This document shows, piece after piece, positions 1 through 64,000 of a stretch of DNA of 64,000 bases (within the stretch, counting starts at the first letter, position 1; every line of letters starts with the position of its first letter). The position numbers and the translations under genes are program-made. The notes beneath the pieces are model-generated. The model made no database searches. It was not told the DNA's origin and was given only the letters and a program-made list of their open reading frames with translations. This DNA comes from Phycisphaeraceae bacterium (GTDB taxonomy: Bacteria > Planctomycetota > Phycisphaerae > Phycisphaerales > Phycisphaeraceae): positions 2,912,001-2,976,000 of the forward strand of contig OY771506.1 of NCBI GenBank assembly GCA_963674705.1, in the 5' to 3' direction.

Positions 1-51
1 GTATTGGGCACCCTGATCGAGAAGTGCCTGCGGATCCGCGCCGACATGTAA
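1..51 (+). CDS. 3' end of a CDS, probably FliL-like flagellar protein (partial)
   Basis: Frame 1 reads VLGTLIEKCLRIRADM*; lies directly upstream of fliN. Confidence 0.45.
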   Translation, partial: VLGTLIEKCLRIRADM

Positions 52-82
52 ACCGGCGTGGCCGAAGACTCAAGGATGAGCT

Positions 83-526
83 ATGGCAGACGAAACCAAA
101 GACAACGAAGCCAAAAGCGCAGCCGAAGCCGAAGCGGAGGCTCAGATGCTGGCTGCGCTGAATGATGCTCAGTCATCACTGAACCAGATCAAAGACTCTG
201 CCGAGAGCGTGGACAGCGTGGACTTCAGCGAAGCGGCGTTCAGCGCTGCGCCGACCGGGTTGGAAATGCTCGGCGACGTCGATCTGCACGTTGCGGTTGA
301 ACTCGGCCGAACGGAAATGCTTGTTGAAGATGTATTGAAGCTGTCGTCCGGCAGCGTGGTCGAGTTGGACAAGCTCGCGGGCGATCCGGTTGATGTCTAC
401 GTGAACCAAAGGCTGGTCGCGCGTGGTGAAGTGCTGGTGTTGAACGACAACTTCTGTATCCGCATCAGTGAGATCATCGCAAACCTTCAGGAAGAGACGC
501 AGCAGGCCACACAGGAACAGAGTTAA
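83..526 (+). CDS. fliN: Flagellar motor switch protein FliN
   Basis: SpoA domain ([28 protein letters not shown]); AAGGA SD. Confidence 0.95.
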
Positions 527-593
527 ACGGTATGATGAGCGGCCCGCAGAGGCGGGCATAGAAAAGTGAACCCGATGGGCAGGATGCCCTACC

Positions 594-1460
594 GTGGCGG
601 AGCCGCGGACGCAAGGCCAGGAGGGCCGAGTGGTGTTCAGGAATGCGTTTTCCACCGTCGTTTGTGCGCTGGTTCTTGCCACGTTGGTGACAAGTGCGCA
701 CGCAGACGACACAAAAACTCCCACTTCCGGGACATCTGCGAACGCATCCGAGACCGACGCGCGGCTGACACGTCTTGCGCACAAACTTGCCGATGACCAG
801 GCCGAACCAGACGCCCGAACATCCCTGGCAAGCGCCGCCGAGTCGGTCGAATCATCCGATGCCTCTGACACGATCGATGAGCCGGCGACCAAAGGCACGC
901 CGATCGTCAACGAGCGGACGAACCTCGCGCGGACGCCGCTGCTGCGTGGCGGCGCGGACAGTGAGACGCTAGCCGAGCGCGCGGATGGCAAGTCGTGGTT
1001 AATGCAGACGCTCATCGCGCTTGGCATCGTGGTTGGTTTAGCACTGGGTGTGCGGTTCATCTATGCACGGATGGGCGGTAAGGTTGCGGCCCATTCAAGC
1101 CCGGTCGTGGAAGTGTTGAGCCGAACGACGGTCGCGCCGCACAGTCATGTGATGCTGCTGCGTGTGGGTTCGCGTGTGCTGGTTGTCAGTGATTCATCTG
1201 CGGGGATGCGAACGCTTGCGAATGTTGATGATGCCGAAGAGGTGGCGGACATCCTCGGCGCGGTCAGCGCGACCAAAAACAACAGCATCACGCGCGGTTT
1301 CAGCCAACTATTGCATCGTTTCGGCGAAGAGCATGAAGACGATGAAGTTGCCGCGTTAACCGGCGAGCAACCGGCATCGGTGCACAAGGTGCGAGACAGC
1401 ATGTCGAGCCTGCTTTCGCGTGTGCGTTCGATGGGGCGCGAAGGGGGTGGGCCTGGATGA
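594..1460 (+). CDS. fliO: Flagellar biosynthesis protein FliO with long N-terminal periplasmic extension
   Basis: Signal-like N-terminus, TM segment, VEVLSRT..LLRVGSRVLVV motif; between fliN and fliP. Confidence 0.8.
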   Translation: MAEPRTQGQEGRVVFRNAFSTVVCALVLATLVTSAHADDTKTPTSGTSANASETDARLTRLAHKLADDQAEPDARTSLASAAESVESSDASDTIDEPATKGTPIVNERTNLARTPLLRGGADSETLAERADGKSWLMQTLIALGIVVGLALGVRFIYARMGGKVAAHSSPVVEVLSRTTVAPHSHVMLLRVGSRVLVVSDSSAGMRTLANVDDAEEVADILGAVSATKNNSITRGFSQLLHRFGEEHEDDEVAALTGEQPASVHKVRDSMSSLLSRVRSMGREGGGPG

Positions 1461-2311
1461 CGCTGCACCTTCGACATCATTGGGTCTGGTTGATCGCGTT
1501 AGTTGCCGCGATCTTGTTGCTTTTAATCACCGCTACGCCTGCACACGGCCAGGGCGTGCCCGAGAACTTCAACGCGGAAAACGTCGGTTCGGTCGTCCGC
1601 GCCGCAAGCGAAGCGTTCCCGGATACGGATGGTGACGGCAACTATCACGTCACGATCTCGATCGTCCTGCTGCTGACGGTCCTGACACTCGCGCCGGCGA
1701 TCCTCGTGATGTGCACGAGCTTCACGCGGATCATCGTCGTGCTGGCACTGTTGCGTCAGGCGCTGGGCACGCAGGCGCTGCCGCCATCGCAGGTGCTGGT
1801 AGGTTTGTCACTGTTCATGACGATGCTGGTGATGGCGCCGACGTTCGATCGGATCAACAACGAAGCGATCATCCCACTTACGGAGCAGCAGATCAACGAG
1901 GTCCAGGCTTGGGAGATCGCGAAGGTTCCGATCAAGACGTTCATGTTCGATCAGATTCAGTACGCGGGTAACGAAGCGGACATCTTCATGATCCTGGAAT
2001 ACCGGGGCGTGGATACGAGCGAGCCGCAGAAGCTGACGCTTGAAGATGATGTGGACATGATCACGCTTGTGCCGGCTTTCATCCTGAGTGAGTTGAAGGT
2101 CGCGTTCTTGATGGGGTTCCAGTTGTACCTGCCGTTTTTGATCATCGACATGGTGATTTCGAGCGTGTTGATTTCGATGGGCATGATGATGTTGCCGCCG
2201 GTGCTGATTTCGCTGCCGTTCAAGCTGTTGCTGTTCGTGCTGGTGGATGGTTGGCTTCTGGTGGCGGGGAACCTGTTGTCGAGCTTCGCGGTTCCCGGCG
2301 TTACTACGTAG
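1457..2311 (+). CDS. fliP: Flagellar export gate protein FliP
   Basis: TSFTRIIVVL, PAFILSELK, GMMMLPP, PFKLLLFVLVDGW. Confidence 0.98.
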   Translation: MTLHLRHHWVWLIALVAAILLLLITATPAHGQGVPENFNAENVGSVVRAASEAFPDTDGDGNYHVTISIVLLLTVLTLAPAILVMCTSFTRIIVVLALLRQALGTQALPPSQVLVGLSLFMTMLVMAPTFDRINNEAIIPLTEQQINEVQAWEIAKVPIKTFMFDQIQYAGNEADIFMILEYRGVDTSEPQKLTLEDDVDMITLVPAFILSELKVAFLMGFQLYLPFLIIDMVISSVLISMGMMMLPPVLISLPFKLLLFVLVDGWLLVAGNLLSSFAVPGVTT

Positions 2312-2360
2312 AAAAAGTTTCGGCGCTACCGCTGCGCGCAGATGGATTGAGCGAAAGGGC

Positions 2361-2627
2361 ATGACGATGGCGATGACCGTAGAACAAGCGATTGATGTGG
2401 TGCGTGAGACGCTGACATTGATGTTGATGCTGTCGCTTCCGATCCTCGCGGCGGCGCTATTGATCGGCCTGGCGGTGAGTCTGCTCCAGGCGGTGACGCA
2501 GGTGCAGGAACAGACGCTTAGCTTCGTGCCGAAGATCATCGGGATGGGGCTTGCCGCGATCTTCGTGCTGCCTTGGATCACCGCACAGATCATGGACTTT
2601 GCCACGCGCATGTTCGGCGGCGCTTAA
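2361..2627 (+). CDS. fliQ: Flagellar export gate protein FliQ
   Basis: QAVTQVQEQTLSFVPK; start moved to ATG 2361 (2367 or 2373 possible). Confidence 0.95.
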   Translation: MTMAMTVEQAIDVVRETLTLMLMLSLPILAAALLIGLAVSLLQAVTQVQEQTLSFVPKIIGMGLAAIFVLPWITAQIMDFATRMFGGA

Positions 2628-2698
2628 CGGAAACGTTTTTGTGTCAGCAGGCAAGCGGGTGGAACCCGCTTAACAGATAAGGGCAGGAGGCCCGAACC

Positions 2699-3526
2699 TT
2701 GATCGGCGATTTTGGACCATTACTCGATCACTTACCGGCATGGCTGATGGTCATGTTCCGGCTGACGGGTATCTTCCTGCTCGCGCCGATCTTCGGCAGC
2801 GCGACGATCCCGCGCACCGTCAAGGTCATGCTTGTCTTTACCTTGACGTGTTGCATCTACCCGATGCTGCTGAATCCGGGTAATTCGTCCGCGGTGATGC
2901 TTGCGCCGGTGATCGATCACGATCTGAACCTGTGGCTATTGCTTCCTTACATCGCGATGGAATTGATGATCGGCCTGGTGATCGGCTACTGCGCGAGCCT
3001 GCCGATGATCGGGATGCAGCTTGGGGGGGATGTGATTGATAAGCAGATCGGCATCGGCTTTGCCGACATCGTGAACCCGGAAACGGGCGAGCAGTCGGGC
3101 GTGATGGCGAACTCGCTGTTCATGATGGGGCTTGCGATCTTCGCGATCCTCGGCGGGCACCGGATCATGCTGCGTATCCTCGTCGGCAGCTTTGACATGA
3201 TTCCGATCGGCGGATTCGCGGACTTCGCGAAGGTCGAAGGTCTGGTCAACCTGGTTTTGGGTTTGCTGACCGTGATCTTCCAGATGGGGTTCCGGATCGC
3301 GGCGCCGTTGTTGTGTCTGATCTTCCTTCAGACGGTTGCATTGGGTTTCATCGCGCGAACGGTTCCGCAACTGAACATCATGAGCGTGGGTTTCACGATC
3401 CGTATTTTGAACGGCACGACGATGATGATCGCGTTCATTGCGATCGCCGCGTGGCTGTATGCGGATCAGATGATGGGGATCCTGACGGAGATCGCGAAGT
3501 TTTTCGATTTGGAGTTGTTGTTTTAA
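2699..3526 (+). CDS. fliR: Flagellar export gate protein FliR
   Basis: Multi-TM, ARTVPQLNIMSVGF; TTG start after AGGAGG. Confidence 0.95.
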   Translation: MIGDFGPLLDHLPAWLMVMFRLTGIFLLAPIFGSATIPRTVKVMLVFTLTCCIYPMLLNPGNSSAVMLAPVIDHDLNLWLLLPYIAMELMIGLVIGYCASLPMIGMQLGGDVIDKQIGIGFADIVNPETGEQSGVMANSLFMMGLAIFAILGGHRIMLRILVGSFDMIPIGGFADFAKVEGLVNLVLGLLTVIFQMGFRIAAPLLCLIFLQTVALGFIARTVPQLNIMSVGFTIRILNGTTMMIAFIAIAAWLYADQMMGILTEIAKFFDLELLF

Positions 3527-3529
3527 GCC

Positions 3530-4600
3530 ATGGCTGAGAATCAATTTGAAAAAACCGAAGCCCCAACGCCACGGCGCAAGCAGGAAGCGCGTGAGGATGG
3601 CAACGTGGCGCGCAGCACAGACCTGACTGCGGCGATCATGTTGCTGGCGGCCATCGTGGCGTTGAACGTGCTGGGCACACGGATGATTCAGACACTGGGC
3701 CATGCGACACGTGTGCTGTTGAGTTCAGAGCACCACCCGAACCCGACGCGCATCGATGGGCTTGGTGAGAGCGCTTACTACAGCGTGTACATGTTTGCGA
3801 TAGCGCTCGGTCCGATCGTGTTGGCGATCATGGCGGTGGGTCTGCTGGCATCATTGGGGCAGGTCGGTTTCTTATTAACGCTTAAGCCGCTTCAGCCTAA
3901 CTTCGGCAAGCTGTCGCCGATCAAGGGCGTGTCGAACCTGTTCAGCGCCCGTGCGGGGATGCGGCTGGTGATGAGCGTTTTGAAAGTGATCCTGATCGCG
4001 ACGGTGGCGATCTGGTTCGTGATGGGTGACATGCCACGCATCCTGCATATCGCGGAGATGGAGGCGCTGCAGGCGTTCGCCGCGGCGGGCACGATCGTTT
4101 ACGTGCTTGCGCTGAAGCTTGCTCTGCTTCTGCTGGTGATGGCGATCCTGGATTATGCGTTCCAGCGCTATCAGCACGAGCAGGATCTGAAGATGAGCAA
4201 GCAGGATGTGAAGGAAGAGATGAAGCGGATGGAAGGCGATCCGATGGTCAAGCAGCGACGTACACGTGTTGCACGTCAGCTCGCGATGCAGCGGATCGCT
4301 CAGGCGGTGCCGAAGGCAGACGTCGTGGTGACGAACCCGACGCATTACGCGATCGCGCTGCAATACGATTCGCAGACGATGCGGGCGCCGAAGGTGATCG
4401 CCAAAGGCGCAGACTTCATGGCGATGCGTATCCGCCAGATCGCGATAGCCAACGGCATCCCGCTGGTCGAGCGCAAGCCGCTGGCGCAGGCGTTGTACAA
4501 GCACGTAGAGATCGGCGATGAGGTGCCGCCGGAACATTACACGGCGGTGGCGGAGATTCTTGCTTACGTTTACAGGTTGAGTGGGAGGAAGTCGGCGTAG
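3530..4600 (+). CDS. flhB: Flagellar export switch protein FlhB
   Basis: EKTEAPTPRR, EGDP, NPTH autocleavage motif. Confidence 0.98.
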   Translation: MAENQFEKTEAPTPRRKQEAREDGNVARSTDLTAAIMLLAAIVALNVLGTRMIQTLGHATRVLLSSEHHPNPTRIDGLGESAYYSVYMFAIALGPIVLAIMAVGLLASLGQVGFLLTLKPLQPNFGKLSPIKGVSNLFSARAGMRLVMSVLKVILIATVAIWFVMGDMPRILHIAEMEALQAFAAAGTIVYVLALKLALLLLVMAILDYAFQRYQHEQDLKMSKQDVKEEMKRMEGDPMVKQRRTRVARQLAMQRIAQAVPKADVVVTNPTHYAIALQYDSQTMRAPKVIAKGADFMAMRIRQIAIANGIPLVERKPLAQALYKHVEIGDEVPPEHYTAVAEILAYVYRLSGRKSA

Positions 4601-4604
4601 CGAC

Positions 4605-4636
4605 AAGCCATTAGCCATTAGCCGTTAGCCATTAGC
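4605..4636. repeat. Left arm: (GCCATTA)n heptamer tandem, inverted relative to 5001-5032
   Basis: AAGCCATTAGCCATTAGCCGTTAGCCATTAGC; 30/32 match to the reverse complement of 5001-5032. Confidence 0.95.
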
Positions 4637-4647
4637 TAGAAAGACGT

Positions 4648-5019
4648 ATGGGACAGACTTCACGAGATTATGCGAAGCTTCAGGTGTGGCAGAAAGCCCA
4701 CGTGCTGACGCTGCGCATCTACGAAGCAACTCGACGTTTTCCTGCTGATGAACGGTTTGGTTTGACCAGTCAGATGCGGCGATCGGCGGCCTCTGTGCCG
4801 GCGAACATTGCTGAAGGCTGTGGGCGTGGCGGTGAAAGTGAACTGGCCCGGTATCTGCAGATTGCTCAGGGCTCCGGATCGGAGCTGAGTTACCACCTGC
4901 TGCTAGCTCGCGATTTGGGCTTTATGAAAGAGGAGATCGCAAACGAACTCATTAGGTTGTCGCGTGAGGTTACACGCATGCTCCAGTCCTACCGTTCCAA
5001 GCTAAGGGCTAATGGCTAA
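4648..5019 (+). CDS. Four-helix-bundle protein (23S rRNA IVS protein-like, TIGR02436-type)
   Basis: L.VWQKA, FP.DERFGLTSQMRRSA.SVPANIAEG.GR, IAQGS.SE. Confidence 0.93.
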   Translation: MGQTSRDYAKLQVWQKAHVLTLRIYEATRRFPADERFGLTSQMRRSAASVPANIAEGCGRGGESELARYLQIAQGSGSELSYHLLLARDLGFMKEEIANELIRLSREVTRMLQSYRSKLRANG

Positions 5020-5032
5020 TGGCTAATGGCTT
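5001..5032. repeat. Right arm: (GCTAATG)n heptamer tandem containing the cargo stop and the flhA start
   Basis: GCTAAGG GCTAATG GCTAATG GCTAATG GCTT; TAA 5017-5019 overlaps ATG 5019. Confidence 0.95.
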
Positions 5033-7226
5033 AAACACCACCCCCGCATGGCTTCTACGGCTGTACAAGTACCGGCCGTTGTTGGTGCCTATTGCTTTTA
5101 TCGGGATGTTGGCGATGGTGGTGGTGCCGATGCCGCCGATGTTGATGGACTTGATGATCTCCATGAACATCGCTCTGGCGGCGATCATTCTGCTGACGAC
5201 GATCTTTGTCGAAAGCCCCTTGGACTTTTCCGTGTTCCCGTCGCTTTTGTTGGGTACGACTCTGTTCCGGCTTGTGTTGAATATCGCAACGACGAAGATG
5301 ATCCTATCGGCCGACCCGACAAGCCCGCAGGCGGCGACGGCGGCGGCGGGGAAGGTGATCCAGGCGTTTGCCGAGTTCGTGACGGGTTCGTCGATTGTGG
5401 TCGGCGTGGTCATGTTCTCGATCCTGATCATCATTCAGTTCGTCGTGATCACCAAAGGTGCGACACGTATTTCGGAAGTGGCGGCGCGTTTCACGTTGGA
5501 CGGGATGCCGGGCAAGCAGATGGCGATCGACGCTGATCTGAACGCCGGGCTCATTGATGAGCAGACGGCCCGCATGCGTCGTGAAGCGATCGCACAGGAA
5601 GCCGATTTTTATGGAGCGATGGACGGTGCTGCGAAGTTCGTTCGCGGCGACGCGATCGCGGGCATCATCATTACGATCGTGAACATCCTCGGCGGGTTTG
5701 CGATCGGTGTGTTTATGAACGGCTGGACGATCGCGGAATCGGTCGATGTGTTTACCAAGCTGACGGTGGGTGATGGTCTTGTGTCGCAGTTACCGGCGTT
5801 TGTGATTTCGGTGGCGGCGGGTTTGATCGTGACGCGATCCAGCAGCCGACAGGACCTGGGGACGGAACTGACGGGGCAGTTGACCAGCCGAAAAGCGGCG
5901 CTGGGGATCACATCAGGATTTCTGATCTTGCTGGGGCTATTGACGCCCTTGCCGACGGCGCCGATGTTGTTGCTGGGTCTAGCGTTAGGTGGATTTGTGT
6001 TTATGACGCACCGGTCGGCGGCGCAGGTGGCGCAGGTCGAAGCGCAGAAGGCTGCCAAGCCTGCGCGTGCGGATGAGTCGCCGGTCGAAGAGGTGATGAA
6101 GGTCGACATGCTCGAGCTTGAAGTGGGGTATGGCTTGGTACGTCTGGTGGATCAATCGCAGGGCGGAGATCTGTTGAACCGGATCACGATGATCCGCAGG
6201 CAGTTGGCGACGGAGATGGGGCTGGTGATGCCGCCGGTGCGTATCCGCGACAACATGCAGCTTCAGCCTAATGATTACCAGATCAAGATCCGCGGTAACG
6301 TGATGGCGCGCGGTCAGGTGCATCCCGGCAAGTACCTGGCGATGGACTCGGGGCTTGCCAGTGAACCGTTGAAGGGCGTTAAGACGGTCGAGCCTGCGTT
6401 CGGGTTGGAAGCGGTGTGGATCAGCCCGGGCCAGAAGGAACGTGCCGAGGCGCTCAACTACACGGTCGTCGGCGCGACGGATGTGTTGGCGACGCATATC
6501 ACCGAGGTTGTGCGTAACCATGCACGCGAACTGTTGACGCGCGAAGAGACAAACAACCTTATCATCCAGTTGAAGGAACGTGCACCGAAGCTGTGCGAAG
6601 AGGTGCTGCAGCCGACGGGCGACAAGCCACCGCTGGTCAAGCCGGGCGAATTACAGCGTGTCTTGCAGAACCTGTTGTCCGAGCGTGTGCCTGTGCGTGA
6701 TCTTGAAGTGATAGTGGAAACGTTAGGCGATTGGGCGACGCGGACAAGAGATTTAGATGTTTTGACAGAATATGTACGAAATTCACTTAGTAGGACGATC
6801 TGTAATCTGTACACTGTGTCAGAACCATCGGGTGATGGCACGAATCCAGGTATGACGTCGAACAAGTTATATTGTGTAAGCCTGGACCCGGCGATAGAGG
6901 ATCAAATCAACGGCTATGTCGAAAGGTCGAACGAGGGGACAAGCATGACAATGCCGCCGGCGGTTGCGAACAAGATAACTGGGGCGATCCTTGAAGAGTT
7001 GAATCGTCTGACTCAGATGGGTCATCACCCGGTGCTGTTGGCGTCGCCGCAAGTCCGTGGGCCAGTCAGGCAATTGATCGAACCGCACCTGCCGACGGCG
7101 GCGGTATTGGGATACAACGAAGTCAGTAAGGGGGTCGAGGTCGAGGCGCTGGGTATGGTGCAGATGCCGCAACCACAGCAGGCCGGCGGCCGCAGGGTTG
7201 AAGAATTACAAGGGGCAGTTAATTGA
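5019..7226 (+). CDS. flhA: Flagellar export protein FlhA
   Basis: RISEVAARFTLDGMPGKQMAIDADL, FYGAMDGAAKFVRGDAIAG. Confidence 0.98.
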   Translation: MANGLNTTPAWLLRLYKYRPLLVPIAFIGMLAMVVVPMPPMLMDLMISMNIALAAIILLTTIFVESPLDFSVFPSLLLGTTLFRLVLNIATTKMILSADPTSPQAATAAAGKVIQAFAEFVTGSSIVVGVVMFSILIIIQFVVITKGATRISEVAARFTLDGMPGKQMAIDADLNAGLIDEQTARMRREAIAQEADFYGAMDGAAKFVRGDAIAGIIITIVNILGGFAIGVFMNGWTIAESVDVFTKLTVGDGLVSQLPAFVISVAAGLIVTRSSSRQDLGTELTGQLTSRKAALGITSGFLILLGLLTPLPTAPMLLLGLALGGFVFMTHRSAAQVAQVEAQKAAKPARADESPVEEVMKVDMLELEVGYGLVRLVDQSQGGDLLNRITMIRRQLATEMGLVMPPVRIRDNMQLQPNDYQIKIRGNVMARGQVHPGKYLAMDSGLASEPLKGVKTVEPAFGLEAVWISPGQKERAEALNYTVVGATDVLATHITEVVRNHARELLTREETNNLIIQLKERAPKLCEEVLQPTGDKPPLVKPGELQRVLQNLLSERVPVRDLEVIVETLGDWATRTRDLDVLTEYVRNSLSRTICNLYTVSEPSGDGTNPGMTSNKLYCVSLDPAIEDQINGYVERSNEGTSMTMPPAVANKITGAILEELNRLTQMGHHPVLLASPQVRGPVRQLIEPHLPTAAVLGYNEVSKGVEVEALGMVQMPQPQQAGGRRVEELQGAVN

Positions 7227-8548
7227 ATCTGAAGACATTTTCCGCGGAATCGATGGCACAGGCGTTGGCGCTGGTCAAGCGTGACCTGGGTTCGGACGCA
7301 GTGGTGCTTCACACACGCAGCTATAAGCGAGGCGGTGTGCTGGGGATAGGTGCGAGAACGATCGTGGAGGTGACGGCCGGGAAGGGCTCGGAGGTAGCGC
7401 GTAGTCGCCGGCGTGCGGCGGGTACAACACGTGCCACGGCATTACCGAAGCGCAGGCCTGCGATCGCGCAGGCCGATCCGAAACAGCACGCAGCGGCGGG
7501 GGACCTGATCCGCCGGACCTATGCCGCAGCGAAAGCGGAGATCGAACAGTCCCGTCAACAGGAGTTGCAGGAAGCGGCGACCGCGACGTTGGAGCCACCG
7601 GTCATGGTGACTTCGCCGGCGATGCCTGATCCGTATCAGTTGGCTAAAGAGATGAGCGAGGTGAAGCATCTTGTTTCGTGCATGATGCACCAGCAGCAAT
7701 GCAAGGGCGAGCCGACGAGTCTGCCCAAGGGTTTGAGCCAGCAGTATGCGACGCTGCTGCAACAGGAAGTGGCGTGCGAACTGGCGGATGAGATTGTGAG
7801 CAAGGTTCGCCGAGAATTAAGCGACGAGCAGTTGGCTGATGAAACAGCATGCCGGGACGCGGTCCGCAAGCATCTGGCTGGGTATTTGCCTACCGAAGCG
7901 GGGGTCGAGGTTGTGGACGTGGCCAAAACCGAGGACGGCCGGCCGCGGACGATTGCGCTGGTCGGGCCGACGGGTGTGGGTAAGACGACGACGATCGCCA
8001 AGCTCGCAGCGACATTCAAGATCAAGCAGAAGAAAAATGTGGCGCTGATCACGCTGGACACGTACCGTATTGCGGCGGTGGATCAGTTGAAGACGTATGC
8101 GGGGATCATCGGCGTGCCTCTGCACGTTGTGCTCAAGCCGGAGGAGGTCGAATCGACGCTCGCCAAGTGCTCGCGCTACGATGTTGTGCTGATCGATACA
8201 GCCGGTCGCAGTCAACGTGACGATGAGCGGCTGACACAATTGTCACAGTTTTTGGCTGAGGCGAGGCCGCACGAGACGCACCTGGTGCTGTCCTCGACGT
8301 GCTCGCAGCAAGTGTTGATGGAGACGGTGGATCGGTTCAGTTGCGTGAAGACGGACCGGATCATCTTTACCAAACTGGATGAAGCCGTTACCTTTGGGGT
8401 GTTGTTGAATGTTCTGGGCAAGGCGGACAAGCGCCTCAGCTACGTGACGACGGGGCAGGAAGTGCCACATCAGATCGAGCGGGGGTGCCCGAACCGGTTG
8501 GCCGACCTGGTTTTGGGCAGTGTCTCGGGAGGGAGAAGTGATCGCTGA
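7223..8548 (+). CDS. flhF: SRP-type GTPase FlhF
   Basis: GPTGVGKTTT, DTYRIAAVDQL, DTAGRS, TKLDE, TTGQEVP. Confidence 0.96.
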   Translation: MNLKTFSAESMAQALALVKRDLGSDAVVLHTRSYKRGGVLGIGARTIVEVTAGKGSEVARSRRRAAGTTRATALPKRRPAIAQADPKQHAAAGDLIRRTYAAAKAEIEQSRQQELQEAATATLEPPVMVTSPAMPDPYQLAKEMSEVKHLVSCMMHQQQCKGEPTSLPKGLSQQYATLLQQEVACELADEIVSKVRRELSDEQLADETACRDAVRKHLAGYLPTEAGVEVVDVAKTEDGRPRTIALVGPTGVGKTTTIAKLAATFKIKQKKNVALITLDTYRIAAVDQLKTYAGIIGVPLHVVLKPEEVESTLAKCSRYDVVLIDTAGRSQRDDERLTQLSQFLAEARPHETHLVLSSTCSQQVLMETVDRFSCVKTDRIIFTKLDEAVTFGVLLNVLGKADKRLSYVTTGQEVPHQIERGCPNRLADLVLGSVSGGRSDR

Positions 8549-9431
8549 TCAAGCAGAAGCACTGAGGGAACTGGTGGCTGAAGACCAGGCCCGGGGTCCG
8601 ATCGCCCAGACGATATCACTGGCGCCGGCCCCCCCGCGCGCGATAACTATAGCCGTAACAAGCGGTAAGGGCGGCGTGGGCAAGACAAGCGTGTCGGTGA
8701 ACCTGGCGGTTCAACTGGCGAAGATGGGCAGGCGGGTGATCCTGATGGATGCCGACCTGGGCACCGCCAATGCCGACGTCATATGCAATCTCAATGCCCC
8801 GCGGAATCTTTCGCACGTGGTTGCTGGACGATGTTCACTGCATGAGGCGCTGGTCGACGCGCCGGGCGGTTTCAAGCTGATCGCGGGGGCGTCGGGGCTG
8901 AGCCAGATGGCGGCGCTGGGCGAGTTCGAGCGTGCCCGGCTGATGGACCAGATGCGGTACCTGGAGGATGAGGCGGACCTGATCCTGATCGACACCGGTG
9001 CCGGGGTTGGCCCCAATGTCTTGGGATTTCTTGTGGCGGTGGACCAGATTCTTGTGGTCACGACACCCGAGCCGACGGCGATCACGGACGCCTATGCGGT
9101 GATCAAGACGGCCAGCCGTCAGGCGGATGACCTGGACATGCGCTTGCTGGTGAACCAGGTTCGCGACGAGCGCGAAGCGCGCGCCGTTTACGATCGGGTG
9201 GGTGGCGTGTGCCGTCGTTTTCTGGATGTAACGCCGCGTTACGCCGGGCATGTATTGAGCGATCCGCGCGTGCCGTATGCGGTGCGTCGTCGTCAACCTT
9301 TCGTGCTTGAACATCCGGCGAGTCCGGCGAGCATGTGCATGCATCGATTAGCGCACCGCATTGATCGTCACGCATCGACTCCGCGTGACCAGGGTTTGTT
9401 ACGGCGCATGGCGGCGTGGCTTGTTGGTTGA
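8538..9431 (+). CDS. flhG: MinD-like ATPase FlhG/FleN
   Basis: SGKGGVGKT, DADLG.AN, DTGAG, TPEPTAITDAYA; follows flhF. Confidence 0.93.
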   Translation: MIADQAEALRELVAEDQARGPIAQTISLAPAPPRAITIAVTSGKGGVGKTSVSVNLAVQLAKMGRRVILMDADLGTANADVICNLNAPRNLSHVVAGRCSLHEALVDAPGGFKLIAGASGLSQMAALGEFERARLMDQMRYLEDEADLILIDTGAGVGPNVLGFLVAVDQILVVTTPEPTAITDAYAVIKTASRQADDLDMRLLVNQVRDEREARAVYDRVGGVCRRFLDVTPRYAGHVLSDPRVPYAVRRRQPFVLEHPASPASMCMHRLAHRIDRHASTPRDQGLLRRMAAWLVG

Positions 9432-9456
9432 AGAACTGCGCATTTTTTGCCGATTA
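9429..9456 (+). promoter_or_regulatory. Putative sigma28 promoter upstream of the small ORF and fliA
   Basis: TGAAG-N15-GCCGATTA versus consensus TAAA-N15-GCCGATAA. Confidence 0.5.
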
Positions 9457-9582
9457 ACCTGTTCAAAAAATTTTTTTTATTGACTCTGACTTTCCCCTTC
9501 ACAGGCGCGCGCGATCGGCTATACTCGCAGTTCAACGGATTGGATTGTCTGAGCAAAGGAGTGCTCCACCATCCCCGCAAGA

Positions 9583-9810
9583 GTGATCGCATCCTGTTTC
9601 GCGCTCATCAGCTTCGCCGCTGCATTGGTTGTCGGTTTGCACGTGGGTAACAGCACGTCGACCGTCATCTTCCGCGCGTCGTGTGTGATGCTCGTATGTT
9701 GGGTCGTGGGGTACATGGTTGGTTCGCTCGCGCAGTGGGCGGTACTCGAACACGTGAAGAAGTACAAGCAGGATAATCCTATCCCTGAGGACAGTGTGCC
9801 TGACTCGTAA
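9583..9810 (+). CDS. Small two-TM hypothetical protein upstream of fliA (start may be ATC 9571)
   Basis: Two hydrophobic segments and a charged tail; AAGGAG at 9556-9561. Confidence 0.7.
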   Translation: MIASCFALISFAAALVVGLHVGNSTSTVIFRASCVMLVCWVVGYMVGSLAQWAVLEHVKKYKQDNPIPEDSVPDS

Positions 9811-9955
9811 TCGGCACGCCGGTGAGTAACGCCGGATGTTTGTGGCGGATGTGTGCTTTTCAATGCACCATGAATGAATCAAGACCTGAATGAGAAACAC
9901 AACACGCCGTGCACGGATAGCACATTAAGGCGTTGAGCCGGTCAAGGAGTAGACG

Positions 9956-10768
9956 ATGGCGAAGTCCAGGCAGTCGGTCAAAACAGCCTCACAGAGCGAT
10001 CCCCCAATCCTCGATGTGTGGAACGAATACAAGAAGCTCGGCACCGAGCCCTTGCGCAACAAGCTCATGGAGCATTACCTGCCGCTGGTGAAGTACAACG
10101 CCGAACGCATCTACGCCAAGCTGCCCGATGAAGTCGACATCGACGACCTGATGAGCGCCGGCATCTTCGGCTTGATGGACGCCATCGACGCGTTCGACAT
10201 GGAGCGCGGCGTAAAATTCGAAACCTACTGCGCTCCGCGTATCCGCGGCGCGATCCTCGACGAACTGCGCTCGATGGACTGGGTCCCTCGCCTGGTGCGC
10301 AGCCGATCCAGCCAGGTCGAGCAGGCGCGTCGTTCGCTTCAGATGGAACTCGGCCGCAAGCCAACCGATGACGAACTGTGCAAGAAGATGGGCGTCGACG
10401 ATGAGGAGTTCGCCAAGATCCGCAAGGATGCCGGCGCGGTCGGCGTGGTTTCGCTTTCACGTAAATGGTTCGAGACGGATTCCAACAAGGACGTGCGCGA
10501 GATCGACGTCCTGAAAGATGCCAAGCAAGTCAACCCGTTCAAGGCTGTGCAGAAGCGCGACCTCAAGGATTTAATCACCAAGGGCCTGAGCCGGGCCGAG
10601 CGCTTGATCGTCATCCTCTATTACTACGAAGAGATGACGATGAAAGAGATCGGCGTGACGCTTGATCTGTCCGAATCGCGCGTCAGCCAGATGCACAGCT
10701 CCATCCTCGCCCGCCTCAAAGCACAGCTCCAACATCGTGGCGCGGACCTGCAGCAAGAGGCGGTGTGA
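9956..10768 (+). CDS. fliA: RNA polymerase sigma factor FliA/WhiG (sigma28)
   Basis: KFETYCAPRIRGAILDELRSMDWVPR, LSESRVSQMH; AAGGAG SD. Confidence 0.96.
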   Translation: MAKSRQSVKTASQSDPPILDVWNEYKKLGTEPLRNKLMEHYLPLVKYNAERIYAKLPDEVDIDDLMSAGIFGLMDAIDAFDMERGVKFETYCAPRIRGAILDELRSMDWVPRLVRSRSSQVEQARRSLQMELGRKPTDDELCKKMGVDDEEFAKIRKDAGAVGVVSLSRKWFETDSNKDVREIDVLKDAKQVNPFKAVQKRDLKDLITKGLSRAERLIVILYYYEEMTMKEIGVTLDLSESRVSQMHSSILARLKAQLQHRGADLQQEAV

Positions 10769-10771
10769 GTT

Positions 10772-10882
10772 TAGGGTGTCGGGTGTAGGGTGTTGGGTAT
10801 AGGGTAAGAACAAAGCTTTGAACATGGATAATGCACGAATGGTCCGATTGTTTTCGGCATTCGTGTATTTTCATTTGTGTAT
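10772..10882. repeat. G-rich heptamer tandem plus 12-bp-arm hairpin
   Basis: TAGGGTG TCGGGTG TAGGGTG TTGGGTA TAGGGTA (10772-10806); AATGCACGAATG/CATTCGTGTATT (10830-10869). Confidence 0.8.
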
Positions 10883-10941
10883 TTACGGCTTGAGACTGTC
10901 AACTTGACTTAAGCGTACGATTGCCCGACCCTGTCGGGCTT

Positions 10942-12669
10942 ATGTCAGATATTCAACAGACACTTGAGTCGCTATTAAGTAGCGCTGTGACCGACGCGTT
11001 TGGCCCGGAGTATGCCGATGCGGACCCGATCCTGCGCCTGGCCGGGAACCCGAAGTTCGGGGATTACCAGGCCAATTTAGCGATGGGTTTAGCCAAGAAG
11101 CTGGGCCAGAAGCCGCGCGACATCGCCGAGGCGATCCGTGAGAAGCTGCCGATCGGTGGCGTCATCGAAAAGGCGGAGGTCGCCGGGCCGGGGTTTATTA
11201 ATCTGACACTGTCAGCGAAGCTGCTCAACGATCAACTCGCCACGGTTGCCGGCAACGATCGGCTGTGTATCGATAAAGCTGAACCGCCCGTGACGGTGGT
11301 CATCGACTACGCGAGCCCGAACCTTGCCAAGGAAATGCACATCGGGCACCTGCGGTCGACAATCATCGGCGACGCTATCGCGCGCGTGCTCGACTTCCAG
11401 GGACAAAACGTTATCCGACACAACCACCTCGGCGATTGGGGCACGCAGTTCGGCATGCTGCTCGAACACCTGATCGATACCGGCTGGGTGAAAAGCGAAG
11501 ACCACACGATCGGCGACCTGAATACGCTTTACCAGGAAGCGAAGAAGCGCGACGACAGCGATCCCAACTTTGCTGAGCGAGCGCGCAAGCGCGTGGTTGC
11601 TTTGCAGGGCGGTGATGAGCAGTCGCTTGCGATCTGGAAGATGCTCATCGGTGAATCCGTCCGGCACATGAACGACATCTTCACTCGCTTAAACGTCGGC
11701 CTGACCGACAGCGACCTGAAAGGCGAGAGCTTTTACAACGATCGGCTTGGTCCCGTTACCGAATCCCTCAAGGAAGCCGGCGTCGCGCGTGAAAGCGACG
11801 GCGCGCTTTGTATCTTCGGCAACAACGAAGACGAAGCGCCGCTGATCATTCGCAAGAGCGATGGCGGATTCGGTTATGCCACGACCGACCTGGCGGCGCT
11901 ACAGCACCGTATCGGGGATCTTGATGCATCGAGGTTGATCTATGTCGTGGACTCAAGGCAGCGCGACCACTTCAACAAGTTCTTCGCCGCAGCCGAAAAA
12001 GCCGGCTGGGTCGGCGACGCCAAGCTCGATTACGTCCCGTTCGGCACGATCATGGGCCAGGACCGAAAACCCTTCAAAACCAGGGAGGGCGGCACGGTTC
12101 GGCTCGTTGATGTGTTGGATGAAGCGATCGAACGGGCCGGCAAGGTGATCGCCGAGAAAGCACCGGACTTATCGAGCGATGAACGCGATGCGATCTCGCG
12201 CGTCGTCGGCGTCGGAGCGGTCAAGTACTTCGATTTGTCTAACGACCGGATCAAGGACTACATCTTCGACTGGGACCGGATGCTCGCGCTGGAAGGCAAC
12301 ACCGCGCCATATCTGATCAACGCTTACGTGCGGATCAAATCCATCTTCCGCAAGGGCGAGATCGACCCGGTCACGATCACCGGCGACATGATCAACCTTG
12401 AAGAGGACGCCGAGCGAGCGCTTGCATTGCATTTATTGCAATTGCCACGCATCGTGGGTTCGGTCGCGGACAGCCTGGAGCCGCACCGGTTGTGTACATA
12501 CCTGTACGAACTCGCCGCCGGCTTCCACAAGTTTTACGAGAAGTGCCCTGTGCTGACAGCCGAAACTGATGCGCAACGCAGCAGCAGGCTGGCGCTGTGT
12601 GATCTTGTTGCGCGGACGTTGAAGCTTGGGTTAGGATTGCTCGGGATCGAGACGGTGGAGCGGATGTAA
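10942..12669 (+). CDS. argS: Arginine--tRNA ligase
   Basis: FGDYQAN, GPGFIN, SPNLAKEMHIGHLRSTIIGD, GDWGTQFGML, EGNTAPY, C-terminal ERM. Confidence 0.98.
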   Translation: MSDIQQTLESLLSSAVTDAFGPEYADADPILRLAGNPKFGDYQANLAMGLAKKLGQKPRDIAEAIREKLPIGGVIEKAEVAGPGFINLTLSAKLLNDQLATVAGNDRLCIDKAEPPVTVVIDYASPNLAKEMHIGHLRSTIIGDAIARVLDFQGQNVIRHNHLGDWGTQFGMLLEHLIDTGWVKSEDHTIGDLNTLYQEAKKRDDSDPNFAERARKRVVALQGGDEQSLAIWKMLIGESVRHMNDIFTRLNVGLTDSDLKGESFYNDRLGPVTESLKEAGVARESDGALCIFGNNEDEAPLIIRKSDGGFGYATTDLAALQHRIGDLDASRLIYVVDSRQRDHFNKFFAAAEKAGWVGDAKLDYVPFGTIMGQDRKPFKTREGGTVRLVDVLDEAIERAGKVIAEKAPDLSSDERDAISRVVGVGAVKYFDLSNDRIKDYIFDWDRMLALEGNTAPYLINAYVRIKSIFRKGEIDPVTITGDMINLEEDAERALALHLLQLPRIVGSVADSLEPHRLCTYLYELAAGFHKFYEKCPVLTAETDAQRSSRLALCDLVARTLKLGLGLLGIETVERM

Positions 12670-12685
12670 CGGTACTATATGGCGG

Positions 12686-13459
12686 ATGCCTGATTCAAAT
12701 ACAGTGCGGCATTCCAAACAAAACCGGCGGCAAATCTGCCGGAGTAAATATTGGGTTTCCCCTCGTTCGCAGTTACCACGACCTGCTCGTCGGGCAGGTT
12801 CCTCGCCTAAAGCGCAACAAACGATCTGGGAAAAAGACTTTGCAGGCCATGAAACGTGCTGGATATCTGATCCAGTCCGGCATATGTGGCCGTACCTCAT
12901 ATTTACGTTTTTCATTTTTTGTCTGTGGGCCTTCCTGATCTTTCTGGCGATCTATGATATGTCATGGGGTTTACTTGGTTTTCTTCCCCTGATCTTCCTG
13001 TTTGCATGGTTCTTGTGCATCTATGTGCCTGATTTTTATCATGCTTTGCGCGTTGGTAAATCTGTACTTCACTTTGAATCGTTCCCTTATGTTCCGGGGA
13101 AGTCGTTTGTGGCAGAATGGGTATCGCCGCGTCGGTACGATGATCCCGATGCCTTGGTCTTCACGCTGCGTTGTGTCGAGTCTGTCTGGGAGACGGTGGG
13201 CGATAGTGAAACATGGGTGCTGTATGAATGCTGGTCAAGGGAGGTTGAGGTTAAAGAGATACATACCAGGAATACCGGCACGCATGCCAAGCTCTACTAC
13301 CAATTGCCGCACAAACTTCGTTCAACTCGGTTGCACAGCAAGGCGCCACGTCATTGGGAACTTGAAGTGAGTGTCAGAGGCACGGAAGATAAACCCGTCG
13401 CCATGCATCGCGTACCCATTTACCGAAAAACAAGAAACCACGGTAAGTCATCTGACTAG
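12686..13459 (+). CDS. Hypothetical two-TM membrane protein, lower GC
   Basis: 257-aa ORF, two TM helices followed by a beta-rich soluble part. Confidence 0.7.
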   Translation: MPDSNTVRHSKQNRRQICRSKYWVSPRSQLPRPARRAGSSPKAQQTIWEKDFAGHETCWISDPVRHMWPYLIFTFFIFCLWAFLIFLAIYDMSWGLLGFLPLIFLFAWFLCIYVPDFYHALRVGKSVLHFESFPYVPGKSFVAEWVSPRRYDDPDALVFTLRCVESVWETVGDSETWVLYECWSREVEVKEIHTRNTGTHAKLYYQLPHKLRSTRLHSKAPRHWELEVSVRGTEDKPVAMHRVPIYRKTRNHGKSSD

Positions 13460-13528
13460 GCTATACGATCTTGTCGCACGGACGCGACAACATTCTCAAT
13501 CCAAGTGTAGTGATCGCCACACTTAACA

Positions 13529-13603
13529 GTCATCCCCGCGCAGGCGGGGATCCATGTACAGGGATTCATTGTGCGCGTGGATTCCCGTGTGCACGGGAAT
13601 GAC
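13529..13603. repeat. REP/dRS3-like inverted doublet
   Basis: GTCATCCCCGCGCAGGCGGGGATCCA ... TGGATTCCCGTGTGCACGGGAATGAC; each arm palindromic. Confidence 0.85.
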
Positions 13604-13660
13604 GACCTCTGTTAACGCGAGTATTTTTCGTCCCCGAATGCTACGAATCTTCGGGCACGA

Positions 13661-13692
13661 AAATCATAAATCCCAAATCCCAAATCATAAAT
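13661..13692. repeat. Heptamer tandem (AAATCAT/AAATCCC) overlapping the stop of the 13685 gene
   Basis: AAATCAT AAATCCC AAATCCC AAATCAT AAAT. Confidence 0.8.
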
Positions 13693-14932
13693 TCAAAGCT
13701 TTCCTCAACTCACTTGCGATCCAGGCGAGTTCGTTGTTGGATAGCTGGTTAAGCATGGTAATCATTTTGCCTTGTTTGCAATTGATCTGCAGATTCAGGA
13801 TGGGCACATCGTCGCTCTCTTTGCCGCAATATTCCAAGCGGATGGATTCGATGTTGTCTCGATGGACCTCCTGCTGTTTTATCTTGAAGATGCTTTGGTG
13901 CGAGATCAGTAGTGTCTCGCCGACGACGTCGATGATGGCTCGGCGCTTGCCGATATTGATTGCCGCGATCAATGTTGCGATACCGAGCCCCCAGAGCGTA
14001 GTGAGACACATTAGCACAATGTAACTATTCCAGCCTTGTGTGCTTCTGTGGCCGGCAAACCATAAGCCGGTAAATAGTGCCATGAACAGGTTCCACGACA
14101 ATGAGAAGGCTAATATGCCTTTGGATCCTTTGCGTATGCCAACCGATGGGATGGTGAATGTCAGACCGTTTTTGTGAAGTTCCAGCCTTACATCTGTATA
14201 TGTAGGCTTCGGTGCGTTTACATCCGGTCCTTGCGGGATGTTTGGAACGTCAAGCGGTTTTATTTTCTTGTGTGTTAACTTCCCCAATCCTTCGATCAGA
14301 CTCTCGGGGTCGGACGACTGTTCTTCGATCGGGATCGATGCGTGTCTGGGATCGAGTAGTGTGATGTCAACATGTAGTTGAAAACGTTCTGTGAGATGCT
14401 GGGCGAGAGCTTGAAGCGTGTCTCTGTGATATCCCCATGCAATGATTCGTCGTTGACCACCGACAAGGTCGGCTTTGAGTGTCCCGATCATCGGGTGGAT
14501 CCCGCTCAGTTTGTTTCCGGGATTACCTGTCTTAATCTGGAACGTGCGAATATTGTTGATCAGCATCTTTCGCCACAGCCGAAGCGGGCCGCTATGGTGG
14601 GCGGCGATCAGCCATTCATTGTGAACTTCGATTGTATTGTGTCCGCCAATCATGAAGCAGCCGAGTAAGACAGGCAGAAGCATGATGAGGAACCAGACGA
14701 TGCCGAAGAGCACAACGAGGGGGCCTGTGCTGCTGCTTCCGTTTTCAGAAGTGGTGAAAAGCCCGCTGCCGATCAGTGAGATGTATATCCCGAACACCGC
14801 GTTGAAAACGGAAAATATTATGATGGGCCAAGCCGCGACACGCAGACACCCGACATGCCGTTGCGGCAACTCATAACGCTCACCTGTCGGTATCGGGATA
14901 ACCTTGATCTCCGGAGGCAGGTTGGCGGGCAT
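13685..14932 (-). CDS. Hypothetical membrane protein, paralog of 15051-16877
   Basis: Start reassigned to MPANLPPEIKV by alignment with MPTPLPPEVTV; shared C-terminal module (GKRRAIIDVVG..ELAWIASELRKA). Confidence 0.8.
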   Translation of the reverse strand: MPANLPPEIKVIPIPTGERYELPQRHVGCLRVAAWPIIIFSVFNAVFGIYISLIGSGLFTTSENGSSSTGPLVVLFGIVWFLIMLLPVLLGCFMIGGHNTIEVHNEWLIAAHHSGPLRLWRKMLINNIRTFQIKTGNPGNKLSGIHPMIGTLKADLVGGQRRIIAWGYHRDTLQALAQHLTERFQLHVDITLLDPRHASIPIEEQSSDPESLIEGLGKLTHKKIKPLDVPNIPQGPDVNAPKPTYTDVRLELHKNGLTFTIPSVGIRKGSKGILAFSLSWNLFMALFTGLWFAGHRSTQGWNSYIVLMCLTTLWGLGIATLIAAINIGKRRAIIDVVGETLLISHQSIFKIKQQEVHRDNIESIRLEYCGKESDDVPILNLQINCKQGKMITMLNQLSNNELAWIASELRKALNL

Positions 14933-15050
14933 GGCTGTATTTATAGCAACCTCGTATTCGGCATGCTTTGGAAGCGGGGCGGATGGGGGGAATCGCTGAA
15001 CTGTAATCGTTAATCGCTGATGTCCGCGCTTTCGCAACTCACATTAACAA

Positions 15051-16877
15051 TCAGCAATCTATCCCCATGGCCTTCCTTAACTCACTTGCGATCCAAGCGA
15101 GTTCTTCGTTTCTTAACTGGCTAAGCATGGTGATTTTTCTGCCTTGTTTACGGTGGATCTGCAGGTTGAGGATGGGGATGTCGTTGACGCGGGTGCCGGA
15201 TTCGTCGCGGCGGATGGAGGCGATGTTGTCGCGGTGTACTTCGTCCTGTAGGGTTTTGAAGATGTTCTTGCGTGTGATGAGCAGTGTGTCGCCAACGACG
15301 TCGAGGATGGCGCGGCGTCGGCCGGCGTTGATGGCGCCCAGCAGCATGCCGATGCCGATCAGTAGGAAGATACCGAGGAAGGGGATGATGAAAAGCAGGT
15401 CGGTCCATTGTTTGAACGCGCCGACGAAGATCATCACCGTGATGATGATGGCGATGATGAGATTCCATACGATCGCGAAACCGAACAGGCCTTTGCTGGC
15501 TTTGAGGATGCCAACCGGTGGGACGGTGATGGTGATGCCGTCGCGGCTTTTTTCGAGCGTGGCGATGGCGCTTGCGGGGCGGGGCAGATCGTTGGATTGA
15601 TTGGCTTCGAGGTCCTGGCTTGCATCGCGTGGTTTGGCTAAAACGCTGCGCAGTTCGCCGGCGATCCATGCCAATTCATCGTTGGACAGTTGGCTTAGCA
15701 GTGCGATCTTCTTGCCTTGTTTGCGGTGGATCTGAAGGTTGAGGATGGGCACATCATTGACCTCGGTGCCGCTTGCATCGCGGCGGATCGATTCGATCTC
15801 GTCGCGGTGGACTTCTTCCTGCCTGGTTTTGAAAATGCTTTTACGTGTGATGAGCAGTGTGTCGCCGACGACATCGAGGATAGCGCGGCGTTTGCCGGCG
15901 TTGATCGCGGCGAGCGCCATCCAGATGCCGACAGTCCAGAAAAGCGGGACTATCAGCCAGACCACCCAAGCGTCGGGGTCTGTCATCGCACCGCCTGCAA
16001 TCGTGCCGATAGTGAACACAGACATGAACAGGTTCCATATGATCGAGAAGCCGAACATCCCTTTGGAACCTTTGCGCATGCCGACGGGCGGGACGGTGAT
16101 GGTCAGGCCGTCGCTGTTGTATTCAAGCGTTGATACGGCATCGTCGGGGCGTGGCGGTGTTTCATACTGGTTTGATGGTTGTGGTTCGTTATTGCGGTGT
16201 TGGCTTGCTGACCTGACGAGATTATCACCGAGCGTGCGCTCTTCGACGGCAATGGAGGTTTGGTCGCTCTCGAAGAGGGTAGCGCCGGCCTGCTGTTCGA
16301 CTTGTGCCGAGATATCGGTGGCGAGGGCGAGCAGCAGTTCTTGTTTATAGCCCCATGTAAGGTTGCGTGTTTTGCCGTCGGTGAGCGTGATGTTAAGCGC
16401 CGCGGCGATGTTTGAAAGAAAGTCAGGCGCTTCGCCGGGGCGGGCGGTTTTGACTTGGAGTTTTTTGATTTTACTGATGTTGTATTTCCTGCGGCGGCGC
16501 AGCGGGCCCGAGCCTTGGGTTGTGATGAGTTGATCGCTGCGCAGTTCGATGCTGGTTTTTCCGCCAGATAGGAATCGGCCGAATTTGAGCAGGGGGATGC
16601 CGAAGAACAGGCAGGGCAGCGCGAAGAAAGCGCCGAACAGATTGGTGAAGTCGTAGCTGCCAGCTTGTCCACCGCTTGACCATTGGTCCATCAACCACGT
16701 GTACAGGCCGGTGGGGAAGAGGATCAGGTAGAGCGCAACGCCGATCAGAATCAACCCGATGAGCGTGAGCAGGTTTGCGATTTTTTTAAGCCAGCCGGCT
16801 TCACGTTTCGGCAGCAGGTACATCACGCCGGTTGGCGTGGACTGCACGGTGACTTCGGGGGGCAGGGGAGTTGGCAT
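15051..16877 (-). CDS. Hypothetical membrane protein with tandemly duplicated 2TM+beta module
   Basis: DG(L/I)TITVPPVG..AINAG(K/R)RRAILDVVGDTLLITRK..ELAWIA occurs twice. Confidence 0.85.
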   Translation of the reverse strand: MPTPLPPEVTVQSTPTGVMYLLPKREAGWLKKIANLLTLIGLILIGVALYLILFPTGLYTWLMDQWSSGGQAGSYDFTNLFGAFFALPCLFFGIPLLKFGRFLSGGKTSIELRSDQLITTQGSGPLRRRRKYNISKIKKLQVKTARPGEAPDFLSNIAAALNITLTDGKTRNLTWGYKQELLLALATDISAQVEQQAGATLFESDQTSIAVEERTLGDNLVRSASQHRNNEPQPSNQYETPPRPDDAVSTLEYNSDGLTITVPPVGMRKGSKGMFGFSIIWNLFMSVFTIGTIAGGAMTDPDAWVVWLIVPLFWTVGIWMALAAINAGKRRAILDVVGDTLLITRKSIFKTRQEEVHRDEIESIRRDASGTEVNDVPILNLQIHRKQGKKIALLSQLSNDELAWIAGELRSVLAKPRDASQDLEANQSNDLPRPASAIATLEKSRDGITITVPPVGILKASKGLFGFAIVWNLIIAIIITVMIFVGAFKQWTDLLFIIPFLGIFLLIGIGMLLGAINAGRRRAILDVVGDTLLITRKNIFKTLQDEVHRDNIASIRRDESGTRVNDIPILNLQIHRKQGRKITMLSQLRNEELAWIASELRKAMGIDC

Positions 16878-16926
16878 GATGCTTTTATATCGGCCGTTGT
16901 GGACGGATGCTGGAATTGGTGATTGT

Positions 16927-17160
16927 TGCCACGAAAAGGCACAGATATGGGTCTGGGGTCTAGGGTCTAGTCAGAAACTTCCGGGGCAACGCCGGTCCTG
17001 AGCGAAGCGAAGGGGCGGGTATCTTCATGTTCAATGTTCGATGTGCGATGTTCAATCTGGAAGCGGCAACCAGTAATCCGTGCTAATGGCTAACGGCTTA
17101 AACAACTCATACATTTCGAAAGGAAACTTTGGGATAGCCACGAAAAGGCACAGAAGGGGC
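16927..17160. repeat. Composite intergenic repeat mosaic
   Basis: GCCACGAAAAGGCACAGA at both ends, GGGTCTR heptamers, 36-nt hairpin repeat 16987-17022, ATGTTCR heptamers, GCTAAYG heptamers. Confidence 0.85.
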
Positions 17161-17182
17161 TGGTGAATTGACTCGGGTTGAT

Positions 17183-18436
17183 TTAGATGCTTGCCGGCAT
17201 CATCAACCGTCTTAAGACTTCGACTAGCCAGACGAGGTCTTCGGTCTTTCGGCCGTGGAGGAGCCTGAGCTGTTTGCCTTTGTGTTGATCGATGACCAAT
17301 TCGTATTCGGATTGGTTGTTACGCTGGACTTCAGTGTCTTTGAGCGTGACTGATTTGATGTTGGTGCCGGGGATCGAAGTTAATGAAGTGCGGCCAAACC
17401 GATGACGGTAGATCAGCAGGTGGGGTTCGTCCGCTTCCATTTTGATGATGAATCGGTATTCGCTGAGCAGGCGCTGGAGTGGTAGGAAGACTAACATCGT
17501 GAACAAGCCGGGGCCGGCTCCAATGAATACAAGCAGGCATAGCCACGCGAAGCCGTCCTGGTTCCACTTGCTGTAGTGTGTCAGTACGTGTCCTGTGCCG
17601 AACAATGCGCCGCTCGCCGCGACACTGCCGAATCCTATTCTTAGAAAGTCAGAAAGCGTCGGCTTGGGCCTGAAGATACGCACTTCCAGTTGATCGGCGG
17701 TTTCGCTGTAATAGAGTTCCGATCCGTCGGGTAGTGGTGGCAGACGTGACTCGTAATCGGGTTCCGTGCATTCGGATGCTTCGGCGACTTTGAGGCCGTA
17801 CTCGTTGATGAAGTCGAACGCAAGCGGCAGAGGTTGATGTTGCATTTGCAATTGATATGCAAGCGGAACGAGCCAATCGGCGGGGTAATCGTTGGCGATG
17901 ATGAAGGGATTGCCAGATTGCCTTGTCACTGTCAGCGTTGCGAGTGCTGGTCGTTTATTAAAACGCTCGGCGGTTTGCTTTTCCAGCGCGCTATGCGTTG
18001 GCTGGGTGATTCTCAGGCCGGTCAGTTCAGTGAGTTGGACGTGTTTGCGTGATCTGAATGGCCCCCGGTGGATGAGGGTGTATAACCGATCGTTGTCTGA
18101 CGAGACTTCCAGCCAACCGAAGCTTTGCAGCAGGAATTTATCCGTGTTTATGAGTACTGGGATCAATGCAATCAGTAGTGGCACAAGTATTGAGAGAGCG
18201 ATCGCCAGAGCTCGGGAGGTGAGTGGTGGGCTTGTCAAAATCACCCAGGTCATTCTGCCGGCAAAAGGGAGGATTGCCAGGATGACTAACGTGTAGAACA
18301 GGTGAGTCAGCAAACCTGTTTTGTAAGGTCGAGGGCACAGCACGAAACGATAGCCGTCGGAGGCGTCGTGGCGTTGAACCGCTGGGGGCAGTTCGGTTGG
18401 TCGCTGAATGCTGTCGTCGGCGTTATCCCGGTTCAT
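17183..18436 (-). CDS. Hypothetical membrane protein, distant paralog of the two downstream genes
   Basis: LPP..GYRFVL.PR N-terminus, two 2TM+beta modules, DLVWL..VLR end. Confidence 0.75.
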   Translation of the reverse strand: MNRDNADDSIQRPTELPPAVQRHDASDGYRFVLCPRPYKTGLLTHLFYTLVILAILPFAGRMTWVILTSPPLTSRALAIALSILVPLLIALIPVLINTDKFLLQSFGWLEVSSDNDRLYTLIHRGPFRSRKHVQLTELTGLRITQPTHSALEKQTAERFNKRPALATLTVTRQSGNPFIIANDYPADWLVPLAYQLQMQHQPLPLAFDFINEYGLKVAEASECTEPDYESRLPPLPDGSELYYSETADQLEVRIFRPKPTLSDFLRIGFGSVAASGALFGTGHVLTHYSKWNQDGFAWLCLLVFIGAGPGLFTMLVFLPLQRLLSEYRFIIKMEADEPHLLIYRHRFGRTSLTSIPGTNIKSVTLKDTEVQRNNQSEYELVIDQHKGKQLRLLHGRKTEDLVWLVEVLRRLMMPASI

Positions 18437-18507
18437 GGCACCATTATGCCATGGTTACGCGACATGTGGTTAGGATTAGCAGCGTGCCCATGTCTGGTAT
18501 GTCAGGA

Positions 18508-18603
18508 TAGCCATGAAAATGCACAGAAGACACAAAAGGGGCTGCGTAAAGAAGACCTCTGTGTGCCTTTGAATTATGTGTGTTTTGTGCCTTTTTGTGG
18601 CTA
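18508..18603. repeat. Gene-less inverted arm pair of 9-mer periodic type
   Basis: TAGCCATGAAAATGCACAGAAGACACAAA versus reverse complement TAGCCACAAAAAGGCACAAAACACACATA (23/29). Confidence 0.8.
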
Positions 18604-18619
18604 GATCTTAATGTTGAGC

Positions 18620-20167
18620 TTACGCGGCTTGTGGTTGTAGTCGGCGGGTGTTGAGGGCTGAGCGGAAGTGTGTCCAGAGGCTTGTCGTGCCGACGTAGAA
18701 GTAGCCGGTGGCGAAGAGGCAGAGGAAGGGGAGGCTGACAGCGCGGTGGCCGGTGTGCAGGGACAGCCAGAGGCACAGCAGCATGTACGCTCCCATCGCC
18801 AGTTCGAGCAGGCAGACGGGGCGTTTGATTTGCGGGATGTGGATGATGCGGTCCGTCTTTGCGGTGTTGTATTTAGGTGTGCGGATGAAGGGTGAATCGT
18901 GGCCGATGAGCGCTTCGATACAGGCGATGGCGTTGTTGAGTGCGATGCCGATGGTGATTGCCATGAGGAAAGGGATCTGCACTATGGTTGATAGTATGCT
19001 GCGTTTGAGGACTTTCTGGCTTGCGATGTAGAAGACACTGGCGGAGACGGTGCCGAGGCAGAACAGGCTCATGCCCAGGATCAAACCGAGCCAGGCGCTG
19101 TTGCCCGCAGCTTTAACGTTGAGCGAGATCACTGGAAAAAATAGCAGCGCGAGCAGTGTGACATATAGGTGTACCATCGGCCCGGTGAGGTGGAAGAACG
19201 CTTCGAGCTTGATCTTCTTTGAGACATTGGCGCGCATTAATGTGGGCAGGAGTTTTAGCGCGGTCTGGATCGAGCCTTTGGTCCAGCGGTGTTGCTGGCT
19301 TTTGAAGGCGTTGATTTCGGGCGGCAGTTCGGCGGGGCATTCAACCCAAGGCAGGAACAGAAAGTTCCAGCCGGCAAGCTGGGCGCGGTAGGACAGGTCG
19401 ACATCTTCGGTGAGTGTGTCGTGCTGCCAGCCGCCTGCGGATTCGATGGCCTCACGGCGCCAGAGCCCGGCGGTGCCGTTGAAGTTGAACCATGCGCCGT
19501 TGCGGTTGCGTGCGGTGTGTTCGATGACGAAGTGGCCGTCGAGGAAGATGGCCTGGCCGCGTGTGAGCAGCGAGTCATTGCGGTTGAGGTGTGCCCAGCG
19601 CGTCTGGACCATGCCGAGGGTCGGGTCGGTGAAGTAGTGGACGGTGCGTTTGAGGAAGGAAGGGGGCGGGACGAAGTCTGCATCGAAGATAGCGATCAAC
19701 TCGCCCGTCGCGGATTGGATCGCGGCCTGAAGCGCCCCGGCTTTGTAGCCCGAGCGGTCGATGCGGTGCAGGTATTGGATGTCGATGCCCTGCTGGGCCC
19801 AGTACTCGACGCGTTGTTTGGCGGTTTCGGTGGATTCGTCTGTCGAGTCGTCGACGACCTGGATTTGGAGCCGATCGGGTGGATACTCGAGCCGGCAGGC
19901 GGCGTCGATGATGCGCTCGACGACGGTCCCTTCATTATAGATAGGCAGTTGTAGGGTCACGCGAGGCAGGTCGGCGAAGCGCTCGACCGGGCGGGGGATG
20001 GTGCGGCGGTATTTATTGAAAAGGTAGACCAGCCAGTAGCGGTGCAGGCCGTAGATCGCGATCAGGGTCATGATGGCCAGGTAGAGGCCCGTGACGACCC
20101 AGCGCAGGATGGGTGAATTCAGCCAGCCTGTGAGGTCGTTTGTTGTGGATAAGAGCAACTGGATCAT
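18620..20167 (-). CDS. GT2 processive glycosyltransferase, cellulose-synthase-like
   Basis: QLPIYNE, DDSTD, GYKAGAL, FDADF, TED, QQHRW (D,D,D,QxxRW), C-terminal TMs; start 20167 or 20188. Confidence 0.92.
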   Translation of the reverse strand: MIQLLLSTTNDLTGWLNSPILRWVVTGLYLAIMTLIAIYGLHRYWLVYLFNKYRRTIPRPVERFADLPRVTLQLPIYNEGTVVERIIDAACRLEYPPDRLQIQVVDDSTDESTETAKQRVEYWAQQGIDIQYLHRIDRSGYKAGALQAAIQSATGELIAIFDADFVPPPSFLKRTVHYFTDPTLGMVQTRWAHLNRNDSLLTRGQAIFLDGHFVIEHTARNRNGAWFNFNGTAGLWRREAIESAGGWQHDTLTEDVDLSYRAQLAGWNFLFLPWVECPAELPPEINAFKSQQHRWTKGSIQTALKLLPTLMRANVSKKIKLEAFFHLTGPMVHLYVTLLALLFFPVISLNVKAAGNSAWLGLILGMSLFCLGTVSASVFYIASQKVLKRSILSTIVQIPFLMAITIGIALNNAIACIEALIGHDSPFIRTPKYNTAKTDRIIHIPQIKRPVCLLELAMGAYMLLCLWLSLHTGHRAVSLPFLCLFATGYFYVGTTSLWTHFRSALNTRRLQPQAA

Positions 20168-20188
20168 CGGCTGATATTCATGGTGCAT

Positions 20189-20217
20189 TTATCGGACCGG
20201 GGCATTTATGAGCTTCA
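20189..20217 (-). promoter_or_regulatory. Putative sigma28 promoter for the GT2 gene
   Basis: TGAAG-N16-TCCGATAA on the minus strand. Confidence 0.5.
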
Positions 20218-20308
20218 GACAGGTCTGTTTTATGTAGATCAGCGATCTAAGCGTGGATTCTGCCCTCTCTGGTGTGTCCGGATAGTTGTTGAGCTAAGTG
20301 TCATCCCT

Positions 20309-20385
20309 TCAAGTGCTTTCGCGTGGCGGTCCGATAAAGCATCTATGGGCTTCGCTTAAGCCCAGAGGACCCGCTGCCCCGATAA
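20309..20385 (+). promoter_or_regulatory. Tandem putative sigma28 promoters for the TolB-like operon
   Basis: TCAAG-N16-TCCGATAA (20309-20337) and TTAAG-N17-CCCGATAA (20356-20385). Confidence 0.5.
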
Positions 20386-20432
20386 CGGCATAGCGGTGTT
20401 CACGACTTACGAGTTTGGAACCAAGGTGGGCC

Positions 20433-21761
20433 ATGACGTTTCGTAACCTCACGCAAATAACTGCCTTGGGCCTGTTTTTATTCGCGACGGGTGGCTGCCA
20501 TCAGTTCTACACCGGCGGATACGGGCTTAAGAGCGGCGACCGGGAAGCTGTTTTGGCATATGAAAAGGCCAAGCAGGAGCGTGCGGAACAGGTGAAAGTG
20601 GCCGAGCTTGAAGCCAAGCGGACCGGCCCAATCGACTTCCAGTCCGGCGGCCAGAACATCGAAACCGGCCCCGTCCCGCGTCCGGGCTACACAGTACAAA
20701 ACACGGCCAACAACGTGCCGATCAACCAGCGGGCGACCGGGAATCTCGGACTCTACGGTCACATCCCCAACGCCAAGCGGCCCCGCACCAGCGCCCTGGA
20801 CGGGCTGAACAACCTTAAACAGGTCACTTTCACCACCGAGGGTGCGGATTTTGATCCAGATATCGACCCGACCGGCAACTGGCTGGTCCATGCCTCGACC
20901 CGCCACCGCGTGACGTCGGACCTTTACATCAAGAGCGTGAACGGTCAGACGCTGCGGCAACTGACGGACGATCCGGGCAACGAGGTGATGCCGGCGTTCA
21001 GCCCGGACGGAACGCGGATCGCTTTTGCATCCGATCGGTCGGGTAACTGGGATATTTACATCGTCGACGTCAATGGCGGTCGGCCGGTGCAGATCACCAA
21101 CAGTCCGAGCGACGACATCCACCCGAGTTTCTCTCGCGACGGGCAGAAACTGGTTTACAGCACCTACGGCTCACAGAGCGGGCAGTGGGAGATGGTGCTG
21201 GTGGATTTGAACCATCCCGCAGACAAGCGCTTCATCAGCAACGGTTTATTCCCGAGCTGGTCGCCGACGGAAGACAAGATCGTTTTCCAGCGGGCACGTC
21301 AGCGTGGGACGCGATGGTTCAGCATCTGGACGATCGACCTGGTCAATGATGAAGCGATGGCTCCGACAGAGATCGCGGCGAGCACAAATGCGGCGGCCAT
21401 CACCCCGGACTGGAGTCCGGACGGCAAGCAGATCGTTTTCTGCACCGTGATCGATCCGGATGCAACGGAACAAGAGGGTCCGCCGCAGGCAGACATCTGG
21501 CTGGTGAATGCAGATGGATCGAACCGTGTTCGCCTGACGATGGGCCGATTCTCAAACATCCAGCCGACGTGGGCGAACTCTGGGCAGATCTACTTCACCT
21601 CCGACCGTGCGGGTGAAGGGATTGAGAATGTCTGGTCGATCAGGCCTGACCACGCCCAGCGCATGGCGATGAATCCCGTGAATCCCATGACGATGCAGGC
21701 TCATAACGAGGCTGCAGATACAGAGAGTCAAGGAACAGAGGCCATGGTGCCGACCCCATAA
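20433..21761 (+). CDS. TolB-like PD40 beta-propeller lipoprotein
   Basis: Lipobox-like ATGGC; repeats such as PAFSPDGTRIAFASDRSGNWDIY and PDWSPDGKQIVF. Confidence 0.88.
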   Translation: MTFRNLTQITALGLFLFATGGCHQFYTGGYGLKSGDREAVLAYEKAKQERAEQVKVAELEAKRTGPIDFQSGGQNIETGPVPRPGYTVQNTANNVPINQRATGNLGLYGHIPNAKRPRTSALDGLNNLKQVTFTTEGADFDPDIDPTGNWLVHASTRHRVTSDLYIKSVNGQTLRQLTDDPGNEVMPAFSPDGTRIAFASDRSGNWDIYIVDVNGGRPVQITNSPSDDIHPSFSRDGQKLVYSTYGSQSGQWEMVLVDLNHPADKRFISNGLFPSWSPTEDKIVFQRARQRGTRWFSIWTIDLVNDEAMAPTEIAASTNAAAITPDWSPDGKQIVFCTVIDPDATEQEGPPQADIWLVNADGSNRVRLTMGRFSNIQPTWANSGQIYFTSDRAGEGIENVWSIRPDHAQRMAMNPVNPMTMQAHNEAADTESQGTEAMVPTP

Positions 21762-21893
21762 GGACCGATTTGTTGCTTTGCCCCTGGGTATCCCCGGATA
21801 CGCCGGAGGTCTTCGGACCTCCGAAGTGAGGCGAGCGGAAACTGAATAGAACCCCGGCAGCGGAGGCTGCTGGAAAACTCACGGCAGGACGCC

Positions 21894-22646
21894 ATGAAAA
21901 GTGAACAGGCCATGTGGATGGTAGTGGCGCTAGCCGTGTTAGCGGTTGGCTGTCAGTACCGAGGCGTCAAGAAGACCGAAGGCTTAAGCGCCCCTTACGA
22001 GGAGCGGCAGGTCTGGGCGGTGGCTCCGTTACGTAACGAATCCGGCAGCTTGTATGCCGACGGCTTGCGTACCGCGGACAAACTCGCCCAGCGGCTGGAG
22101 ACGGTCGTCGGCGTGGACACGATCCCGGTGAATCGGGTGCTTGCAGCGATGCAGGCCCAGCAGATGTCGGCTGTGACCAGTGCGGATGATGTGTTTCACT
22201 TACGCGAGCTTTTGGGCGTTGATGCGATCGTGATCGGGTCGATCACGGATTACGATCCGTACGATCCGCCGAAACTCGGGCTGACCATCGAGCTGTACTT
22301 CAATCCAAAACGGGTTCAGGCGAACGCAACGAATCTGCGTAAGCTGGTCACCGCCCCGACGGGCGATTCGACCGTGCCCGCCGAACCCGCCCGCCCGTCT
22401 CCGCCGGTCAGCGTCGTATCCGGTTTCTACGATGCCGCCGATCCGGGCGTGCATGAACTACTTGTTGAATACGCCGAAGCCAGGGACGACGCGGTGCGTG
22501 ACGATCCGGCTCGCGGCTGGCGCCTCTACCAACTGGACATGGACCTGTACACCGAGTTTGTGACTTACTTGGTGAGTCGGCAATTATTGCGGGTCGAAGA
22601 ACAACGACTCGCACCACCGCCGCTCGCCGCAGAACCCGCGACCTGA
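21894..22646 (+). CDS. Hypothetical lipoprotein (possibly TolB-N/CsgG-like fold)
   Basis: LAVGC lipobox; WAVAPLRNESG; LGVDAIVIGSITDYDPY. Confidence 0.75.
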   Translation: MKSEQAMWMVVALAVLAVGCQYRGVKKTEGLSAPYEERQVWAVAPLRNESGSLYADGLRTADKLAQRLETVVGVDTIPVNRVLAAMQAQQMSAVTSADDVFHLRELLGVDAIVIGSITDYDPYDPPKLGLTIELYFNPKRVQANATNLRKLVTAPTGDSTVPAEPARPSPPVSVVSGFYDAADPGVHELLVEYAEARDDAVRDDPARGWRLYQLDMDLYTEFVTYLVSRQLLRVEEQRLAPPPLAAEPAT

Positions 22647-22693
22647 CGGGTCGGCACGTAGCCGATCCCGAAGCGGGATCGAGAGCGTGCCGT

Positions 22694-22990
22694 ATGTCAG
22701 AACCCATTGAAGACAACCAGACGGGCCCGGGCCCAAGCCTGCACGAGCAGGTCGCCGCCGACGGCGGCCGAGAACTGCTGCTGATCAAGCACGGTCAGCG
22801 TTACGTGTTCCGATGCGCGCACGGCCAGGAGCCGCAACTGCTCGATCAGATCATCGAAATGGCGCGTGATCCGGAGTCGGACATCCAGTGGTTCGACGCG
22901 GCGATGTTGTCGCATCAACTCGGCTCACGCATCGCGGATCAACTCAACCGTGTCAAGCAAACACATGACCCGTTAGGGCTTAACGAATAA
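22694..22990 (+). CDS. Small hypothetical protein
   Basis: 98-aa ORF, host-like codon usage, operon position. Confidence 0.75.
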   Translation: MSEPIEDNQTGPGPSLHEQVAADGGRELLLIKHGQRYVFRCAHGQEPQLLDQIIEMARDPESDIQWFDAAMLSHQLGSRIADQLNRVKQTHDPLGLNE

Positions 22991-23085
22991 CCCAAAACCA
23001 TGATGCGGGCGTGATGTCCGCAAACTGTCCGAGAAAACGTGCGGTGTGACAGCCGCAACGGCCGATGAATAAAGAGGAAACGACC

Positions 23086-24066
23086 ATGGCAGCACAAAAT
23101 CAAACTATCGAACAGTTCGTCAATTACCTGCGGTATGAAAGGCACTTCAGCCCGTATACCGCCCGCTGCTACGGCGCGGACCTCCGACAGTATGCCGAGT
23201 TCCTCAACGGCGACGCTCCGGGCCAGCAGCCTGACCCGAACATGCAGCCCGGTGAGAACACTATCGAACGGCTCGAACAGCGTTTGAAGAACGCAGACGC
23301 CATGATCATCCGCAGCTTCCTGACACACTTGGACGGCTTCGGCTATTCACCGGCAACCACCGCACGCAAGATCGCGACGCTCCGCAGCTTCTACAAATGG
23401 CTGCTGAAGCGCGGCGAGTGCACGACCAACCCGATGCTGCTGATCCGCACACCCAAGCAGACCAAGCGCCTGCCCAAAGCCATCACCGTCGAGCAGGTCG
23501 AAAAACTGCTCAGCGCTCCGGACAACCGCGACACGCTCGGCGCCCGTGACCGTGCGATCCTCGAAACGCTTTACTCCACCGGCGTCCGCGTCAGCGAACT
23601 GGTCGACCTCAACCGTAACGACCTGGACCAGACAGGCCAGACTTTGAACATCCGTGGCAAGGGCAAGAAAGAACGCATCGTGCCGCTTGGTTCGCACGCC
23701 ATCGCCGCCATCCGTCACTACCTGACGCTGCTCGAGCCCGATCAGCGTTTCACCGCACTGCGTCAGCAGTCGATGTCGGATCCGGCGATCCCGCTGTTCG
23801 TCAATAAGAACGGTGGCCGGCTCTCGACCCGTTCGGTGCGTCGTAAGCTCGATAAGTATCTCAAGACCTGCGGCCTCGACGCGACGATCAGCCCGCATAC
23901 CTTGCGTCACAGTTTTGCGACCCACTTGTTGGACAATGGCGCCGACCTGCGCAGTGTCCAGGAACTGCTCGGCCACCAGTCGCTCTCGACCACGCAGATC
24001 TACACCCACCTGTCGAGCATGCGACTCCGCACAGCCTACGATGAGGCACACCCCCGCGCTGTGTGA
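23086..24066 (+). CDS. xerC: Tyrosine recombinase XerC
   Basis: ERHFSPYT, LYSTGVRVSEL, GKGKKERIVP, HTLRHSFATHLL, LLGHQSLSTTQIYTH. Confidence 0.88.
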   Translation: MAAQNQTIEQFVNYLRYERHFSPYTARCYGADLRQYAEFLNGDAPGQQPDPNMQPGENTIERLEQRLKNADAMIIRSFLTHLDGFGYSPATTARKIATLRSFYKWLLKRGECTTNPMLLIRTPKQTKRLPKAITVEQVEKLLSAPDNRDTLGARDRAILETLYSTGVRVSELVDLNRNDLDQTGQTLNIRGKGKKERIVPLGSHAIAAIRHYLTLLEPDQRFTALRQQSMSDPAIPLFVNKNGGRLSTRSVRRKLDKYLKTCGLDATISPHTLRHSFATHLLDNGADLRSVQELLGHQSLSTTQIYTHLSSMRLRTAYDEAHPRAV

Positions 24067-24112
24067 TGAGGGCACGAGCCAGATGGACCCGGGGAACAGG
24101 TCGGACAAACAC

Positions 24113-24148
24113 AACGCCCACGCACGGAGGTGTGGGCGTTTTTTATTT
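24113..24148 (+). terminator. Intrinsic terminator after xerC
   Basis: AACGCCCAC..GTGGGCGTT hairpin followed by T-rich tail. Confidence 0.8.
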
Positions 24149-24159
24149 AGAGCATTAGC

Positions 24160-24405
24160 CGGGGAAAGCAGAAAGCAGGAAACGCAGAAAATTAAGACAA
24201 CTGCTTTGTACGATTTTCCGATACCCGATACCCGATACCCGATACCCGAGAAGATACCCGGCCCTTCGCTTCGCTCAGAACCGGCGTTGGGGGGAAGAAA
24301 GCCATTAGCCTATAGCGATTAGCCATTAGCAATACAATTTCCACACCCCACACCCGATAACCATCCCCCTGAAACTCACACACGTAACCTGATACCCTAT
24401 TACCC
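24160..24405. repeat. Composite intergenic repeat mosaic
   Basis: GAAAGCAG units, (ATACCCG)x4, hairpin repeat 24254-24289, GCCATTA heptamers, C-rich heptamers up to the lnt ATG. Confidence 0.88.
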
Positions 24406-26193
24406 ATGGCCGCATCCGTGGAACATCCGACAACTGTGGCCCTGCCCCGGACCGGGATCCGGTCTGTTTCGGTCCACCTGATACTCACGGCGATCAGCAT
24501 GTTGTTGCTGATGTTTTCCTTTGCGCCGTGGGGGTGGTGGTGGCTGGCGTACTTTGCACTGGTTCCGGCGGGGATGCTGGCGGCGCGGGCGTCGAGCGCC
24601 AAGCGGCTGCTTTGGACGAGTTTCGCGGTGTTCTGGGTGGGCTGGCTGGTGATGATCCAGTGGATCATCCCGATCTCGTACTTCGCGTATGCCGCGTTAT
24701 CCGCGTTGATGGCGTTTTACTGGGCGCTTGCGCTGGTGCTGACGCATCAACTGCATCATCGGTATCGCTGCGCGATGGTGGTGCTGTTGCCGATGGCGTG
24801 GGTGGCAAGCGAATGGGTGCGGGGGCGGTTCCTGGCGGGGGGGTTCAGTTGGTTCATGCTCGGGCATTCGCAGGCGGATTACGAGATAGGCCAGCCGGCG
24901 GGGCGGTTGATCCAGTTTGCGGATGTATTTGGTGTATTGGGTGTGAGCCTGGTGGTGGCGATGACAAGCGGGCTGGTGATTGATCTTTTGACCCGGCCGA
25001 TCATGAAGCCGACCGGCAAGGGCAAGCACAAGATGCATCCGACGGCGCGCGGATCGATCGTGCTTTGGCTGATCGTCACGGTCGGCGCTCATTTTTATGG
25101 CGAATACCGCATCGGGCAGTGGTCTGTTACATCCAGCCCCGGGCCCCGCATCGCGGTGATCCAGACGAATGTCCCACAGGACAACAAGATTTTCCGCACA
25201 CCCGAGCAGGACCTGCAGGACTGGCGCGATCTGGTGGCATTGACGCGTGAAGCGGCCGCCACCGAGCCGACGCCCGACATCATTGTCTGGCCCGAGACGA
25301 TGGTGCCCACGGCCATCAATCCCAAGGCGGTTGAATACTTCATTAAGAATGACACCGGCGGGGATGTCTATCACGAATCGATCCGACAGTTGGCGCTTCA
25401 GACGGGGTGCAACCTGCTGGTCGGGGCGGCCGCGTATGAGGGATTTGTCAGCGAAACACTGGATAACGGCGAGGTCGTTGACATTCCGTTGCCGAGATAC
25501 AACTCGGCGTATCACTACTACAGCGACGGCGAACAGGCGCCTTTGCGCTATGACAAAACACACCGCGTGCCGTTCGGAGAATACATCCCGTGGGTGGGCG
25601 CGGTGCCGCCGTTGAAGTCGCTGTTCATCAAGCTGTTTACGCCTTACACGCAGGATTATTCGTTAGGTCAGGGCGAGGCGCGGACGGTGTTTGAACTGCC
25701 GGTGATGGTTAATGCGGAATCGGAAGATGAGGCAGGCAAAGCGCCGCCGACGGTCGTGCGCGTGGTCACGCCGATCTGTTACGAGGATGCGGTCGCGCGG
25801 GATGTGCGCCGTCTGGTGTATGAATCGGACGGCAGCAAACGTGCGGACCTGATAGTGAACCTGACCAATAGTGCGTGGTATTCCGGGCACAGCCAGCAGC
25901 CGCAGCACCTGCAGATCGCGACGATCCGCTGCATCGAGAACCGCGTGCCGATGGCGCGGAGCGTGAACGGCGGGATAAGTGGGTTCATTGATTCACTGGG
26001 GCGGGTGAGTAAGCAGGTGGAGGTGGGGGGCCAGCGGCAGTGGGTGTCGGGCTTTGCGGTGGATGCGCCGCGGCTGGATGACCGAAGTACCGTGTATGGC
26101 CGATTAGGGGACGTGCCGGCGGGCTGCCTGGCACTGGTGGCGGGTCTTCTGTTTATCTGGGGTAAGATTGTGCCTCGGAAACACAGGGATTGA
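24406..26193 (+). CDS. lnt: Apolipoprotein N-acyltransferase
   Basis: Multi-TM N-half, VWPET, K.HRVPFGEYIP, PICYED, R.IENR..RSVNGGIS. Confidence 0.95.
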   Translation: MAASVEHPTTVALPRTGIRSVSVHLILTAISMLLLMFSFAPWGWWWLAYFALVPAGMLAARASSAKRLLWTSFAVFWVGWLVMIQWIIPISYFAYAALSALMAFYWALALVLTHQLHHRYRCAMVVLLPMAWVASEWVRGRFLAGGFSWFMLGHSQADYEIGQPAGRLIQFADVFGVLGVSLVVAMTSGLVIDLLTRPIMKPTGKGKHKMHPTARGSIVLWLIVTVGAHFYGEYRIGQWSVTSSPGPRIAVIQTNVPQDNKIFRTPEQDLQDWRDLVALTREAAATEPTPDIIVWPETMVPTAINPKAVEYFIKNDTGGDVYHESIRQLALQTGCNLLVGAAAYEGFVSETLDNGEVVDIPLPRYNSAYHYYSDGEQAPLRYDKTHRVPFGEYIPWVGAVPPLKSLFIKLFTPYTQDYSLGQGEARTVFELPVMVNAESEDEAGKAPPTVVRVVTPICYEDAVARDVRRLVYESDGSKRADLIVNLTNSAWYSGHSQQPQHLQIATIRCIENRVPMARSVNGGISGFIDSLGRVSKQVEVGGQRQWVSGFAVDAPRLDDRSTVYGRLGDVPAGCLALVAGLLFIWGKIVPRKHRD

Positions 26194-26280
26194 CCCAACC
26201 CGGGGCGTGTTGTCAACGTATTGCAGGCAACGTTACATAGATTTGAAAAACCCAGCGACTCAGCAAGGAGCGATGGACTG

Positions 26281-27429
26281 ATGCGAAACGACGACTCCCG
26301 AACAAACAAGCAACTTCTGTTACGAACGGTTCTGGCGGTACTGGTCAGTGTCTGTTGTGTATTGAGCGTATCCCGCGCCGCAGAGCATGAATCGGCTGAG
26401 TCGATCCCCACGCTAGTGGAGTTGAAGGCTGAAGCGATCCGGCAGGTGCAGATCGCGGCGCGTGACGAAGACCCGTTCCTGCGTGCCAACGCAATCGAAG
26501 CGATGCAGAGTGTGCCTGACCGTGCGTTGCCTGTGGCGCAGCTTGGTATTGATGATGAACACCCGGCGGTGCGGTTCACGGCGCTGGTAACGATCGGCAA
26601 GATGCGGTTGCGTGAGCTTGGACCGGCGTCGCTTCGGCTCCTGAATGATCCGGACCCGTCGGTGCGTGCCGCGGCGATGTTCGCGGCGCGGCGCTGCGGC
26701 GAAGAGGCGGACATCAGCGAGATGGCGGAAATGCTCGCTTCGCCGAACCCGTCTGTGCGTGGCAACGTGGTGATGCTGCTTGGGATGATGGGGGACCCCA
26801 GCGCGCTGCCGATGATCGAGGCGCAGGCGAAGGTGCCGATGTCGGATCAGCGGGTGAACAAAGTTCGTCGGGCGCTGGTGCACGTGCAGTTTGCCGAGGC
26901 CCAAGCCATGCTGGGGGACCCGGAGGCGATCAGCCCGCTGCGTGCGGCGATGTATTCGGAGTTCGGCGAGGTGCGTGTGATGGCGGTAACGATGCTGGGT
27001 CGGCTTCGGGACGTGTCGGTGGAGGGCGGTTTGATGGCGATGGTGGAGCGGTCGAACCAGCCGATCGAGCTGAAGCTGGCGGCGGCGGAGGCGGTATCGC
27101 ACTTCGGCGGCCGGGCGACGATCAAGCTGCTTCTGGAGAAGTCGGGCTTCGTGATGGAGTGCTGCCGGTCTGAAAACCCGGTTTTACGCAGCCAGGCGGT
27201 GATAACGCTGGGCTCGCTGGACAGTGCCCGGCGGCGGGTCTACCAGGAATTGCTGCCCTCAGACCCGCCGACGGTCTGGCGGCTGTTTGAAAATCGGGCG
27301 ATGGTGGGCGAGATGGCCCGGCTGCTGGAGGACCCGCATCCGCAGGTGCGTCTGTCGGCTGCAGCGGCGATTTTACGGGACCTTCAGGCCAACCCGCAGG
27401 CCCCAGCCCGGGCGGTGGCGGCCGAGTAG
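26281..27429 (+). CDS. Exported HEAT-repeat protein
   Basis: Signal-like segment; repeated LLxDxxPxVRxxA. Confidence 0.85.
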   Translation: MRNDDSRTNKQLLLRTVLAVLVSVCCVLSVSRAAEHESAESIPTLVELKAEAIRQVQIAARDEDPFLRANAIEAMQSVPDRALPVAQLGIDDEHPAVRFTALVTIGKMRLRELGPASLRLLNDPDPSVRAAAMFAARRCGEEADISEMAEMLASPNPSVRGNVVMLLGMMGDPSALPMIEAQAKVPMSDQRVNKVRRALVHVQFAEAQAMLGDPEAISPLRAAMYSEFGEVRVMAVTMLGRLRDVSVEGGLMAMVERSNQPIELKLAAAEAVSHFGGRATIKLLLEKSGFVMECCRSENPVLRSQAVITLGSLDSARRRVYQELLPSDPPTVWRLFENRAMVGEMARLLEDPHPQVRLSAAAAILRDLQANPQAPARAVAAE

Positions 27430-27549
27430 CCGCAAGGTTGACAAGCCCAGTCCCATCAGTAGATAATGACGTTCCGAGTGAGGCGTCCTGCACACCTCAT
27501 TCCCGTGCCTAATGTGTGTTCCCAATTCTCGCTTTGAGAGGATGTACCC

Positions 27550-28422
27550 TTGAGTCCGCTGACCAAAGCCTTCGTCGTGCTGGTAACCGTCCTGTCTGTT
27601 CTTTTGGTTGCACTGGTGGTGCCTTTTGTCGCTAAGACGGAAAACTCCTCCGCTACCATCAAACAGCTTCAAACCGACCTGAATGTGGCAAAGGGCCAAG
27701 CCTCCGCACTCCAGGCCGAGATTGATGCAGTCCGCCAAGGCATCTCCGAGGAATCGGCGTTGCTCAATCAGCGGGTGGTTACGATGACCAAGGAAATGAG
27801 CGACCTGCGGACCCAGGCCGCCGAAGCCAAGGCTGAGGTACTTACCGCTAAGCGTGAGAACGAAACGCTCCAGGCCGAGCTTTCCCGCTTCTCCGCAGCG
27901 GCGGAACAGGGTTCGAACCTGCTGACGATCACCACCAGCGACCTGAAGCAGACGCGTCAGAACCTGGTCGATTCCCAGACAAAGCTCGTGCAACTGGGCG
28001 ACCGCAACAACGAACTGGAAAGCCAGCGTGACAGCCTGACCCGTCAGGTGCGTCGTCTGGGTGAGAAGATGGTCAGCCTTGAGCAGGACAACGTCGAACT
28101 GCGTGGCCTGCTGGCGAAGGTGCCCGAACAGTACCGTCAGGAAGTCAGCGCTGATGCACAGACTCAGCCGTTTGAGCCGGATGTCGCGATTGCTGGCAAG
28201 ATCACCGATGTGCAGTCCGCTGCCGGCACGACGCTGGTGCAGGTGGATGTCGGTTCCAAGGACCGTGTTGAACCCAACATGAAGTTCCTGGTTCACCGTA
28301 ATGATCAGTATGTCGGCACGTTCGTGGTTGACCGCGTTGAGACCGCTGTTGCGGCAGGCCGTATCACCCTGTCCAGCGGTGCCGTGCAGGTTGGCGACCA
28401 GATCTACGCCGGGCCTTATTGA
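27550..28422 (+). CDS. Membrane-anchored coiled-coil protein with C-terminal beta domain
   Basis: N-terminal TM, long heptad region, GKIT.V..VDVGSKD.V..MKF. Confidence 0.8.
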   Translation: MSPLTKAFVVLVTVLSVLLVALVVPFVAKTENSSATIKQLQTDLNVAKGQASALQAEIDAVRQGISEESALLNQRVVTMTKEMSDLRTQAAEAKAEVLTAKRENETLQAELSRFSAAAEQGSNLLTITTSDLKQTRQNLVDSQTKLVQLGDRNNELESQRDSLTRQVRRLGEKMVSLEQDNVELRGLLAKVPEQYRQEVSADAQTQPFEPDVAIAGKITDVQSAAGTTLVQVDVGSKDRVEPNMKFLVHRNDQYVGTFVVDRVETAVAAGRITLSSGAVQVGDQIYAGPY

Positions 28423-28509
28423 TCGAACACACGCGGGTCGAAAATCGGCCCATGCCCCTGTTAATCCTTGCCGTGACGAAGCGGTTGAAGTTTACGGAGT
28501 GAATCCACG

Positions 28510-28659
28510 ATGGCAGAATCCTCCTCAAGTGGAAGCGGCGAAAGTATCTACACCGTGTTGGTGTTTGTCACGCTCCTGGCGCTGCTGGCAGGCGTTGGTT
28601 ACGTCTGGTACCGGGGCAGTCAGGTATTCGGCGAAGCCATGTGGTTCCTGCCCAAGTAA
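28510..28659 (+). CDS. 49-aa single-TM small protein (absent from ORF track)
   Basis: MAESSSSGSGESIYTVLVFVTLLALLAGVGYVWYRGSQVFGEAMWFLPK*; GGAG at 28496-28499. Confidence 0.7.
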   Translation: MAESSSSGSGESIYTVLVFVTLLALLAGVGYVWYRGSQVFGEAMWFLPK

Positions 28660-28861
28660 TTATCTTTGGACGGCGACCGGACGATCGGCACGGATATTCC
28701 GATAAAACTGATACCTTTCGACCCGGATTTCCGATGTAATCACAAGAGAAGTGGGCGTTTAGCCCAATTCGGCCACCGCCGCACAAACCGGCGGCGATTG
28801 GTACAATTATGCCCGGACCGGATTAGACACCGTTACGTCGGGCCGACAGGGGTCGCTTCGT

Positions 28862-29914
28862 TTGAATCTTGACAGCCTATTAAGCTGGTTTTCCGTCGAT
28901 ATGGGGATCGATCTGGGCACATGCAACACCTTGGTGTGCGTGCGCGGCGAGGGGATCGTGCTGAACGAGCCCAGCGTGGTGGCAGTCCGCAAGGGGACGA
29001 ACCAGGTTCTGCAAAACGGTAACGCTGTCGGCTGGGTCGCCAAGGAAATGCTCGGTAAGACGCCCGGCAGCATCACCGCGATCCGCCCGCTCAAGGACGG
29101 CGTCATCAGCGACTTCCAGATCACCGAAGCCATGCTCGGGTACTTCATCCGCAAGGTCAACGGTAAACGTCCGTTCGTGAAGCCGCGCGTCGTCATCGCT
29201 GTGCCTTCGGGCATCACAGCGGTCGAGAAGCGGGCCGTGCTGGATTCTGCCGAGCGTGCCGGGGCACGACGGGTGTATCTCGTTGAAGAGCCCATGGCGG
29301 CGGGTATCGGGGCGAACCTGCCGATCGTCGAAGCGACGGCGAGCATGATCGTGGACATCGGCGGCGGTACGACCGAGGTCGCCATCATGTCGTTAGCGGA
29401 CATCGCGCAGTGCGAATCGGTGCGTGTTGCCGGTGACGACATGGATGAAGCGATCATCAACCATATGAAAAAAGCGTACAACCTCATGATCGGCGAGCAG
29501 ACCGCCGAGCGGATCAAGATCGAGATCGGCTCAGCCGCGTCTGATGGTGACGACCGGTCGATGGAAGTGCGAGGCCGGGACATGATCTCGGGCCTGCCCC
29601 GCAAGACCGTTATCACGAGCGAAGAAATCCGTGAGGCATTGCAGGAACCGCTCAGCGCGATCATCGAGACGGTGACGCGGACGCTGGAGCGGACGGAGCC
29701 GGAACTCGCCGCCGACCTGGTGGACAACGGCGTCGTGTTGGCCGGCGGTGGCTCGCTGCTAAGGGGGATCGATACCGTCATCAGCAACGCGACCGGGCTG
29801 GATTGCCGCGTCGCCGACGACCCGCTGACCTGCGTCGCCCGCGGGACTGCGATCTACCTCGAACACCTCGAGGAATGGAAGCAGACCATGGAAAGCGACA
29901 TGGATGAGGCATAG
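28862..29914 (+). CDS. mreB: Rod shape-determining protein MreB
   Basis: GIDLGT.NT, EPSVVA, RPLKDGVI.DF, EEPMAAGIGA, VDIGGGTTEVA. Confidence 0.98.
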   Translation: MNLDSLLSWFSVDMGIDLGTCNTLVCVRGEGIVLNEPSVVAVRKGTNQVLQNGNAVGWVAKEMLGKTPGSITAIRPLKDGVISDFQITEAMLGYFIRKVNGKRPFVKPRVVIAVPSGITAVEKRAVLDSAERAGARRVYLVEEPMAAGIGANLPIVEATASMIVDIGGGTTEVAIMSLADIAQCESVRVAGDDMDEAIINHMKKAYNLMIGEQTAERIKIEIGSAASDGDDRSMEVRGRDMISGLPRKTVITSEEIREALQEPLSAIIETVTRTLERTEPELAADLVDNGVVLAGGGSLLRGIDTVISNATGLDCRVADDPLTCVARGTAIYLEHLEEWKQTMESDMDEA

Positions 29915-29974
29915 CATGTCCGTCCGCTTGTCAGACCCCAACACGCGAAGACCAACAACCGAGGCGATGTGGGT

Positions 29975-30820
29975 ATGAACAGGCCGCCGATTAATGCCAA
30001 GCGCGTGCTCATCTTTGTGACGGTGGCGTTGGTGATTTCCAGCCAGCTGCCGGTGCGGGCTGCGACGTGGATTTCATATCTGCCACATTCATTTGTCTCA
30101 CTGATATCCCAGCCCGCGGTCCTGCTGACGCGCGCATCGACGACGCTACGGCCGCCGCGTGATGATACGGACGAGGTCATCGATGATAAGGACCTGAAGC
30201 ACAAGTACGCCGAGGCGCTCGCCTACATCGACAACCTCGAACAGCAGATCATCGAGCTGCGCAACCTCAGCGAGAGCTTAACTAAAATCGATCAGTTATT
30301 ACAGCTTGAAGATATCCAGATGGCCGGGGCGAGCGTGATCGGGTTCAACGGCGATAAGGAAAATCCCATCCTCACGATCAACATCGGCTCGGATGATGAG
30401 GTGCGTGACGGATTGGCGGTTGTCTGGGGCGCGAACCTGGTGGGGGAGGTGGTCAGTACCTCGGCAAAGACGTCTGATGTAAAACTGATCACCGCGGCGG
30501 ATACGGGCTTCCAGGTTCGTTTTGCCGGGCATTCACCCGATGGCTCAATCAACGCACTAACCGGTTATCTGGAAGTCGGCAAGGACGGCCGGTCGTTCTA
30601 CACCGAAGCGTTTTCCGTAGACGATCCGGTGAACGTGGGCGACCTGGTTTTCCTGGCCGATGATACCTGGCAGTCGCGTGCCAAGGGTTTTATCGTCGGT
30701 GCGGTGGAAGTGGCGGAGCCGCACCCGGACAGGCCTTACTTGAACAAACTGGTCGTGGTGCGACCGATGCTGGATTTAGCACACCTGCCGCGCGTGGTGG
30801 TGTTGGTGCCGAGGGACTGA
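29975..30820 (+). CDS. mreC: Rod shape-determining protein MreC
   Basis: TM, coiled coil, LTINIGS..V..GLAV..LVGEV; follows mreB. Confidence 0.85.
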   Translation: MNRPPINAKRVLIFVTVALVISSQLPVRAATWISYLPHSFVSLISQPAVLLTRASTTLRPPRDDTDEVIDDKDLKHKYAEALAYIDNLEQQIIELRNLSESLTKIDQLLQLEDIQMAGASVIGFNGDKENPILTINIGSDDEVRDGLAVVWGANLVGEVVSTSAKTSDVKLITAADTGFQVRFAGHSPDGSINALTGYLEVGKDGRSFYTEAFSVDDPVNVGDLVFLADDTWQSRAKGFIVGAVEVAEPHPDRPYLNKLVVVRPMLDLAHLPRVVVLVPRD

Positions 30821-31372
30821 ATGAACTGGCTGTTGTTTGCCATCCTGACGTATATCTTCCTGCTGATGCAGGTCGGCCTGAAGCCGCTGTTGGGGATACC
30901 CAACGCGCAGGGGGTGTCGCCGGACTTTCTGCTGATCTTCGCGGTGTTCATCGGGATCCACGCACACAGCCGGTCGGTGGCATGGGCGATGCTGACGATC
31001 GGGCTCATTGCGAACCTGCTGCCCGGGCCGATCGCGGAAGGGCCGATCCTTGGGCCGGAAGCATTAGGTTACCTGATGGGCGCGTTTGCGGTGCTGCAAT
31101 TCAGAACACTGGTGTTTAGAGAATCAGTTGTCTCGCTGGTGATCATGGTGGTGGTCGTCGGGATTTTCATCCAACTGGTGACGATCCTGCTGTACACCGG
31201 GCGGGGGATGCCGCTATTTCTCGGTACGCCCGTGCCCAACTGGGACGTGTGGGACGAGATGTTCTACCGCTTCCTGATGCTGCTGTATTCGGCTGTGATG
31301 GCGATCCCGGTCGGGTTGGTGTTGTTGAAGCTGTCACCCGCATTGATCTCGCCACCGAGTCAGCGGGGGTAG
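30821..31372 (+). CDS. mreD: Rod shape-determining protein MreD
   Basis: Hydrophobic multi-TM with PDFLLI motif; abuts mreC. Confidence 0.75.
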   Translation: MNWLLFAILTYIFLLMQVGLKPLLGIPNAQGVSPDFLLIFAVFIGIHAHSRSVAWAMLTIGLIANLLPGPIAEGPILGPEALGYLMGAFAVLQFRTLVFRESVVSLVIMVVVVGIFIQLVTILLYTGRGMPLFLGTPVPNWDVWDEMFYRFLMLLYSAVMAIPVGLVLLKLSPALISPPSQRG

Positions 31373-31501
31373 GGGCTGGGGTGTAGCGATGCAATCGCTA
31401 ATCTCTGATCGTTAATCGCTAATGCCTCCCAACGCCGGTCCTGAGCGAAGCGAAGGGGCAGGTGTCTTTATGTTCAATGTTCGATGTGGAATGTTCAATC
31501 T
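31373..31501. repeat. Composite intergenic repeat mosaic
   Basis: G-rich run, TAATCGY heptamers, hairpin repeat 31430-31465, ATGTTCR heptamers. Confidence 0.85.
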
Positions 31502-31539
31502 GTGCGGATTATCGATTGAATACATCGACTTCGAGCGTT

Positions 31540-31671
31540 TCACCCTGTCAGAATGATTATCAATCCACCGATGACGGCGGCGCTGATCAGGCCGATGATC
31601 GCCCAGACGACAAACTGGAAGAAGCGTCCCCTTTTGGGTGTCCATGTTGTCGGGGTTTCGTCCTCAGCCAT
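31540..31671 (-). CDS. 43-aa single-TM small protein coupled to galE (absent from ORF track)
   Basis: MAEDETPTTWTPKRGRFFQFVVWAIIGLISAAVIGGLIIILTG*; TGATG overlap with the galE stop. Confidence 0.65.
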   Translation of the reverse strand: MAEDETPTTWTPKRGRFFQFVVWAIIGLISAAVIGGLIIILTG

Positions 31672-32663
31672 CACTTGTCACCGTAGCCATCCGGGTGGTT
31701 CTTGAACCAGCTCCAGGCGGATTCAATCGCCTGGCGGATGTCGGTTTGCTTCGCGCTCCAGCCCAGTTCGTTCTTGATCTTGTCGGCGTTGGCGTAGAGC
31801 ATCGGCGGGTCGCCGGCTCGACGCGGACCTGTCTCAACGGGGATGTCGCAGCCGGTCACCTCACGTGCCGAGTCGATCAGTTGCTTGACGCTCGTGCCCT
31901 GTCCGATGCCGAGGTTGTAGAAGCGTTGGTCGCCGCCCTTCAGTGCATCCATCACCACGGCGTGGGCATCGACCAGGTCTTCAACATGGATATAGTCACG
32001 CACGCATGTGCCGTCCGGCGTGTCGTAATCTTCACCGAACACGGTCACCTTCGGCACCTTGCCAAGCGCGACATTTAAGAGCACGGGTATGATGTGCGTT
32101 TCAGGCGTGTGATCTTCGCCGATGCTGCCATCGCTTGCGCTGCCGGCGACGTTGAAGTAACGCAGGGCGGCGAAGGCGAAGTCTTTATTCGCATGGGCGT
32201 AGTCTTTGAGCACGCGTTCGACGAAAAGTTTCGACCAGCCATACGGATTGATCGGGCTCTGCGGCATGGTTTCGACGATGGGCATGGATTCCGGCTCGCC
32301 GTAGGTCGCGCATGTGCTGCTGAAGACGAGGCGGTTGACGCCGGCTTCGTTCATCGCCTGCAGGAGGCTGACGGTGCCGGCGGTGTTGTTGTCGTAGTAG
32401 GTCAACGGCTCGGTCACGGATTCACCGACGTATGCCAGCGCGGCGAAGTGCATGACGCAATCGATCTGGTTGCCCTTGAGTGCGGCTTTGACCTTGTCGG
32501 TTTCGCGCAGGTCGGCGTGGATGAAACTGACATTGTCAGGCACGGCCGCACGGTGTCCGCGGTACAGGTTGTCCAGCACGGCCACCTTGTGCCCGCCGGC
32601 CAGAAGCCGACGCACCGCGTGCGAACCAATGTAACCTGCACCACCTGTCACCAGAACGTTCAT
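31671..32663 (-). CDS. galE: UDP-glucose 4-epimerase
   Basis: GGAGYIGSH, FSSTCATYG, YGWSK, LRYFNVAG, DGTCVRDYIHV. Confidence 0.96.
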   Translation of the reverse strand: MNVLVTGGAGYIGSHAVRRLLAGGHKVAVLDNLYRGHRAAVPDNVSFIHADLRETDKVKAALKGNQIDCVMHFAALAYVGESVTEPLTYYDNNTAGTVSLLQAMNEAGVNRLVFSSTCATYGEPESMPIVETMPQSPINPYGWSKLFVERVLKDYAHANKDFAFAALRYFNVAGSASDGSIGEDHTPETHIIPVLLNVALGKVPKVTVFGEDYDTPDGTCVRDYIHVEDLVDAHAVVMDALKGGDQRFYNLGIGQGTSVKQLIDSAREVTGCDIPVETGPRRAGDPPMLYANADKIKNELGWSAKQTDIRQAIESAWSWFKNHPDGYGDK

Positions 32664-32694
32664 CTACTACTCCTTCCGAAGCGAATTACTTCGG

Positions 32695-33792
32695 TTATAT
32701 AGCCCGATTGTCCTCACCGGGTTCGGTATTTTTCTCGATTTTCTTCGACGAAGATTTGCCTCCGCCGACCTTGTCTACGAGCAGCGTAACGAAAAATCCG
32801 ACAACTATCAGGCCAACTGACGAACCGGCCTGTACAACGGTCGGTGTGAAGACCTCGGTCGGGTAATCATCCGGCTCAACGAGTTTACCGGACTGCTCGA
32901 ACATAAGTTCGCCCTCGCCGTCCATGAGCACGGTCTGGCCTTTTAACGTTGAGCCGACCTCAGGTGCAACCCCTTGCTGGAAAGGCCAGAGCCCGACAAC
33001 CGCGCCGAGCAAAAGACCCAGCAGAACGCCGAGCGTGGGTTTTTCACACTTCTTCAGCAGCAGCCGAAGCACGTTACTCACCGCAACCACGCCGACAACT
33101 ACACCGATACCGACGGGCAATACGACATGCAGGGCGGGGTCCATCAACGCGCCGACATCGCCTGCTTTGGCTGCGTCTTTGGCCATGGAGATACCGCCTA
33201 GGATCGGGACATACACGCCCAACACAAGCAGCAGGTACCCGCCGCTGACACCCGGCAGGATCATGGCGCTAGCGCCGGCGACGCCCGCGACGAACATCAT
33301 GATGACGCCGGCATTTTCTCCGCCGCCCCCGCCGCGCATCTGGAAGTAAGCAAGGATCGCCATGGCGATGAAGCCGAATACGGCCGCGAACCAGACACTT
33401 GCGCCGGCTTCTTTACATAAGCCGATCAGACGCATCACCACAGGCACGCCGCCGAGCGTCAGCCCGATGAACAGGCTGTACATGATCCAGCGGTGATGCA
33501 CGACCAGGTCCTTGACCGGTCCGGCCAGCAGCACGATCGCAAGCAGTGCCGTGCCGATGACGGAGGTCAGTAAGAGCAGCGATGATTTGCGGAATTTGAA
33601 TGTCGTGACTTCGCCGATGGCGTTGATGAATTTGGGGTACACCCCTGCGGCCAGCAGCATCGTTCCGCCGCTGATGCCGGGTACGAGGTTGGCAAGCCCC
33701 ATCAGGATGCCCCCGATCCCGCCTCGCACGGCCAGCAGGGGTAGGGCGGTGGTATCCGCATCGGTGGGCGGTTGTTGATCGGGTGTGTTCAT
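32695..33792 (-). CDS. DUF368 family membrane protein
   Basis: MGLANLVPGISGGT and AMILPGVSG motifs. Confidence 0.9.
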   Translation of the reverse strand: MNTPDQQPPTDADTTALPLLAVRGGIGGILMGLANLVPGISGGTMLLAAGVYPKFINAIGEVTTFKFRKSSLLLLTSVIGTALLAIVLLAGPVKDLVVHHRWIMYSLFIGLTLGGVPVVMRLIGLCKEAGASVWFAAVFGFIAMAILAYFQMRGGGGGENAGVIMMFVAGVAGASAMILPGVSGGYLLLVLGVYVPILGGISMAKDAAKAGDVGALMDPALHVVLPVGIGVVVGVVAVSNVLRLLLKKCEKPTLGVLLGLLLGAVVGLWPFQQGVAPEVGSTLKGQTVLMDGEGELMFEQSGKLVEPDDYPTEVFTPTVVQAGSSVGLIVVGFFVTLLVDKVGGGKSSSKKIEKNTEPGEDNRAI

Positions 33793-33834
33793 ATAGGCTC
33801 TACATGGACGGCTCAGATGTCGGAGCGGCCTTGT

Positions 33835-36057
33835 TTAGCCGTCGATGATCCGGGCTTGGGGTTCATACGGCTTCATCTCCCCGGTGTTCAGCCGTTTAAT
33901 GTAATCCTTGGCAAGTCTGGAGACCTTCCCGGAGAGGAAGATCATACCGAGGATGTTTGGATATGCCATCGACAGGATCAGCAGGTCGGTGAAGTCGATC
34001 ACGTTTCCGAGGCTGACCATGGGCCCAAGGAAGACGAACATCAAGAAGACTGTCCGGAAGGGCCAGATGCCCCAGTGCCCGAAGAGGTACTCACTGGCCC
34101 GTTCGCCGTAATAACTCCAGGAGATCATGGTGGAGTAGGCGAAGATGAAGACGGCTGCCATGAGCAGGTAGGTAAGCCAGGGGGCGAGGGAACTGAACGC
34201 AGCGGCGGTGATCCCGACGCCTTCGTTTGCAAACTCGGCGCCGACTTCCTTGGTGTGAGCGTTGGTGATGAGGATCGCCAGGGCGGTCATGGTGCAGACG
34301 ATGATGGTGTCGATGAAGGGGCCGATCATGGCGACGACACCCTCGCGGATGGGCTCCTTGGTCTTTGCGGCCGAGTGCGCGATCGCGGCCGAACCGAGCC
34401 CCGCTTCATTGGAGAACGCGCCTCGCTTCACGCCGACGACTAACACGCCCATGATGCCGCCCCAACTGATCGCTTCCTTGGAGAATGCGCCGGCGAAGAT
34501 GTCGGTGAGTAATTGTGGCACAGCCGGCAAATTGGCTAGCACAATAATCATGCAGACCCCGACATAGAACAGACACATCGCTGGGACGAGTTTGCTGGTG
34601 ACCTCACCGATACGTTTGATGCCACCGACGATGACGATGCCGACGAGGATGGTCATGATAAGCCCGCCGACCCATGCGTAGGCATCTTTCTGCTCGGCCT
34701 TCAACTCACGAGCCGCCTGTCGGGCTTGCTTCAGCTCAGTTGCCGCAGCGGCATCGCCGACCTCGACACGATCCAGCAGTTGTTCCTCATTTTCAATCCG
34801 TTGCTCGAAGATGATGTCGCCGACGATGGCGAAGGTCTGGTTGCCCTGGAACATGTTGCCGCCGCCAAGTGAACCCATAATGGCGAAGAAGGCGAACGAG
34901 ATGGCGAGCACCTTGCCGAAGATGCCGCCGAAGAACTTGCCGAAGATCTCTTTCATGCCTTCGGTCAGGTAGACCATGGGGCCGCCGAGTACGTGTTCAC
35001 TTTTACCGGGCAGGGCGGCATGTGAATCGTCTGCCGAGCCGTGGTCCTTGGCTTCCGGGGTGATCCGTCGATAGAGCTGCGCGAGCGTGCAGGAACTGAA
35101 TTTGCTGCTCATGCCGAAGAAGGCGACAACCCACATCCAGAAAACAGCACCTGCGCCGCCTTGGCTGATCGCGATGGCAACACCGGCGATGTTACCCAGG
35201 CCGACGGTTGCGGATAGCGCGCTGGTCAGTGCCTGGAAGTGACTGATTTCACCGTGGTCGTCGGGGTTGTCGTATTTGCCGCGGATGACCTGTATCGAAT
35301 GTGCGAACAGTCGAAGGTTCACAAAGCCGTAGCGGAATGTGAAGAAGATGCCCCCTGCAAGCAGGAAGACGATGATCAGTGGAACCTTGTAGACGCGTTC
35401 GGAAGCTTTGGTGCTGATCGTGCCGTACGCCGCATTGAGTTTGTCGGTCAGTTTGTCGTTGCGTTGATCCCGCGGCAGGGCCTTGTAGTCCTTGAGCACG
35501 ACTTTGGCGCGGGGCAGATCGGTTTCGATGGCCTGCTGCTTGGCTTCGAGCAGATTGACCTGGTCTGTCAGGTTTTTGGCCGCTTTGGTTTTTAAGCGGA
35601 GTTCGCGTTTGTCGCGTCGATCCTCAGGCTCGGTATCGAGCTTCGCGAGGTCTGCCCGGGCTTTGGCAAGGTCGGCTTTCGCATCGTCAAGACTTGGGTC
35701 GAATATCCCGAACGCGGTGTCGTAGAACAGCACGGGCACCATGTACGCGTTGACTGTGCCGAAGATGGAGTCGATCTTTTTCTGGAACCGTTCATTCGCA
35801 GGAAGGGCGGAATCGTCTTCGGGCTTGGGTTCTTCGGGGGCCAAACTTGAGAGCCAAATCACCTCGGCTCGCAATGATTCGTCCTGAATTTTGAGTATCA
35901 CAGGATCGGCAGGTGTATCAGATACTTCTCCAACAGCTTGAGTAGCTGATTGTTCCGATTCGGATTGAGCAAGTGCGAGTTGGCTAAGTGGGCCGCACAG
36001 CAGTAGAAGTGAGAAAACAACGAGATAAGAGATCAGGTCATGACGCCGAATGCTCAA
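33835..36057 (-). CDS. Sodium:alanine/glycine symporter (AGCS family) with long N-terminal extension
   Basis: SHFQALTSALSATVGLGNIAGVA, GAVFWMW, GGPMVY, RGAFSNEAGLGSA, PFIDTIIVCTMT. Confidence 0.93.
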   Translation of the reverse strand: MSIRRHDLISYLVVFSLLLLCGPLSQLALAQSESEQSATQAVGEVSDTPADPVILKIQDESLRAEVIWLSSLAPEEPKPEDDSALPANERFQKKIDSIFGTVNAYMVPVLFYDTAFGIFDPSLDDAKADLAKARADLAKLDTEPEDRRDKRELRLKTKAAKNLTDQVNLLEAKQQAIETDLPRAKVVLKDYKALPRDQRNDKLTDKLNAAYGTISTKASERVYKVPLIIVFLLAGGIFFTFRYGFVNLRLFAHSIQVIRGKYDNPDDHGEISHFQALTSALSATVGLGNIAGVAIAISQGGAGAVFWMWVVAFFGMSSKFSSCTLAQLYRRITPEAKDHGSADDSHAALPGKSEHVLGGPMVYLTEGMKEIFGKFFGGIFGKVLAISFAFFAIMGSLGGGNMFQGNQTFAIVGDIIFEQRIENEEQLLDRVEVGDAAAATELKQARQAARELKAEQKDAYAWVGGLIMTILVGIVIVGGIKRIGEVTSKLVPAMCLFYVGVCMIIVLANLPAVPQLLTDIFAGAFSKEAISWGGIMGVLVVGVKRGAFSNEAGLGSAAIAHSAAKTKEPIREGVVAMIGPFIDTIIVCTMTALAILITNAHTKEVGAEFANEGVGITAAAFSSLAPWLTYLLMAAVFIFAYSTMISWSYYGERASEYLFGHWGIWPFRTVFLMFVFLGPMVSLGNVIDFTDLLILSMAYPNILGMIFLSGKVSRLAKDYIKRLNTGEMKPYEPQARIIDG

Positions 36058-36145
36058 GGTCCGTCTCCTGCCAGAATGGATGTATCACAAGCCCGCCAGC
36101 CCCGGTTAGGCACATGCCCAGTAACGTTTTATACAACAAGCCTTG

Positions 36146-36760
36146 CTAATCCGCTCGAACAAATCGCGGCACCCCGAGGCTCTCACTGACCGCGATATTC
36201 ACCAGCCGGACCGCGTTGACGATTCCCTCTTCATCCCGGGTCGCTGTAAATTTGCCACGCAGGATCGATGAGCCCAGCGTGTCCTGGAAACCCTCACTCT
36301 TATCTGAAAGATTCAATGTGGCCTGCCAGAGATTTGCTTGCAGCGTCTGGCTGCCGAGGTCGTTTTCCGGATAAAGGAAGCCGCCGCCGGAGTAGATACC
36401 GACCGGTGGCGTGTCTGTCCCTCGATTAAACACGATGTATTGAACGGTCGCGTTGGTCGCGGTTTCATCCAGCGGCGTGGCGGCTGCTTTGGGTTTCCAG
36501 AACATCCGCACGATCAGGGCGCGGTTGGGCGCTTCGACCGGGCCATCGGTCAGCAGGATGGTCAATCGGCTCGGGCCGTCCATGCTGTAGATACCGCGAT
36601 CGAAACCGCCGACGGCGATGTCTTCGGGATTGGTTCGGCTCTGGATGGTCAGGGCCTTGTCCGGCGCGCCGCCCGTACCGGCACAGCCCAAGATGAGGGC
36701 GGTGAATACGACCAGTAGTACGAGTCCACCCAACCTGTTAAGCGATATGGCTGGCATCAT
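36146..36760 (-). CDS. Hypothetical lipoprotein
   Basis: LILGC lipobox; start overlaps the amidohydrolase stop. Confidence 0.75.
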   Translation of the reverse strand: MMPAISLNRLGGLVLLVVFTALILGCAGTGGAPDKALTIQSRTNPEDIAVGGFDRGIYSMDGPSRLTILLTDGPVEAPNRALIVRMFWKPKAAATPLDETATNATVQYIVFNRGTDTPPVGIYSGGGFLYPENDLGSQTLQANLWQATLNLSDKSEGFQDTLGSSILRGKFTATRDEEGIVNAVRLVNIAVSESLGVPRFVRAD

Positions 36761-37689
36761 GCCGAGTCTGCGTCCTTGAGAGAATGGGCTGAGGGGATCT
36801 GCAGCGTTTCATGGGTTGATGATGATTCATCCTCGGCCGTGATGTCCGGTTGTGAGATGCCCAGGCATTGTAGGGCGTCCCGTTCGACGATCGACCGCAA
36901 CTGTTCACGCGGGATACTCGGCAGGGGGGTGCCTTGTGTGAACGTGTTGATCGAGTAGATCGAAACGATCGCTTTTTCAGGCCCACAGAACGGGAAGTTG
37001 CTTCCGAAGAGGATACGGCTGGTCGCGCTTTGTTGATGCGCGAGGATCAATGCGTTGTATAGCTGCCACGGCCTTACCGCGAGGTCGCTTAAATCTGCGT
37101 AGACGGTCGGGTGTTTTTCGATCAACGCCAGGCACTGATGGACCCACGGATCACCCAGCGAGGAAACAACGATCTTCAAGTCGGGGAACGAACGAGCGAC
37201 CTCGTCGAGCAGGTAAGGCTGAGCGAATTCGAGCTTGGCATCACGAGCCAGCAGCGTGGCGGACTCGAAAAGGATGGGCATGCCGGTCGCCTGGCACGCT
37301 TCGTAGAGCTCCATCGCGTTAGTGTTGCAGGGGTGGAATGCTTGAGCGGCGGGGCTGACGGTCACGCCGACCAGGCCCAACTCGCGGGCACGTTCGAGGC
37401 TGCGGACAGCATCACCGCGCATCGGATCGATCCCGGCAACACCGAGATACTTGGCCGGGTCTTTGCAGACGTAGCCTGCGACCTGTTCGTGGGTGATTTG
37501 GGCGTCGAGGTACTTGCTGTCGAAGCCGAGGATCAGGGCGTGGCGGACGGGGCTCATCGCCTCATGGTGGGCATCCGGGCAGGCGTCGGGCCTCTGCCAG
37601 GGTTCGACCGGCTTGCGGCGCAAAGTCTCCTCGGCCCGGCCGAGTTGGTTGGCACTTTCCCAAACCCGGGTATGCACATCAACGATCAT
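36757..37689 (-). CDS. Amidohydrolase_2 family protein, metal ligands apparently degenerate
   Basis: MIVDVHTRV, FPDLKIV, VYADLS, ILFGSNFPF. Confidence 0.85.
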   Translation of the reverse strand: MIVDVHTRVWESANQLGRAEETLRRKPVEPWQRPDACPDAHHEAMSPVRHALILGFDSKYLDAQITHEQVAGYVCKDPAKYLGVAGIDPMRGDAVRSLERARELGLVGVTVSPAAQAFHPCNTNAMELYEACQATGMPILFESATLLARDAKLEFAQPYLLDEVARSFPDLKIVVSSLGDPWVHQCLALIEKHPTVYADLSDLAVRPWQLYNALILAHQQSATSRILFGSNFPFCGPEKAIVSIYSINTFTQGTPLPSIPREQLRSIVERDALQCLGISQPDITAEDESSSTHETLQIPSAHSLKDADSA

Positions 37690-37794
37690 AGGGTCTGCCT
37701 CCGGCAGGTATAGACAAGGCGCGTTCCCTCGGTGCCTTGTATGGGGTTCAAATCCATGCCATATCCTAACCGTTTGGCGGATTGAGCGCCAAGC

Positions 37795-38028
37795 GGGAGG
37801 GGAAAGCAGAAAAACAGGAAAGCAGGAAAGCAGAAAATGAAGACAATAGGGGGATATATAAGCCTTTAAAGATCAGTGACTAGCCGGATTTTACGATTGG
37901 ACATGGCACATCGAAGATTGAACATGAAAATACCCGGCCCTTCGCTGCGCTCAGAACCGGCGTTGGGGGAAAGCCATTAGCCTTTAGCGATTAGCCATTA
38001 GCAATACGATCCCCAGACCCTGGACCCA
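37795..38028. repeat. Composite intergenic repeat mosaic
   Basis: GAAAGCAG units, inverted ATGTTCR heptamers, hairpin repeat 37930-37965, GCCATTA heptamers, GACCC heptamers. Confidence 0.88.
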
Positions 38029-38406
38029 TCACGCCCCAATCTTCTGCTCGTAGTCAGCAGCAGACAGCAGTTCATCGAACTGGGCAGGGTCCGATGGGCG
38101 AATCTTCACGATCCAGCCGGCCTGGTAGCAGTCGCGGTTGATGATCGAAGGGTCGTCGATCACTTCCTGGTTGACCTCCACGACCTCGCCGGCGATGCCG
38201 GTGTACATCTCGCTGGTCGCCTTGACCGACTCGACCTCACCGAGCGTATCCCCCTTGCCGACCTCGCCCTCAGCGGTGATCTCGATGAACGTCAGGTCCG
38301 TCAGTTCATCGACCGCAAACCGGCTGATCCCGATGGCAACGAGGTCGCCCTCGAGCTTGTGCCATTCGTGGCTTTCCAAATAACGACGATCATCGGGTGC
38401 GGACAT
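38029..38406 (-). CDS. gcvH: Glycine cleavage system H protein
   Basis: YLESHEW, GEVESVKATSE lipoyl-lysine motif, GWIVKI. Confidence 0.96.
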   Translation of the reverse strand: MSAPDDRRYLESHEWHKLEGDLVAIGISRFAVDELTDLTFIEITAEGEVGKGDTLGEVESVKATSEMYTGIAGEVVEVNQEVIDDPSIINRDCYQAGWIVKIRPSDPAQFDELLSAADYEQKIGA

Positions 38407-38492
38407 CAGGTGTGTCTCCATACACAAGGATTGGGCGGACGAATGCCCGCATCATAGAGCGAGGTCCTTCGCGGTTCAAAATCCCCCAATTC

Positions 38493-38570
38493 CGTTTAGT
38501 GGGCGATCGCAGATCGCCGGGTTTGATTCCTAGCACGGTAACGCGCGGATCTTCGATCCGCCGCTAAACG
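38493..38570. repeat. REP-like inverted doublet
   Basis: CGTTTAGTGGGCGATCGCAGATCGCC ... GCGGATCTTCGATCCGCCGCTAAACG. Confidence 0.75.
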
Positions 38571-38687
38571 AGATGCTAACTATCAAGCAAACAAAACCAC
38601 TGCCCTCATCGGATTGTCAATTGTGCTGAAGCATTACAACCTCTAAGATTAAATGAGATAAACACAATATGATTCCGAGGTGAAACA

Positions 38688-39242
38688 ATGGGTGTACTTA
38701 CTGACTTCTTTGCGGCAACCGAATCTCAGTTAGCTGAAGTGTTTGTAGGATGGCATACTGTTTCAAACACACCAATTCAGAGAGAAACAACTAATCCCTT
38801 TTCGGGAGAGGCGATAATTGTTAATGATTGGCAACCTGGGCCACTCATTCGGGAGGGGGAATTGGTAGATAGCCCCGCCATTGAAGCACTTCCCCATAGT
38901 CATTTTAAAGGCGTCGACCATGTCAAACTTGGAACTCTGTACAAGCTGGTTTCAGGTGATAAACACGAACACTTCATTGATACCCTCAGTAAACCCGCGC
39001 TGATATATCCAGAAGGTGAAGATATAGGGCTTCATCAAATCCCATCAGCACTCACAAGTGCATTGGCCACACTGAGTGAAAATAAGCATGCAGAAGTAGC
39101 TATGAAGTGGCAACTAACCGAAGAATGCCAACTTGATAGATTCACGGTTGATGACTGTGAAACCGTGGTGAAGGAACTTCATAGCCTTGCCCAGGAAGCA
39201 GTGAAATTACATGGATCGTTGTATTTTCTATGGTCTTTATAG
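38688..39242 (+). CDS. Hypothetical protein, low GC
   Basis: MGVLTDFFAAT..LYFLWSL; GAGGTG SD; AT-rich codons. Confidence 0.8.
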   Translation: MGVLTDFFAATESQLAEVFVGWHTVSNTPIQRETTNPFSGEAIIVNDWQPGPLIREGELVDSPAIEALPHSHFKGVDHVKLGTLYKLVSGDKHEHFIDTLSKPALIYPEGEDIGLHQIPSALTSALATLSENKHAEVAMKWQLTEECQLDRFTVDDCETVVKELHSLAQEAVKLHGSLYFLWSL

Positions 39243-39286
39243 AGTTTGAAATCTCGCTGTAGCAGATTGATTGTCTTGAGCACAAC

Positions 39287-39326
39287 GAAAACCGCCGACC
39301 CTTTCGGATCGGCGGTTGTTGTTTTA
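39287..39326. terminator. Bidirectional terminator-like hairpin between convergent genes
   Basis: AAAACCGCCGA..TCGGCGGTTGTTGTTTT. Confidence 0.7.
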
Positions 39327-39350
39327 ATCAGGTTGTTGCTTGCTCGAAGT

Positions 39351-40529
39351 TTACTTCGCGCTGGTGGCCCACTTGATGAGCACATCCGCGACTTCGGGGC
39401 GGCTGAACTCGGCGGGGGGGCGTTCGCCGTTGCCGAGCATTTCGCGGACCTTGGTGCCAGAGAGGAAGACCTGGTCGCCCTGGATCTTGGGGAAGGTCTT
39501 GCCGGAGACCATGCCCTGAGCCTTGTGGCTCCATGCGGCGTGCTCGAACTTCAGCAGCTCGATCTTGATCTCGCCATCCTCGAATTCATCGAAGATGTTC
39601 TGGGCATCGTAGGTGCCGTAGTAGTCGCCGACGCCTGCGTGGTCGCGGCCGACGATGAAGTGGCTGATGCCGTAGTTCTGGCGGGTCAGGGCGTGTTGCA
39701 CGGCTTCGCGCGGGCCGGCGTAACGCATCGCGGCGGGCATGACGGTCAGCATCGTGCGTTCGGGTACGAAGTAGTGCTTGATGATCGTTTCGTAGCATTC
39801 CATGCGTACATCGGCGGGGATGTCACCGGGCTTGGTCTCGCCAACCAGCGGGTGGATCAGGATACCGTCGGTGATTTCTTGGGCGCACTTGCACAGGTAT
39901 TCGTGGGCACGGTGGATGGGGTTACGCGTCTGGAACGCGCTGACGGTCTTCCAGCCGGCCTTGGTGAAGGCTTCGCGGGTCTGCGCGGGGGTCAGGCGGT
40001 ATTCGGTGAACTGTTCGCCCGGCTCTTTTTCGGGGGTGACGGTGATGACGTGGATGTCGCCGCCGACGCACCAGTCGCCTTCATCCATCACAGCCTTGAC
40101 GCCGGGGTGGGCTGGGTCTTCGGTGCGGAAGACGTTGGGGATTTCCAGCTTCTTGTCGTGAGCGTAGATTTCTTCGACATCGATGACGGCCAGCAGCGTG
40201 CCGTCGCTGTGATAGAGCGCGGCCTGGCCGCCTTCCTTAAGCGTGGCCTTGACATCGTCCTTGACGGCCAGCGTGATCGGGATGGGCCAGACGGTGCCGT
40301 CGGCCATGTGCATGTTCTTGCAGATGCCTTCAAAGTCGGCCTTCTTGACGAAGCCGGTCAACGGGCTGAACGCACCGATGGCGATCATTTCCAGGTCGCA
40401 GGCCTGTTTGGCGCTGAGGGTGATTTTCGGCAGGCTGGCTGCGGCAGCTTTCAACTGCTGGGCTTTGTCTGCGTCTACTATACGGTTGACGAGTGTGCCG
40501 CCATGCGGCTGAATCAGGTGACTGGACAT
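39351..40529 (-). CDS. sat: Sulfate adenylyltransferase
   Basis: PHGGTL, GAFSPLTGF, FQTRNPIHRAHEY, MRYAGPREA, GRDHAGVG, FSRPEVA. Confidence 0.97.
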   Translation of the reverse strand: MSSHLIQPHGGTLVNRIVDADKAQQLKAAAASLPKITLSAKQACDLEMIAIGAFSPLTGFVKKADFEGICKNMHMADGTVWPIPITLAVKDDVKATLKEGGQAALYHSDGTLLAVIDVEEIYAHDKKLEIPNVFRTEDPAHPGVKAVMDEGDWCVGGDIHVITVTPEKEPGEQFTEYRLTPAQTREAFTKAGWKTVSAFQTRNPIHRAHEYLCKCAQEITDGILIHPLVGETKPGDIPADVRMECYETIIKHYFVPERTMLTVMPAAMRYAGPREAVQHALTRQNYGISHFIVGRDHAGVGDYYGTYDAQNIFDEFEDGEIKIELLKFEHAAWSHKAQGMVSGKTFPKIQGDQVFLSGTKVREMLGNGERPPAEFSRPEVADVLIKWATSAK

Positions 40530-40672
40530 CTTGGCTGAATCCTTGTCGAAACGGGGGTTAATAGGGAAAAGGATAGTAGTGACCCCAGCCCATGACTGCA
40601 AACGCCGGCAAAGGCGTGGACATAAACTGCGTATGATGGATAAGATAGGGACAACAAATCCGGAGTAATCTC

Positions 40673-41899
40673 ATGACTTCATTGCGTTTATCTACGTGCC
40701 TGTCGGCCATTTGGTTCGTATTACTTGGTCTGGTCTGTCAATCCGCGTTTGCCGCGCCGCCCCCTCCGGGCGGGCAGTTGATCGATCGTGTGCTCGATGC
40801 CTACCGCAAGACACAGCAGTACGACGCGACGCTCAAGCTCTCGATCGACCAGACGCTCGGGCGATGGACCAACAGCCAGCGGGGGGAGTTCTACATTGCG
40901 CTGGATCGGCCCAGCAACCGTCTGAGTATCGATGCGCCGGATTACCTGCTGGTCACCGATGGAGACAAATTCTATTTCCGCACAAACCGTATCCCCGGCA
41001 AGCACCTGGAGATCGACCTGGCAAAACCGCTGACCTGCGAATGGATCATCCAGCAGGCGCCGGACATGGTCTACCCCGCGACGCCGACGGACTTCGCGTT
41101 CCTGCTGGCGACCGATCCGCTGAAGTTTGTCAGTCAGGGGGCGGCGGGTGACCCGGCGATGCTGCCCGCCGATCCGGATGATCCACTCAAACGGCCTCGC
41201 ATCGAATGTGCGCTGCAGGCCGGGACGCTGACGATGACCATCAATCCGAAGACGTTCCTGATCGACAAGGTCGTGGTGGATGTCGATACGGTTCAGCTCA
41301 ATCTAGCCTTCGGCACGAAGATGAGCTACACGTACGACATCGAAGTACACAGCACAGATGTGCCTGTCGCAGACGATCGGTTTGCGTTCGACACGACGAA
41401 TTCAATACCGTCTCAAACGATGCAGCACATGATGGCAAGCGGGGCGAATCTACCGCACCGTTTGCAGGATAAGCCCGCGCCGCCGCTGAATCTGCCGACG
41501 ATTGACGGGATCGATCACGACATCGCGGTGGATGACAAGGACGCGAAGGTGATCGTGCTGGACTTCTGGGCGACGTGGTGCCCGCCTTGCCGTGCGGCGC
41601 TACCCGGGCTGCAAGAGCTGTACGCCTGGGTGCAGACCGACGGCAAACCCGTCGCGATCTATGCAGTCAATCAGGGCGAAACGGTGGAGGAGGTCAAGCA
41701 GTTCTGGGCGGACAACAAGCTGTCCATACCCGTATTGATGGATGAGAACTTCATCGCGGCCGAATCCTACGGCGTCAACGGCATCCCGCAAACCGTCATC
41801 ATCGCCAACGGCAAGGTTCGGCACGTTCACGAGGGCTATTCCAACGGACTGGAAGAACAGATCAAGGCGGAAGTCGAAGCGCTGCTGACTGAGCCTTAA
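40673..41899 (+). CDS. Exported protein: LolA/DUF2092-like N-terminal domain fused to TlpA thioredoxin
   Basis: Signal peptide; C-terminal LDFWATWCPPC and GIPQT. Confidence 0.85.
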   Translation: MTSLRLSTCLSAIWFVLLGLVCQSAFAAPPPPGGQLIDRVLDAYRKTQQYDATLKLSIDQTLGRWTNSQRGEFYIALDRPSNRLSIDAPDYLLVTDGDKFYFRTNRIPGKHLEIDLAKPLTCEWIIQQAPDMVYPATPTDFAFLLATDPLKFVSQGAAGDPAMLPADPDDPLKRPRIECALQAGTLTMTINPKTFLIDKVVVDVDTVQLNLAFGTKMSYTYDIEVHSTDVPVADDRFAFDTTNSIPSQTMQHMMASGANLPHRLQDKPAPPLNLPTIDGIDHDIAVDDKDAKVIVLDFWATWCPPCRAALPGLQELYAWVQTDGKPVAIYAVNQGETVEEVKQFWADNKLSIPVLMDENFIAAESYGVNGIPQTVIIANGKVRHVHEGYSNGLEEQIKAEVEALLTEP

Positions 41900-41905
41900 T
41901 TCTAC

Positions 41906-42454
41906 TCACGCTCGTCCGTAGTCGATCTCGAATGGTGAGAATTGTTGCCAGAGCGATAGTAAGTGCTGCTTAGTGAGTTCGGAGCTTTCGCGGATGCATA
42001 CTGGGGTGAAAGAGTCTTCGATCGTTTGAACAATTTGTTCGCATTGCCCGGGTGAGATTTGCACATAAAATGAGAATTCAAAAAGCCAAACCCGGGCTCG
42101 AAAATCTCTCACATAAAACCATAATACGCCGTCGTCCCAGAGCTTGACTTTAACTCTCGGATTGGTCAGAAACATCTCGGTGGTTACGGCTTCCTGACCA
42201 TTTGATTCATCATTGTGTGTAACTTCACATATCCAGACCTGTGTCCGGTATTTGATAGCTCTACTACGTTTGCGCAGAGCGTCCAGGAATGATGACAACA
42301 GGAGTGATTCGACATCCGGCCAATCTGGGACACGTTGTTTTGGCATGACGGCTGTGATTATATCTACACGAATGTCTGCTAGTATCCATTCGACTTCTTC
42401 ATCGATTAATCGGAAGACTTCATCGATTTGTCGATGGTTTGAGTTGCCTCTCAT
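41906..42454 (-). CDS. Hypothetical protein, low GC
   Basis: Open frame from ATG 42454; no recognised motif. Confidence 0.5.
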   Translation of the reverse strand: MRGNSNHRQIDEVFRLIDEEVEWILADIRVDIITAVMPKQRVPDWPDVESLLLSSFLDALRKRSRAIKYRTQVWICEVTHNDESNGQEAVTTEMFLTNPRVKVKLWDDGVLWFYVRDFRARVWLFEFSFYVQISPGQCEQIVQTIEDSFTPVCIRESSELTKQHLLSLWQQFSPFEIDYGRA

Positions 42455-42490
42455 AAAAAAACGGCTGCCCGCGTGATTCACGGGCAGCCG
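42455..42490 (-). terminator. Intrinsic terminator of the PEP-CTERM gene
   Basis: CGGCTGCCCG..CGGGCAGCCG followed by a T run on the minus strand. Confidence 0.85.
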
Positions 42491-42528
42491 AGCAATGAAC
42501 AAGGCAATCTGTTTGTTGTCGCAGCGAA

Positions 42529-43227
42529 TCAGCGACGACGGATCAGCGCCAGGCCGCCGAGGCCCAGCAGCGCGAGGCTGGCGGGTTCGGGGACGTACGT
42601 GGCTCGCCAGCGGCCGTTGGACAGGTCGATTTCGAAGCGCCAGATATCGTTATCGTTGGCGACGTCGATGCTGTTATTGGCGGCGGCGTTGCCGGTGTCG
42701 TCACCGATCGAGAAGTCCCATGAGCCGACCGCGTGGAACTTGAATTCCTGCGTGCCGGCGGGCATGGCGAATTCGCCGACGTGCAGGCCGTTGCCCATGT
42801 CGGTTAGGATCAGCGAACCGGCGGTGGGCCAGCCGTTCATGGAGCCTGCCAGTTCCCAGTCGAAGTCGCCTGGGTCTTCCCAGCCAAGGCGTGGCTTGGC
42901 GTCGGGCATCCAGCCGTCCGACCAACTGGAGCTATCGAAGAAGTTGAGGTTGATTTCGCCATTGGCGTCGGCGGGGATCTTGGCGTTGCTGCCCGGGGCG
43001 GCATACGACCAGTCGTCCGTGGTGGCCTTGAGTTCATAGGCCTGGCCCGGGGTCAGCCCGGTGACGGTGTAGGTGTACATCCCGCCGCCGGCGTCGATCA
43101 TCGGGTCAGTCGAGTTGTTCCAGCCATTAAAGTCACCGCGGACGTAGTACGTCGGCGCCATCACAGCCATGGCCGACGATGCCGTCAGAACCACGGCAGC
43201 AATCGCTAACAAGCTTTTCATTCGCAT
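42529..43227 (-). CDS. PEP-CTERM protein with two carbohydrate-binding-like modules
   Basis: Signal peptide; YVRGDFNGW and LAGSMNGW repeats; VPEPASLALLGLGGLALIRRR. Confidence 0.9.
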   Translation of the reverse strand: MRMKSLLAIAAVVLTASSAMAVMAPTYYVRGDFNGWNNSTDPMIDAGGGMYTYTVTGLTPGQAYELKATTDDWSYAAPGSNAKIPADANGEINLNFFDSSSWSDGWMPDAKPRLGWEDPGDFDWELAGSMNGWPTAGSLILTDMGNGLHVGEFAMPAGTQEFKFHAVGSWDFSIGDDTGNAAANNSIDVANDNDIWRFEIDLSNGRWRATYVPEPASLALLGLGGLALIRRR

Positions 43228-43478
43228 ATGTCTTCCTTCCTCTCCAAAGTGGTAATTCGAACAGGGCGCCCAGAGGCCCTCTGAGTCTAAATATAGCAGT
43301 GTAAAGGCCGAATACAAGACAAAACCGGCACTTGGTGAAGCGTTTTAACAGATTTTCTGGGGCTTCTTGGGCTAATAGGCAGACAAATCATGCTAAACCA
43401 TGGGGATGCAAGGGTTAAACGGTTATACGATGGAGGGGCATGCAAATTACCCAGTTTAACACTTCGGTTTTTTATTGA

Positions 43479-43826
43479 CTATTGACCACCCTTGGACTGC
43501 TTGGTTGTCTTTGCCTTTGCTTTGGGGGTCGAGGTGTCAGATTTGGTGGATTTACCCTCGCCGCCGGCTTTTTTCTCGTTCTTGGTTTCCTTCTTTGGCT
43601 TGGTTGATTCCTTCTCAGCCTTGGCGGCTTCTTTATAGCCTTCGGAGCGGTAGTCGGTTTCGTAGAAGCCGGAGCCTTTGAAGATGATGCCCGCGCCGGT
43701 GCCGATCAGGCGCGTGAGTTTGTTCTTGCCGCATTCGGGGCACTTCTTGAGCGGCTTGGCGGTGATGGACTGAAACTCTTCCATCTCGTGGCCGCAGGCT
43801 TCGCAACGGTATTCGTAGGTGGGCAT
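43479..43826 (-). CDS. FmdB family zinc-ribbon protein
   Basis: MPTYEYRCEACG, CPECG, FKGSGFYETDY. Confidence 0.93.
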   Translation of the reverse strand: MPTYEYRCEACGHEMEEFQSITAKPLKKCPECGKNKLTRLIGTGAGIIFKGSGFYETDYRSEGYKEAAKAEKESTKPKKETKNEKKAGGEGKSTKSDTSTPKAKAKTTKQSKGGQ

Positions 43827-43829
43827 GGT

Positions 43830-44024
43830 GGTCGGGTATCGTACTTCGGGTATCGGGTGTCGGTTTTATTACGCCGGTCCTGAGCGAAGCGAAGGGCCGG
43901 GTGGTTTTAATCACTAATCTGTAATTTCTAATCTCGAATGTTCGATCTTCAATGTTCCATCTGCCGCTTGCTGTCCGTGCTAAAAGCTAACGGCTAAAGG
44001 CTAATGGCTAAAGGCTAACGGCTT
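43830..44024. repeat. Composite intergenic repeat mosaic
   Basis: TCGGGTA heptamers, hairpin repeat 43871-43902, TAATCTN and ATGTTCN heptamers, (GCTAANG)x6 abutting the grpE stop. Confidence 0.88.
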
Positions 44025-44597
44025 CTACTCCGCAATACTCACCTTCGCGGGACGAATCGTTTTGTCTTCGATCACGTAGCCGGGCTGTAGCTGGGCGGTG
44101 ATGTGGTCGGATTCGATCTCGTCACTCGGTTGGCGCATCAGCGCTTCATGGCGGTTGGGATCGAACGGCTCGCCGGGTTCTACGTCGAGGCGCTGGATGC
44201 CGAAGTTACTCAGGACACGCAGCAGTTCTTCGTGCACGATGCTGACGCCTTTAAGCAGGTCCGCAGAAGAAGTCTTTTCCGGATCGGCGGCGAGCGCGTG
44301 GTCGAAGTGGTCCAGCACGCTGACAAGCTGCTTGGCAACATCCATCAACTGCTGCTGGCGTGCGACGACAACGTTCTGCTCGGCGCGGCGGGCGAAGTTC
44401 TGGTAGTCGGCCATGGTGCGGCGGAGCTTATCCTCCATCGCATCACGCTCGGCCTGCATCTCTAAAACGGGGTCTGACCCCGTTTCTTCGGCAGCGTCCA
44501 CATCAGGAAACTCGAGCGCTGCGTCGGCCTCATCCAGGTCGAACTCGCTGGGTTCGGTCACATCTTCGGGTTTTTCTTCGTACTCGCTCATCATCAA
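44025..44597 (-). CDS. grpE: Nucleotide exchange factor GrpE
   Basis: ADYQNFARR, FDPNRHEAL, QPGY..IRPAKV. Confidence 0.96.
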   Translation of the reverse strand: MMMSEYEEKPEDVTEPSEFDLDEADAALEFPDVDAAEETGSDPVLEMQAERDAMEDKLRRTMADYQNFARRAEQNVVVARQQQLMDVAKQLVSVLDHFDHALAADPEKTSSADLLKGVSIVHEELLRVLSNFGIQRLDVEPGEPFDPNRHEALMRQPSDEIESDHITAQLQPGYVIEDKTIRPAKVSIAE

Positions 44598-44614
44598 TCT
44601 CTTCAGCAGGTTTT

Positions 44615-44715
44615 AACAGGGATGAACACAGATAAACACGGATTTGTAAAGGAGGTTAGGTTTAAACACACTTTTCATGCGTTTCTCTCTGTGTTAATCC
44701 GTATTCATCCCTGTT
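44615..44715. repeat. Gene-less inverted arm pair of 10-mer periodic type
   Basis: AACAGGGATGAACACAGATAAACACGGA versus reverse complement AACAGGGATGAATACGGATTAACACAGA (24/28). Confidence 0.85.
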
Positions 44716-44728
44716 CCTGTATTTCTAA

Positions 44729-45862
44729 CTAACTGATATACGACTTAATCTTGTCCCAGAAGCCGCTTGTGTGTGGCATGACTTCACGGTCTTCGGTCTC
44801 GGCGTATTCACGCAGCAATTCTTCCTGCTTGTCTGTCAGCTTGGTCGGGACTTCGATCATGAGAATGATCGCCATGTCACCGGGTCGACCGTTCCGCAGG
44901 TTTGGCAATCCCTTTCCAGGTGCGCGGATGATGTCGCCGTGCTGCGAACCGGGCTTGATGGTGATCTCGTGTGTGCCATCGATGATCGGTACTTCAAGCG
45001 TCGCGCCGAGTGCGGCCTGCGTGAAGCTGATCGGCAGCTTGAGGATCAGGTGGTCATCCTCACGGGTGAACAGCTCGTGTTCCTGGACGCGGACGACGAC
45101 GTGCAGATCGCCGTGCGGTCCGCCGAGATGACCGGGTTCGCCCTCGCCGGGAACGCGGACGGCTTGGCCGTCATGGATGCCTTTGGGGATCTTGACGCTC
45201 AACACACGGCGTTTGGGTTGGCGACCATCACCGCCACAGGTTGTGCATTTTTCTTTAACGACTTTGCCGCTGCCGCCACAGTTGGGGCAGGTGGTGACCA
45301 TGCGGAACATCCCACCGAGGCCGCTCTGTGCGACCTGGCCCGCGCCGCCGCAGCTTACGCAGGTAATCGGTTGAGCGCCGGGGGCTGCGCCGCTGCCTTT
45401 GCAGCTTTCGCACAGGTCCTGGCGGGTGAACTCGATTTCTCGTTCGACACCGGACGCCACTTCTTCGAGCGTGATTTCGGTCTGTGTCTGCAGGTCGTAG
45501 CCACGTTGCGGGCCTTGACGTCCGCGACGACGTCGTGAACCACCGAACGGCCCGCCACCACCGCCGAAGATCTCCTCGAACATCGAGAAGATGTCGCCGG
45601 CATCCATGTGGTTGAAGTCGTGTCCCGCCTGGCCCTTGAGTCCGGCGTGGCCGAACTGGTCATAGCGGTTGCGTTTGTCGGCGTTGGACAAGACCTCGTA
45701 CGCCTCGGCCGCTTCCTTGAACTTGACTTCAGCTTCTGCATCACCCGGGTTGCGGTCCGGGTGGTACTTCATCGCGAGCTTGCGGTAAGCGCGCTTGACA
45801 TCATCCTCGCCCGCTTGGCGCTCGATCCCGAGTACCTCGTAGTAGTCGCGTTGTGTGGGCAT
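44729..45862 (-). CDS. dnaJ: Chaperone DnaJ
   Basis: HPD motif, G/F region, four CxxCxGxG repeats. Confidence 0.98.
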
Positions 45863-45869
45863 TGTTTAT

Positions 45870-45895
45870 ACCACAGAGGCACAGAGGCACAGAGA
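45870..45895. repeat. 8-mer periodic arm (CACAGAGG), inverted relative to 46272-46297
   Basis: ACCACAGAGGCACAGAGGCACAGAGA; 24/26 match to the partner arm. Confidence 0.92.
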
Positions 45896-45908
45896 AGGCA
45901 GGAAGAAA

Positions 45909-46301
45909 CTAAAGAACAAAGCGCTTGATGCCTTCCTTTAAAACAGGGACATTGAAGTTGATGAGGAGTCCTACGGGGTATTTGCCAAGTTTCATGTAGG
46001 TCAGCAACTGAGCTTCGTGAACCGGTAATATCTTTTCGATGGTCTTCAATTCGATGACCAGACGATCTTCTACCAGCACATCAATCCGTAGCCCCTCATC
46101 TAACTTCAATCCCTTATAACTTACAGGTAAATGCACTTGCCGTGCATACTTCAGGCCGGCTTGATCCAGTTCATAACAAAGGCAAGACTCATAGATCGAT
46201 TCCAGCAGGCCGGGGCCGAGTTGGCGATGCACTTCAATGGCCAGGCCGATGACCTACTGGGTTAATGGATCTCTCTGTGTCTCTGTACCTCTGTGGTTCA
46301 A
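45909..46301 (-). pseudogene. GxxExxY protein (PD-(D/E)xK-like) with in-frame TAG at codon 16
   Basis: TTG start gives [67 protein letters not shown] at 46254-46256. Confidence 0.85.
46272..46297. repeat. Partner arm encoding the GxxExxY N-terminus
   Basis: Minus strand ACCACAGAGGTACAGAGACACAGAGA encodes NHRGTETQR. Confidence 0.92.
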
Positions 46302-46310
46302 ACCTTTTCC

Positions 46311-47924
46311 TTACGCCACCGCGCCGGGGACCGGCTCATCGTCGTCCTTGAGTTCGGTGATGAGGACGTTGGTTGTCAGCATCAGGCCGGCGACGCTGGC
46401 GCCGTTGAGCAGGGCGGTGCGTGGGACGAGTGCCGGGTCGATGATGCCGGCCTTGACCATGTCCACGTATTCACCGGTTGCGGCGTTGTAGCCCTTGTTG
46501 CCCTTGGCGTTCTTGACTTCTTCGACGACGACGTGGCCGTCAATACCAGCATTCGCCGCGATCTGCTGAAGCGGGGCTTCGCAGGCAATCGCTACAGCAT
46601 CGAAACCGAGCTTCTCATCGCCCTTGGCCTTGCTCTTTGCTTTTTCGATTGCTTCGATCGCACGGATCAGGGCGACACCGCCGCCGGGGACGTAGCCTTC
46701 CTGGGCCGCGGCTTTGGTGGCGTGCAGCGCATCGTCGACACGATCCTTACGTTCCTTCATGGCTGTCTCGGTCGCAGCACCGACGTTGATGATCGCGACG
46801 CCGCCGGTCAGTTTGGCAAGACGTTCCTGCAGCTTCTCCCGGTCATAGTCGCTGGTGGTTTTCTCGATTTGCATCTTGATCTGTTCGATGCGGGCGTTGA
46901 TGTCCTTCTTCTTGCCCGCGCCTTCGATGATCGTGGTGCTGTCCTTGTCGATGACGATCTTTTTTGCGGTGCCGAGGGCGTCGAGTTCGAGTGTTTCGAG
47001 CTGTATGCCCAGGTCTTCACTAATGAAAGTCGCGCCGGTGAGGGCGGCGATGTCACCGAGCATGGCTTTACGACGATCGCCGAAGCCCGGAGCCTTGACG
47101 GCAGCGATCTTCAGCACGCCACGCAGACGGTTGACGACCAGCGCGGCCAGCGCTTCGTTCTCAACATCTTCCGCGATAATCAGAAGCGGCTTCTGCGCCA
47201 TCGCGACCTTGTTCAGCAGCGGCAGCAGGTCCGGCAGGCTGCTGATCTTTTTCTCGTGCACGAGGATCAGGCAGTCTTCGAGGATGCACTCGGTTGTTGC
47301 CGGGTCGGTCATGAAGTAGGGGGAGAGGTAACCCTTGTCGAACTGCATGCCTTCGACGTAGTCGAGGGTGGTTTCAGCAGCCTTGCCTTCTTCGACTTCC
47401 ACGACGCCGTCCGCGCCGACCTTGTTGATCGCTTCGGCGATCAGTTCGCCGATTTCAACATCATGGTTGGCGGAAACAGTGGCGACCTTTTGCAGGTCGT
47501 CCTTGCCTTTGCACTTCTGGGCGGACGCCTTGATTGCTTCGCCGGCCGCATCGGCAGCGGCGAGGATGCCGCGCTGGATGGCGATCGGGTTAGCGCCGGC
47601 GGTCACGTGACGCAGGCCTTCGTTGAAGATGGCTTCGGCCAGGATGGTCGCGGTGGTCGTGCCGTCGCCGGCTTTGTCGGAGGTCTTCTTGGCGACCTCG
47701 ACGACCATCTTCGCGCCCATGTTCTGGAAGGGTGCTTCGATTTCGATTTCCTTGGCGACCGAGACGCCGTCCTTGGTGACGGCCGGGCCGCCGTAGGACT
47801 TCTGCAGCACGACGTTGCGGCCGGTGGGGCCGAGTGTGACTTTCACCGCCGCCGCGAGCTGCTCAAGCCCTTTTTTTAGTTCGACCGCCGCTTCGGCGCC
47901 GAAGATCATTTGTTTATGTGCCAT
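46311..47924 (-). CDS. groEL: Chaperonin GroEL (copy without GGM tail)
   Basis: [28 protein letters not shown]. Confidence 0.98.
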
Positions 47925-48025
47925 CGGATGAACTCCGTTTATTTATCTGGTGTTGGGCCGGCCGCTGAAGCGACCTCGCCGCTGGTGTTTATTTAATGTA
48001 CTTACAAAACTTCCGGGGGCGGGGG

Positions 48026-48340
48026 TTACTTTTCGATGATGCCGAGCAGTTCGCTTTCGCGGACGATCATGTGTTCGACGCCGTCGATATCGACTTCGGT
48101 GCCGGCGTACTTGCCGTAGATCACGGTGTCACCCTTCTTGACGGCGAGGGCGGTGCGGCTGCCGTCGTCGTTGAGTTTGCCGGGCCCGACCGCCACGACC
48201 TTGCCGGTCATGGGCTTTTCGGCGGCACTCTCCGGCAGGTAGATACCGCTCTTGGTCTTGGTTTCAGCCTCGGTGGGCTTCAACAGCACGCGGTCTTCCA
48301 TCGGGCGAACAGTCGTCTTGCTCTTGGTTGCGGTTGCCAT
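48026..48340 (-). CDS. groES: Co-chaperonin GroES
   Basis: RPMEDRVL, TKSGIYLPESAAEKP, AVGPG, KYAGTEV. Confidence 0.98.
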   Translation of the reverse strand: MATATKSKTTVRPMEDRVLLKPTEAETKTKSGIYLPESAAEKPMTGKVVAVGPGKLNDDGSRTALAVKKGDTVIYGKYAGTEVDIDGVEHMIVRESELLGIIEK

Positions 48341-48425
48341 CTCTATTTATCTCCAGGTTTATTGTTTAGGATTGTTTTATTCTTTTTATGTGATGAATCA
48401 CAGGGGAAACACTTCCGGGGGGGGA

Positions 48426-50108
<1,683 letters not shown>

Positions 50109-50238
50109 TTATCTCCAAAGTATTAAAGGTTGCCACTGGTTGTCTCGATCAACTTTCCCCGAGCCGCGAGAGCCTGGTCGCTATCACGGCTGCACCGCAA
50201 CACAGGCCTGAACCCATCGCGCGGTTGGCCTTACTGTA

Positions 50239-50255
50239 CGCAAGTCACGTACCGG
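50239..50255 (-). promoter_or_regulatory. Putative sigma54 (-24/-12) promoter of the chaperone operon
   Basis: Minus strand CCGGTACGTGACTTGCG = GG-N10-GC, close to TGGCACG-N4-TTGC. Confidence 0.6.
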
Positions 50256-50361
50256 TCTGCCAGAATGTGCCATTTGGGAATTTTAGATTATAAGATGTTT
50301 ATTAACAGATAATTGTATTCATTATGACGTGTTTGGCTTTCAGCATGATCTCCCACGCACG

Positions 50362-50376
50362 CTGTCAACGTGACAG
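50362..50376. promoter_or_regulatory. Palindromic operator/enhancer candidate
   Basis: CTGTCA-ACG-TGACAG, about 110 nt upstream of the sigma54-like site; extra TGACAG half-site at 50394. Confidence 0.5.
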
Positions 50377-50592
50377 TCCGCGGTCCGCACGCATGACAGT
50401 TTCGCCGGGATGTGGGTGGTCGATGAGCTTAAGGAATCTGAAAAAGGAGTAGATGGTTTTGTGTAAGTTATTGCTAATTCAATGATTTAGGGGTTGGATG
50501 TCGCCGTTTGCGTTGGTATATTGTCCGAAAATGATCAGGCGTCACCTGGTCATATGGGTGGATTTCACAAACATACTTGGAGGCGGGGAAGA

Positions 50593-51384
50593 ATGATCGT
50601 ATTCGGTAAGCAGTTTGTTGGCGTGGTTGCGACCGCATTAGTGATTGGTTGGTCTGCCTTAGCGTCGGCTGGGATTATTACCATCACCGAGCGAGAAAGC
50701 AGGGGGAACCTCAGTCTATTTGCAGGTTCCGGTGGCGCGGTTGACCAATATGCAAACGAAGATGTGAAAGCTGATTTAACCGGGGCTTTTGGCTTCGGCG
50801 ATTCCTGGGATGTTGCGATTGATGAAAGCCAGCCGTATTCGCTAGGCACTGCCGGTGCTATTGGTTCGATCAGCGTCAGTGACAACGTTACTCAAGTTTC
50901 ACCGGGTACGCTCGTGCTGACAGCGACGCGTTCAGCCAGTGGGGCGGCGTCCGTCATCAGCGGCGCCAGCAACGCCAGTTCCACACAGGGCCAGACCTTC
51001 CGCGTGCGATTTACCACCGGCGCAGATCCGGTTAACTACACGCTCACAGGTGACTTCGATCCGGGTGCCATTACTGGCGTCATCGGTGATGCTCGCACGA
51101 TCAGTCTTCGCCGGCCGTTCACTGCCAACCATCCTGTCCTGATCGAAACCGCGATGTCCGGCATTTACGAAACCGGCACACTGCCTGCGAACCAGACATG
51201 GGAATTTTTTGTGAAGATGACGGATATGACTATCGCTAACGCCGGCAGCCCTTATGCAGCCGATTCAAGCAGCCTTGATATCACACTCACACTCACATCG
51301 GTGCCCGAGCCTGCGTCCGTGTGCCTTCTGGCAGGCTCTTCATGGGTATTGTTAACCCGTAAGCCGCGACGGCCCGTGAAGTGA
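50593..51384 (+). CDS. PEP-CTERM exported protein
   Basis: Signal peptide, S/T/G-rich body, VPEPASVCLLAG..RKPRR. Confidence 0.85.
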   Translation: MIVFGKQFVGVVATALVIGWSALASAGIITITERESRGNLSLFAGSGGAVDQYANEDVKADLTGAFGFGDSWDVAIDESQPYSLGTAGAIGSISVSDNVTQVSPGTLVLTATRSASGAASVISGASNASSTQGQTFRVRFTTGADPVNYTLTGDFDPGAITGVIGDARTISLRRPFTANHPVLIETAMSGIYETGTLPANQTWEFFVKMTDMTIANAGSPYAADSSSLDITLTLTSVPEPASVCLLAGSSWVLLTRKPRRPVK

Positions 51385-51427
51385 TGAATTTGTTGATGTA
51401 GGATTCGATTGTGTGTGATGGGTTTCA

Positions 51428-51826
51428 TCAGCCGGTCTCGGCCATCCGATCACCATGTAGTAGCCAATGAATCGCCTCTTGCTCATCCGTAAACAATCTG
51501 AAGTTATAGGCTGAGTTCTGCATGACGGTTTCGAAGAAGTTGAACGAGGTATCGCCGGGATCCCGGAGCATTGCGATACGCCAATCACGTGTCAGGCCTA
51601 GTGCTGCGGCTTTGGTATAGGCAAACTCGTACTTCTCGGTGACACTCACATTGCTCGTTGTGCCGCGGAAGTCGATCAGGCAGGCTTTGATGTTGTGCTC
51701 TGTGCCTAACGCCACGCATGCTTTGGTGATCTGGGCGGCGACCTCCGGCGTTGTCTTGACGCTCAGGTTGCGGAAGTAGACATATTTGCCATCGGGCGAT
51801 GTGCCTTTTTCAAAGGGCTCGAACAT
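51428..51826 (-). CDS. Hypothetical STAS/SpoIIAA-like protein
   Basis: AAGGAG SD; LIDFR, RIAML, FFETV..N..RLFTDEQEAIHWL. Confidence 0.7.
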   Translation of the reverse strand: MFEPFEKGTSPDGKYVYFRNLSVKTTPEVAAQITKACVALGTEHNIKACLIDFRGTTSNVSVTEKYEFAYTKAAALGLTRDWRIAMLRDPGDTSFNFFETVMQNSAYNFRLFTDEQEAIHWLLHGDRMAETG

Positions 51827-52460
51827 CTTACGGCTCCTTCCTGAAGTTGAGCCTCTGTGTAAGTACACTAGAGGTGTCAAACAACTGCGTTTGCAGCATG
51901 TCTGACTGTTCCACGCCACGCCGGCCCTAATAGTAAAGCCAAATGGCGTGGTAGGTATCGGGGTTTAAAACACATGCACCAGCCAACGTCACAGCCTTCG
52001 TTGTGAAGGTTGGAGGAGGACTACATGGCTGATGTTCTTTGACAGGCCGCACTGAAACTAAATAGCCTGTGCATCACGATGCCCTTGTTAAAAAAAATGC
52101 ATTGCGCATTGTAGGCATCGTGTTTGCCGCCGGGGCCCGATCATACGTGCTGAGTAACAAGCGGCGTGGGCGACTCACGCGGGGTACAGATATTGCTTGT
52201 TTGGATTGCACGTAAGTACGGCCGCAGCCGTTCGGGGGCGATCAGTATAGTTATTAGTGCTTAGCAGGCAAGTGGGTATTTTAAAATCTTGCTTAGGCCA
52301 TAAGGTGATGTGGGATGTAAGTTATTTGTAGATCAGATACTTGCCGGGATTGTTGCCTTTCTCAGAATTAACAAATCATTTTCCGCAAAGCTGTCCTATT
52401 GATAGTTCATCCACCATGACAAGCAGATTCTGGGCATAATGGGTGTGATCGGGAGGCCTT

Positions 52461-53054
52461 ATGCCCATCGGCTATGACTACAAGTGCAAGAAGTGTGGCA
52501 GCGAAAGTTGTGTGGAATGCTATCACCTGTCATTCAAATTTGATGGGCGCGATATCTTTTTGCCGCACACGACCGAATCGACAGTTCTGAAAAAGTACGA
52601 CTACACGCAGTTGCAGGCCGAGATGGAAGGGCGCTTGTTTCGCAATGAAGCCTATGCGTGTGATGCATGCAAACGGTTGTTCTTCATGCCGAGTCTGGAA
52701 TTGCCGAAGGACATGCCACCCAGTCGAAAATCGAATGTGATTTTTGGCATTATTATTTTTCCCGTGATCGGCTATATGACTTTTTGTAACTATGGAACCT
52801 TGCTAACGCTGGGGATCTGCTTGCCGATCGTTATCGCCTATGTCTTGATTGTTTCAAAGCTCGAAAAGCGGCGGCTTCATCGGCGGCTCATCGCTGAGCA
52901 CAGCCCGCCTGAAATTAATCATTGCCCGCATTGCGGATCGGATAAGATCGCACGGCTATCAAGTTTGCATCTGGATGAAGGGGATGCTTTCCCGGATAAG
53001 TGCTCGGAGTGTGGCGGGCATGAACTGGTGATTACTGGCGAATGGTTTTCCTGA
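52461..53054 (+). CDS. Hypothetical zinc-ribbon membrane protein
   Basis: GGAGG SD; CKKC, CVEC, CDAC, CPHC, CSEC around two TMs. Confidence 0.75.
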   Translation: MPIGYDYKCKKCGSESCVECYHLSFKFDGRDIFLPHTTESTVLKKYDYTQLQAEMEGRLFRNEAYACDACKRLFFMPSLELPKDMPPSRKSNVIFGIIIFPVIGYMTFCNYGTLLTLGICLPIVIAYVLIVSKLEKRRLHRRLIAEHSPPEINHCPHCGSDKIARLSSLHLDEGDAFPDKCSECGGHELVITGEWFS

Positions 53055-53062
53055 TTCACTTC

Positions 53063-53093
53063 AAATAAAAACCGCGGCGATTTGCCGCGGCTC
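53063..53093 (-). terminator. Intrinsic terminator after thiG
   Basis: GCCGCGGC-AAATC-GCCGCGGT followed by T-rich tail on the minus strand. Confidence 0.75.
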
Positions 53094-53122
53094 GTGAGTT
53101 GACGGTTTGGCTTGCGGGAAGC

Positions 53123-53992
53123 TTATTCACCAGGGATATAGCTGATTACGCCGGACCACGGGCTGCTGGCGGTGGCGTAGAGCTTCTTGGGGATGCGGCC
53201 GGACAGGTATGAGAGTCGACCGGCTTCTAGGGCGTGGCGCATCGCGTGGGCCATGCGGACGGCATCCTTGGCGTGGGCGATGCCTGTATTCAACAGCACC
53301 GCATCGGCGCCGAGTTCCATCGCCTGGGTGACATCGCTTGCAGCGCCGACGCCGGCATCGAGGATGACTGGGTAGTCCGGGTCGCCATCCTTCAGCAGTT
53401 CGAGGATGATGCGGATCGCATTGGGATTGAGCACACCTTGACCCGAGCCGATCGGCGAGCCGGCGGGCATCACGCTGGATGCGCCGGCCTCCTTGATTTT
53501 CACCGCCATGACCGGATCATCCGAGGTGTAGCAGAGCACCTTGAAGCCGTCCTTGACCAGTTCCTTGCAGGCCTCGAGCGTGCCGACGGGGTCAGGCAGC
53601 AGCGTCTTCTTGTCCGCCAGGACTTCGAGTTTGACCCAGTCTTTGCCGGGATTATCGAGCTGGTCGAGGATCTCCCGGCCGAGTCGAGCCACGCGCACCG
53701 CATCTTCAGCGGTGAAGCAGCCAGCGGTGTTGGGCAGGATCGTGTATCGGGACGTGTCAATGAAGTCCAGCAGCGACTCGCCTTTCTCGTTGACGAGCCG
53801 TTCACGACGGACAGCTACGGTGACCGCCTGGGTGCCGCTGGCGTCAAGCGCCTGCTGCATCGTGGGGTAGTCAGCATACTTGCCGGTGCCGACGATCAAG
53901 CGTGAACTGAGCGTTCGGCCGGCAACCTGGAAGGGGGAGTCAAGTGCTTCAACGGTATCGGTGGGAGGATTCATTTTTGGTGGTGTATTCAA
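53123..53992 (-). CDS. thiG: Thiazole synthase ThiG
   Basis: [40 protein letters not shown]; start 53992 or 53974. Confidence 0.97.
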
Positions 53993-54008
53993 GTTAGTGG
54001 TTGGTTAC

Positions 54009-54062
54009 TTAGCCCCACGTCGACGACGTGGGGCCTGCCCCGAGTCGTCAACTCGGGGCTAA
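54009..54062. repeat. REP-like inverted doublet between thiS and thiG
   Basis: TTAGCCCCACGTCGACGACGTGGGG and reverse complement TTAGCCCCGAGTTGACGACTCGGGG. Confidence 0.8.
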
Positions 54063-54075
54063 ATACAATTATGGT

Positions 54076-54279
54076 TCATCCACCTCCGACCAGCGTCACC
54101 AGTTCGATGGTGTCGCCGTCTTTGAGGGGGGTATCGCCATGCAGCCGTTTGGGGATCACCTCGCGGTTGACCTCCACGGCCACGGCCTGCTTCTCCAGGC
54201 CCATCATTACCAGCAGTTCGAGGACGGTCGTTGCCTCGGTTTGCTTCAATTCGCCGTTAACAGTGAGATTCCGGGTCAT
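54076..54279 (-). CDS. thiS: Sulfur carrier ThiS
   Basis: VAVEVNREVIP, DGDTIELVTLVGGG. Confidence 0.95.
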   Translation of the reverse strand: MTRNLTVNGELKQTEATTVLELLVMMGLEKQAVAVEVNREVIPKRLHGDTPLKDGDTIELVTLVGGG

Positions 54280-54357
54280 AACTGCAATAAAGTGTACTGT
54301 ACTTGGGTGTTCTCATAAAAGAGACCAGCAACTGATCTGGTGTACATGATCCTAGGC

Positions 54358-54978
54358 ATGGCGGACAAGATGATGCAAAAATGGATGTTATTGTTTTTGA
54401 TGATTTTTGGTTTGGGGCTGGTGGGTTGCGATCAGCAGACTGCCGCGACCAATACGAATGAATCTGCTGTAACTGAGCAAAAGCCGGCTCCGGATGGTGG
54501 CGACTCTATGGCAGAGCCGGTCGATCATCTGCAAATTATTGATGCAGAGGGCATTAAAGCAATTGTCGCTGAGACGGCGGCTCAGGATAAGGTGCTGGTG
54601 ATCGACTTCTGGGCGACCTGGTGTGTGCCTTGCGTGCAGATGTTCCCGGGGATTCACGAGGGCTTGGTTGCTCGGGGGGAGAAGGTCCGAGCGGTGTCCG
54701 TCACGCTGGACGACCCCAGCCGGGAGGCCGCTGCCATCAAATTCCTGGCAAAACATGACGCATTGCATGATGCCTACATCATCAAGAACGATTCGGACGC
54801 CCAGCAGGAGCTGGTCGAGAAGATCGGAAAGAGGTGGGACTCACTGGTCGTCCCGGCGATCTTGGTTTACGATGCTAAGGGTAATCTGGTCGGTGAATTC
54901 CTGGAAGGAGGAATGACCGACGCGATACTCGAACAGGTAGATGACCTGCTCGCATCAGGCCAGGAACCGCAATCATGA
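54358..54978 (+). CDS. TlpA-like thioredoxin lipoprotein
   Basis: LVGC lipobox; IDFWATWCVPC; start uncertain. Confidence 0.88.
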   Translation: MADKMMQKWMLLFLMIFGLGLVGCDQQTAATNTNESAVTEQKPAPDGGDSMAEPVDHLQIIDAEGIKAIVAETAAQDKVLVIDFWATWCVPCVQMFPGIHEGLVARGEKVRAVSVTLDDPSREAAAIKFLAKHDALHDAYIIKNDSDAQQELVEKIGKRWDSLVVPAILVYDAKGNLVGEFLEGGMTDAILEQVDDLLASGQEPQS

Positions 54979-55691
54979 AAATGACTGAAGAGGTCACAAG
55001 CCCGCTCTATGACTTGTGGTCGAAGTTTTATGACTACACGTTTGGTGCGTTAGTGCATCAACGCCAGATCAAAGCCGTGCAACAGCTCAAGCCTAAGCCC
55101 GGCGAAACCATTCTGGATCTCGGTGTCGGCACAGGCATGACACTGAAGTATTACCCGCGCGATATCAATGTTGTGGGGATGGACCTCTCCGAGGGGATGC
55201 TTTCCAAGGCCGCCAAAAAAATCGAATCCGAAGGCTTGAAAAACTGCTTCCTGATACAGGGCGACGCGATGAACCCGCCTTTTGCGGAAAACAGTTTTGA
55301 CCATGTGATGATTACACATGTCGTGACTGTCGTCAGTGACCCGGCCAAACTCATGGCCTGGGCGAGGCGGATGGTTAAGCCCGGCGGGCGTATCGTCGTG
55401 CTGAATCATTTTTTGAGCACCAATCCCTTCATCGCCTGGTGGGAGCGTGTGACCAACCCGATCTTTGTGAAAATCGGCTGGCGCAGCGACCTGTCCCTGG
55501 AGGATTGTTTGAAAGACAGCGGCTTGACTGTGCAATACAACTTTAAACTCGCCCGGCTGGACCTCTGGCAGATCGTTGTACTGGGTGAGGAGGGTAACCA
55601 GCAGGGCAAGCCTTTTCAGCCCAGAACCGACGATGTTGTGACCGATGACGGACCCGCAGGCAAAAGCCATACGGCGCTGGCGATAGACTGA
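54975..55691 (+). CDS. Class I SAM methyltransferase (PmtA-like)
   Basis: ILDLGVGTG, GMDLSEGML, VVSDP..RMVKPGGRIVVLNHF. Confidence 0.85.
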   Translation: MKMTEEVTSPLYDLWSKFYDYTFGALVHQRQIKAVQQLKPKPGETILDLGVGTGMTLKYYPRDINVVGMDLSEGMLSKAAKKIESEGLKNCFLIQGDAMNPPFAENSFDHVMITHVVTVVSDPAKLMAWARRMVKPGGRIVVLNHFLSTNPFIAWWERVTNPIFVKIGWRSDLSLEDCLKDSGLTVQYNFKLARLDLWQIVVLGEEGNQQGKPFQPRTDDVVTDDGPAGKSHTALAID

Positions 55692-55800
55692 TTGTTGTCA
55701 CGTTTCAACTGCTTGTGAATCCAGATGATCCAGTGGTTTCTTGCCGCTGTCAGCACCTCGACGTATATTCGCGGCAACCTCGATTGGGGAGTGTGACCTT

Positions 55801-58800
55801 ATGGATCAACGCACGGATCGCGTCTTGGGTGACTACGCCCCGCGAGTCAGAAAAACACATCGTTACTTGCAGGCCCTATGCGCTTGTATCTGCGTGCTGC
55901 TGTTAGGCGGCATGTTCATGCAATCGACGGTACACGCAGCCGACGGGGATGTGTCTACCGCTATCAGCAATCCTATTGCTGACCCTATCGTTCATGGGGA
56001 GGCTGTATTCTTCGCCCGCAAGGTTTCGGCCTGGAAACAAGGCGATGAACAGTGGCTGTTACTTGAAGGCGATGCCGGTTTCTCGATCGGCGTGTATGGT
56101 TTCCGAGCGGACAACGCCGTAGTTCGTGTCGTGACCGATCCACAGCCAGGTCGGACGATCCGTCACCTTTCAGTTTATCTGGATAACGCCAAGCACCTGC
56201 GCGGCACGGGCCCCGTTTCCGCTGAGGCCAAGCGCCTGCTTGTCACCGCTTCAACCACAGGCAAGCTTCAGGTTCAAAACGACCTGTTCGTCGAGTTGGA
56301 TCAGCAACCCCGATCCGAACTGATCACGGATGCCCTCGCTCGGATGCAGCGCTACGAGCAGGCGCTGGCCCGTGTCACGATCGAGCCGCCGACCGAGCCG
56401 CTATACGATCCGCAGATGTTCGGCCCACGCTACGCGGCCAAATACACCCCCAGCGAAGACCGTCCCGTCGAACGCAAACCCGTCGAAGTCCATCCTGTAG
56501 ATACTGTAGCGACAGGCACGGCTGTCGCGAACGAAGCCAGCAATCTTCCTCAACCGGTCGCAACCCGCGCGCCTGAGCCGGATAAGGGCACCGTACTGCC
56601 GACGCAAGGCACGGTTCTGTTGAATGCGGACCGTGTGGTGTATGACCCGGGCGAAGATGAATCGAGCATCATGCTCATCGGCAACGTACGTGTGTTCTAC
56701 GACGACTTCAAAAACGACCGACAGGTGTCCTTGCGATCCGAACGTGTTGTTGTTTTCGTCGACAAAAAACAAGACGGCGCAGCCATCGCACCCGCTTCGG
56801 TTCAAGCAGATACGGTTCGAGGTATCTACCTCGAAGATAACGTCATCGTGGCCGATCGGGACTTTACGGTCAGGGCCCCGCGTGTGTATTACGACGTGCG
56901 TGAGAACAAGGCGATCCTGCTCGATGCTGTGATCTACAGCTACGACGCCTTGCGACAACTGCCGCTATACATGCGTGCCGAGACCATCCGTCAGACCTCG
57001 GCCACCAGCTTCAACGCTCAGAACGTGCAACTGACGACCAGCGAATTCGCCGAGCCACACTTCGCCATCGGCGCCGCTCGATTGACGCTCGACAAGGAAG
57101 ATGTCGAGTCCGCTAATGATACGTACAAGTTCACCGCGTCTGATACGACCTTGCGTGTCCGGGATACGCCGTTCTTCTACTGGCCGTACTTGGAAGGCAA
57201 GCCGACAGAGGTGCCGATCAAGCGTGTCAAGACCGGCTACGACAGCGATACAGGCTTCGAACTGGAAACGGTCTGGGATGTCTTCGCCCTGGCGGGTCGT
57301 GAAGCGCCGGACGGTGTGAGGCTATTGGGTAAAGCGGACTGGCGGGGGGATCACGGCCCGGCCGTCGGGGCCGACCTTGAGTACGGCCTGGAAAACATGT
57401 TCGGCCATGCCGAGACTTACCTGCTGCTTAACGACAACGGCACCGATACCGTCGGCGGACGGCGTGACATCGAACAAGACTCCGAAACTCGCGGCTACTA
57501 CCTGTGGCAACACCGCCATTACCTGCCCAACGGCTCCGAACTGTCGCTGGAAAGCGCGTATGTCTCTGATGAAACCTTCCTCGAAGAGTTTTTCCGGGAC
57601 GAGGCCTACCAGTCCAAGCCATACGAGACCTCGCTCTACTGGAAGAAGCAGAGCGAAGACCAGGCGCTGACATTCCTCACCCGTTACGACCTGACGGACT
57701 TCACGCCGCAACTGGCCCCGCTTCAAACGCCCGGCTACACGGTCGACAAGGCCCCGGAAGTCAGCTACTTCCGCACGGGAACGAGCCTCTGGGATGACAA
57801 GCTGACCTGGTTCAGCGAAAACCGCGCAGGATTCGTCCGGATCAGGCCGGGTGAAGACACGCCATTTGATCGCGGTTTCAGTAATCGGGCTTCGATGACT
57901 TTGTTCGGCATCCCCAACACAACCGCGTTTGATGATGCGGTGTTCGCAACGGGTGTACCGGACGAGTGGGTTTTCCGCGTGGATTCACGGCAGGAAGTCA
58001 ACATGCCGATCGAGGCTGGCGACTTCACGATCGTGCCTTACGCGGTCGGCCGGGTCACTGCTTACGACGAAGACTTCTCCGCCTATGCCGGTGAGGCCGA
58101 CCAGTACCGCCTCTGGGGTTCGCTGGGCACGCGCGTTTCTACGCAACTCAGCAGGACGTTTGATACCCAAAACGGAATGCTTGATGTCGACGGCATCCGC
58201 CACATTGTTGAGCCCAGCGTCGATGTATTCGTCTCCGGCTCAAGCCTCGATTCCGAAGATATTCCGGTGTATGACTACGATGTCGAATCGCTCCAGGAAG
58301 GGGAGGGCCTCCGGCTGGGCCTGACCAACACGTTCCAGACCCACCGCGGCAGCGGCGCCCAACGGCGTGCGGTCGACTGGATCGTCTGGCGGACAGACCT
58401 GGTCTTCAATAATTCCGATGCCGATGTGGATGATGAAATCGCTCGTTTCTTCGATTACCGCCCCGAGTACAGCACCGGTGGCGATCACCTGTACACCGAA
58501 CTGCTCTGGATGGTCACAGATACATTTGGCATCACCGGTGAGTTAACCCACAGCATGGAACACGACCGCATCGTGCAGTGGCGTGTCGGCGGGTCCCTGC
58601 AACACACGCCGCGTTTTACCTCATTCGTCCGCTATGACGAGATCGATCTGCTGGACAGCAGGCTGCTGTCCTTCGGCTTCACATACGTCCTGACAGTCAA
58701 GTACCAGATGGGCTTCCGGCAGAGGCTCGATTTTGAACGGGATGAGTCCCAGTCGGTCGACGTCTGGCTCGAACGCCGAGTACCCAAGTGGCGTATCCGC

Positions 58801-58899
58801 CTGACCGCCAGCGTCGACGAGATCGACAATGCCCAGGCCATCGGCATCGTCCTGATCCCCGAAGGCTTCGGTGGCGGGATCAACCCCCTGATGCAGTAA
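55801..58899 (+). CDS. lptD: LPS-assembly protein LptD-like
   Basis: OstA-like N-terminal part, TPFFYWPY, SDETFLEEFF, IRHIVEP, beta-barrel C-half; start uncertain. Confidence 0.7.
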   Translation: MDQRTDRVLGDYAPRVRKTHRYLQALCACICVLLLGGMFMQSTVHAADGDVSTAISNPIADPIVHGEAVFFARKVSAWKQGDEQWLLLEGDAGFSIGVYGFRADNAVVRVVTDPQPGRTIRHLSVYLDNAKHLRGTGPVSAEAKRLLVTASTTGKLQVQNDLFVELDQQPRSELITDALARMQRYEQALARVTIEPPTEPLYDPQMFGPRYAAKYTPSEDRPVERKPVEVHPVDTVATGTAVANEASNLPQPVATRAPEPDKGTVLPTQGTVLLNADRVVYDPGEDESSIMLIGNVRVFYDDFKNDRQVSLRSERVVVFVDKKQDGAAIAPASVQADTVRGIYLEDNVIVADRDFTVRAPRVYYDVRENKAILLDAVIYSYDALRQLPLYMRAETIRQTSATSFNAQNVQLTTSEFAEPHFAIGAARLTLDKEDVESANDTYKFTASDTTLRVRDTPFFYWPYLEGKPTEVPIKRVKTGYDSDTGFELETVWDVFALAGREAPDGVRLLGKADWRGDHGPAVGADLEYGLENMFGHAETYLLLNDNGTDTVGGRRDIEQDSETRGYYLWQHRHYLPNGSELSLESAYVSDETFLEEFFRDEAYQSKPYETSLYWKKQSEDQALTFLTRYDLTDFTPQLAPLQTPGYTVDKAPEVSYFRTGTSLWDDKLTWFSENRAGFVRIRPGEDTPFDRGFSNRASMTLFGIPNTTAFDDAVFATGVPDEWVFRVDSRQEVNMPIEAGDFTIVPYAVGRVTAYDEDFSAYAGEADQYRLWGSLGTRVSTQLSRTFDTQNGMLDVDGIRHIVEPSVDVFVSGSSLDSEDIPVYDYDVESLQEGEGLRLGLTNTFQTHRGSGAQRRAVDWIVWRTDLVFNNSDADVDDEIARFFDYRPEYSTGGDHLYTELLWMVTDTFGITGELTHSMEHDRIVQWRVGGSLQHTPRFTSFVRYDEIDLLDSRLLSFGFTYVLTVKYQMGFRQRLDFERDESQSVDVWLERRVPKWRIRLTASVDEIDNAQAIGIVLIPEGFGGGINPLMQ

Positions 58900-59056
58900 A
58901 AAAGCAGGAAAAATTGAAAAGCAGGAAAGCTGGAAAGCAGAAAAGCAGCAGATTAAGAACTTTTGGTTCTATGGCCGGCCCAATGGGCAGCCAAACCCGG
59001 GATCATCCATGTTTTCTGCTTTTCTGCTTTCCTGTTTTTCTGCTTTCCTCTCCCCC
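58899..59056. repeat. Gene-less inverted arm pair of 8-mer periodic type
   Basis: (GAAAGCAG)n at about 58900-58950 facing (CTGCTTTY)n at about 59012-59048. Confidence 0.85.
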
Positions 59057-59123
59057 TGTATACTGATCGGCTTGCAATTGTTCCCCGGATTCCCGTATCG
59101 AATCCAACACGGAGACCCTCACG

Positions 59124-61148
59124 GTGCTCAAGTTCTTTAGAAAGTACAACAAGTGGATCCTCGCGGTCGGTGGCGGTCTGCTGATGATCGTGTTCCTGAT
59201 CCAGCCGGTCATGCAGATGTTCCAAAAAGACCCGAACACGGTCGTGATCGGTACCTTTGATGGCGGCGAGGTCACGCGCGGCGACATCATGGCCGCCGAC
59301 GGCCAGATCAGGATCGTTCGCCAGTTCGGCCTCTACCTCGACGGCGGACGCGGCAACGAAAGCGAAGACAACATCCGCTGGGCTCTGATCCTCAAGGATG
59401 CTGAGCGACTCGGGCTCAGCGCCAGCCTCGCGGAGGTGGAGCAGATCAAGCTCAACGCGGGCCGGTCCGCGGCGGATGTCGAAATGATGGCGTCCCAGAT
59501 GAACGCGACCACCGGCTATATCAATATGGCTATCCGCAACTGGTTGATCATCCAGCGATACAAGGAACTGACCGCCGGCCAGGCGCACTTGGCGGGGGTT
59601 CAACGCGCTGCGCTCGCGCAACAGAGTTTCGCCAACAAGGATGCCGCCGTGCTCCTGCAGGCGATGGCCTACGGTAACTCGCGGATGAGTAAGCCCCTGA
59701 TCGAGCACTTCATCCAGGACCAGGGCGCCAAGGTTATGGGTAAGGCCGTGCTGATCGACGCTGAATCACTGATGGATCAAACCCCCAAACCCAGTGAAGA
59801 AGACGTCAAGACGCTGTTTGATGAATACAAAGATGCACTGCCGGGGCAGGGTGAACCCTATGGCTTCGGCTATCGTGTGCCCAACCGTGTCAAAGTCGAA
59901 TACCTCGTCATCGCGTCTGACGAAGCGAAGCAACACGTCAAGATCAACGAGGCCGACGCTCTGGCTTACCACAGAAAGCATCCGGAGCTTTACAGCACTG
60001 CCGGCTCACAAAATCAACTGAAGCCTTACGAACAGGTACGCGATCAGGTTATCGAAGACCTGACTACCGAAAAAGCCTACGCCCTGGTCGAGAAAATGAC
60101 CAAAACAGCGTTCGGCCTGCTCTACGAAGACACACGCGGGATGGATAAGGTCGACGATTACCGCGTGATCGGCGATATCACCAAACTACGGTCGATGCGT
60201 GAGGTCGCCGACAAACTGGAGGATGAATACGGCTTTCGTCCCGAGGTGGTCAAAGGCAACAGCGGTGGCTGGGTGACGGAACAGGAACTGTGGATGTTGC
60301 CCGGCATTGGACAGACCGTCCTGGCGGATAACTACAACGTCACATTCGCCGAGTATGTTCTTAGCGCACGTGAGTTGAAGCCCGGTCCGGACAACCGGCT
60401 GTTGCCGCGCCGGCTACAGGTCGGCCTGGCGGGTGCGCCCATGATGGATATCAGCCGCACGCAGTACATCTTCCGCCTGACCGACGCCGAACCGACACGC
60501 GTCCCGGATTCTCTGGATGAGGTTCGCACTCAGGTCATGCAGGATGCCTGGCGTCTGGCGGCTTATAAGAAATTACTAAGCGCTTCTGATACCTGGCTCC
60601 AGGAAGCGGTTGATGGCGGCTTGGAAGCAGTGGCGAACACTGCCGACTCCACGGTACTCGAGTTACCCGCCACGTCACGACGCATCCAAGTGACTAACGG
60701 CAAATTGGTGATCCCGCCTTTGCCGGGTATTGGCCAGAGTGCCAAGTTCATCGATGCTTTCTTCGCCACCGCGAACAGCGTCAAAGCTACCGGTGATCTC
60801 AGCAACGCACCGGCTGAAGATGTCACCGGCGTCGTCGGCGTTGATAAAGAACTGGCCTTGGCGGTCTACCGCGTTGAAGACTACGAGCCGATCACCCAGC
60901 AGGCGTATCAGGCATTGTCCGCTGACATCCGTTTACCGGTCCTGATCGAGATGTCGATGCTTAGCTCGGTAAGCGTCCCGAGCCCGATTTCGTACGATGC
61001 GTTGGTCGAACGACTGAACTACGACAACGGTTCTACAGATCAGCAGCAGGAGGCCGAAGCCGCAGCGGGCGCTGCCGCGAGTCCTGCGGATGAGCAAAAT
61101 GGCGCAGCAGAAACCGAGACCGGCGAAAGCACCGACGGCGCATCCTGA
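59124..61148 (+). CDS. PpiD/SurA-N-like membrane-anchored periplasmic chaperone
   Basis: MLKFFRKYNKWIL plus TM; PNRVKVEYL; KPYEQVRDQV. Confidence 0.7.
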   Translation: MLKFFRKYNKWILAVGGGLLMIVFLIQPVMQMFQKDPNTVVIGTFDGGEVTRGDIMAADGQIRIVRQFGLYLDGGRGNESEDNIRWALILKDAERLGLSASLAEVEQIKLNAGRSAADVEMMASQMNATTGYINMAIRNWLIIQRYKELTAGQAHLAGVQRAALAQQSFANKDAAVLLQAMAYGNSRMSKPLIEHFIQDQGAKVMGKAVLIDAESLMDQTPKPSEEDVKTLFDEYKDALPGQGEPYGFGYRVPNRVKVEYLVIASDEAKQHVKINEADALAYHRKHPELYSTAGSQNQLKPYEQVRDQVIEDLTTEKAYALVEKMTKTAFGLLYEDTRGMDKVDDYRVIGDITKLRSMREVADKLEDEYGFRPEVVKGNSGGWVTEQELWMLPGIGQTVLADNYNVTFAEYVLSARELKPGPDNRLLPRRLQVGLAGAPMMDISRTQYIFRLTDAEPTRVPDSLDEVRTQVMQDAWRLAAYKKLLSASDTWLQEAVDGGLEAVANTADSTVLELPATSRRIQVTNGKLVIPPLPGIGQSAKFIDAFFATANSVKATGDLSNAPAEDVTGVVGVDKELALAVYRVEDYEPITQQAYQALSADIRLPVLIEMSMLSSVSVPSPISYDALVERLNYDNGSTDQQQEAEAAAGAAASPADEQNGAAETETGESTDGAS

Positions 61149-61174
61149 GTACCTGGAAGTCCGGAATGCGTGAG

Positions 61175-61525
61175 TTAACCGACGGTCGAGCCCGGCGGGA
61201 CCGGTTTGGACGGGTTGATCACCACGACATCGGTCAGTTCGTCGCCATCTTTCGCGCTGGCGGCCAGCAGCATGCCGTTGGATATCTCGCCGCGGATCTT
61301 GCGCGGTTCGAGATTCGCCACGACCACAACCTGTTTGCCGATTAGCGTTTCCGGCTCATAGTATTGCTTGATCCCCGCACAGATCTGCCGTTGCTCAAAA
61401 CCCAGGTCGATCTGCAGTTTTACCAGGCGGTCGGCGTTGGGGTGGGGTTCCGCGGCGATGATGGTCGCGACCCGCAGGTCCAGTTTCAGGAAGTCGTCGA
61501 TTTGGATGGTCGGCTTCGGGTCCAT
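61175..61525 (-). CDS. tRNA-binding OB-fold protein (MetG C-terminal/CsaA/Trbp111-like)
   Basis: IDDFLKLDLRVA, HPNADRL, RQICAGI, VANLEPRKIRGEISNGMLL; ATG 61525. Confidence 0.92.
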   Translation of the reverse strand: MDPKPTIQIDDFLKLDLRVATIIAAEPHPNADRLVKLQIDLGFEQRQICAGIKQYYEPETLIGKQVVVVANLEPRKIRGEISNGMLLAASAKDGDELTDVVVINPSKPVPPGSTVG

Positions 61526-61725
61526 ATGATCCTCATACTTACTAGTTCGGTTGGCGTTGGGCCGAACGAAGAAGATAACGGATATGCCACGCCTTTGCCT
61601 GCGGATATACCCGGGCCGGGGCCCCGAGACACCGGATTGTCGGCCGAGAACGGGAGCACAACAGGACGGCTGTGCGAAACAACACCCAGACAAACCGAAG
61701 CTCATACAAACCCAAAGCCCCTCCC

Positions 61726-64000
61726 ATGAAGCGCTGGCTGCGGCGTTTTCTTTTCCTGTTTGGGTGCTTCCTGCTCCTGGTCGGCGTCGTGTCTTACTTC
61801 ACACGGCCGGCCAGGCTCAACCGCGTCCTGGTCGACATGATCGAGCAGTCGGTCGGCTGTGAGGCGACGGTCGGCAGGGCTCACCTGACATGGGACGGCC
61901 TGTTGACCGTGGATGGTATCGAGCTGACCGTGCCTAACACCGAGGGCGACTTCTCCAAACTCCTGCACACCGACCGCGTCGCCGTCCAACTGCGCCTTTT
62001 ACCGCTATTAATAGGCCAGGTGCGCGCCGCCTCAGTGGCATTGAATCAGCCCAAGCTCTATCTCACCGAGGACCTGGACAATAACAGGTCCAACTTTGAG
62101 ATGCTGCTGGCACTTTCTTCCGACGACAAGGCGAAGAACAAGCTCCCGGACGCATTGCCTGAACTGCGACTCAATGGCGGTCAACTGTGTTTCGGCCAAC
62201 AATCCAACGGGACTTACCGTGTCATTGAGTCGCTGCAATTCGATGGCAAACTCAATGCCGATCTCGATGACTGGGGCGTTTACGATTTTGAACTCCGTCA
62301 GCGAGAACCGGCCGCAGGCTCGAAACAGCTTGCCGGGCCGACCGTGCAGGGGCAGATCGATCTGAACCAGCCGATGGTTCACTTTGAGGTTCAGCGGTTT
62401 TCATTTGATGGGCCTTACAGCTACCTGTTACCCGAGCAGACGCGCCGCTGGTGGAAGCAGCTCTCGCCACGAGGTGATTTGCAGCGGGTTGAATTTCGCG
62501 CCCATCGGGACGAGAACCAGCAGGTTCTACTCGCTGTTGAGATGCAACTGGACCAGTTCGGACTATCTCTGCCGCTTGGTGCGGAGCGACCCTTGGAACT
62601 GACAGATGTCGACGGCACGGTTATCGTTACGGATAACGGCGTCAGCTTCAAACAGATCACCGGGCAAGTCGAAGGCATCAACTTCCAGGCGCACGGCGAG
62701 CTTCTCGGTTTCGTTCAAGACGCCCCGTTCCTGATCGGTCTAAGCACGGACCCGTTCGACGTGCCTGTCGAAGGTGGCATATGGGACAGCCTGCCGCAAG
62801 CCGTCAGTAAGTATCGTGAACGCTTCAATCCACAAGGTACCTATCAGACAAAGATCGAGCTTGAACGAGCGGTTGCCGACAGCGAGATCAAACTGCGCGG
62901 CCACCTCGACCTGATCGACACGAAGTTCATGTATTACCGCTTCAAGTATCCCGCCAATCAACTGACCGGCAGGATCTCATTTGAAGATGACAAGATCGTT
63001 CTTAATGATCTTGTCGGTGTTGCTCCATCCGGCGCTAAGGCCATTGTCAGTGGGACAATCGGTCCGCCGATCAAGGACGGCACCGTTGCGATCAAGATCC
63101 AGGGCGATGACATGCCTCTGGATGAACACCTCGTCAACGCACTGAAACCGAAACGCCGTGAAGTGCTGGATATGTTCTTCAGCCGGGAAGGCTACGAACA
63201 ACTGCTCGCTGGTGGCGTGATCCGTGCTCCGGGTGAAACCGTGAGAATCCTTGGTCAGGATGTCGTCGCCAAGGCCAATGACGCGGTATCGCTACAGGAC
63301 CCAGCCGATGTGCCTGTTTTCGAGCCCGGCGGCTCCGCCAGCATGACCGTGCACATCAACCGCCCGGAAGGCAAAGACCAGAAGTACAGCGTCACGACCG
63401 ACCTGCAGGCCAAGGGACTCAGCAGCCTGTTCAAGTTCTGGCATTACCCATTGGTTGCTGAAAGCGGACGAATCGTGATATCTCCCGACAATGTCGTGGT
63501 CGATCAGTTAAAGCTACGCGCACTTAACGGCGGGGGGGGCACGATCAATGGCAGACTCATCCTGCCGGACGGCGACGAACCGCTCAAACCCAATCTGCAA
63601 TTGACCAGCATCTACCTGCCGGTCGATTCGATCCTCATCGCTTCAATCCCCAAGCCCAAGGATCAGTGGGTCCGCTCGTTGAACCTGATCGGTGAGTTGT
63701 TCGGCACCGGCGAGGTATTCGCTGATGCGACAGGCGAGGTGCTGTTCAGCATCGATGCCCGCATGCGTGACGGCCGCGCTGTACCCAACGGTGGCCGATA
63801 CGTGCTGGACGATATCACCGGCTCGGTCACGATCGAACGCACACGCATCCAGTTCGAGGACTTCACCGGGCAGCACACCCACGGCGGCAAGATATCACTT
63901 AACGGCGAGGCGAATTACGGCGAGTCCGATGTGGGCGTCGACCTGACGTTCATTGCCGACCAATTAACACTCGAACCGGAGTTGATCGACCTTTTGCCGA
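61726..64000 (+). CDS. AsmA-like/TamB-like large periplasmic protein (runs off window end, absent from ORF track)
   Basis: MKRWLRRFLFLFGCFLLLVGVVSYFTRPARL..; N-terminal TM followed by amphipathic beta strands; frame appears open to 64000. Confidence 0.75.
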   Translation, partial: MKRWLRRFLFLFGCFLLLVGVVSYFTRPARLNRVLVDMIEQSVGCEATVGRAHLTWDGLLTVDGIELTVPNTEGDFSKLLHTDRVAVQLRLLPLLIGQVRAASVALNQPKLYLTEDLDNNRSNFEMLLALSSDDKAKNKLPDALPELRLNGGQLCFGQQSNGTYRVIESLQFDGKLNADLDDWGVYDFELRQREPAAGSKQLAGPTVQGQIDLNQPMVHFEVQRFSFDGPYSYLLPEQTRRWWKQLSPRGDLQRVEFRAHRDENQQVLLAVEMQLDQFGLSLPLGAERPLELTDVDGTVIVTDNGVSFKQITGQVEGINFQAHGELLGFVQDAPFLIGLSTDPFDVPVEGGIWDSLPQAVSKYRERFNPQGTYQTKIELERAVADSEIKLRGHLDLIDTKFMYYRFKYPANQLTGRISFEDDKIVLNDLVGVAPSGAKAIVSGTIGPPIKDGTVAIKIQGDDMPLDEHLVNALKPKRREVLDMFFSREGYEQLLAGGVIRAPGETVRILGQDVVAKANDAVSLQDPADVPVFEPGGSASMTVHINRPEGKDQKYSVTTDLQAKGLSSLFKFWHYPLVAESGRIVISPDNVVVDQLKLRALNGGGGTINGRLILPDGDEPLKPNLQLTSIYLPVDSILIASIPKPKDQWVRSLNLIGELFGTGEVFADATGEVLFSIDARMRDGRAVPNGGRYVLDDITGSVTIERTRIQFEDFTGQHTHGGKISLNGEANYGESDVGVDLTFIADQLTLEPELIDLLP

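Follow-up and report, generated by a model that had tools for sequence, protein, structure and literature searches.

A gene for a four-helix-bundle (4HB) protein lies between flhB and flhA of a Phycisphaeraceae bacterium (contig OY771506.1), enclosed by two inverted arms of tandem heptamers, and we interpret this locus as a mobile cassette that moves among gene junctions and whose protein is predicted to bind its own arms as a pentamer, a reading to which we assign a probability of about 0.6. The window, as the term is used here, is the whole 64,000-nt stretch of DNA that was analysed, and G000 denotes the genome under study. The locus is real and not a one-off: its anatomy, the swap of cassettes, the match between arm motif and protein clade, the arrays of the arm unit in carrier genomes and the fact that the closest homologs occupy six flagellar junctions are all established.

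The locus and its protein

The features of the locus and the related features elsewhere in the window are collected in Table 1. A preliminary description of this DNA had the left arm begin 4 nt past the flhB stop and the right arm overlie the flhA start, and these coordinates are exact; the 30/32 arm match with one G-U pair in the sense RNA was likewise borne out, with the G-U pair at 4624 and an A-G mismatch at 4631. That description did not contain the TAATG overlap, the FlhA codons in the right arm, the further arrays of the same unit or the GxxExxY cassette in the window. The arms can be extended to 38 nt at an 89% match, and the right arm consists of the final codons of the 4HB gene together with FlhA codons 1-5; in genome G928 the arm likewise lies in the start of the downstream gene. 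FlhA of the sister genome G004 aligns with the present FlhA from residue 1, supporting the ATG, and the overlap of the 4HB stop with the flhA start suggests translational coupling between the two genes. The arm stem was present in both the MFE and the centroid structures (z = -5.0; 0/100 shuffles equally stable), and GC3 was 0.58 in the 4HB gene versus 0.75-0.77 in flhA and flhB. No sigma-70 promoter was found in 4400-5200, and an Rfam scan of 3500-7300 gave nothing above the gathering score, the single weak match being at chance level.

Table 1. Features of the flhB-flhA locus and related features of the window, in window positions
Feature	Position	Strand	Basis or remark
flhB, upstream host gene	3530..4600	+	TIGR00328, 388 bits, above cut-off
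CGAC, 4-nt spacer between flhB stop and left arm		+	Sequence
Left arm, 4.4 x 7-mer, TYAG-core family	4605..4636	+	Unit family as beside the closest homologs
4HB gene, TIGR02436/PF05635, 123 aa	4648..5019	+	Profile search, structure model
Right arm, reverse complement of left arm	5001..5032	+	Layout also in G928
TAATG, 4HB stop overlapping flhA start	5017..5021	+	Sequence
flhA, downstream host gene	5019..7226, ATG at 5019	+	TIGR01398, 826 bits
Gene-less left-type array, 7-mer of 4605-4636 arm	24300..24330	+	Stacked with arms of other types
Gene-less left-type array, 7-mer of 4605-4636 arm	37972..38002	+	
Gene-less left-type array, 7-mer of 4605-4636 arm	43979..44023	-	
GxxExxY gene with one internal TAG, inverted 8-mer arms	45870..46299	-	

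In profile searches the 4HB protein matched only 4HB/Avd-like families, and the cassette encodes no transposase. Its scores against TIGR02436 and PF05635 (124 versus a cut-off of 24 bits and 130 versus 34 bits) uphold the earlier assignment to the proteins of rRNA intervening sequences (IVSs), and its scores against the Avd profiles lie under their cut-offs (23.6 versus 80 bits and 22 versus 40 bits). Structural kinship with the DGR protein Avd, which had also been claimed, was seen at the level of the fold: the model has four helices (pLDDT 94.5) and matches XCC0516 (2GSC, TM 0.90), BT_0352 and Avd (4DWL, TM 0.77, E 0.027), with the Avd structures 4DWL and 8UBB sharing the fold at TM 0.75-0.77. 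From homology to 2GSC and 2RLD, which have 5 chains each, the protein is predicted to be a pentamer. The accessible text of a preprint on Avd (bioRxiv 10.1101/2023.10.23.563531) describes a pentamer in which each of the five subunits touches an RNA stem-loop and flipped-out RNA bases sit in crevices between the subunits. The 4HB gene is under purifying selection, with 62% amino acid identity and a 4-fold identity of 0.22 at 37 sites.

Cassette exchange at the flhB-flhA junction

We surveyed the flhB loci of 29 relatives, 27 of which reached flhA. None of these 27 junctions held a 4HB gene; three (G004, G009 and G012) held a GxxExxY cassette with 10-mer arms, four had inverted arrays of other units and no gene, and five congeners had short junctions of 6-23 nt, one of which retains what resembles part of an arm where flhA starts, the last two classes being scored by eye. 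The flhB of G004 is 98.6% identical to that of G000, and since G004 carries the GxxExxY cassette and G000 the 4HB cassette, at least one replacement has taken place after the two split. The same 4HB clade was found at flhB-flhA in G928 and G803, which favours an old residence of the clade at this junction. Between G000 and G928 the 4HB identity (62%) resembles that of flhB (64%), and residence can therefore be very long and hops rare. The comparison of empty and filled sites that had been proposed for this junction thus yielded empty, filled and swapped ones, and these lend support to an alternative already raised in the preliminary description, a cassette without a transposase of its own.

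The GxxExxY cassettes (TIGR04256, PD-(D/E)XK_3) resemble the 4HB cassette in size, layout and the junctions they occupy, and replace it in the three relatives, but their cargo belongs to a nuclease family and their arms are built of 8- or 10-mers; they are barely described in the literature. The genes flanking the GxxExxY cassette in the window look like groEL and dnaJ. Another gene cluster (genome 2217403-2220794) contains three cassettes within 3.4 kb, two of the GxxExxY type and one of the 4HB type.

Where the junctions of G004 and G000 were compared (1.3 of the 5.8 Mb of G004), the DNA after the stop codon was non-homologous at 29/67 array junctions versus 84/493 others, some of the 29 being mere copy-number changes. 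The other 4HB sites of G004 and G009 were empty in G000 or held unrelated hairpins, and the sites occupied by arrays change rapidly from one sister genome to the other. One 4HB gene of G004 (L168) is orthologous to the subfamily-II gene at genome position 5040074 of G000, with arm units that differ and share a RAT core, and both arms have evidently been exchanged while the gene stayed. A target-site duplication was sought by eye and none was seen; there is no clean pre-insertion site because whole intergenic regions are replaced. Co-conversion of flanks gave no specific homing signature, the last 15 nt of the gene being 13% divergent at array swaps versus 14% in array-free replaced controls. 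An in-frame insertion of ~1 kb in a dnaB-like gene (genome 2284783-2285826), which looks like an intein, is absent from G004. The first 900 nt of flhA (window ~5050-5950) are nearly identical between G000 and G004 (99.3% versus 95.5% in flhB; 4-fold identity 0.97 versus 0.87), which points to a recent recombination tract beginning at the cassette.

Arm motifs and gene-less arrays

The 80 best matches to the protein in the genome collection (50-63% identity), 75 of them with full flanks, span Chloroflexota, Acidobacteriota, Nitrospirota, Thermodesulfobacteriota, Planctomycetota, one archaeal bin and others. An inverted match score of >=14 was reached by the own arm pair in 51/75 homologs, versus 100/600 mismatched pairs and 12/75 direct matches. 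With a unit caller that was seeded with TYAG, the arm unit of the closest homologs reads T-Y-A-G-C-N-R, with a mode of 4-5 units per side and far shorter opposite-strand chains. Arms were consistent at 96 of 132 loci, and there the similarity of the units rose with protein identity from ~3.4 to 5.9 of 7 (Mantel rho 0.54; maximum of 0.13 in 300 permutations). In a quick tree, subfamily II had a RAT core in 22/24 and TYAG in 0/24, and subfamily I had TYAG in 50/72, 55 of these 72 rows having been ranked by similarity to the query and kin not being independent. Plain co-inheritance could produce such tracking of motif and clade. The core is conserved across phyla despite saturated synonymous sites, which points to a reader travelling with the cassette, and the encoded 4HB protein, presumably binding the motif, is the obvious candidate.

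Four-unit TYAGC arrays occurred genome-wide in 10/10 tested carriers, of 12 in the order, at 8-262 overlapping matches, and in 1/30 relatives outside the genus. All 10 other genomes of the genus have the arrays and none has the 4HB clade, with array numbers peaking in G000 and G004; arrays therefore persist, and may spread, without the gene. Two smaller searches, one at phylum level (n = 5) and one for paralogs under strict criteria (4 other genomes out of 400), contributed little.

In G000 itself, TRF returned 439 period-7 and 103 period-8 rows, mostly of 4-5 copies, and arrays of three TYAGC units numbered 85 versus 0.07 expected under an i.i.d. model. By eye, inverted arms surround 5/6 of the TIGR02436 paralogs, every pair with another unit, and run from the upstream stop to the downstream start. 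Stop codons in all three frames were considered as the reason for period 7 and dropped, because several units (e.g. the TCGGGTA family) contain no stop codon. Spacing was <150 nt in 79/105 inverted periodic pairs, and a second peak at 350-400 nt comprised 7 pairs enclosing 3 4HB genes, 3 GxxExxY genes and 1 unannotated cargo. With crude gene calls of our own, 482/580 arrays were assigned to a family, of which 192 abut a gene with the polarity of the cassette, 9 with the opposite polarity and 281 lie off gene edges. Array neighbours at most 30 nt apart were converging in 117 cases (67 between different families), parallel in 47 and diverging in none, and we read these orientations as elements nesting in older ones and then losing parts. 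Among the TYAG arrays with an inward neighbour, 59/62 face an arm of another family, with which pairing is impossible.

Within the window, arm types are stacked around a REP-like hairpin at 24164-24355, 37801-38002 and 43860-44023; further 7- or 8-mer arrays lie at 10772-10884, 13661-13692, 16949-17056 and 31393-31499, and an inverted 8-mer pair without a gene at 58893-59049. Gene-less heptamer arrays also occur inside a coding sequence that we take to be priA-like (L047:1393-1983, compared with genome 3245979-3246527), with a 21-nt length difference between the sister genomes and units that differ at the second site. In L058 and L059 the gene downstream of the cassette, presumably kdsC-like, has no clear start, and the right arm spells its first residues.

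The REP-like hairpin has 62 copies in the genome, often directly before a TYAG array, and the genome has 14 Y1_Tnp genes; together, hairpin and arrays may be a composite MITE or REPIN that one of these Y1 transposases mobilises. The earlier statement that the window lacks a transposase holds for this class, the one that was checked, since none of the 14 matches falls inside it. These genes and hairpins would suit a view of the cargo as a mere passenger, in which slippage, template switching or a transposase of the Y1/RAYT type creates and disseminates the arrays, and 4HB and GxxExxY genes are caught between them and swapped by homologous recombination in conserved genes on either side; congeners with arrays and no gene, and the near-identical flhA tract beside the cassette, fit it too. 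It leaves unexplained, however, that from phylum to phylum the arm motif goes with the protein clade, that arrays are present in carriers yet mostly missing in other genera, and that 4-5 units are the mode, and the enrichment of low-divergence tracts beside arrays was not significant (p 0.08 and 0.19). We consider this the least probable of the explanations discussed here.

Transcripts, flagellar operons and related elements

The preliminary description had put forward an IVS-like cassette in an mRNA, whose stem could be processed or could gate flhA. In such a reading RNase III would remove the ~430-nt loop, or the stem would hide the flhA start until translation of the cargo melts it, tuning FlhA versus FlhB. 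A strong stem is indeed predicted over the flhA ATG, an RNase III gene is present in the genome, cassettes are co-oriented with their host operons, the arms of one cassette resemble each other more than those of different cassettes do (4.93 versus 4.15 of 7), and a like-built IVS of Coxiella is cut by RNase III in vitro according to the accessible text of PMC4990558. The covariation checks lent it no support, however: arm mismatches comprised 34 G-U versus 36 A-C in 51 loci with no G-U excess at four thresholds, unbroken duplexes were <15 bp in most of these loci, and register-specific pairing (109 versus 87 permuted) was nearly equalled with the order reversed (102). Most arrays have no pairing partner, cutting here would take away the flhA start region, and sister genomes do without the 4HB cassette, with other cassettes or none at the junction.

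Whole 4HB cassettes with 8-mer arms were also found in one loop of the error-prone polymerase gene dnaE2 of five relatives (L060, L062, L257, L260 and L266), the first two cassettes having been followed by three more among the 18 of 30 further dnaE2 loci that could be parsed. All five, which may share ancestry, are in frame and stop-free, four with an intact 4HB ORF overprinted in another frame, whereas a same-strand frame open across the cassette was found in 0/136 cases outside dnaE2 (138 loci scanned). An open frame is needed for read-through and would be needless under excision or bypass, which speaks against excision. By analogy with the Coxiella IVS, RNase III could nonetheless act on the 32-bp stem incidentally, but processing or gating as the reason for the architecture seems unlikely to us.

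Searching 400 genomes of the order at E <= 1e-33, we found a close homolog in 12, one copy each. Nine of the 12 occupy junctions between flagellar genes (two each at flhB-flhA, motA-motB and flgK-flgL, one each at fliE-fliF, fliG-fliH and flgE-flbD), two lie between T2SS-F genes that we label tad-like and one in a fatty-acid operon, and Pfam confirmed one or more neighbours at every locus; among the closest homologs within the family the flagellar share is 9/11. Upstream neighbours of other 4HB loci were flagellar in 1/41, with 10 lacking a match and some sites repeated, and the upstream neighbour was co-oriented in 86/88 assignable loci. G000 and G004 have arm footprints at fliE-fliF, fliG-fliH, flgE-flbD and motA-motB, and none was found at flgK-flgL of G000. 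In the tree the flagellar rows form an unresolved grade with no supported clade, and beyond this bacterial family the 4HB clade occurs in many unrelated operons. Local hopping, co-expression and domestication are all compatible with the flagellar pattern.

Domestication would make the protein a flagellar-operon regulator that binds ~100 TYAG arrays by the stops and starts of mRNAs and exerts post-transcriptional control in the motile stage. Its single copy in 12/12 genomes, at a flagellar site in nine, the purifying selection on the gene and the way arrays hug gene edges would agree with such a role, which MacGregor suggested for TAACTGA repeats in the accessible part of PMC4679880. Against it stand the presence of the gene in just 12/400 genomes of the order, its absence from 10/10 congeners that keep the arrays, the rapid turnover of array sites between sister genomes and the unrelated operons occupied outside this family, and we rate a domesticated regulator as improbable as the processed mRNA.

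Under the mobile-cassette reading, a five-part 4HB ring would bind four to five arm repeats and so help units bounded by such arms, whether or not they contain the gene, to be placed at further junctions. The arms would be arrays of binding sites in which every subunit takes approximately one heptamer, recognised as single-stranded RNA or DNA in the way the Avd pentamer takes up flipped-out bases between its subunits. Because the 4HB protein is entirely helical and has no match among enzyme families, cutting and joining would have to be supplied in trans, by host recombination or by a GxxExxY or Y1 enzyme. Newcomers would land within older elements and at gene edges, and deletion would leave solo or mixed arms. 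Co-orientation, transcription from the operon promoter and the passing of ribosomes to flhA via TAATG may explain why the host tolerates the insert, and we propose that with such coupling the mRNA is read through rather than excised. Expression together with flagellar operons, and hops to loci that are nearby or active simultaneously, would keep the lineage in these operons. Against the mobile-cassette reading weigh the arrays of the 10 congeners that lack the gene, the absence of a visible target-site duplication and of a specific homing signature, the differing arm units of one orthologous 4HB gene, the chance that motif and clade are simply co-inherited, and the unresolved grade formed by the flagellar rows.

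Among known systems the nearest is the S23p IVS of Coxiella burnetii, which shares with the present cassette the PF05635/TIGR02436 family, a size of ~430 nt, a terminal stem of ~30 bp and tandem heptamers immediately upstream of the ORF (PMC4990558, from the text accessible to us); these heptamer repeats at the stem strengthen the tie to rRNA IVSs drawn in the preliminary description. In contrast to it, the insert here lies between flhB and flhA in a protein-coding operon and not in an rRNA helix, its ORF is intact and presumably coupled to the next gene, and the cassette is found at many junctions along with hundreds of gene-less arms. Two 23S motifs, used to find the genome's own 23S gene and a possible IVS in it, gave no match. 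Unlike a DGR, the locus has no adjacent reverse transcriptase; the single RT of the genome is ~960 kb away (the sole RVT_1 gene, 1952708-1953940, ~410 aa, after two large ORFs of no assigned function). The 4HB locus is neither a DGR nor an IS, and it lies outside the rRNA location that defines a 23S IVS. RAYT/REPIN and MITE systems offer an analogy, as they combine an autonomous gene with many gene-less inverted-repeat derivatives in intergenic DNA. They differ in that the 4HB protein has no HUH or DDE domain, the arms are tandem heptamers and not palindromic REPs, and no target duplication was seen.

We take PMC4692102 to be the study of Rehm et al. Its accessible text describes GGGAATC repeats in Xanthomonas, in converging heptamer pairs, and GGGGAYT in Nostoc, and that of MacGregor (PMC4679880) describes TAACTGA heptamer arrays before starts in Beggiatoaceae together with a repeat-binding protein proposed as a possible mobile element. 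As far as these texts go, the repeats resemble those described here in being intergenic 7-mer arrays of few copies, polar to starts or stops and often converging, and the reverse complement of TAACTGA contains the TYAG core of this clade, but here a candidate partner protein lies between the arrays. Neither 'helix bundle' nor 'S23' appears in the texts of PMC4679880 and PMC4692102. The accessible parts of PMC10053308, PMC5524665, PMC8700078 and bioRxiv 10.1101/2021.01.26.428298 merely mention the families, and a literature search of mostly open-access papers found none linking TIGR02436/PF05635 genes to heptamer arms outside rRNA.

A wider reading, which we advance tentatively and at less than even odds, is that 4HB proteins are the partners of bacterial heptamer repeats, each clade being a pentameric reader of a 7-base motif peculiar to it and driving transposase-free, junction-nesting elements. 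The rRNA IVS would then be one landing site, the DGR Avd a recruited member, and the present lineage one trapped in the flagellar regulon because the element would move only at times and places at which its host operon is expressed. The question joins three matters: what the 23S-IVS protein family does, where the intergenic heptamer arrays of many phyla come from, and from what DGR Avd descends. For annotators, arms may make up the first codons of essential genes, and entire cassettes may be overprinted within dnaE2. If the proposal is true, specialists in mobile DNA would be surprised by a seemingly programmable ring with a tandem motif as its target, by insertion at gene edges without a transposase, and by a lineage of elements that keeps to flagellar operons.
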